A stretch of 43,600 nt of DNA, from the NCBI RefSeq assembly GCF_006345805.1, contig NW_021834989.1, positions 1-43,600 on the forward strand. The letters run 5' to 3'. Made by a program: the position numbers and the translations under genes. How positions within the stretch are numbered: position 1 is the first letter of the stretch; each line of letters opens with the position of its first letter. The stretch comes from Octopus sinensis. Its lineage: Eukaryota. The notes beneath the pieces are model-generated. The model did not search any database, was not told where the DNA came from, and saw only the letters and a program-made list of their open reading frames with translations. This document shows positions 1 to 43,600 of this stretch, in pieces.

Positions 1-133
1 ATGTATAATTTATGCATGTGTGGCATACGTGCATATGCATACACACTTATGTGTGGATTAATATATTTGAATTTATAAATATAGAGAATCGCTGACTTAC
101 CAATTCCACTCAAACTTTTGCATACGTGCATAA

Positions 134-135
<2 letters not shown>

Positions 136-169
<34 letters not shown>

Positions 170-380
170 ACACACACACACACACACACACACACATATG
201 CACAGATACACACAATTGCATATTCATGTGTGTACTCATATGTAGGCGCATATATACGTATCTATACACATACATATGTGAATGTGTGTGTGTACATATA
301 CGTGTGTGTGTGTGCGTGTGTGTGTGTGTGTGTATGTGTGTGTGTATGTGTGTGCGTATATGCATACAGGCACACATATA
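136..380. repeat. (CA)n / (TG)n compound microsatellite
   Basis: Direct reading: CA runs 136-195, TG runs 283-357; explains the THTH/VCVC ORFs. Confidence 0.95.
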
Positions 381-661
381 TAATTTATAGGAGGATCTGA
401 AATTCCAGAGCATCCATTGAACACGGAAGTCGAAATCTTTGTGTATGTATATTCATATGTACAGAGACACATTAACCACCCATATACACGCATATAGTTA
501 CGTGTGCGCGTACGAAGATGAGTACACACCCACACCCACACACACATATATATATATCTACATAAATTAGGATGCTCTCTGCACATTTCGATCGAATCCC
601 CTGCGAGTCAATACGGGATCTTCTAACGACAAAGCAAATATCATCTAATCAAAATAACCTT

Positions 662-745
662 GGCCTGAAGAGCAGCTTGCGGTCTACTCCTCGTCTGGAT
701 AATTACTACTTCCGAGGTTCCGCTTGCTATGAAACATATGTAGCC
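662..745 (+). ncRNA. Type I hammerhead ribozyme-like motif
   Basis: GGC-CTGAAGA(665-671)-branched helix II (GCGG/CCGC, CCTCG/CGAGG)-GAAA(731-734)-CATATG-TA-GCC. Helix I GGC/GCC, palindromic helix III ACATATGT, GUA cleavage triplet. Three extra nt (TAT) lie before GAAA. Confidence 0.65.
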
Positions 746-837
746 TGGATTTTATCTACTCCATTGCCCAATTTTTGGATATTTATTCACATCTATAGCA
801 ACCACAGTTGCTAATCGTAAACTATTACATAACTATT

Positions 838-1556
838 GGCGGCGAGCTGGCAGAAACGTTAGCACGCCGTGCGAAATGCGTAGCCGTATTTTGTCTGCCG
901 TTACGTTCTGACTTCAAATTCCGCCGATGTCGACTTTGCCTTTCATCCTTTCGGGGTCGATAAATTAAGTACTATTTGTCTGTCCTTGTTTGTCCTCTCT
1001 GTGTTTAACCCCTTGTGGGTAGTAAAGAAATATGTATTTCGTCTGCTGCTATGTTCTGAGATCAAATTCCGCCGAGGTCGACTTTGACTTTCATACTTTC
1101 GGGATCGATAAATTAAGTACCAGTTACACACTGGGGTCGATGTAATTGACCTAATCCGTTTGCCTGTCCTTGTTTGTCCCCTCTGTGTTTAGCCCCTTGT
1201 GGGTAGTAAAGAAATAGGCATTTCGTTTGCCGCTACGTTGTGAGTTCAAATTCCGCTTAGGTCGACTTTGCCTTTCATCCTTTCGGGGTCGATAAATTAA
1301 GTATCATTTACGCACTGGGGTCGATATAATCGACTTAATCTGTGTGTCTGTCCTTGTTTGTCCCCTCTGTGTTTAGCCCCTTGTGAGTAGTAAAGAAATA
1401 GGTATTTCGTTTGCCGTTACTTTCTGAGTTCAAATTTCGCCGAGTTCAAATTTGCCTTTCATCCTGTCGGGGTCGATTAAATAAGTACCAGCTACGCACT
1501 GGGGTCGATATAATCGACTTAATCTGTTTGTCTGTCCTTGTTTGTCCTCTCTGTGC
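838..1556 (+). mobile_element. tRNA-derived SINE family A with body in four tandem units (184-bp period)
   Basis: Head GGCGGCGAGCTGGCAGAAACG (A-box-like), B-box GAGTTCAAAT, central GCCTTTCATCCTTTCGGGGTCGATAAATTAAGTACC (resembles the Meta/MESC SINE domain as I recall it). Units start at 886, 1034, 1218, 1402; unit 1 has an internal deletion. Confidence 0.9.
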
Positions 1557-1661
1557 AATATTTTGTGGTGTATATAATTTTGTTGACTCTTCGCTAAAGA
1601 ACGCTGAAAAAGTGTCTGTAAAACAAGGGAGGTGATATGAAAAAAAAATTTAGAAGCACTG
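1557..1661 (+). mobile_element. hAT (Charlie-like) DNA transposon terminal fragment
   Basis: Ends AAAAAATTTAGAAGCACTG, similar to hAT-Charlie termini (GAGAACCACTG); no matching left end seen. Confidence 0.35.
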
Positions 1662-1675
1662 CTCTATATTGTCGT

Positions 1676-1897
1676 TCATCTGCGAGAAATAGCATCTAAA
1701 TCTCCCTCAAATCAAAATCACTTTCACCGACTTCAGTAAGATGAAGACACATGAAGGAATCTAGTTCTTACATACATCTAAAAAAAAAAAAAATAGAAAA
1801 GCAAAAACAAGAAAAAACATCAGTATTGTTTGGCTGGAAATACTTTGATCAAAGAACTGCTCGATCAGGCTTCAGTAGGGGGCTTAAATAACAACGA
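1676..1897 (+). mobile_element. Old interspersed repeat family D (SINE-like, (CAA)n-type tail)
   Basis: AGAAATAGCATCTAAATCTCCCTCAAATC...CTGCTCGATCAG...GGGGCTTAAATAACAAC; related decayed pieces at 14228-14410 (-), 25005-25060, 28045-28345. Confidence 0.5.
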
Positions 1898-2667
1898 TTA
1901 CCAAACGCAAAACAACTCTTCTATAGCCACCAGTAACTTTACAACATCTTTGCATCATCTTCACAGAAAGTGTCAACACAACTGTTGTTCGCACCAACAA
2001 CTGACTCCATCATCTCTGAACTGCGAACATGATGCTTTCCTTCATCGTTGGCAGCAAGTTGTTAATGTTATATACATCCGTTCGTCCTCGCTCACCATAA
2101 TCTCAATTTCTCTTTTAGCGGGAGAGCGGTTTCATAAAATGGTAGGAAAGATGGCACTAGCTCTCTCTGACGCTCTCCATCCCCTCCCCTCTCATTCTCT
2201 TAGCCACACTCAATTTATCGGTGGTAAAAGAAGCTGTGAGTCACGAACTTCTCACGTTGCAGTGTAGACTCTTCTGAAATAATAAGAGAGAGAAAGGGAG
2301 AGACCTTGTTAAATATCTCCTAACCACTTCAAAGGTTTTTCAAATTTTCACCAGAATATTTTCAATAAAAATATTGTTTTGATGTAGTTTTGCATGCTGA
2401 TGAAGATCGCATTCATTTTCTTTTTTTAATTTAGAAATTAATATTAAAGAAGTTACAAATATTTAAAATTATGTAATTTTAGCTAATCGAAAATCTTCAT
2501 TGCCAATGTTTTCATGGAAATCAGCAAATACAACGAAGTCGAAATTTTTATGTGGTCTCTTTACTTGCAACCAAATACTCCTTAAACTACACACACATAT
2601 ACACACCACACACACACACACAAACACACAAACAAACGTCTATAATGTTTAATATTATAAACACTGA

Positions 2668-2878
2668 AGGCGATGAGCTGGTAGATAGAAAGCCGGGCAA
2701 AATGCATAGCGACAGTTCGCCTGCCTTTGTCTTCTGTGTTCAAATTCTGCCGGGTCGACTTTGTCTTTCATCCTTTCGGGGTTAATAGAATAAGGACCAG
2801 TCGAGTACTGTAATCGATGTAAAGGACTTACCTGATCTCACGAAAATGAAGGCCTTGTGCCAAAATTTAAAGCCATAA
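2668..2878 (+). mobile_element. SINE family A, diverged copy with alternative tail
   Basis: GGCGATGAGCTGG head, GTTCAAATTC, GTCGACTTTGTCTTTCATCCTTTCGGGG, tail GGCCTTGTGCCAAAATTT. Confidence 0.85.
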
Positions 2879-2930
2879 TTACAAACACTACCCTCAAAGA
2901 TGCTGTATATATATTTGTTATTAATATATA

Positions 2931-3346
2931 CTCTCTTTTACTCTTTTACTTGTTTCAGTCATTTGACTGCGGCCATGCTGGAGCACCGCCTTTAGTCGAG
3001 CAAATCAACCCCGGGACTTATTCTTTGTAAGTCCAGAACTTATTCTATCGGTATCTTTTGCCGAACCGCTAAGTGACGGGGACGTAAACACAACAGCATC
3101 GGTTGTCAAGCAATGCTAGGGGGACAAACACAGACACACAAACACATACACACACATATATTATATATATATATATACAATAATACAACAGGCTTCTTTC
3201 AGTTTCCGTCTACCAATCCACTCACAGGCATTGGTCGGCCCGGGGCTATAGCAGAAGATACTTGCCCAAGATGCCACGCAGTGGGACTGAACCCGGAACC
3301 ATGTGGTTGGTTAGCAAGCTACTTACCACACAGCCACTCCTGCGCC
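2931..3346 (-). mobile_element. SINE family B (tRNA head plus CORE-like domain; octopus OR-like), full length
   Basis: Minus strand GGCGCAGGAGTGGCTGTGTGGTAAG, B-box-like GGTTCAGTCCC, CORE-like GTGGCATCTTGGGCAAGTATCTT, internal TA/TG microsatellite, tail GAAACAAGTAAAAGAGTAAAAGAG. Confidence 0.92.
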
Positions 3347-3532
3347 TATACAATGACCTTCTGATTGCAAATAATAAAATTTAATAATAAAGAAGTTACA
3401 AGGACCGTGTTTTGATGCATTTGTGCTCTATAAGTGGAAAAAAACCAAGCAACAACAAAAAGTCTACCAACAACTCCGTTATATAATGTGTTGTCCTTAT
3501 TGTTTGTAAGTGGTTAGAAGAAATTTAACAAG

Positions 3533-3535
<3 letters not shown>

Positions 3536-3609
<74 letters not shown>

Positions 3610-3618
3610 CCGAGAGAG
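3536..3618. repeat. (GA)n microsatellite
   Basis: Direct reading. Confidence 0.95.
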
Positions 3619-3619
3619 C

Positions 3620-3828
3620 TACGAGGGTTGCTGAAAAGTTCCTGTCTTTGGGTAAAAGAAAATACCGGAGGATCATTTAATTACGATTTTATTCCCTTCT
3701 CAGATTCACACACTTATTGCAGCGGTCCTTCTGTTTTTCAAGTCCTGTAAAAGAACTCGGAAGTTTGGGCCTCCAACCAGGCCTTTCTAGCACGCTTAAA
3801 GCCAGGTACTTTTCAGTATCCTGTCGTA
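3620..3828 (+). mobile_element. Mariner-type MITE (~205 bp)
   Basis: TIRs TACGAGGGTTGCTGAAAAGTTCCTG ... CAGGTACTTTTCAGTATCCTGTCGTA with TA at both ends; two further copies in this window. Confidence 0.85.
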
Positions 3829-3844
3829 AAGATAACTTTATTAG

Positions 3845-3975
3845 CATATTATTACTTAACTCTGATAGGATGAAAGGTAAAGCTGACTTCGGGACAGGAT
3901 TTGAACTCCCTGCGCAAAACATCCTGAACAGTTACCGCTAAGCTTTTGTATGGTCCCGTAGCGACTCTACAAGCT
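3845..3975 (-). mobile_element. SINE family A, decayed fragment
   Basis: AGGATGAAAGGTAAAGCTGAC...GGATTTGAACTC is the reverse complement of the family A B-box and core. Confidence 0.65.
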
Positions 3976-4352
3976 GTCAACATTGCTAACAACATGACTT
4001 CCAGGAATAATATAAAACCCAACATGTACCAATCCTACCTTCATTATCACCACCGACATTATCACCTTAATATACATTATTAACTAGTAACACTATCATG
4101 ACCATTATTACCACCACTACTAACACCACTACCAGCGACATCAGCATGATCCCACCCCAACACATATACCAACAGATGTTGAGTCATTATTTATAACTTG
4201 TCCAAACTAATATAGCTCAAGATTTTTATGTATTTCAGTGTACACATACTTGGCCCGTGTCCAGAAAGTTCTTACCTATACTTAGCTACAGTATGCAAAC
4301 ACACTACGTCTCATGATCTCTCACATTCCATATCTCTATAAATGCACATGCC

Positions 4353-4561
4353 TATGTATGTATGTATGTATGTATGTATGTATGTATGTATGTATGATGT
4401 ATGTATGTATGTTATGTATGTATTATGTCTGTAGTATGTATGTATTACGAACATCTGTATGTATGTTTGCATGTATGTATATATGTAAGTAATATATATA
4501 TATATTTATATATATAATTATTATATATATATATATATAATTTATATTTATATATATATAT

Positions 4562-4614
<53 letters not shown>

Positions 4615-4700
4615 CATATACACACATACATGATAAAATATATATATATATATTTATATATCTATCAGTCTACAAATATCTATTTATATACACACATATA
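4353..4700. repeat. (TATG)n and (TA)n microsatellites
   Basis: Direct reading. Confidence 0.95.
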
Positions 4701-5244
4701 CATATTATGCGCTTGACACACACACGCATGCACACAACGCATATCTGTGTGTATGCATATATATTTCCTTTCAAAGACTCACACACACACATAGATATGG
4801 TGCACATAACCGCATGTGTGTGAACCATCGGCAGGAATATTTGTTTCCCCGTTTAATATCGAGCGTTTTCGTATTCTCCAACGCGAAGTTGGCAACAGCT
4901 TTATTAAGCTTCTAACACTGCAGTGTGTACTATATTCTAGAGCGTGATACTTCGTTCTATCTGCTCCTCTCATGAAAAGTGTTACTTTAAGAATGTTGTT
5001 TGGAGTCAGGTTTCACAATGATAAATGTACGTTTAGAGAAATTGCGTCTCTTTTCTTGGGGAATTTTTAAGAGTATATGAGACCAAGGCCCCATGTATGT
5101 GACTATGTGTATGTTTTGTAAAGGTAGGCATTGGTTATGTTGGTGCTGTTTAAAAACTTGGTGTCTGAGTATAGATATTTGAATTACACCCAGTGTCCTA
5201 AGTATTACTTTGTTAGGCTGGTCTTCTACAATATCTTCTTTTAG

Positions 5245-5545
5245 TTCTGTTACTTATTCCAGTCATTGGATTGCGGCAATGCTAGACCCCAACACTATTT
5301 TTTAAAATCTGGTACGTATTCTATCGGTTTCTTTTGCCGAACTGGTAAATTATAGGAACGTAAACATACCAACAACGGTTGACAAGCGGTGGCAGTTTGA
5401 TTAGCGCATGTATGGCTCTGTGTCAAAGAAGACTCCATACTAAGTGGTTCCAGATTCGATGCTAATGTATGGAACTTTGTGCAATTGTCTTCCTATTAGG
5501 CTAACTAATACTTTTTGAGAAGTTACCAAACGGTATCTATACCAA
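5245..5545 (-). mobile_element. SINE family B, decayed
   Basis: TATTCTATCGGTTTCTTTTGCCGAAC...ACGTAAACA...CGGTTGACAAGCG matches the family B 3' half; a decayed opposite-strand head follows. Confidence 0.65.
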
Positions 5546-5650
5546 AGCTCCTCGTGTACGCAATACTATGAATACGTGTGCATGTATGTTTCTATTAATG
5601 TGCTTTCCCATCACTCTCTCTCTCTCTCTCTCTCTCTCTATGTATATATA

Positions 5651-5696
<46 letters not shown>

Positions 5697-5937
5697 TAAT
5701 AGTAATAAGTAATCCTTGGATGAAATTTATAAATATTTTAATGCATCACTACATGTGTTTTCACAAATTACCTGTCAATTCAAGGATTTATTGTTATAAT
5801 TACTATATTAATCCACATTATATCGCTACAGCTCGGTGAAATCCCACACAAAACTGGTTCACCAGTCAGCCTCATTAGACTGTAGCCGGCATAATGGAAC
5901 AGGACCTTTATATATTATATATTATATATATATATAT

Positions 5938-5973
<36 letters not shown>

Positions 5974-6019
5974 AAAAAAATAAAAATAAAAAATAAAAAG
6001 AACAAACAAAAAAATTACA

Positions 6020-8018
6020 AACTAAAGTACTGCCAACAGCAACACACACATTCGACGGCTATCGCACTGCTTGAATCCAAAAAATATACCCTCCAACAAT
6101 GCATGAAGACCCTCATCAACAACCAAAGAATCATCTGAGGAGAAGTGGGCCATTGAAAAAATCAAACTCAACCCAAAGTGTTCTTTTCATTGCGAGAAAA
6201 CGCGGGTCACTGTCTCCACTGTAGGCCCTCTAATTGACGAAACTGGCACTCTCCAAATAATGCCAAATCCATGGCCGAGTACTGCAGAAACAATACTGCT
6301 CTGTTTTTCAGCATCCTGATATGGCCGATCTGGGCTGTATCAGTGATGTCAACCCCCAACACACTATATCGGACATAACGTTTAGTGCCCCCGATGTCTT
6401 AGCGGCGATAAACGAAATAAAACACAATTCCAGCAGTAGCCCCGATTAGGTTCCCTGCTTGTGTCCTGAAGGTGTGTCGACACCAACTTGCTCTCCCCTG
6501 CTAATCTGTGGAGAAACTCCACTGGATGCTGGGCTATATTCCAAAAAACCTTCTGTCCCAGTCTGTTGTCCCAGTTTTCAAAAAGGAAACAAGTCCCTTG
6601 CAGTGAATTACCGTCCGATCTCACTCACCTCTCATATCATCAAGGTATTTGAGAGGGTGGTGAGATCTCGAATAACCCAATTTCGGAAAGCAACAAGACG
6701 GCTGATCTCCAACCAACATGGGTTCCGTAATGGAAGGGACTGCCCAACTCAGCTCCTGCATCACTTTGAGACATTTTGAGAGCTTTGGGAGGGGCTCCAA
6801 CACTGATGTCATCTACCTTGATTTCAGTAAGGCCTTCGACAGGGTCGATCACAAGATCCTATTGAAAAAACTATCCAACATTGGGGTCTCTGAAAGTTAC
6901 TGAAATGGATTAAGTGTTCCTGACAGACAAATCTCAAAACATGTTGTAGTTGAAGGGGGTAAATCAAGCCCAGCCAAAGTCAGTAGTGGCGTTCCGCAAG
7001 GCACTGTGCTGGGCCCACTTCTTTTCATCATTTACATTATGACATTAATGACATCATCAAGCACAGCAACATAAAAATCTTTGCAGATGACTCCAAGCCT
7101 ACAGAAGGTCATAAATGAGGCGAGTGACCGGACATGCCTTCAGTCAGATCTACTGCTTTATCCAATGGGCAGAAAAAAAAAATATGCTGCTGAACGAGGA
7201 TAAATTTGAGCTAATCCACTTTGGAAAAGAGGATGCCCTGAAACTCCCATACTCCCTTCCTCAGGTGAAACTCTCCGCGGCGTCCAACAACCTCAGAGAC
7301 TTGGGAGTAATTGTGGACAACAACGTAAGCTGGGCCACTCATATAAACACCAAAGTTGACATGGCCCGCAGAATGTGTTCCTGGATTCTCAGAACTTTCC
7401 ATCGAGAGATATCCAACCATTATCCTTCTCTTCTCCACCTTGCCCGACCCCACCTTGAATACTGTTGTCCACTGTGGTCTCCCCACACAATACAAGGTAT
7501 CATAAAAGTTGAAGCCCTCAAGGGCAATCACAAAAAAGATAGATGGCATGACAGGCCTCGACTATTGGGGTCGACTAGAAAAGCTAAAACTCTATTCTCT
7601 CCAACTTCGTCCGTGAGCGCTACATCATCTGCATGATGTGGAACATATCCATCAGCATTGCCCAAATGATGGCTTTGGGGCCCCGTGCCATCCGCCCAAA
7701 ACAAAAATCGCACTCTCATCTCATAACAACAATACGGCACAATTATTTCACCTCAATTGGCCCCGCTCTCTTTAACATTACACACCAAACACATTAAAAC
7801 AGAAACTGACCCTATAGGGTTCAAGAAGTCTTTGGACAGATTCCTTCAAGAAATCCCGGATAAACTCCCTACACCCGGATATGTCTCTGTAAACAATAAC
7901 TCTCTACTTGAGTGGGCCATAGTGCCCAAATTCTGACTTGAAAGACTTCACCAGGTGGTGCTATTAAGTTAGACATGGCCTGGGCCAATAATGGCCGAAA
8001 CCTATCAAAGTATCAAAG

Positions 8019-8019
<1 letters not shown>
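6020..8019 (+). mobile_element. 5'-truncated CR1-group LINE (ORF2 reverse transcriptase), frameshifted as assembled
   Basis: Motifs NYRPISLTSHIIKVFERVV, QHGFR, YLDFSKAFDRVDH, SGVPQGTVLGPLLF, IFADDSK, DLGV, RPHLEYCCPLWSP, FKKSLDRFL; stop at 7934-7936, short 3' UTR, (TATCAAAG)2 tail; (TA)n on both sides. Confidence 0.93.
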
Positions 8020-8066
<47 letters not shown>

Positions 8067-8072
8067 ATATAT

Positions 8073-8131
<59 letters not shown>

Positions 8132-8153
8132 TCTATATATCTATATATATATT

Positions 8154-8204
<51 letters not shown>

Positions 8205-8228
8205 CACACACACAGATATATATATATT
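8020..8228. repeat. (TA)n microsatellite
   Basis: Direct reading. Confidence 0.95.
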
Positions 8229-8340
8229 ACATGTATCAGTTTTCCATAAGTCACAAAAAGCACACTCAAAAAGAGAATTGAAGCGGTTATACTTTAATTA
8301 TATATCATGTAGTATATTCCTGGCACACAATCAGTCAGAA

Positions 8341-8400
8341 AGTTACCATTGGTTTCACGTCAACTATAACACTTAGTAATACAGGCAACTCAACAGAAAA
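8341..8400 (-). ncRNA. Decayed hammerhead-like motif
   Basis: Minus strand CTGTTGA...GAAA-CCAATGG-TA with near-palindromic helix III; helices I and II pair poorly. Confidence 0.25.
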
Positions 8401-9342
8401 GCTGGCTGGAAGCAACATAGCATCTTCAATGCGGAAATTGCCAACATGTCTGAAGTGTCGACAATATTGTCAAGTGCTACTGTAGATGCGAAACTTCTGG
8501 TTATTTCCTCATCGGCTATACGACATAACTAAGAATATACTACTCGACAATGTATATGTATAAATGATATTTTATCGAGTATCATCTACTCTTCCTTCAG
8601 AAAATGAAACCGCGAAGATCTAGATAAGTTAATGGACTGAGAAACGAAAAGACAATAAGAGACAACGAAAAATCTTCATAAAAACGCGAGTAAACTCACT
8701 CTCATGTCTTTAACATATATCTTTGAAATAAAGGCTACATTTTACTCTCTCGCTCTCTTTCTCTCTCGTTATCTCTCACCCCAGCGTATACATATTCGTA
8801 TATAAAAAAAAAATAATAGGTAGGTCTTTTAATAAACATATACAGTGTTTCTTATATCTCCAAGTTTTCCAAAGAACCGCTGTCTGTTGCAGTCTGAAGA
8901 CAGAAAGTGGTTCTTTCCCCGATGAAGCTTAAGAAAACTACCAACTAATCAAATTGATTGCATAACTTTCTATGCGATGCAACCATTTGTTTATTTTTCA
9001 CACCAAAGCTAAATCGTACGAATTTTGTTTTAAACCATAGACCTTTACATTTCAGATTATCAGACAAACAAATAATAGAAAGAAATTTAAAATTGAATTA
9101 ATTCGCATTGTCAACGCATACATTATTACAGAAATTAGAGAGACCAATTAAGCTCTGTCCGTGTTGGTAAACACGATGAATATTTATAAAGTAATCATCT
9201 CTCCATGAATATTATTTTAGCAAGGAACTGAAAGGAATAGAGAAGTTCTATTTTCTGAGTATTGTAACTGGAAATGTAAAGTAAAAACAAAGAGCTCGAT
9301 TCAGGTAAAAATCAAACTCAATCATTCATATAAGAGAATATA

Positions 9343-9510
9343 GGCGCAAGCATGGGTGTGTAGTTCAGAAGCTTACTTCTAACCATGTAGTCTTGTGAGT
9401 AATCCCACATTGCGGCAAAACTTGTGCAAGTATATTTTATTATAACTCAGAGCCGACCAAATATTAGTGAGTGGATTCAGTTGAAGGAAACTGAAAGAAG
9501 TCTGACGTGT
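9343..9510 (+). mobile_element. SINE family B, 5' half
   Basis: GGCGCAAGCATGGGTGTGTAG...CTTGTGCAAGT...GCCGACCAAA...GGAAACTGAAAGAAG. Confidence 0.8.
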
Positions 9511-9535
9511 ATGTATGTATGTACACACACACACA

Positions 9536-9574
<39 letters not shown>

Positions 9575-9599
9575 CACACACATATATATATATATATGA

Positions 9600-9781
9600 T
9601 AGATCGCTAGCCACTAAACCTTTTTCTATTTTCTTTCCCTGTTTATTTCTGTGTTCCTGTCTGTTGAAGAGCGTAGGCTCGAAACGTAAAAGACTTTTCA
9701 CTTCCCGAGCATTAAACTAATACATCTGTTTGTTTTTTACACTCCCGTCTTCGTCTTTTGTTTTTTTTTGTAAATTCTCAC

Positions 9782-9783
<2 letters not shown>
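9600..9783 (+). mobile_element. Penelope-like pseudo-LTR element with minimal hammerhead-like motif (9656-9693)
   Basis: CTGTTGA-A-GAGC-GTAG-GCTC-GAAA-CG-TA-AAAG; 3' end runs into (TA)n; homologous copies at 9843-10170 (-) and 37928-38540 (-). Confidence 0.6.
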
Positions 9784-9812
<29 letters not shown>

Positions 9813-9842
9813 ATACACATACATACACATATACATATGTAT

Positions 9843-10170
9843 GTGGTTCAAATGTACAGAAAACAAAAGAGAGGTGGGGGAACAACAAGCAGGTGTATTA
9901 CTTTGAGGCTCTGGAAGAATGGAAAAGTCTGACGTTTCGAGCCTACGCTTTTCGAATGAAAGGGATGAGAGGGGAAAAATGGTGAAGCAAAGGAAAAACG
10001 GAGAGAGAAAAAATGTCGGGATTAACGGGATTAACATAATGAAATAATAGGAAGAAAAAGGCTGAATAAAGGGGAAATAACAGTGAAATGGCTGAACTAA
10101 GGTGCGCAAGCGCATGTGCATATGTAGAATAGTGTTTATCAGTCAGTATGTGTGACTGGTCGAAAGCTTG
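9843..10170 (-). mobile_element. Related Penelope-like pseudo-LTR element, opposite orientation
   Basis: Minus strand AAGCGTAGGCTCGAAACGTCAGACTTTTCC (9921-9950), core decayed; same downstream segment as the 9600-9783 copy. Confidence 0.55.
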
Positions 10171-10682
10171 TGAATGTATGTGTTCAAATTCAGGATGTTT
10201 TTGAAAGACACTATATTTTATAATCGTAGTATATATACTTTCTCACACAACAATTATAATATATTTATTTTAAATCATTTATTTATTTTAAATCGTTCAT
10301 CTTTCTCCCTTCTCACTTTCACACACATTACTTTGAGTGCGAAAGAGTTTTGTTTTTATTTAACGCCGAGTAAAAAAGTGTTTTGTTGGCAATTCATTTA
10401 TTTAACAACAAAGAAACAGAGAGGTGAGTAGCAATTTGTCAGTGAATTGCACAATGGGTACAATTTCCGAGGCTTCCGCCACACCCACTTCGTTTCACGG
10501 ACCACAAAAAGGGTTTGTAGCATATTAGGAGGCCAGAGTAGTTGATTCCACGCAAAAAAAAACGATTATTTTTCTTAGTGAAATCGTGCAAGTGTTAATT
10601 TAACAACATTTTTTCATTCATTTCTGTTTATGAACAAACATGCAATAGGTGTGTTCGTGTCTGTTGCCCATATATCTTATAT

Positions 10683-10754
<72 letters not shown>

Positions 10755-10794
10755 ATATATATATATATATAATATATATGATATACATATAATA

Positions 10795-10918
10795 TAACCG
10801 ACTTCAACGGATTTTGCCCAAATTTGACGTCGATATTACTTAGTTTGGTTTGAAATAAAGAACTTGATTAGCTTAATAATCGTAACTTAATCCCGGCAAG
10901 GCCGGGTTATACTGCTAG
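10795..10918 (+). mobile_element. Non-autonomous Helitron 3' fragment
   Basis: Hairpin CCCGGC-AAG-GCCGGG (10892-10906) 8 nt upstream of terminal CTAG followed by T; internal CGGATTTTGCCCAAATTTG motif. Confidence 0.75.
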
Positions 10919-10932
10919 TACATATATATAGG

Positions 10933-10966
<34 letters not shown>

Positions 10967-11049
10967 ATATATATATAATATATATATATATGTATATTAT
11001 ATATTATAAATGTATGTATGCATATAATATATATATTATATATAATATA

Positions 11050-11290
11050 TATATAAAACTGAGAATGTGGTCGGTCTGTCTGTGTGTTTCCCTAAAACTT
11101 GAGAACTACACAACCAATTTCATTCAAATTTTACACATGCCTTACTTAGGGTCCAGGGGGTGTCATCGGCAAAAATAAAATGTTTAACTTCTTGCCTAGA
11201 GCGAGCCCACAGCAAGATCATATATTCTCTACTATTTCAGTATTACGTGTTAAAAGTGAAACAAAAACATCTCTCTATTGTATGTATATG
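11050..11290 (+). mobile_element. Non-autonomous Helitron/DINE-like 5' portion
   Basis: TATATAAAA start, (GTCT)n stretch, CCAATTTCATTCAAATTTTACAC motif, same architecture as the start of the 33028-33407 element. Confidence 0.6.
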
Positions 11291-11292
11291 GA

Positions 11293-11323
<31 letters not shown>

Positions 11324-12056
11324 TACAAAATATAAGTTATATCTTGAGATCGTTAGTGACACAAACCCTCAAAATATATAAAAGACTGGAATAGTAGTGC
11401 TCAAATGAGCTATATACACTTTTGTCCTCCGAGGGTAGGCAATTCAACCAGCAACTACAAGAGCACTACAAAATCCACAGAAAGATCAAACACATACATA
11501 TATTCATATATTCATTTATATCTACAGAACAGGCATAAAGCCCGACGTTTAGAAATATGTAGCAATATATAAATATATAAACATCATATAAAAATATATT
11601 TTACGCATAAGATCCATTCGACGTTCCATAAGAAATTGAGAAATAAAAATTGCAATAAAAGTTAGAGGTAATAATAACAATTGAATTAAATATAGTAAAT
11701 ATAGTAAGTAGTAATTAAAATCAAACTAACGTATGGTAATTAAAACGTAATATAACAATTAAAAGAAAAAATAGCAATTAGTATAAAATGCATCAAGGAC
11801 TTGAACTCGAATATGTGGCGTTGCATGAATGGGAGAAATTAAAAGATGAAAAATTTAATTGAGTGCAGAAGGGAATTAGTCCAGATGGAGCTGTGCGCAT
11901 ACCATTTACTATAGCTGCTAGATTGAATTATATGCTTATAAAGTAGCATTCAGTATCTATGAGAATTTTTGGGAGTACGTAATATATGGTCTTTCGCATG
12001 TAGCACTTATGTAATTATGCATTTGTTTCCGTGTACTATGTGTTGTGTGTAAAAAA

Positions 12057-12139
12057 CATCCTGACGTTGGGGAGTGTCAATTTTAAATATATTATGTGTT
12101 TCATATTAATTGGTGCAACTCCGAACTGGCCCGTAGATG
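12057..12139 (+). ncRNA. Decayed type I hammerhead-like motif with long helix II
   Basis: CATC-CTGACGT-TG-GGAGTGTCAATT...AATTGGTGCAACTCC-GAAC-TGGCCC-GTA-GATG. Helix I CATC/GATG is perfect; core has A9>T and one A missing from GAAA. Confidence 0.5.
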
Positions 12140-12269
12140 AACTTTTATGTATTTTTGTAAATTTGTATATTTATTTTCTATGCATTTTTCTCTGGAATTT
12201 TAATTCGTCTTTTTAATGTCATTGTATGTTTTATTACCCGAAATTTTTAATTTAACAAATTTATACCAA

Positions 12270-12310
12270 ACTAGCACTATGACCCGGCATCGCCGGGTCA
12301 TAATGCTAGT
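12270..12310. mobile_element. 41-bp palindrome made of two fused Helitron 3' termini
   Basis: ACTAGCACTATGACCCGGC-ATC-GCCGGGTCATAATGCTAGT; arms match 18/19; hairpin plus CTAG on both strands. Confidence 0.7.
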
Positions 12311-12529
12311 ATATATATAATCATGGAACCATTATTTATTGTTGGGATATAAGTATAACTTAGCCCGACGAATCCACATTTACCCGTACTTTATACCGTG
12401 GTTCAATCCTCATATCCCCGTTAAAGCAAAATGTGAATGCAGTAATAATAAAACGAGTGCGATTCATTTCCAATAATTAACTAATGATAATTGTTTATTG
12501 CTTTCGACACATACGTGTATGTGTGTTTA

Positions 12530-12715
12530 TTAGCCTCACTCTTTGAAAACCAGTGGTGGGATATTTACGTCACCGTAAGCTAGCGGTTCGGCATAACTAC
12601 TGACAGAATAAGTATGAGGCTTAACAAATAAGAACTGGGCTCGGTTTGTATGATTAAACCCATCCAGACGCTACCCTGACATGGCCGCACTCTAATAATT
12701 GAAACAAGTAGAACA
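12530..12715 (+). mobile_element. SINE family B, 3' half, decayed
   Basis: TTTACGTCACCGTAAGCTAGCGGTTCGGCA...AGAATAAGTA...CATGGCCGCA...TGAAACAAGTA. Confidence 0.75.
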
Positions 12716-12872
12716 TTATATACATCAGTAGCCTTCATTAGCAACTAATAAAATTCCAATAATTCCCAAAATTAGCTCTCTCAAATCATTAAAATTAAAT
12801 AATTCTAGTTGTATCTGGCAAACGTCTACATCAAAAATTCACAAATATTTAACGCATATTTTATTATTTCGT

Positions 12873-12922
<50 letters not shown>

Positions 12923-12923
12923 G

Positions 12924-13747
12924 TACGAGATGTGCCCAAAAGAAACCGCAATGTTTCAATACTATTTTATTCACTTGGTTTTACATGTTTACAGACTTAT
13001 CGCCTTCAAAGTTTTCTCCATTTGAAGCGATGTATCGGTCCAGATGCATTTTCCACTATTCGAAGCAGTCCTCCTTCGTTCTTTTTCTTCACCTCTTCCA
13101 CATCTGTAAATTCCGTGAGCACCAGCTTTCGTCATCGGTGATGACCTTCCAAAAAAGGTCCGGATCTGTTTTTTCAGTTCACGACACGCATTCAGATCTG
13201 ACTGCGTTTGATCTTCCGTGAGCAAGCGAGGCACAAATTTTGCTGCAACTTTTTTCATTCACAAGTCCTCGCTCAAAATTCGTTGAGAGGATCTCGAGGA
13301 CACACCACTCATATCAACAAGTTCGCCAATTGTTCGGTGACGGTCCAGTCCTCCAAGATCAATTCATAAATTTTCATGATGTTCGGGAGGTCGACGGTCG
13401 TCCTGAACGAGGTTGGTCTTCAAACGATAACTGAACATTTCTAAAGTGTGGAAACTGCTTGTAAATTTGTGTTTTACTCATGGCAGTGACTTTGTAAGCT
13501 TTTTAAAGCATGGCAACTGTTTCGGCCACCGTTTATTCAGCAGAAAGCAGGATTTCACAGAGGTGCACTGTTCTTTCGTTGTGGCCATCGCAAAAATCAA
13601 TGAACAAGGCAGAAGCATGCAGAACAAATACGCATCACGTGGCAGTTCGATCTCGCACGCATCAAGTGGCGTTTAGCGACGGAAGCCTGAACTACAAAGG
13701 GTTTATCCCACTGACAAATTTTCCGGTTACTTTTGGGTACCTTCTCG

Positions 13748-13749
<2 letters not shown>
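12924..13749 (-). mobile_element. Mariner transposon, internally deleted (~825 bp)
   Basis: Imperfect TIRs CGAGATGTGCCCAAAAGAAACCG / CGGTTACTTTTGGGTACCTTCTCG; lies between (TA)n tracts. Confidence 0.9.
12989..13588 (-). pseudogene. Mariner transposase pseudogene
   Basis: Minus strand from ATG 13588: MATTKEQ..VKSCFLLNK / AETVAML*KAY..AMSKTQ..EDQPRSGRPSTS / KKVAAKFVPRLLTEDQ (WVPHEL-equivalent motif); stops and frameshifts; most of the catalytic domain is missing. Confidence 0.88.
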
Positions 13750-13817
<68 letters not shown>

Positions 13818-13820
<3 letters not shown>

Positions 13821-14047
13821 CTTAGGGTAGCAAAAAAAGTTTTAGAAAAATTCTCCGCCAATTGTAAAGTAAAATAAAATTTATTTTATTTACAAAAGAT
13901 TGCCGAAACTATGCATAGTCCAGGAAAGATAGGGTAAACGTTTTTATTTCTCTTTCCCCTTCAGAATTAAAACTATTAGTGTTTGGAGTTTAACTGCTCT
14001 TTCTAGTGAGTCAGATGTCCTATTATGGTCATCTCTTATGTGTTTAA

Positions 14048-14050
<3 letters not shown>
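13818..14050 (+). mobile_element. (TA)n-embedded element with 3' half of a hammerhead-like motif
   Basis: GAAA-CTATGCATAG-TC at 13905-13920 (perfect palindrome ACTATGCATAGT plus GUC); no CTGANGA upstream; terminal hairpin AGATGTCC...GGTCATCT shared with 17937-18050. Confidence 0.45.
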
Positions 14051-14101
<51 letters not shown>

Positions 14102-14227
14102 CATGTAAGTACACACACATGTATATAATATTTAATATATATATATGTGAGTGTGTATATATATTTACATAAATATAGATAGATATAGATATACATACAT
14201 ATTATACATGCACACACACATGTATGT

Positions 14228-14410
14228 ATGTATGTTTAACCCTCATTAAACAGACCTATGATCAAACACATTCCTGCCATGATCATCTCATCTTTTCTTT
14301 TTTATATACCAGGAACTACATTACACAAGATATTTCAGTTTATTAAGACAGGAGGGGTGGGGGTGATTTCAGGCTATTTGCCTGCTATGTTTTGCAGACC
14401 GAGCAAAGCA
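14228..14410 (-). mobile_element. Repeat family D copy
   Basis: AACAGACCTATGATCAAA...GGTGATTTCAGGCTATTTGCCTGCTAT...GCAGA is the reverse complement of the 1676-1897 segments. Confidence 0.5.
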
Positions 14411-14891
14411 TTAAGACTCTGTCACTGTGTCAGTATTCTTAGCTATTTTTGTTCATTGGTTTCTTAGAGGGAGCGGTGTTTGCAACAGGCTTTGTGGCGC
14501 GGTAAAATATCGGTTGGGTGATATAGTTCAGCGAGAAGGAAAGACACATTGAAAAGAAAGAATTATTTTACTGTGGGAAACAATCACGAAGGGTTATGTC
14601 CCTGAATAGTCAATGTCCCTTGTTTACTTTCGGAAATTTGGCTTTGTTCCGACTTTTACTAGAAATAGTGCAGAATTGGTTGATTTTCGATTTCCTCTTA
14701 CTGTTGTTGCTGTTGTTGTCTTCATCGTCGTTGTTGTTGTTGTTGCCCGAGAGACCCTTTTAAGTAAAAGGGGTCAATGCCAATTGTTGCTTTGTATGTC
14801 TTTCTTTCGTGATTCATTAACCCTTCAAAAACCTCTTTAGACAGGAACCTCACACAAAATGATTTTCGAACATTTAATCTTACTTTCTAGC

Positions 14892-14923
<32 letters not shown>

Positions 14924-15011
14924 ACCGTCTACAATTATTAATTCCACTCCTCCGTCATTTCTAAAATTATCACTGACCGCCCTAACAACCGCTGGCACCA
15001 CCCCACCGCCC

Positions 15012-15012
<1 letters not shown>

Positions 15013-15071
<59 letters not shown>

Positions 15072-15072
15072 A
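15013..15072. repeat. (CTA)n microsatellite
   Basis: Direct reading; source of the poly-Leu ORF. Confidence 0.95.
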
Positions 15073-15287
15073 CTGTTATTCATATTTTGACAGCAATTGA
15101 AAATGGAGCGTTCTTCCATTTTGATCGATTCGACTCATTCTTTTGTCTCGCTACTTCCTTCTTTTAACTCTTCACCCCTTTTCTTGTGCACATTCTTTCT
15201 CTCTATCTCTCTCTCTTGCTCTCTCTTTCTCTCTCTATTTTTGTTCCCTGATATGTCTCGGGATACGCCAGTCTAAAGATGAATTAC

Positions 15288-15355
<68 letters not shown>

Positions 15356-15384
15356 CATATATATCTATCTATATATATATATAT

Positions 15385-15426
<42 letters not shown>

Positions 15427-15440
15427 ATATATATATTGTA

Positions 15441-15475
<35 letters not shown>
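15288..15475. repeat. (TA)n microsatellite
   Basis: Direct reading. Confidence 0.95.
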
Positions 15476-15481
<6 letters not shown>

Positions 15482-15594
15482 ATTTCGGAATAGTCATTTT
15501 GCCAGTTTAGCCAATAAAAACACACACACACTATATATTTGGTGTTACTTTGTTCAGCGTTATATATTTTTTACATTAATCTTAATCTTATTTC

Positions 15595-15638
15595 GGCCAG
15601 ATTTCTTTCGTCACACTTCTGTGACCGCATCAGTGGTC
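15595..15638 (-). ncRNA. Type I hammerhead-like motif, copy 1 of a tandem pair
   Basis: Minus strand GACCA-CTGATGC-G-GTCACA-GAAG-TGTGAC-GAAA-GAAA-TC-TGGCC; helix I CCA/TGG, perfect 6-bp helix II, A9>C. Confidence 0.55.
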
Positions 15639-15913
15639 CTTTGCTTTCTTCTTTCTTATTTGTGTGTCTCACCTTACTAACCGTCAGCCATTTTGTATTT
15701 CAGTTGTATGTGACTTCATTTGCACATGCATATATCTCTATGTGCGTCTATGTTTAGTTAGTGTGTGTGTGGGGGGGAGGGGAAATGCCTGTAATATTTG
15801 TATCATGTATTGCTGTTTTACGGGATGGTCATTTTTTTTTGTTTTGGCCAAATAAACACACGCACTATATATTTGTTCTTCACTTGTTTATTTCTGTTCT
15901 TATTCATGTCAGT

Positions 15914-15958
15914 TGTCCGGAAATCTTTCGTCACACATGTGTGACCTCTTCAGAAACA
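15914..15958 (-). ncRNA. Type I hammerhead-like motif, copy 2 of a tandem pair
   Basis: Minus strand TGTTT-CTGAAGA-G-GTCACA-CATG-TGTGAC-GAAA-GATT-TC-C-GGACA; canonical core, perfect helix II, helix I with G-U pairs. Confidence 0.65.
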
Positions 15959-16067
15959 TTTTCCGTGTGTGCTCTTGCTCCACTTACTCCATATATACTT
16001 ATATATGCATATGTATATATGTATATATGAGTGTGTGTTTCTGTGTGTGTGTGTGTGGATGTTTGTG

Positions 16068-16265
16068 TGAAGGCGCGTTGCATTCACGATCGCTAGATCG
16101 TGCTTTCGATTCCCGGATCATGCAGCGCCTTGTGTTCTTAAGTGAAATACTTTATTTTATGTTGCTCGACGAGTGGCAGGGTGTCAAAACCGTTGATGCG
16201 CAAGCAGAAATGTTTTACGTTATACATTCCGGCTCTCTTCATTCTGAGTTCAAATCCCACCTACC
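16068..16265 (+). mobile_element. SINE family C head fragment followed by a family A head fragment
   Basis: GAAGGCGCG...TTCGATTCCCGG...TTGTGTTCTTAAGTGAAATACTTTATTT, then GAGTGGCAG...TTCTGAGTTCAAATCCC. Confidence 0.55.
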
Positions 16266-16444
16266 TGGAGAAGGCAACGGGAAAATATTCCTCTATTTAT
16301 TCGAAGTCTAGTCAAGGTCGCCGAAGTTTCAGTAACCCACTGGGGTTCGTAGGCCTTGTACAGAGCGCTGGAGAAGGTTTACATGCATAGGACCCACCCA
16401 AGCATACAACGGCGCTAGATGATCTATACATATTTTATACATTG

Positions 16445-17305
16445 TATGTGTGTTTGCCTGTGTGTGTGTCTATGTATGTATGTATGTATGTATGTATGTA
16501 TGTATGTATGTATGTATGTATGTATGTATGTATATATGTATGTATGTATGTATGCATGTATGTATGTATTTATGTATGTTAATGCTTATGGAAATAATTT
16601 ACGACAAAGAAAAGGAAATTAAGCAAAGAAATGATAGTAATTGAACTCAGTAACACTTGACTAATGCCTTCTTAGTTTTCTTGGCACAACAAGCTCGCAG
16701 TTTACTCTTCGGGTGCAGCGCTACATCTCACACCACAGGTGTACCTAGTTACACAAACAGACATGCACAACCGCATACATATATATGTGCATCTATATAT
16801 GCAGATATATATGTACATCATGTATCTATCTATATATATATATACACACACACACACAAACTCATGCATGCACACACGACACGTGTATATATATATATAT
16901 ATATATATACATGCACGCACATATACAGGGAGAGAGGAAAAAAGTATAGAGGGAAAGAGAGGTGAGAGGGGGAAGGAGAAAGAAATCAAGAAAAAGGAAA
17001 AGCGAGAGGAGGGAGGGAGAGAGAGAGGAAGAGAGAGAGGGAGAGAGAGAGAAAGAGAGCGCTAGAGTATACCGTTTTTGACATAAAAGAAAATGGATGT
17101 ATAAGGAATGTATATAAATTAGTATTTTTTGAAATTTCTTACTTTGCTAGAATCTCAGGGTAATGATACCATTAAACCTAATATATCAACACCTTAAAAG
17201 CAGTACACACACACACACACAAAATCTGCGCATGCACACACACATATACGTGTGTGTATGAACAAGTGCTTGTGTTCTATATATATATATGTTTGTGTGT
17301 GTGTG

Positions 17306-17337
<32 letters not shown>

Positions 17338-17430
17338 CATATACATATATATATGTATATATACGTATATATTTATGTATATGTATGTATATGTATATAC
17401 GTATATGTGTTGTGTGTTTATGTATGTATG
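16445..17430. repeat. Compound (TATG)n, (TA)n, (CA)n and GA-rich microsatellite field
   Basis: Direct reading. Confidence 0.9.
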
Positions 17431-17793
17431 CATGTATATACGCGCACTTAACTCTGTGTTAAGAATGAATTATTCATCGAATATATTTGTATATAATAAA
17501 TGTAAAAGTGGACGTAGATATATAGGATTGGATGAAGAAGATGAAAAAGAAAAAAAATGCGAATACCATATATTATTATGTTTCTTGCGGGACTTGTTTG
17601 TAAGATTTGGAAAAACACTAATAGAAATTATGAGTCAGAGAGAGTGTCCACGCAGTTGAACCGGAGAGGAGGAAGAAAAACGTGGTAAAAGGGGAAATAA
17701 TAAGAAACGTGAGAGGAGGAATTTATATTAGATTTGGGGAAAACAAGGGAGAAAGGATATTTCTATCGAAATAGTGATGTGATATTTGCAGTA

Positions 17794-18207
<414 letters not shown>

Positions 18208-18337
18208 TCAATCCAAACATGAACAAGCAAGAAAAAAAACAAAACAAAGGTACAGAGTAGTCCGTCAGTTTAATGTAAAATTGCTTTTATGGTAACTAAA
18301 CAAAAAATCAAACAGTAATACATATATATCAAATATA

Positions 18338-18470
18338 AGGCAGCGACCTAGCAGAGTCCGTATTGGCATTTGGTCTGTCTTTACATTCTTAGTTCAAATT
18401 CTCCCGAAGTCGACTTTGCCATTCATTCTCTCTACGTGGATGCCAAAAATTGAAACCAATATAAATCAAG
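18338..18470 (+). mobile_element. SINE family A, decayed
   Basis: GGCAGCGACCTAGCAGA...GTTCAAATTC...GTCGACTTTGCCATTCAT. Confidence 0.7.
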
Positions 18471-19009
18471 CATACACAGGCACACACACACATACACACA
18501 CACAATGCATATATATATATATATATATATATCTGAGTGTGCGTGTGTGTGTGTATGTGTATGCACACTCGGCTACATGTACGCACACACACACACACAC
18601 ATATATACATAGAAGCATATATGTATACGCACCTACATACATAAAAGTATATGCGCTTGTGTGCTGAGTGTGTATGTGCTAGTGTGTGTGTGTGTGTGTG
18701 TGTGTGCATGTGTATGAGCGTTCGTTTGTGCATAGTTAAAATGGACAGAAAATTGAAAATAATATCCGCTTACATATGAAAAGAAATTGGCGTCGTACTC
18801 TATATATTCTCTGGGCATTGAAATAAATATATGGACATGTACTTCATTCATCAGCGCAACTACAAAATACTTAACAAAATGAGTTCACTTCATTGGCTTT
18901 CAGCCCCTTTTTGGTCTATGAACCGCTGTGATTCGTCTTTAACATTTCTGGGCATCCATAGCTATTTGCTGAATATAAATATAATTTACTGTATTTTCAA
19001 TAACTGAAT

Positions 19010-19510
19010 ATACTTATTCTATCGGTTCTTTTTGGTGAATCGCTATGTTACCGGGAGGTGACCAAACAGACACCAGTTGCCAAGTGGTAGTGGACACACA
19101 CACACACTATATATATATATTAAGTTTAGTCATAGGTGGTTACAAAGCGAATGTCTTCGCTTTTACTCTTTTACACTTTTACTTGTTTCAGTCATTTGAT
19201 TGTGGCCATGCTGGAGCACAGCCTTTAGTCGGGTAAATCGACCTCAGGACTTGTTCTTTGTAAGCCTAGTACTTATTCTATTATTATTCTTTTGCCGAAC
19301 CACTTAGTTACGAGGAATTAAACGCACCATCATCGGTTTTCAGGCGATGTTGGGGGCACAGACACACAAACGTATACACGCACATACAAGACTTTGTTCG
19401 GCCCGAGGGTATAGTAGAAGACACTTGCCTATGATACCACGCAGTGGGACTGAACCCGGAACCATGTGGTTGTTAAGCAAGCCACTTACTACACAGCCAC
19501 TCCTATGTCT
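19010..19510 (-). mobile_element. SINE family B: fragment (19010-19100) and near full-length copy (19160-19510)
   Basis: Matches 2931-3346 throughout, with a deletion in the middle. Confidence 0.88.
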
Positions 19511-19944
19511 ATTATAAAGGGCCTTTATAAAAGATATTATAAGAATGCTTGACCAATCAAAATGAATGTGAAAAGGAAATTTAAGAATAACTTACAGATA
19601 TAGGAACTATATGCTGGCAATAAATTCCTCATACGAATACCTTTACGAATCCACCTTTGCAACACCATTAGCTGCCCATTCATTTTTACGATGGTCTCTT
19701 TGCTAGAAATGCAATCGTGAAAGGAGAACCTAATCTGATCTATCTCGATACTTTCACCCTCTCCTTCCAATCGCTTTGCACAAAAGAAATATTTTCGTTC
19801 AAATCTCTCACAGAATTCAACAATTGGTATTATAGGCGTGTGTGTGTGTCCGCGCGCTCTTGTCTATTATACAGGCAATCACATATATATATATACGCAT
19901 ACATACCCACCCGTATATCCGTATATGTGTGTGCGTGTGTGTTA

Positions 19945-19979
<35 letters not shown>

Positions 19980-21465
19980 TAATAGTATACATTCAGCCAC
20001 ATATCGTATTATACATACATAATGTATATATAATACGATATCGTGCAAGAGGTGTATTAAAAATTACGATACGTTTTCATTTTATTGCGATTACTATTGT
20101 TCTAATTGATTAATATGATATTTCATGTTAGATGAAGCAATGCAATAATAGAAACACCTGCTATATTGTCATAAATCTTTTGTTTTATGACTTCTGCTCT
20201 GTAACTGCGTCGGCGTATTTGTATGAATGTATATGTATGTATGTTAGTTGGTATATAGGTGCGTATATGTGAGCAAATGTGTTATGTGTACGTGATGATT
20301 TCGGTTTCTTCTATTAATTTGATCATATGTTCTTTTGTTCGTATTTTTTTGGGAGATTTTGTGGCAGTCAGGGACTGATTGGAAGCAATTGAGCAGAATT
20401 AGTATTCTGTATTGTACCTACTATATTTTCTGTACAAATTGTTCAGGGTTTGTCATCTGTCTTGCTAAACCTTTACTATTCTTAACAGCTGAGCAATGCA
20501 GTTAATACAACGTCATCCATTATATTCTATAGGGAAGTAGTTAAGCGTTTAAATGTCGGTAACTTTAGAGGTATCTAGTAGTCATTGAAGATGTACTTAA
20601 CAGTGTTTCCCGGAAATGTTTAGAACAGAGATCGCAGATATATTTCAAGTTTAATTTGACAGTATTACTGGAGATCTTTACAGACTGGAGTAAGATCAGC
20701 AGTCAAGATTATCCAATATACGAGAAGAATGAAATTCCTCTTATTAAGAGACATACAACTATTTTCAGCCATTTTTTCTACCGTGTGGACGTATATATTT
20801 TTTTTTATTAAAAATGTCCAGAGCTTTTACGCTTGATTGGGAAGGAGCGATGGGAGGCAAACACGACAGACAGTGTAGTTGTAACACCAAAGACAGTGTA
20901 GTTGTCGTCTGTTTTGATAAACCCGCCAGTCAAAGCGAAAACATGATTTTTACGGATTTTTGTTCTTAGGAGAAATTTAATAAAAAAGTCAGTAGGTGTT
21001 AACTCTGACAATACCAGGAACGCTATAGTGTAGCACAGCAGTGTGGCTAAAAGTAGTTCCGATATAAATAGCATTAACAAGAAGAACAAGAAAATCGCCA
21101 TCAACGACATCAACATCTTTGGTATTAATACCAAAATCAAGAACAAAATAACGTAATGGAACGTGAAAATGATAAAGAAATGTTAACAGTAACAAAGTCC
21201 AACAATAAAATGTTTGTGTACGTCAATGAAAAGTCGAACGAAATAAGTGACACAAGAATTATTAATAACATCAAGGATACAGGAGAAAACGATAACAGCA
21301 ATAAAAATAAAAGCATCACTGTCTGTAAGCGACAGAAATAAACCATAAGAATAAAGAAGAAAATCATGAACGACAACGACGCTTTCCCATTTACGTACAA
21401 GGCAAGAAGTTGTCAGGGCAGGTTATTAGGTGAAATATTCGATCCAAATATATGATTAATACTTT

Positions 21466-21760
21466 ATTTATCATCATCATCATCGTGGTCAGGTTTCGCA
21501 CTATGCGATGCTGTGGTCATCACGATGTCTTGCCACCTTATCCTGTCCTCTACAGCTGAGAATAAAGAGAATCCTGAGGCTGCGATGTCTTTCAGCCAAG
21601 AAGTGGGTGGTCTGCCTCTTTTACGTCTGCCGTTCACCTTGCCAGTTATGATCGTTCGCTCAAGTCCATCCCGGCGCATGACGTTGCCAAAGAACCGGCA
21701 GCTTCTGCTTCATTATGTTTCGTCGAAGCATCATCTCGCAACCGAGCTTTTCTAGTACCC
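21466..21760 (-). mobile_element. RTE-clade LINE 3' end
   Basis: Minus strand RFFGNVMRRDGLERTIITGKVNGRRKRGRPPTSWLKDI...EDRIRW, typical RTE ORF C-terminus, followed by a (GAT)n tail. Confidence 0.88.
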
Positions 21761-22186
21761 AGTTGTTCGTCCTTCAAAGTTGACTTCGGCGGGATTTGGG
21801 CTTAAAACACAAAGAAATGCAATAAATATCGCAAAGCATTTTTCTTTTATTCTGTTTTAACTATTCAGGCAGGTTGCTGTTATTATCGTTTCTGTTGGAG
21901 GTGCATGACCTGTAATTTAGAGGGGCGGGTTTATTATTTTTATTTAAATCCTTATATTTCATTTTCTTAATATTTTATTTTTTATTGTGTTTTTGTGAAC
22001 CTGATTGGTCTTCCGTCCTGGAGATCTACTAGATCTATTTTTAGTGTTCTGTTATTTGCATGTCCTAGCTCTGTCATTTTGCACAGTGGGTTTAATTTTT
22101 AAAGCTTTATTCACAATGATTACATGCTTGTTTTTGTCAATGGATTGTATTTTCGTCGAGTCATATATTTGAATGTCTGTCAGCAG

Positions 22187-22700
22187 TTAGGATTTCAGAA
22201 TGTAACTTCTTAAGTTGACTCGTCTGTTAGGAACTAAATTTACATTTAGATCCGAGACATTTCCTTTCCAGGTAAAACAGTATTCTCTCTTTATGGATAA
22301 AGTATAAACTATCCAAATAGTACAGAAATTTATTCTCCTCGTGTCAATATTTGCATTTCCTGTTTTAATCAGAAGACTTGCGGTATAATTTCCGCTCTTT
22401 TCGTGGAGTACTGGTTTACAAGCTTCTAACATTTCGGTATTTTCACCCTCTTCATTTTCGTACTCTTTAATATTAACCATGGTCCTTCTCCTTTGCATTT
22501 GACACTTTTTTTCTGGATGATTGCAATACGTCTGTCTGAATAGTGATTTGAGTTATCAATTAGCAGGTATCAAGTACTTACTAATTGGTTATTACTGTCA
22601 TCATGTGCTATTTTTTACATATATTAAACAAAAAACAGTATTTCATTAAGTCAATAAATGATATTTCCACATGTTTCCTTCAATATTTACGTCATTTTTT
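22187..22700 (-). pseudogene. Possible highly decayed Penelope-type GIY-YIG endonuclease remnant
   Basis: One minus frame reads LFRQTYCNH...MLEACKPVLHEK...SLLIK, in the order of the PLE motifs FKxRYxNH...ILxxxKPY...LxEK...LLNK; similarity is weak. Confidence 0.3.
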
Positions 22701-22737
22701 TTCAATTTTCTTCATTCTTATTTAATTGATTTTTTTA

Positions 22738-22968
22738 GGAGCAGCTATATGATAAGCAGGCCGAATCGTTAGCACGCTGAGCCAAATTCTTAGCAGCATT
22801 TTAGTCCGTCTTTCCGTTTTGAGTTCAAATTTCGCTGAGGTCAACAGTGTCTTTCATCCTCTCGGAGGTGTCGATAAAAGAAATATCAACCAAGCACTGG
22901 GGGTCAATGCAATCGACTTACCCCTCCCCCACAATTGCTGGCCTTCGTTCCAAAATTTGAAACCAATA
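22738..22968 (+). mobile_element. SINE family A copy
   Basis: GAATCGTTAGCACGC...GAGTTCAAAT...CTTTCATCCT...CACTGGGGGTCAATGCAATCGACTTA...CCAAAATTTGAAACC. Confidence 0.85.
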
Positions 22969-23237
22969 ATTTTAGGAGCACTAAAATAAAATAACGTTTT
23001 GACATTTTGTGCCCTGTGCTACATTTATTTCCGAAACAATTAGTTTTTAACATACAAGGTTTTACTGCACCACCTGGCACAGTAATAGCTCGCATAACCG
23101 AACTTTTATTATAGCAGCAACAGCTCCATATATTCATCTAGTTTCTAAGTTATTTGGATCTTTTGAATAAACTGAAAGATATCTGTATATCCTTTGTCAT
23201 TGTTGTCTTGTGAATTTATTATGTTGCTTCATGCACA

Positions 23238-23466
23238 CTTTTACTCTTTCTCTTTTTTACTTGTTTCAGTCATTTGACTGTGGCCATGCTGGAGCACCAC
23301 CGTTAGTCGACCAAATCGACTCCAGGACTTATTCTTTGTAGGCCTAGTACTTATTCTACCGGTCTCTTTTGCCGAACTGCTAAGTTACGGGGACGTAAAC
23401 ACACCAGCATCGGTTGTCCAGTGATGTTGGTTCGCAAGCAAGCTACTTACCACACAGCCACTACTA
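23238..23466 (-). mobile_element. SINE family B with internal deletion
   Basis: 3' half intact and joined directly to the first ~35 nt of the head. Confidence 0.88.
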
Positions 23467-23497
23467 TAGCTATAAATTAATTAAATAATATGTACGT

Positions 23498-23580
23498 CAA
23501 AGTCAACCTCGGCGAAATTTGATCTCATAACGTAAAGACGGACGAAATGCCGCTAAGCAGTTTGCCCGGCACGCCAGCAC
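23498..23580 (-). mobile_element. SINE family A head fragment
   Basis: AAAGTCAACCTCGGCGAAATTTGATCTC...GACGAAATGCCGCTAAGCA; a similar decayed fragment lies at 21770-21870. Confidence 0.75.
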
Positions 23581-23765
23581 GCAGCATGTGTTATTTTATT
23601 GTTGTATCTTAGGAAGAGGTGAGATAACGTATGACCCCAACATATTAGAATTGTTTTAATTACGATAATAAGATTAATAGCATTAAATAGATTCCATTTC
23701 ATCAATGGGATAATTTAATTAGTAAAATAATTCGAAATGAAATCTGAATCCAGAATTTTAAAAAG

Positions 23766-23811
23766 TAAAATAAAATAAAATAAAATAAAATAAAATAAAA
23801 TAAAATAAAAT
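23766..23811. repeat. (TAAAA)n pentanucleotide repeat
   Basis: Direct reading. Confidence 0.95.
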
Positions 23812-23985
23812 GAAGCAAGACATTTTGTTCTGCCAGTTCTGTAGTCTACCATTCTTCTTTATTTTGTTAACGTAAATAATGACAAAACTACAATAATGAT
23901 AACAGCAACATAATGTTTAAGGAAGACAGGATCAGAGAGAGTATCGTCATTACCAAGACCAACTGTAAGATCACAGATAACACTA

Positions 23986-24235
23986 TCACCACCACCACCA
24001 CCACCACCACACCACCACCACCACCACCACCACCACCACCATCATCGCCATCATTATCATCATAGACATCACCACAGCTACGAATCGGTTGTACTCCCTG
24101 ACACTACCAACAGAGTAATAGAAAGAACAAGATACCAATACTGAAGAATAAACAAACAACAATAACAACAACAACAACAACTACTACTACTACTACTACT
24201 ACTACTGCTACTACTACTACTACTACTACTACTAC

Positions 24236-24268
<33 letters not shown>

Positions 24269-24350
24269 CAATAACAATAACAACAACAACAATAACAACA
24301 ACAACAACAATAATAATAATAATTATAATAATAATAATGATAATAGTAAC
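23986..24350. repeat. Compound trinucleotide array (CAC, CAT, CAA, CTA, TAA)
   Basis: Direct reading. Confidence 0.95.
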
Positions 24351-24534
24351 AAAATCGAAGAGAACGAGATCAATACCAAAGACAGCAAGAAAGCATGAAG
24401 CAGAAACGCACAAACTTGAACACTGCAACATTTAACAGCAATAAGAAAATGATATTGAACCACCCTGGCAACAATGAGCTTACACGTGGTCATACAGTTT
24501 GATAGAAAAATCAACGAGGTATTCCTCAAATTAT

Positions 24535-24857
24535 AAAGAACTCCTTCGGTCACGAATGGCCACCTAGAAAGTTTTCCCTCGGAGACACAAGTCCAGGCAA
24601 GGTTGATTACGGAAGACCAGTAGTCGCCCATGCATATCAGTCTCACCTCTCCACGCCACTAATGTTATCCAAGGGAAAAGCAAAGGCTTCACATACAGCT
24701 TCACACCAGTGACGTAGCGATTCATTTTTACAGTTGAGTGGATCAACCTGAAATAAAGCGTCTTGCTCAAGAAGGCAACATACAACACGGCCCGGGAACC
24801 CAACTCACTACGGCATGATTGTGAGCTCAACGATCTAACCACTGAACTATGCGCCTT
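24535..24857 (-). mobile_element. SINE family C (tRNA head plus CORE-like domain), tail type 1
   Basis: Minus strand GGCGCATAGTTCAGTGGTTAGA (A box), TTCTTGAGCAAGACGCTTTATTTCA, CACTCAACTG, ending TTCGTGACCGAAGG. Confidence 0.8.
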
Positions 24858-25174
24858 CACTCAAATTATAATTCACTGGTAATGGTAAAATAGTGAGGAT
24901 ATATTAACCTACCGTTGAATCGTGTCAGCGACACATTAAATAATGTACTGCTTGATTCAAAATGTCTCAAGGGAAAGAAAAACAGGTTGTTCTTCGCTGC
25001 AACATATTTGATCGTAATTCTGCTCAGTTAGGGTTGACCTGGGGTTAAACAGCAACATCAATATTGTCTGCTGAATAAGGCGTGATTGTCACGACTGAAG
25101 CAATTTTCTCTGCAGTTTCTGATCGATTAGAAAATGACATGTGGGTTAAACATTAACAGGAGCAACAGCAAGAA

Positions 25175-25216
25175 CACCACCATCATCATCATCACCGTCA
25201 TCATCATCATCATCAA

Positions 25217-25269
<53 letters not shown>

Positions 25270-25466
25270 ACTTCATCATCATCATCATCAACTTCATCAT
25301 CATCGTCGTCGTCGTCGTCATGATCATCATCATCATGATCAACATCATCATCATCATCATCATCATCATCGTCGTCGTCGTCGTCGTCGTCGTCATCGTC
25401 GTCGTCGTCGTCATCATCATCATCAGCAGCAGCAACAGTAGCAGCACGACGACGACGAGGACAACC

Positions 25467-25498
<32 letters not shown>
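25175..25498. repeat. Compound trinucleotide array (ATC, GTC, CAG, CAC, AAC)
   Basis: Direct reading; source of the poly-Asp, poly-Met and poly-Ile ORFs. Confidence 0.95.
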
Positions 25499-26004
25499 GG
25501 ACATACAAAATGTAAATAAACAGTAATATAATACACGAAAAGTCTGGGACGTAAACGCATTTAGCCCACTTACCACGGAGCACATTACAATATATGCCAC
25601 GTCACCTTGTCACATAACCAATCAAATTCCTAGACGGATCTGTCAGTATATTATGAGTTAATTAGATCAAGTTGTTTACGAGCAGGTTATGATGTTCACT
25701 GCGGGAAAATGTGGACAGTTTTCTTTTGTTTTTTTTTTAAAAGAATATTTTATTATCGACAGTCTTTACATCAACATGAACAGCAACAACAACAATATTA
25801 GCGATTACAATGACCAAAAAATAATAACATAAGCCACAGTAAGAACAACTCTAACAACAATAGAAACGAAACAAATACAACAGCAATGAGGAAAACAACA
25901 ACAGCACCAGCGAAAATGACGAGAATAGTCTATTATGAAAGCAGCAATGATAATAACAAGACACAACTACAATGATAGTAACAGCTGTAAAAAAACAACA
26001 ACAA

Positions 26005-27473
26005 GGCGTAGGAGTGGCTGTGTTGTAAGTAGCTTGCTCACGAACCACATGGTTCCAGGTTCAGTCCCATTGCGTGGCACTTTGGGCAAGTGTCTTCTAC
26101 TATACCCTCGAGCCGACCAAAGCCTTGTGAATGGATTTGGTAGACGAAAACTGAAAGAAGTCCGTCGTATATATGTATATATATGTATATATATTGTTAC
26201 GAGGGGGACCTCCGTCGAACGAAAGCTGTTACGGAATCCCTCACACAGGCCCGACCGATCAGACAATGTTCGCCACGGAAACTCGGAGAGGAGAGAGAGA
26301 CGCAATGAAGGCAATTGGCTCACATTTAACAACTAGTTTATGACAATCATTACAACATCAAATACAATGTAAAATACATCAGATATATCAAAGAAAATAC
26401 ATGCAAGAAACAACAAAGCAAAGCATTTAATGAAAACAACACATCAAATGCAATAACAACAGCATTTCAAGAGTACACGTCCGGAGACAACAGTTCTGTT
26501 TTAAAACACATTAAAATTACAGTTCAAAGACATTAAAGGCCTATACAGTTCAATATTCATTACACAGTTCTCTCTTCAACAACTCTGTACACAATGTCTT
26601 TACACAGTTCACATTGTTCTTTTCACTGTCTCATTTCTTTTACAGTTCAATACATCGATTCTTTTTCCTTCTTTTTCTTCACATATCAATACACAATTCA
26701 CGTACCTTAGTTCCTACTATAATAGCCAATGTCTCATATTGTACCTCATCTCTCTTAGCACCGCCAAATCCAACTTGCTAACCTGTCTGCCCTGAATTCC
26801 AAATCCTGGCCGCTAAATCCAACCGCTCGCCTTGACTTCCAAAAACCGACTGCCCAAAACCTCTTGCTCTGTCACAACCCTCAATCTCTCTCTGCTCTAA
26901 TACTCTCTCTATCGCCGCTTAGTCCTATGTGCCCGTCCTCATCGACGCTGTCACTGTCACTCTCTCTCTCAGCTCTGCAATACCATGTCTGTCTGTCCTC
27001 CTCTACGCTGTCACTGTCACTCTCTCATGACAGCTCCCAGATCCATTAATCTGTCTTTCTCAGCCCTTCCTTTTAAGGGGTGTTTAGAACGAACTTTCCT
27101 TGACCGGCAAAAGGGTAGGGTCCTTCCAAAAGCCATTACTCTTCCCAAAACAAAGGACTATAACTTTGCATTCCAGTCTTTCTGTCTCCAGGCCAGCAAA
27201 GTAGGTCACAATCAACTGTCCCTAAGTTGAACTCACAACAATATATATGTGTGTGTATATGTTTGTGTGTCTATGTTTGTCCTCCCCAACATCGCTTGAC
27301 AACCGATGCTGGTGTGTTTACGTCCTCGTAACTTAGCGTTTCGGCAAAAGAGACCGATACAATAAGTACTAGACTTACAAGGAATAAGTCCTGGGGTCGA
27401 TTTGGTCGACTAAAAGCGGTGCTCCATCATGGCCACAGTCAAATGACTGAAACAAGTAAAAGATAAAAGAGTA
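26005..27473 (+). mobile_element. SINE family B, full length, split by a solo LTR (halves 26005-26194 and 27241-27473)
   Basis: The two halves join at the internal TA microsatellite to give a complete copy collinear with 2931-3346. Confidence 0.92.
26195..27240 (-). mobile_element. Solo LTR (1046 bp), probably Ty3/gypsy
   Basis: Begins TGTTACGAG, ends CTCACAACA (TG...CA, 7/9 inverted match), ATAT on both sides (4-bp TSD, ambiguous in TA context). Orientation inferred from minus-strand TTAAAA (~27070) and ATAAAC (~26337). Confidence 0.8.
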
Positions 27474-27630
27474 ACAACATTAAGGCTATGTGCAAACCGT
27501 AATAATAAGAGTTACAGCAACAGCGACAACAGTGGCTCAATTGGTTTGGAGGAATAACCGTTTTTGTCCGAACAGAAATCCAATCGAAGCCATCCGGACT
27601 CCTTTTCCGTTATATTATATCCGGGACAAA

Positions 27631-27835
27631 CGGCGGTGGACTGACAGAATCGCTAGCACGTTGGACAAAATGCTTAGTGTAACTTCTTTCAGTTCTTTAT
27701 GCCACCGAGGTCAACTATGTATTTCATCCTTTCGGAGACGATGGAATAAATATAAGTTGAGGAGCAAGTCCATATAACTGACCTATCCGATCCAAATCAA
27801 AATTACTGGACCTGTGCCAAAATTAGAAAGCATTA
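27631..27835 (+). mobile_element. SINE family A, decayed
   Basis: CGGCGGTGGACTGACAGAATCGCTAGCACG...CCGAGGTCAAC...TTTCATCCTTTCGG...GTGCCAAAATTAGAAA. Confidence 0.75.
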
Positions 27836-28044
27836 CATCCAAGACAACACTATCTGTTCAGTCATTTTTGAGACATGAAGCAACACCAGTCATATCGTTA
27901 ACCCTAATACCGTACTTGGCTTACACTTCAGCACTCATAAGAGTAGAGGGGTTGCCACGTTCGGACCTAGTTCATGTTGTTTACTTCCAATGTAGCCATA
28001 ACTAGAGTTTATACTTTCAATGAGAGATGTAACTTTAAATGGTT

Positions 28045-28345
28045 GCTTGATCTGCTTATAAAGCAGTCAAATACTTCTACTCTATTCAAAATGTGAAAAC
28101 GACATTCGATAATATAGTAGCCTAGGTAGCCATTTTGTTTTCTCAAAATACAAAGGCTGTGATTGGAGCAATTGTGAGCATTGATCTGCTGAACCAGAGT
28201 TGACTTAGGACTGAGCTACAAGACTAGCTTATTGAATAAAGAGGCTGTAGTTCCGGGTACCTCTAAACAAGTAGGATTGTTTCGACAGAAAATCCCTGGA
28301 TCATATGTTTTCTGCATATGTTAGACATTGGGTTAAACAACAACA
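28045..28345 (+). mobile_element. Repeat family D fragments
   Basis: GATCTGCTTATAAAGCAGTCAAAT...GATCTGCTGAACCAGAGTTGAC and TGGGTTAAACAACAAC. Confidence 0.4.
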
Positions 28346-28537
28346 AATATACAATTAGCGATAGCACAGCGTAGAGTGTATTACATGGCCAGCTTGCTAC
28401 TTTGCCTCATATAATCAGGCAGGAACATATTTCAGTAATGAGATGTATAAACGTTAGATAAATGTTTTCAAAGTCTACATTGTCAGTACTGATCAGAACC
28501 TTGCTTCTCAAACTGGCAACATCCTTCAAAACATAAT

Positions 28538-28903
28538 CTCTTTTTCTTTTACTTGTTTCAGTCTTTGGACTATGGCCATGCTGGGGTTCCGCCTTGAATT
28601 TGACCTCAGTAATTTTTCTTAAACCTGGTAATCATTCTCTCGTCATATTTTATCCAACTGCTAACTTACGAAGATGTAAGCGAACCAGCACTGGTGGTTA
28701 AGCGATGGTAGGACACCCACTCACTCACAATACAAACACACACACAATACAAACACACACACACACGCATGCATATATGTATATACGACAGGCTTCTTTC
28801 AGTTTCCGCCTACCACATCCACTCACTTTGGTCAGCCCGAGGCTATATTAGGGAATACTTGCTTTAGGTACTAAGCAGTGGGAATGAACCCGAAACCATG
28901 TTG
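28538..28903 (-). mobile_element. SINE family B, diverged
   Basis: TTTTACTTGTTTCAGTC...GGCCATGCTGG...GGCTTCTTTCAGTTTCCG...TGAACCCGAAACCATG. Confidence 0.85.
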
Positions 28904-29067
28904 TGAAATTTTTCCTGACCTTCTACCTCTTCCTAAATGAGGGAACAAAATATAGCTGTATCCATACAAGTCTTCTTTCTTTGGTATCGTGTTGTTGGGT
29001 TTTTAGAAAGTTCGAGGCATTTTAGTTTTATACAATATCGCCACATTTTAGAACACTTCTCATTCTT

Positions 29068-29218
29068 TATAGTACTTTTTACTACCAAGGACCCCTTTTA
29101 TGTAAAATTAATTTTCTTCGGAATATTGAAAGGTCGATCAGCTTAACATGTTCACGGACCCCCAGTACTAATTTTGCAGACCACCAGGAGTCCGTGGACC
29201 ACATGTTGGGAACCACTG
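29068..29218 (+). mobile_element. hAT (Charlie-like) MITE remnant
   Basis: Ends GTCCGTGGACCACATGTTGGGAACCACTG with internal GGACCCC motifs, typical of hAT-Charlie termini. Confidence 0.5.
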
Positions 29219-29379
29219 TCTTATAGGGTGCTTAAGAGGGGGGTGATTTGCCCCACATCCACAATCTCTATCAGTAACACAGACTTACATAGGATACAGC
29301 AACGGAAAGCTACAACTGCGATGATAACAAAACCAACAGCCTTTGCATGAACAGCAACTACGATGCTTACTCTATGAAG

Positions 29380-29497
29380 ATGACGACGATGATGATGATA
29401 ATGATGATGATGATGATGATGGTGATGAAGATAATGTCTTTGTCATCCTCCTCCTCCTCAACATCATCATCATCATCACCATCACCATCAGCATCAT

Positions 29498-29532
<35 letters not shown>

Positions 29533-29585
29533 ATCGCCGTTAGCAACAGCAACAACAATACTATCATTGTCATCATCAGCAACCG
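29380..29585. repeat. Compound trinucleotide array (GAT, CAT, CAC)
   Basis: Direct reading. Confidence 0.9.
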
Positions 29586-29637
29586 AAGCAACAACTCAAA
29601 CTGCACTGATAACAAACAGCTTCAGCAAATCTCTGGT

Positions 29638-29683
<46 letters not shown>

Positions 29684-29730
29684 TATATATGTATATCTAT
29701 ATATGATTATATATACATGTATATATTTTG

Positions 29731-29829
<99 letters not shown>

Positions 29830-29844
29830 ATATATATATATATA

Positions 29845-30328
<484 letters not shown>

Positions 30329-30914
30329 GCAGCGCAGTAAGGAGAGCAGTTGACATCTGTAGGTGACAGACAGATTAGATGGTTTAATTAATCAACAGTG
30401 CTAAGTCTCATAACCTCTAGTGCAAAAAACCCTTGCAGTAATGCAGAGTTATTGCAATAACAGAAGAAGTATAGGTAGGAACTTCTAAGATGGAAAAAAT
30501 ATGAAGTGGAGTGTATCATATATATTATTTCTGGAATTTTGTCTTAATAATATTCTTCCTTTCCAGAGAACAGACACATTCCTAAGCTTATCTCCGATTA
30601 TATTTACCTTCCAGCAATAACCTGATTGCAGTTCATTCTTACCAAGCCAACACGATTTATCTATTATAAGATGGACACACGATATTCATACATACACATA
30701 CATACATGCATACATACGTACATACAAACATACATACATACATACATACACACATGCATACATACATATATGCATACATACATATACACTCACATACATG
30801 CATACATATACATCTATATCTACATCTATCTATCTATACATATGTATATATATATATATGCATATATATGTATATTTATATCATATGTATAATGTATATA
30901 TATGATATATATAT

Positions 30915-31040
30915 ATAAATAAATAAATAGAGTTAAACGCAGGTGTTATTCAAATGATTTTACTTCCGACAAATGTTTCGAAGGTATCACTGGTATTATT
31001 CCAAACAAATAAATTGGTGTAAAACAAGGGGAAAATACAC
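30915..31040 (-). mobile_element. (TA)n-abutting fragment with hammerhead 3' half
   Basis: Minus strand CCTTC-GAAA-CATTTG-TC-GGAAG (30963-30984); CTGANGA half absent. Confidence 0.35.
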
Positions 31041-31078
31041 ACATCTATATACATGACACACACACACACATATATATA

Positions 31079-31385
31079 GGCGTGTGGCTTAATGGTTAAG
31101 GCATTCGGCTCATGAACGTAATGTAGTGATTCAATTTCTGGCGATGCGTTGTGTTCTTGAGCATGGCACTTTATTTTACATTGCTCCAGTCCACCCAGCT
31201 GGCAAAAATGAGTAGTACCTGTATTTCAAAAGGGCCAGCCTTGTCACAATCTGTGTCCCGTAGAATAGCTCACCTTGAGAACTACGTTAAAGGTACGCGT
31301 GTCTCTGTGGAGTGCACATTAATTTCACGAGCAAGCTGTTCCGTTGATCGGAGCAACTGGAACCCTCGTCGTCGTGACCGCCAGT
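31079..31385 (+). mobile_element. SINE family C, tail type 2
   Basis: GGCGTGTGGCTTAATGGTTAAG, TTGTGTTCTTGAGCATGGCACTTTATTT, CCACCCAGCTG, then a tail unlike that of 24535-24857. Confidence 0.8.
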
Positions 31386-31594
31386 TAAATATATATCTGA
31401 TAATCTAGTAAACATATACACAATGAGACTACGCAGTGAACACCTACAAATTGTTTCTATGCAGTAAACATGTATAGAATGTGCATCCAGTAAATATTTA
31501 GAGATGTGAATACCTATAGATTTTGATGTAAGATGCGTTTCTTTGCTCTGTCTATGCAGCCAAAATCTACATAATGTATCTATCAAACGAACAT

Positions 31595-31595
<1 letters not shown>

Positions 31596-31689
<94 letters not shown>
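31596..31689. repeat. (TATC)n microsatellite
   Basis: Direct reading; others at 33795-33860, 34457-34647, 40003-40078. Confidence 0.95.
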
Positions 31690-31690
<1 letters not shown>

Positions 31691-31691
<1 letters not shown>

Positions 31692-31775
31692 TGTAAAAGA
31701 ACTCGGAAGGTTGAGCCTCCAACCAAGTCTTTCGCGATACCCTTAACGCTAGAAATTTTGCAGCACGCCCTCGTA
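31691..31775 (+). mobile_element. Mariner-type MITE, right half
   Basis: TGTAAAAGAACTCGGAAG...CCTCCAACCA...CAGCACGCCCTCGTA, homologous to 3747-3828. Confidence 0.85.
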
Positions 31776-32059
31776 TGTATGTATACCTCATTTCTACAAG
31801 TTCTAGCAGGAAAAACTGACAATTTTTGAAATGGCCATAATTGGATTGGTAAAGATATGGTTACGCACTTGATGGCATTGTACAACACTTATGACACCAT
31901 TTTTGTACTTTTGAAGCTGCAACAGTATGTGTACGAGATTACTTTTTCAAAAGTGATACCTCGGTTACTAAAATGCAGAGGATTATCATGTCGAAATACA
32001 GTGTTGTTATGGATAGAAAATTTCAAGTTCTAAATTCGATCGAAATTCTCTTTTATAAG

Positions 32060-32580
32060 ATTAGGATTGTTGGGAATGTCGAGAAACGTTTGTAGTAAAG
32101 ATGGTTGCAGCGTGGAAAATTTGTATTTCCATTTATGTAGTTGCGTAGATATTGGCCGAATAGCAATCAACATGTTCATAGTGCCTGCTTTATTGTAAAC
32201 GTGCATCAATGAGTTGCTGTCGTGTGGTATGGCATGTTCGGATATATTTCATATTTCTTTGAAGAAGTCGACATGTACTCATATTTTGCAAATTGAATTT
32301 TCCACGCAATTAATAAATGACACGTATGGTTTCAACAAAACGGAGCGACCGATCATACAGCAAAATCTTCCTTGGACGTTATCAACGATATCATTTTCCA
32401 GCACGATGTAGCATATATATGGACTCTGGATTGCCTGACCCTTCAGTTTAGGAGTATTTCTTCTTCAGTTGAAGAAAATGTTCTCCTTAAACTACGTATA
32501 CCCGTTAAGGCGAACCTTTGCTATGCGCCAGATATTCACGGCAAAACTTCGGAAATGATTGTGCAACACACAAAGTAAGT
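32060..32580 (+). pseudogene. Decayed Tc1/mariner-superfamily transposase (maT/rosa-like DDxD type)
   Basis: From 32213: VAVVWYGMFGYISYFFEE (cf. VTVWCG..IGPYFFE); from 32324: VWFQQNGATDHTAKSSLDVI (cf. WFQQDGATAHTA); then PDPSV*EYFF (cf. PDLxPLDFFLW); in-frame stops present. Confidence 0.75.
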
Positions 32581-33027
32581 TAGAAGGTAACTCGTGTCTA
32601 TAACGCACAAATAGATGTATAGAGCCCATTATATATGTTGTTTTTATAAATCACTATGAATATATCCTCGGTAATGGCACTATGGATTTATAAGGTCGAC
32701 TGGTGATGGACTTCGACTTATTATTTCGACATCAGATTAGCTGGAGTTCAACATCAAAAGCAAGACCTTTCTTGGCCTGGTGTACGTGTATCTGCAGAGA
32801 GCATAAGAATTATTTTGCCTGGATTCCTAATCCCTTATCAATAACTATACATACTTACATATATATATATTTATATATATATATGTATATATATATGTAT
32901 ATATATATATATATATATAATATATATATATATATAATATATATAGATATAAGATTATAATATGTGTATAAATATATATATATATGTGTGTATACATATG
33001 TAAGATATAATTTAGGCACACATTATA

Positions 33028-33407
33028 TCTCTCTCTATATAAACGGCAGTTTGTCTGTGCGTGTTCTGTGTGTCTGTTTTCTCGTACCCTCACCCTGACC
33101 ACGGCTTTCACCGATTCTGATGAAACTTGACACACACATAGCCCAATGTCATAATTCAAAACTAACGCAGCGAAAATTTTGAAAAGTTCCCCCAGTTCTG
33201 AAAAAAATCGATAAATTCGACATGGGGTCGAGAATAAAAAAAAACAAACCACAGACTGTCTAGGGGACGCAATCAACCTTTTTTTACTCTCAAAAAAAAT
33301 TTACCATCATTTTTTTTCCATTTTTTTGCTATTTTTGGCTATAACTCTCTAAAAATGCTTTATAGTTATTTCCCTACAAACCTGAGCAACGCGGGCGATA
33401 CTGCTAG
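33028..33407 (+). mobile_element. Complete non-autonomous Helitron (~380 bp)
   Basis: A|TC start, TATATAAA, GTCTGT repeats, CCGATTCTGATGAAACTTG motif, imperfect 3' hairpin CCTGAGCAACGCGGG, terminal CTAG|T; no TSD. Confidence 0.8.
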
Positions 33408-33820
33408 TTATATATATATGTCTGTGCATATTTATGCCTGTCTTTATGCATGTGTGTATGTGCTCCAGCATGACCACACCCGCATGGCTGAAACGAGTAA
33501 AAGAGTAGTGTTTATTTTTATGCCGAGTTATAATGAAAGCAATTTTTAAAAGTAATCAGAATGGAAGATTACTCATTATGTTTTGAAGAATACATATTTA
33601 ATTCTCATTAACAACAATAGATTTGACAGTGACTGCGAAGTTTCGGTGCTTTGCCTTTATTAGACAATCCAATTGAAGACTAAGCAAACTGAAACTTAGA
33701 AGTCACTATCAACACACACACACGCACGCGCACATGAATGAGTGTGAGTTTCGGGGGTGTAAATATATATATATATATATTTATCCATCTAAACAGATAG
33801 ATGGATAAATAGAAAGATAA

Positions 33821-33860
<40 letters not shown>

Positions 33861-34336
33861 CTATCCAATCAAAATATACACAATGTCATTTACAAGTTGT
33901 TTATCCAACGAACATCTGTAAACTAGAGAAAAAAAGTAAATAGAAAAAGTAAAACACCCACAAAGACAAAATAATGTATATATGTTGTCGGCACTTAGAA
34001 ATTCTGACCAACCAAGTCCACACCAACAGGCTGTGATGAATATGGGCGAAAAATACGATGTATTTATTTTCCATTACAAAACACAGGGTTTTCCCGTCTG
34101 CAAGAATTATCGTCATAGATTTAGTGCTACTACCGTCAGGAATTTAGTACTTGTTTACAAAGTTCAGCCATTTATTAGACGAGATGACGTGTTTACTTAA
34201 GCGGAAATTGAACACGAGAGCAACTTATTTACTCTTGTCATCGGTTGATTTTGATTTCGTGACCGATTTATAACTTTCTTTCTTTTCCTCCATCCCTTTA
34301 ACACACACGTAGACACACACGTAGACACACACGTAG

Positions 34337-34367
<31 letters not shown>

Positions 34368-34456
34368 CATCCCACACACGAATATACAAATACGAACTCA
34401 CGCATCGACATACACGCACATACATCCCTCTCTAAATTTCCACATTCCTTCCATGC

Positions 34457-34524
<68 letters not shown>

Positions 34525-34532
34525 GTACCAAC

Positions 34533-34602
<70 letters not shown>

Positions 34603-35759
34603 GTCTGTCTATCTATCTATCTGTCTGTCTGTCTGTCTGTCTATCTGCATGTAGTTAGTATGTGTATGTATGTATGTTGTATGACTTGTTCTTCCTTGAT
34701 GTATTTAGTTATATATGTGCGTATGTAAATATGTGTGTATTTGTCTATTCATGTTTCTCTCTGTCAATCTCTCTATCGATCTATTCGTCATTCAACTTTC
34801 TCCCTTGTTTCCGTTGGCATTGTCTGCACTATAGAACATGAGAGAGAAAGAGTAAGGGAGAGGGAGAGAGGAGAGAGAAAGAGGGAGAGAGAGAGAGAGA
34901 GAAAGAAAGATAGTTGAATGGATAGATGTAGCGTACTGACAAACGTTCACAAATTCACATATACAAATATTTATGTATGCATGTTATGTATCTCCCTCTC
35001 TGTCTAGCCCTCTCTTTCTCATTCTTTACACATATAGAAAGATGTGTATATATAGAGAGGAGAGAAGGAGAGAAGGATCGAGAGATATAGAGAGCGAGAG
35101 TGACTGAGAACCAGACAGCCAGACTGACAGAGTAGACGTTTTAAATCCACTCTGAAAAGAAGATGCCTTGTGGTAGTCTGCTGAGAAGTATATCAAAGCT
35201 GTATGGAGGTGGGTGGTAAGGACTAGTTAAAGATGAAGTTGTAAAACAAAACAATTGGTTTCTGATTTATAGAAAGCTAGATTTCCTGTTGACTTTATAA
35301 TGCTGCGTAAGCTCTTGTCTACGGAGGTAACGTTGGATATACACAGCAGACAATTTATGTTTGTTAACACTTAGAGACGCGGTTTTATGTATACATTCAT
35401 AGTATGTACGTATATAAAGGCATGTATAATTATGTAAACATACGTATACACACACAGACAAACACACACAAACACACACAAACGCACACATGTATCCATT
35501 TGAAGTGGTGTAAATTACACTGCTGTGCACAGCCCGAATAGGGAATGGGTCTTTAAACATAGTCGTGGGTGTTTCAATTCCCTTGCGGCGCTTAGGTGTC
35601 CGGACGCTATAGGAACCACCAAAACATTCTAATATGTAACGAGTTATTTCGGGAATTCCGTACTTGGTTACGTATTGCCTTCTATCGATAATTTCTTGCT
35701 CTCTGATCTCAAATAATTATAATGACGCTAAAATGTATTCTATATTAAAAAATCGTAAG

Positions 35760-35945
35760 TCGTTAGCAACCCGAGTAAATGCTTTACGGAATTTCGTCCG
35801 TTTGTAGTTTTGGGTTCAAATTCCGCTGTGATCGACTTTGCCTTTTATCCTTTCCAGGTCGACAAAATAAGTGCCACTTGAACAGTGGGGTCGATGTCAT
35901 CAACTCACAATTGGTGGTAGTGTACCAAAATTTGAAATCATATAA
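35760..35945 (+). mobile_element. SINE family A, diverged
   Basis: CGTTAGCA...GGTTCAAATTCCGC...TCGACTTTGCCTTTTATCCTTTCC...GGGGTCGATG...CCAAAATTTGAAA. Confidence 0.8.
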
Positions 35946-36060
35946 AAACTACGTCTGTGTATATCCGTTAAGATCCGTTAAGGTAGGATCAAGCATTTAT
36001 GAGATATATATACATACACATACGGACACACACGCACACGTACATATGTATGCATGTATG

Positions 36061-36172
<112 letters not shown>

Positions 36173-36717
36173 AAATAGGAGAATGCAGCAACCCTGTAGG
36201 CCAGAGAGATTGTAATATGTCAATTATTTTACGTCTATCAGCTGAGTGCCTTTCTCTGGATGTGATCCAGTATATCTGTGCATGTGCTGCATCAGCACCG
36301 ACCCAAATGTGAAAGTAAAACTCCATTGTAGGTTTCCAGTATTGTAAGATGTCAGTAAATGTTAGGTTCTGGGTTTTCTTCTTACTTGAAATGAAGCACC
36401 AGCAGAGATCCTTAGTTAAATTGAGGCCTTATATTTGCTGCCATAGTAAGATGCTCATGTTTAACATATGTGTCTGTGCTGTGATAATATGAAGGCTAAA
36501 ATTGGTGCTTGTATATTCTGCTACTGTTGGAAGAGTCAAAACTAGCTTATACTACGTGATAAACTCGTCACTTCTAAAGCACAACTTACAGAACATATAC
36601 TGTTTGGATGGCGTTTATTGTAATGACAGGCATCGATGATTTTTGCAGAGTTGCACCTTATATAGCTTAACAATAAATACTTTTTGTTCTAATTACGACT
36701 TCTGGTGTATACTACAA

Positions 36718-36747
36718 ATGATTATGATGATGATGATGATGATGATG

Positions 36748-36823
<76 letters not shown>

Positions 36824-36860
36824 TATAATAATAATAATATTAATAGTAAGAATAATAATT
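36718..36860. repeat. (GAT)n / (AAT)n microsatellite
   Basis: Direct reading. Confidence 0.95.
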
Positions 36861-37532
36861 ACTCATTTCACATTTCTATTAATAACTTTTGAACCATTTT
36901 GAACCCCAACCGCCTTACTTCCTAAATGTCCGAATAGGATCCTCGCTTAATATTTAGTCCATAATATTATTATCATTTTTTAAATCCAGTATTTACTACC
37001 CTAAGCGTTTTAGGGTCCTTTACAACGTACACCATTTTCCCAATCATTTATTTATTTATCCTACCCCGTATAACGGTCTCAATAGCTGGTCTTTTGTTTT
37101 TAAATTTCAACTGACCAGTTACATTGAACGCTGGACTTTGCCCTATCTCACTTCAGACAACAGGTAGAAGGACTTAACCACCTACTAGTAAATAAATAAA
37201 AAATTACACTTACCCGATTAGCACTTTATTATGATTAATAATATTAATTAGTACTACAAACATAATTATTATAAATTTTTATGATTAATTTAAAACCTAT
37301 TGTATCTTCACCCCTTCTCCGACTAAACCTATTGGCGTATCCCACTATTGTTTTTTTTTTATTATTATTTATCACTCTATCCTTACCGTACAAAGGATTA
37401 ATCCACCAATTGCTTTTATTCGTTTCGTCATTTATTTAAAGCTACAAATAGATACGCAAGCAAAATGGTATGATTACAATCATATGCAACTTTTCCCTTT
37501 TTCTTCTCTATACATTTCCTCTTTACTTATTC

Positions 37533-37650
37533 TTCATTCTGATGAAGCTCCATGTTTCAGATCGGTTTTATTGCCAAATATAATAAATATTTTTAGCATA
37601 TCAATGGCAATATCATACTACATTGAAAGCAGAAACAGCTGTTAGATGGG
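37533..37650 (+). ncRNA. Type I hammerhead-like motif with ~85-nt helix II insertion
   Basis: CATT-CTGATGA(37539-37545)-AGCT...TATTGCCA/TGGCAATA...AGCA-GAAA(37632-37635)-CAGCTG-TT-AGATG; palindromic ACAGCTGT; GUU triplet; host element ends at (TA)n ~37908. Confidence 0.5.
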
Positions 37651-37927
37651 ATACAGTCTATTTGTATTGAATTAATAAATAATAATTGTTGCAAATCAAT
37701 TGTTGTTCATCAGTATTTCTCTATTTTCTGCCTTCTTTAAACTTTGATACTTGATAAACTCAGGTTTATCCTTGTCTTTACCAATAATTTATGAGCATGA
37801 TATGCTTGCATATGTATGCCCATGGTTAAACATCGGTAATATACCGGTAGTGTAATGGATGCTTCTATCCCTTAGACTGTTATTTTAACCTCTAACTCAG
37901 TTAAACTTATATATATATATACATATA

Positions 37928-38540
37928 TAGGGGCAATTCACGAAAAAAAATAAAAGACGAAGACACGTGGTGTAGAAAAGAAAGAGATGTATAGTATAAC
38001 GCTCAGGAATTGAAAAAGTCTTTTACGTTTCGAGCCTACGCTCTTCTACAAAAAGGGACGCAGAAAGAAACAAGGAGAGAAACAAGGAGAGAAAAAATGT
38101 GTGTAGTGGCTACCGACAATCATGGCGACTGCCGGACAGAGAGTAACACAAGAGAGCGAAGAAGTAGGTGAGATAACAAAGTAAAGATGATCCCCAAAAC
38201 GAAGGTACGTGTGAAAGAGGGCTAGTGGTCTTGACATGTGCGTGTGTGTATGTGTAGTTGTGAAAATGTGGGGATGGGAATTGGTCAGTGCTGGTGTGTG
38301 GGTGGTGTGTTGTGATGTGATGTGTAGTGTTGTATGGTGTAGTGTGTTGTGGTGTGATGTTGTTTGGAGGTGGGGGGAGGCCTGAATGGGGTGTGGATTA
38401 GGCTGAGAGTTGGAGTAGAGTTGGGGTATGTGGGTAGGCAGAGGGTGGGGTATGTGGGAGAGGGTGTAAGGATGGGATGGGGTGGGATGGGAAGGATAGG
38501 GAAAGTGGAGTAGGAATGTGTAGGGGTGGGGTGGGCTTAG
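37928..38540 (-). mobile_element. Penelope-like pseudo-LTR element with minimal hammerhead-like motif (38020-38055)
   Basis: Minus strand CTTT-TTGTAGA-A-GAGC-GTAG-GCTC-GAAA-CG-TA-AAAG; homologous to 9600-9783; GT-rich interior on the plus strand; 3' end at (TA)n. Confidence 0.6.
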
Positions 38541-38748
38541 TTAGAAAAACTCTAAGAAATGAGAGTAGTATCTATACTAAGTAAAATGTTTACCACCACT
38601 TAAACATGGCTGTTCTGTTGGAACTGATGTTACTGCTATTTTTAACCCCAGGAAGACGCTTCCTCCAGCTAGTTATTCGATGTAATCTGCACCCGATATA
38701 TAATGCAAGCAGAAGAGTAAACGCCTATCATCTTCTAGTCACGAGACT

Positions 38749-38793
38749 ACCTGACCGTACGGTTTCGAGTTGTATGTGGTCATCCTCGGGGGT
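38749..38793 (-). ncRNA. Type I hammerhead-like motif
   Basis: Minus strand ACCC-CCGAGGA-TGA...CTC-GAAA-CCGTACGG-TC-AGGT; perfect palindrome ACCGTACGGT plus GUC; U4>C; helix II weak. Confidence 0.5.
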
Positions 38794-39088
38794 GGACACT
38801 CGCCTGCTAGAGATAGTAGTAATTCACTCCACCTCGCAATTCATAGAAAACCAAGCGACACACAGTCACGGATCTTGCAACAAGAAAATTTACTAGTTGG
38901 AAAATGTCTATAATACATGAAGGCAGTAACTCTACTGAGAAGTAATGTTTATCGCAAAAATCCCTCGGGTGCAGATTGCATGGAATAACCAGCGGTGGGA
39001 GGCGTCCCCTTCCTAGGGGATTAAAAATAGCAGGTAATGTCGCTGGCCATAAACATTACTTCTACACACGCACACGCACACACACACA

Positions 39089-39142
<54 letters not shown>

Positions 39143-39268
39143 GCACACACACATATACAAACGGTTGTAAAAAAATTCAAGATATAAGTAGAGAAATATA
39201 AACACAACCACAAGCCTATCATGAACAGCAAGAGCGACTATATGATTAATAAACATCATTATATTCTC

Positions 39269-39305
39269 AACTGTCATAGCTGTCTGCCATCATCTTCAGG
39301 CAGTT
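39269..39305 (-). ncRNA. Hammerhead-like remnant with internal deletion
   Basis: Minus strand AACTGC-CTGAAGA-TGATGGCAG-ACAGCTAT-GACAGTT; helix I flanks present, GAAA lost. Confidence 0.25.
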
Positions 39306-39574
39306 AATTTATGTCAGCGCAAAATTAACGTGCGGCACCGATATCGTCGTCTATCAAACTAAACAAGTCGGTTATTTTATATTATATATCAGTAAGGGTT
39401 TAAGAGATGGGGTTCTTATTCATTTTATCTATGTTTATATTTGTATGTCGGTAAGTAGATATGTTTCTTGTATATATGTATGTATTTTATATGTTTAATT
39501 ATCTTTGATCTATGTAGGGATTTATAAATATATTGTAGACACGTAAATATAAGTATTTATATGTATGATATACA

Positions 39575-39795
39575 TACGAAGGGGTGCTGAAAATTTCTTG
39601 GGTTTAAAGTTATTGCGAAAGGCCTGGTTGGAGGTCCAACCTTCCAGGTCCTTCTACATGGCTTACGAAACCTGAAAAACCGCTGCAATAAGTGAGTGAA
39701 TTTGAAAGTAGAGTATGTTGAATAAAATCATAATTAACTGATCTTCCTGTATTTTCTTTTACCCAAAGACAGGAATTTTTCAGCACCACCGTTTA
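39575..39795 (-). mobile_element. Mariner-type MITE, full copy in reverse orientation
   Basis: TACGAAGGGGTGCTGAAAA ... TTTTCAGCACCACCG; interior is the reverse complement of 3620-3828. Confidence 0.85.
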
Positions 39796-40003
39796 TGTAT
39801 GTATATACTTACATACATACATATATACATACATACATACATACATACATACATACATACATACATACATACATACATAGCGACATATCACGACACCTAA
39901 GCATTTGCTCTCTTCCCTTAACAACAGTGTCTTAACTGAAGAATTTACGCTCACAGGCACAAATTAATGCACGCATACATGTATACATATATGTGAGTGC
40001 ATA

Positions 40004-40076
<73 letters not shown>

Positions 40077-40078
<2 letters not shown>

Positions 40079-40293
40079 TTCTTTACTACGCATAAGGGGC
40101 TAAACACAGAGGGGACAAACAAGGACAGAGAAACGGATTAAGTCGATTATATCGACCACAGTGCGTAACTGGTACTTATTTAATCGACCCTGAAAGGATG
40201 AAAGGCAAGGTCGACCTTGGCGGAATTTGAACTGAGAACGTAACGGCAGACGAAATACCGCTAAGCATTTCGCCCGGCGTGCTACCGTTTCTC
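40077..40293 (-). mobile_element. SINE family A, young monomeric copy
   Basis: Close reverse complement of the 184-bp unit plus most of the head. Confidence 0.92.
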
Positions 40294-41472
40294 CCTACGA
40301 AGGGCAGTCGGATGGACACTGAAAACAACACCGGGGCATCAAACAGGCTTGTAGAAACTTCAAGGGATCAAAGAGGCTTGTAGAAACTTACTGACTCACG
40401 CATTGCACAATACGTTAAGTGTTTTAATAATGTTCATGATATTACAATTGAATTTGTTTGTGAAGTTCCGGAGTTTTAATTACATAAACAATACACAGTA
40501 GCGTTTACGCAAAGCTTTGCTTTAGCTCAACTAGTTTCCAGTACAATTTCAGACCATAATCTCTTTAAAACAGAAGAATTTACATGTTTAATGCATCGAT
40601 ACAATAAATAAACTTCGCTTCATAGTTGGAAACCAATAAGAAAATACAGCGCACGCCTGTAAGATGCACACACAAATATTCATACATAAACAGATACATA
40701 TAAACTAACATTTCTAATAGCAGACTTGCCTGTAGAAATTTGATTATTCTGATAGAAATTGATGTGCTGTCTATCCCGAAGAGCCAAAATCTCGCTGAAA
40801 TGCCATGTACATTAGTCCACTTAAAATCATTTAGAACGTCTGTGATTTAGAAAGATTGTAGAGAGAAATTTGTCCTCCGAGAAAAACTCATGGCGTATGC
40901 CACATATATATTAGTATGCAAAAACATATTAAATGTATAAACTGTATAAGTTTCGTGTGCTCATATAAGAATTGACTTCAGCATGGGAGACTGTATCAGG
41001 TGTAATGTTTGCTGTTTTTTAGTCCCAAATGTCGGATACAATAACCTTATCACCGAGGAGGCAAAATCACGCCGAAACCGTGTCTAGTAGTTTGGTGATG
41101 TGCATTTAGAGTTTCGTGTGTTCTCACAACGTCTATAAGAAGAAAAAATTGTTTTGTAAGTCGAATCCCGCAGATAGACGATACGAATCCGTACAGATAG
41201 ACGATACAAAGGCAAACAGAAGAAGCAACAATTAGGACAGGCAAAATATGACGTGTCATTTGTGACCTTCTTTTCTCAGTCAAGTATATCCTTACTGTTC
41301 TGGGCAGTTACACTTGAGTTCGATCTATGCTAATCCATGAGCATTAGACCTTTTTTGTAAGAAAGCTAGCAAATGTGTACGACAACAAAGGCAAAAAACA
41401 AAACGGAGAACATGATACACACACACACACACATACACACACATATATATATATATATATACATACATATAT

Positions 41473-41704
41473 CTATTTCTTTATTACCCACAAGGGGCTA
41501 AACATAGAGGGGACAAACAAGGACAGACATAGGTATTCAGTCGATCATATCGACTCCAGTGCGTAACTGGTACTTAATTTATCGACCCCGAAAGGATGAA
41601 AGGCAAAGTCGACCTCGGCGGAATTTGAACTCACAACGTAACGGCAGACGAAATACTGCTACGCATTTCGCCCGGCGTGCTAACGTTTCTGCCAGCTCGT
41701 CGCC
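41473..41704 (-). mobile_element. SINE family A, full-length monomer
   Basis: Reverse complement from GGCGACGAGCTGGCAGAAACG to AAAGAAATAG. Confidence 0.92.
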
Positions 41705-42434
41705 TTTCTGCCAGCTCATCACGTATGTATATGTATATAAACTTACCATAAGAAAGTACCATTTATCAATTCAGTCAACAAACAACAACTGATAGATAGT
41801 AGCTGTATCAAATGAACTATGGACTTCAGAATTTGTTGAAGATAACCATGCCTTAAATGAACCCCCCCGCCCCGCAAAAAAAATGCACTAGCCTTCCATA
41901 ACATCTGTTGAATGAATTGCCAAATAAGTCCAACACCACCACATACATTCATATAACTACCATTACCATTCCTCCCTCTCTCTCTACCAACTCTCCCCCT
42001 TCCCTCTAACTATATTCAGAAATACACACATAACTCGCTTAACCTTCATACTTGTAAAATGGGGTAGAAAAAAAACTCCATGGTATACATCCATTAATGT
42101 GATATCGTCTGAAGAAATGAATCCATGAAGATGATCAGCCCAATACACGGATATTACGGGCTGCACTGTATTCATCCCAGGAATACGGATTATGATCTTA
42201 AGAGACATGTGACTTTGGGAAACGCGCGTAGCAATGCATTTAATGTTTATAAATTCCATCCCAGGATTTTTGTTATTATTACTATATTTGTCCTACATTA
42301 ATTATATCGGTACAGCTCGATGCAACCCCGAGAAACTGGTTCTCCTGTCAGCATCATTAGAAAGTAGCCGGCATAGTAGAACAGGAAATTTATTCGCATA
42401 TTTAAAAAGTTTTCCATATACAAATTAAAAAGAT

Positions 42435-42480
<46 letters not shown>

Positions 42481-42484
42481 TTCA

Positions 42485-42543
42485 CAGGTGGTGCACTAGC
42501 ATGACCTCAGCCCTGGGCTGAAGCCAGTAAAAGATAAAAGATA
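42485..42543 (+). mobile_element. Isolated SINE family B tail
   Basis: GGTGGTGCACTAGCATGACC...CTGAAGCCAGTAAAAGATAAAAGA; a similar tail lies at 33460-33506. Confidence 0.55.
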
Positions 42544-42570
42544 CATACTCACATATGTGTGTGTGTGTGT

Positions 42571-42618
<48 letters not shown>

Positions 42619-42896
42619 ATATATATATATATATATTATATATATATATATTATATGTGTGGTGTGTTATATATATATAATATATATATATAATATATAT
42701 ATATATTATATATATGTGTGTGGTGTGGTGTGTGTGTGTGTGGTGTGTGTGTGTGGTGTGTATGTACATCTACTTTGTGCATTGTTGCTTTGTTATATGT
42801 GCGTTCATCCATGTAAACTTCCAAACTATTTGTGTATGTTATTGTTCTTTAATATTTGGATTTGTACTACCCTTGTGACAGAATATTTTTGTGAAT

Positions 42897-43043
42897 AAAC
42901 AACAACAACAACAACAACAATAATAATAATAATAATAAGAAGAAGAAGAAGAAGAAGAAGAAGAAAAGGAAGAACATATCTACTTCTGCTATTGTGGTTG
43001 TTGTCGACGTCGTCGTCATCATCATCAGCATCTTCTCCCCATT

Positions 43044-43077
<34 letters not shown>

Positions 43078-43098
43078 CCATTATTATTATTATTATTA

Positions 43099-43146
<48 letters not shown>

Positions 43147-43218
43147 TATTATATTATTTTATTATTATTGTATATTATTTTATTATTATTATATTATATT
43201 ATTATTATTATTATTATG
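42897..43218. repeat. Compound trinucleotide array (AAC, AAT, AAG, CAT, TAT)
   Basis: Direct reading. Confidence 0.95.
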
Positions 43219-43600
43219 CTATCACTTTAATATCTTTCTTCTATATCAGAGATGACAATCTCATCCTTTTGATTGCATTGAATCGAAGCCATCACTCGAT
43301 GCCATTCAATCACTAGATGCTGCCATCACAACTACTTCCCTTCCACTTCTGTGATGGCAGCAGAACCGTCATCACTATGAACGTCATCACAAAACCAATG
43401 CCAAACACCAGCACCGTCACCAACTCCCAATATTATCACCGCTGCTCCAATACTAAGTCTAGCGGTAGCTGCGTACAAATCTCTCCAACTCCAACCGTTT
43501 TCATTATACGTAACCAATATCACCACGTCAACACCCAAACGCCGCCGCCACCTCCACCTCCACCACTACAACAACAACCACTACCGCCGGTGCTGTCACC

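What the first reader, a model, noticed from the sequence alone, without database searches (positions are those of the whole stretch)
15476..15990. Two hammerheads in direct tandem 320 nt apart: retrozyme-like architecture
Both minus-strand motifs share the GUCACA/UGUGAC helix II with different loops (GAAG versus CAUG) and different but still complementary helix I arms, and each is followed by a homologous ~110-nt tail. Cleavage at both would release a ~320-nt RNA, within the size range known for metazoan non-LTR retrozyme monomers. The copies are diverged, so they could be two independent insertions or the two pseudo-LTRs of one non-autonomous PLE.
Basis: partly seen in the sequence, partly recalled or inferred. 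Interest (0 to 1): 0.72.

Follow-up and report, generated by a model that had tools for sequence, protein, structure and literature searches.

The report
Two adjacent Penelope retrotransposon stubs
The two hammerhead-like motifs are the clipped tail ends of two different Penelope-type jumping-gene families of an octopus, which likely landed next to each other by separate insertions and are predicted to be too damaged to cut out a circle, so the spot itself is ordinary.

Summary
Both motifs are real (minus strand, 320 nt apart), but they are not two units of one repeat. The genome is an octopus, where the motif occurs 3,529 times. Copy A (15992-15808) and copy B (15804-15473) are 5'-truncated 3' ends of two sister Penelope-like (PLE) families. 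Family B has intact RT + GIY-YIG ORFs elsewhere, with inverted 5' copies. Of 15 places with two motifs 200-500 nt apart, 14 are same-family pairs with varied spacing; only this one is A+B, and its junction is unique. Copy A has lost the closing pair of helix I. Copy B has C at core position 9 and a broken helix III. Their arms mismatch in a heterodimer, so double cleavage is unlikely. Best reading: B inserted at the (TA)n next to an older A stub. The architecture is the published PLE minimal hammerhead (PMC4209133); this scan noted similar PLE ends on other DNA. One side result stands out: the youngest, most amplified B lineage carries the non-canonical C9 core (2,242 against 456 copies).

The parts
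15808..15992 (-). Copy A: 5'-truncated 3' end of PLE family A
   Evidence: Family matches span query 4-188 = 15992-15808 at 80-84%; 92% to family A consensus, 79% to family B; family A loci carry remnants of the same RT/EN ORF at 44-69% aa identity
15914..15958 (-). Minimal type I hammerhead of copy A: core CUGAAGA 15953-15947, extra G 15946, helix II 15945-15930, quasi-palindromic helix III 15926-15921, predicted cut after C17 at 15920; helix I closing pair broken (U.C)
   Evidence: alternative fold buries the cut site
15805..15807 (-). 3-nt junction between A's 3' end and B's truncation point; unique in the genome
   Evidence: 1 match (itself) at up to 2 mismatches; no other place among 40 scored spans it
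15473..15804 (-). Copy B: 5'-truncated 3' end (3' UTR / pLTR) of PLE family B, intermediate-age C9/C17 subfamily
   Evidence: 83-89% blastn matches to 11 loci that all stop at 15804 while those loci share further upstream sequence; maps to 5711-6027 of L076, whose 1044-aa ORF ends at 5341
15595..15639 (-). Minimal type I hammerhead of copy B: core CUGAUGC 15633-15627 (C at position 9), extra G 15626, helix II 15625-15610, helix III 15606-15601 with private C>A at 15602, predicted cut after C17 at 15600; helix I intact
15288..15475 (.). (TA)n microsatellite directly behind copy B, the likely insertion target
   Evidence: among 98 sampled family B 3' ends that could be located, 44 are followed directly by (TA)n and 43 by the optional tail
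15993..16069 (.). TA/CA-rich low-complexity flank upstream of copy A; likely the other half of the original microsatellite target
   Evidence: sequence; inference

Best explanation
The locus holds the 5'-truncated 3' ends of two sister Penelope-like retrotransposon families, each with that family's minimal hammerhead, and likely arose by two separate insertions: an older family A stub first, then a family B stub into the (TA)n target right behind it. Shown: family membership, boundaries, the autonomous parent of B (RT + CX4CxxC linker + GIY-YIG), the unique junction, the lesions in both hammerheads. Inferred: the order and independence of the two events (target-primed reverse transcription from the RNA 3' end, stopping early), the shared (TA)n preference as the reason for adjacency, and that the pair does not cleave or yield a 320-nt circle.
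For: Two sequence types sort cleanly among genome copies; exact counts 469 (A), 456 (B with A9), 2,242 (B with C9). Long ORFs of 882-1,120 aa in 6 of 6 fetched candidates, each with a family B hammerhead on the same strand behind it and 5 of 6 with an inverted one too; L076 has a 2,050-nt inverted repeat at 99%. YVDD, CTDNYCTVC and VYSI...YVGET motifs; Pfam RVT_1 E 0.002 and GIY-YIG E 3e-4, both below curated cut-off; Atlas neighbours with RVT_1, HTH_animal and GIY-YIG at 0.97. Inverted 3' piece upstream in 34 of 80 loci, control 3, as described for PLEs (PMC8557442). 14 of 15 direct pairs are same-family at 81-100%; the window is the only A+B pair, 71%; uniform chance already gives 0.14-0.22 such pairs. 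Private substitutions: A 6 of 185 (family median 3.0%), B 4 of 322 (subfamily median 1.2%). No near-identical source of A: best of 40 scored is 84%. Heterodimer helix I has a mismatched closing pair on both sides, and helix III has 2 of 6 mismatches.
Against: The age difference between the two copies alone is not significant (Fisher p 0.18). Against the consensus of the 12 nearest copies both are 6.5-6.6% divergent, although B's neighbours there are mostly the younger subfamily. The stubs abut with 3 nt and no (TA)n between them, while most same-family pairs have (TA)n or a similar run at the joint. No empty site (A without B) was found, and no target-site duplication can be read in the microsatellite. 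The pair search needs the exact motif in both copies, so more diverged A+B pairs would be missed. Cleavage was not tested.
Confidence: 0.8

Rival explanations
1. One insertion with a template jump: the family B reverse transcriptase copied 330 nt of B RNA, then jumped to the 3' end of a family A RNA and copied 185 nt more, giving a mixed partial tandem.
For: A's normal 3' end abuts B's truncation with only 3 nt between, and a short ATACA repeat lies across the joint. The order (complete 3' end of the upstream piece, truncated downstream piece) is that of PLE partial tandems (PMC8557442 passages). Template jumps are proposed for Penelope in PMC3846280.
Against: No donor copy close to A (best 84% with gaps; 91% without). 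Family A looks older and no intact ORF of it was seen among 48 loci tested. Each copy's private-substitution rate fits its own family's age.
Confidence: 0.13
2. A non-LTR retrozyme dimer or a composite non-autonomous PLE whose two hammerheads release a 320-nt RNA that circularises and spreads.
For: Spacing 320 nt and 38% G+C fall in the published range of 170-400 nt and <45% (PMC7229834). Family B does form arrays of 175- and 184-nt units elsewhere.
Against: Units are not repeats of one another (71%, two families, and the spacer occurs once); junction unique; no other pair at 320 nt; minimal rather than canonical hammerheads; both damaged and mismatched as a dimer; helix I pairing probability 0.00 for A and 0.02 for B in a 120-nt context.
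Confidence: 0.03
3. Ancient tandem duplication of one stub followed by divergence or gene conversion.
For: The two tails are homologous.
Against: Each copy carries the diagnostic bases of a different genome-wide family (92% and 93-96% to its own consensus, 77-79% to the other).
Confidence: 0.02

Closest known systems
Minimal hammerheads (min-HHR) in pLTRs of metazoan EN+ Penelope-like elements (Cervera and de la Pena 2014, PMC4209133; read parts 1-2 of 4)
   Same: Type I, long helix II, short helix I, unpaired base between 9 and 10.1, G10.1-C11.1, palindromic helix III; mostly single truncated copies; pairs on opposite strands 100-700 bp apart; low expected activity, as dimers only.
   Different: Octopus is not mentioned in the parts read. 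Core C9 in the dominant subfamily is not among the variants named there (U3-A8 is). Here two different families sit in direct orientation.
Neptune/Nematis-type EN+ PLEs (Craig et al. 2021, PMC8557442; passages)
   Same: C-terminal GIY-YIG with two cysteines inside, CX2-5CxxC linker, 5' truncation, inverted 5' copies, optional 3' tail, (TA)n targets.
   Different: No tree against reference clades was built, so Neptune versus Nematis is open. The optional tail here is about 55 nt rather than 30-40.
Metazoan non-LTR retrozymes (PMC7229834 passages; Li et al. bioRxiv 10.64898/2026.07.22.740005, parts 1 and 3 of 5)
   Same: Type I hammerheads in direct orientation, 320-nt spacing, low G+C, PLE origin.
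   Different: Retrozymes are tandem repeats of one unit with a complete hammerhead in each; here the two halves come from different families, the spacer occurs once, the motifs are minimal and damaged, and the arrangement has no second copy.

Membership tests
EN+ Penelope-like element 3' end (pLTR with min-HHR) | Homologous to the 3' end of an element encoding RT plus C-terminal GIY-YIG endonuclease | tested here: met
   Copy B maps behind the 1044-aa ORF of L076; family A loci hold ORF remnants at 44-69%
EN+ Penelope-like element 3' end (pLTR with min-HHR) | 5' truncation, inverted 5' copies, optional 3' tail in the family | tested here: met
   34 of 80 loci with inverted piece, control 3; tail in 43 of 98 located B ends; the window pair itself has no inverted piece
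EN+ Penelope-like element 3' end (pLTR with min-HHR) | Minimal hammerhead: extra base between 9 and 10.1, G10.1-C11.1, palindromic helix III, short helix I | tested here: met
   helix I closing pair is G-C in 27 of 50 A copies and A-U in 116 of 124 B copies
Neptune clade | CX2-5CxxC linker before GIY-YIG; (TA)n targets | tested here: met
   CTDNYCTVC at 918 of the L076 ORF; the linker is shared with Nematis
Neptune clade | RT phylogeny inside the clade | not tested
   no named reference sequences at hand
Non-LTR retrozyme | Tandem repeat of one unit | tested here: not met
   two families, 71% around the motifs, spacer present once; TRF reports no such period
Non-LTR retrozyme | Complete hammerhead in each unit | tested here: not met
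   A: helix I closing pair broken; B: C9 core and 15.2-16.2 mismatch
Non-LTR retrozyme | Dispersed copies of the same unit | tested here: not met
   junction found once
Non-LTR retrozyme | Self-cleavage and abundant circular RNA | not testable with these tools
   needs bench assay or raw RNA reads
Single non-autonomous PLE with two pLTRs | Two near-identical pLTRs flanking an internal part | tested here: not met
   pLTRs from different families; the 'internal part' is B's own UTR

The most novel reading that the evidence does not exclude
The Penelope lineage to which copy B belongs changed its hammerhead core step by step (A9 to C9, later C17 to U17) while it went on multiplying: the C9 form outnumbers the canonical form about five to one and sits in the youngest copies with intact ORFs. 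If C9 abolishes cleavage, this is a natural experiment showing that an active PLE does not need its ribozyme; if it still cuts, it is a natural rewired core (C9-G12 pair, or the extra G taking over). Either result bears on the open question of what PLE hammerheads are for.
Probability: 0.4. Interest if true: 0.5.

Novelty: new member of a known kind. Interest (0 to 1): 0.2.

Why it matters
The locus matters little: it shows how two PLE stubs side by side can mimic a retrozyme dimer, a trap for spacing-based searches. The family behind it matters more. PMC8557442 calls the function of hammerheads in EN+ PLEs unclear and asks whether they merely ride along. A recently active octopus family that exists with a canonical and a core-variant hammerhead, both in hundreds to thousands of copies, lets that be tested with one in vitro comparison.

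Tried and rejected
Rfam: 0 hits at gathering in the whole window and no hammerhead among 30 weak hits in 15400-16100; uninformative for minimal motifs. The repeat finder on the window was swamped by microsatellites. My own window scan listed motif B but missed A, because its palindromic CAUG loop failed the loop-size rule; it showed no further convincing motif. Pfam on 160-214-aa ORF fragments gave only chance hits. No PLE ORF remnant in the window. Folding z-scores of the motifs were weak (A -0.66 and 0.25; B -2.0 and -1.8). RNA: no RNA holder listed on record; four runs laid on 15470-15980 were contigs only, dominated by other family copies, with no piece spanning the stretch: no evidence for or against expression, circles or an empty site; the joints of about 345 nt there have sides under 30 letters and reflect the homologous tails. 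The 184-nt array junction was tested as a dispersed retrozyme family: 6 hits in only 2 places, possibly alleles (not settled). Lunse et al. (PMC5785218), which treats PLE hammerhead variants, is not held; only its citation was seen. The search of earlier findings by sequence gave nothing.

Full report
Observation. On the minus strand, two motifs of the form CUGANGN-G-GUCACA-loop-UGUGAC-GAAA start at 15953 (A) and 15633 (B). They share helix II, differ in the loop, and are followed by homologous tails (68% over 176 columns). The predicted cut sites are 15920 and 15600, 320 nt apart. Rfam reports no hammerhead. The shared motif occurs 3,529 times in the own genome of 2.72 Gb, the reversed control 0 times, so it is a repeat family. 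A protein 97% identical to the family's ORF is named from Octopus vulgaris, so the genome is an octopus.

Two families. The first 30 genome copies sort into two types by helix I arms, helix III and tail, and the window holds one of each. Exact counts are 469 for type A, 456 for type B with core A9, and 2,242 for type B with core C9. Window A is 92% identical to the A majority sequence and 79% to B; window B is 93-96% to B and 77% to A. Copy A spans 15992-15808. Copy B spans 15804-15473: eleven loci match it up to 15804 exactly and continue upstream with sequence they share with each other, so B is truncated there. Three bases separate the two. A (TA)n run follows B.

Parent elements. Loci upstream of family B hammerheads encode the end of an RT and a GIY-YIG endonuclease. 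A protein search gave 4,312 candidates, 150 scored, at 88-100% identity. I fetched six of those with the longest open frames; all six hold ORFs of 882-1,120 aa with a family B hammerhead on the same strand behind them, and five also hold an inverted one. L076 has a 1,044-aa ORF with YVDD, the linker CTDNYCTVC and VYSI...YVGET with two cysteines inside, and a 2,050-nt inverted repeat at 99%. Pfam gives RVT_1 (E 0.002) and GIY-YIG (E 3e-4), both under the curated cut-off; the Atlas gives neighbours with RVT_1, HTH_animal and GIY-YIG. Window B maps to 5711-6027 of L076, so the spacer between the two hammerheads is B's own 3' UTR. Six of 48 family A loci tested hold remnants of a related ORF at 44-69%. 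Of 80 distinct loci picked by the motif, 34 have an inverted 3' piece upstream (control 3) and 7 a direct copy. Of 124 family B copies, 26 had no locatable 3' end; of the other 98, 44 are followed by (TA)n, 43 by an optional tail, 11 by other sequence. These are the marks of EN+ PLEs with the Neptune/Nematis linker (PMC8557442, passages). The hammerhead architecture is that of PLE minimal hammerheads (PMC4209133, parts 1-2 of 4).

Is the tandem a unit? A search for two exact motifs 200-500 nt apart on one strand gave 28 matches in 15 places. I inspected all 15 places through 16 of the 28 loci. Fourteen are same-family pairs or arrays (81-100% alike, spacing 172-520, none 320); the window is the only A+B pair (71%). 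Uniform scatter predicts 0.14-0.22 A+B pairs and 0.69 pairs in all, so same-family pairs are enriched and the mixed pair needs little explanation. The junction matches only itself at up to 2 mismatches, and none of the other 39 places scored spans it. More diverged pairs would escape these searches.

Would it cut? In A the 5' arm of helix I reads AUGUUU where the family mostly has GUGUCG, so the closing pair is U.C, and the predicted fold pairs an upstream CGGAAA over the cut site. In B helix I is intact, but position 9 is C and a private change at 15602 leaves helix III with one pair. Minimal PLE hammerheads were inactive as monomers and weak as dimers in vitro (PMC4209133). In a dimer the helix I arms are exchanged (inference from the dimer model); for A with B both closing pairs mismatch and helix III has two mismatches in six. 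That A9 is an invariant core base is recalled; PMC3088659 (passages) says that most core changes cause drastic loss, with rare tolerated exceptions. Release of a 320-nt RNA is therefore unlikely but untested. The sequencing runs gave no usable evidence.

One event or two? Private substitutions are 6 of 185 for A (family median 3.0%, 56 copies) and 4 of 322 for B (C9/C17 subfamily median 1.2%, 31 copies). No close donor of A exists among the 40 scored of 2,632 candidates (best 84%). This favours A first, then B at the (TA)n behind it; PMC6765202 (passages) notes that PLEs tend to insert into or next to earlier copies. Against: the two rates do not differ significantly (p 0.18), both are 6.5% from the majority of their 12 nearest copies (where B's neighbours are mostly a younger subfamily), and the stubs abut without (TA)n, unlike most same-family pairs. 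A template jump between the two RNAs stays possible (13%).

Side result. Within family B the core changed with time: A9/C17 copies have a median 3.0% private substitutions (33 copies), C9/C17 1.2% (31), C9/U17 0.6% (55). All six long-ORF elements carry C9. The sample is not random: 30 loci were chosen for A9 and many others for an intact ORF. The genome-wide ratio of 2,242 to 456 does not depend on that choice. I found no paper on octopus PLE hammerheads or on a natural C9 core in the searches (listings only); the O. vulgaris repeat paper PMC13282606 (passages) lists recently active Penelope families and does not mention ribozymes. Lunse et al. and the supplement of PMC4209133 were not seen and may cover such variants. 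PMC7229834, PMC3846280 and PMC6155905 were seen as passages, the 2026 preprint as parts 1 and 3 of 5.

Verdict. Real motifs and a correct PLE link, but not a retrozyme: two neighbouring, damaged PLE stubs of different families. New member of a known kind; interest 0.2, carried mainly by the C9 lineage.

Noticed in passing
G000:C9:102,970,500-102,974,900 (L092, L099): Head-to-tail array of about 175-nt units (at least 14 motifs seen) made of the family B hammerhead region, 92-100% alike, with a short fold-back at the joint and an inverted copy in front: a retrozyme-like array born from this PLE's end; all units have the C9 core.
   Followed up: partly
G000:C25:22,058,464 and G000:C9110:4,581 (L103, L107): Arrays of 181-185-nt family B units (3 and 5 motifs) with the same joint; 6 hits in 2 places only; may be alleles of one locus.
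   Followed up: partly
L076, L077, L079, L080, L081: Near-intact family B elements with long inverted 5' copies and an asparagine-rich stretch at the N-terminus of the ORF; recently active.
   Followed up: partly
family A, upstream of the hammerhead: The family majority has CGGAAA about 13 nt before the core, able to pair with UUUCCG over the cut site: a possible conserved inhibitory fold.
   Followed up: no
window 838-1555, 40072-40295, 41469-41704: Tandem of 184-nt units and inverted copies at 88-94%; resembles an octopus tRNA-derived SINE (recalled, not tested).
   Followed up: no
window 2937-3121, 23248-23430, 27284-27468; 3226-3347, 19386-19510, 26004-26128: Two further interspersed repeat families at 86-90%.
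   Followed up: no
window 29731-30326: Recent 276-nt duplication at 97% inside (TA)n.
   Followed up: no
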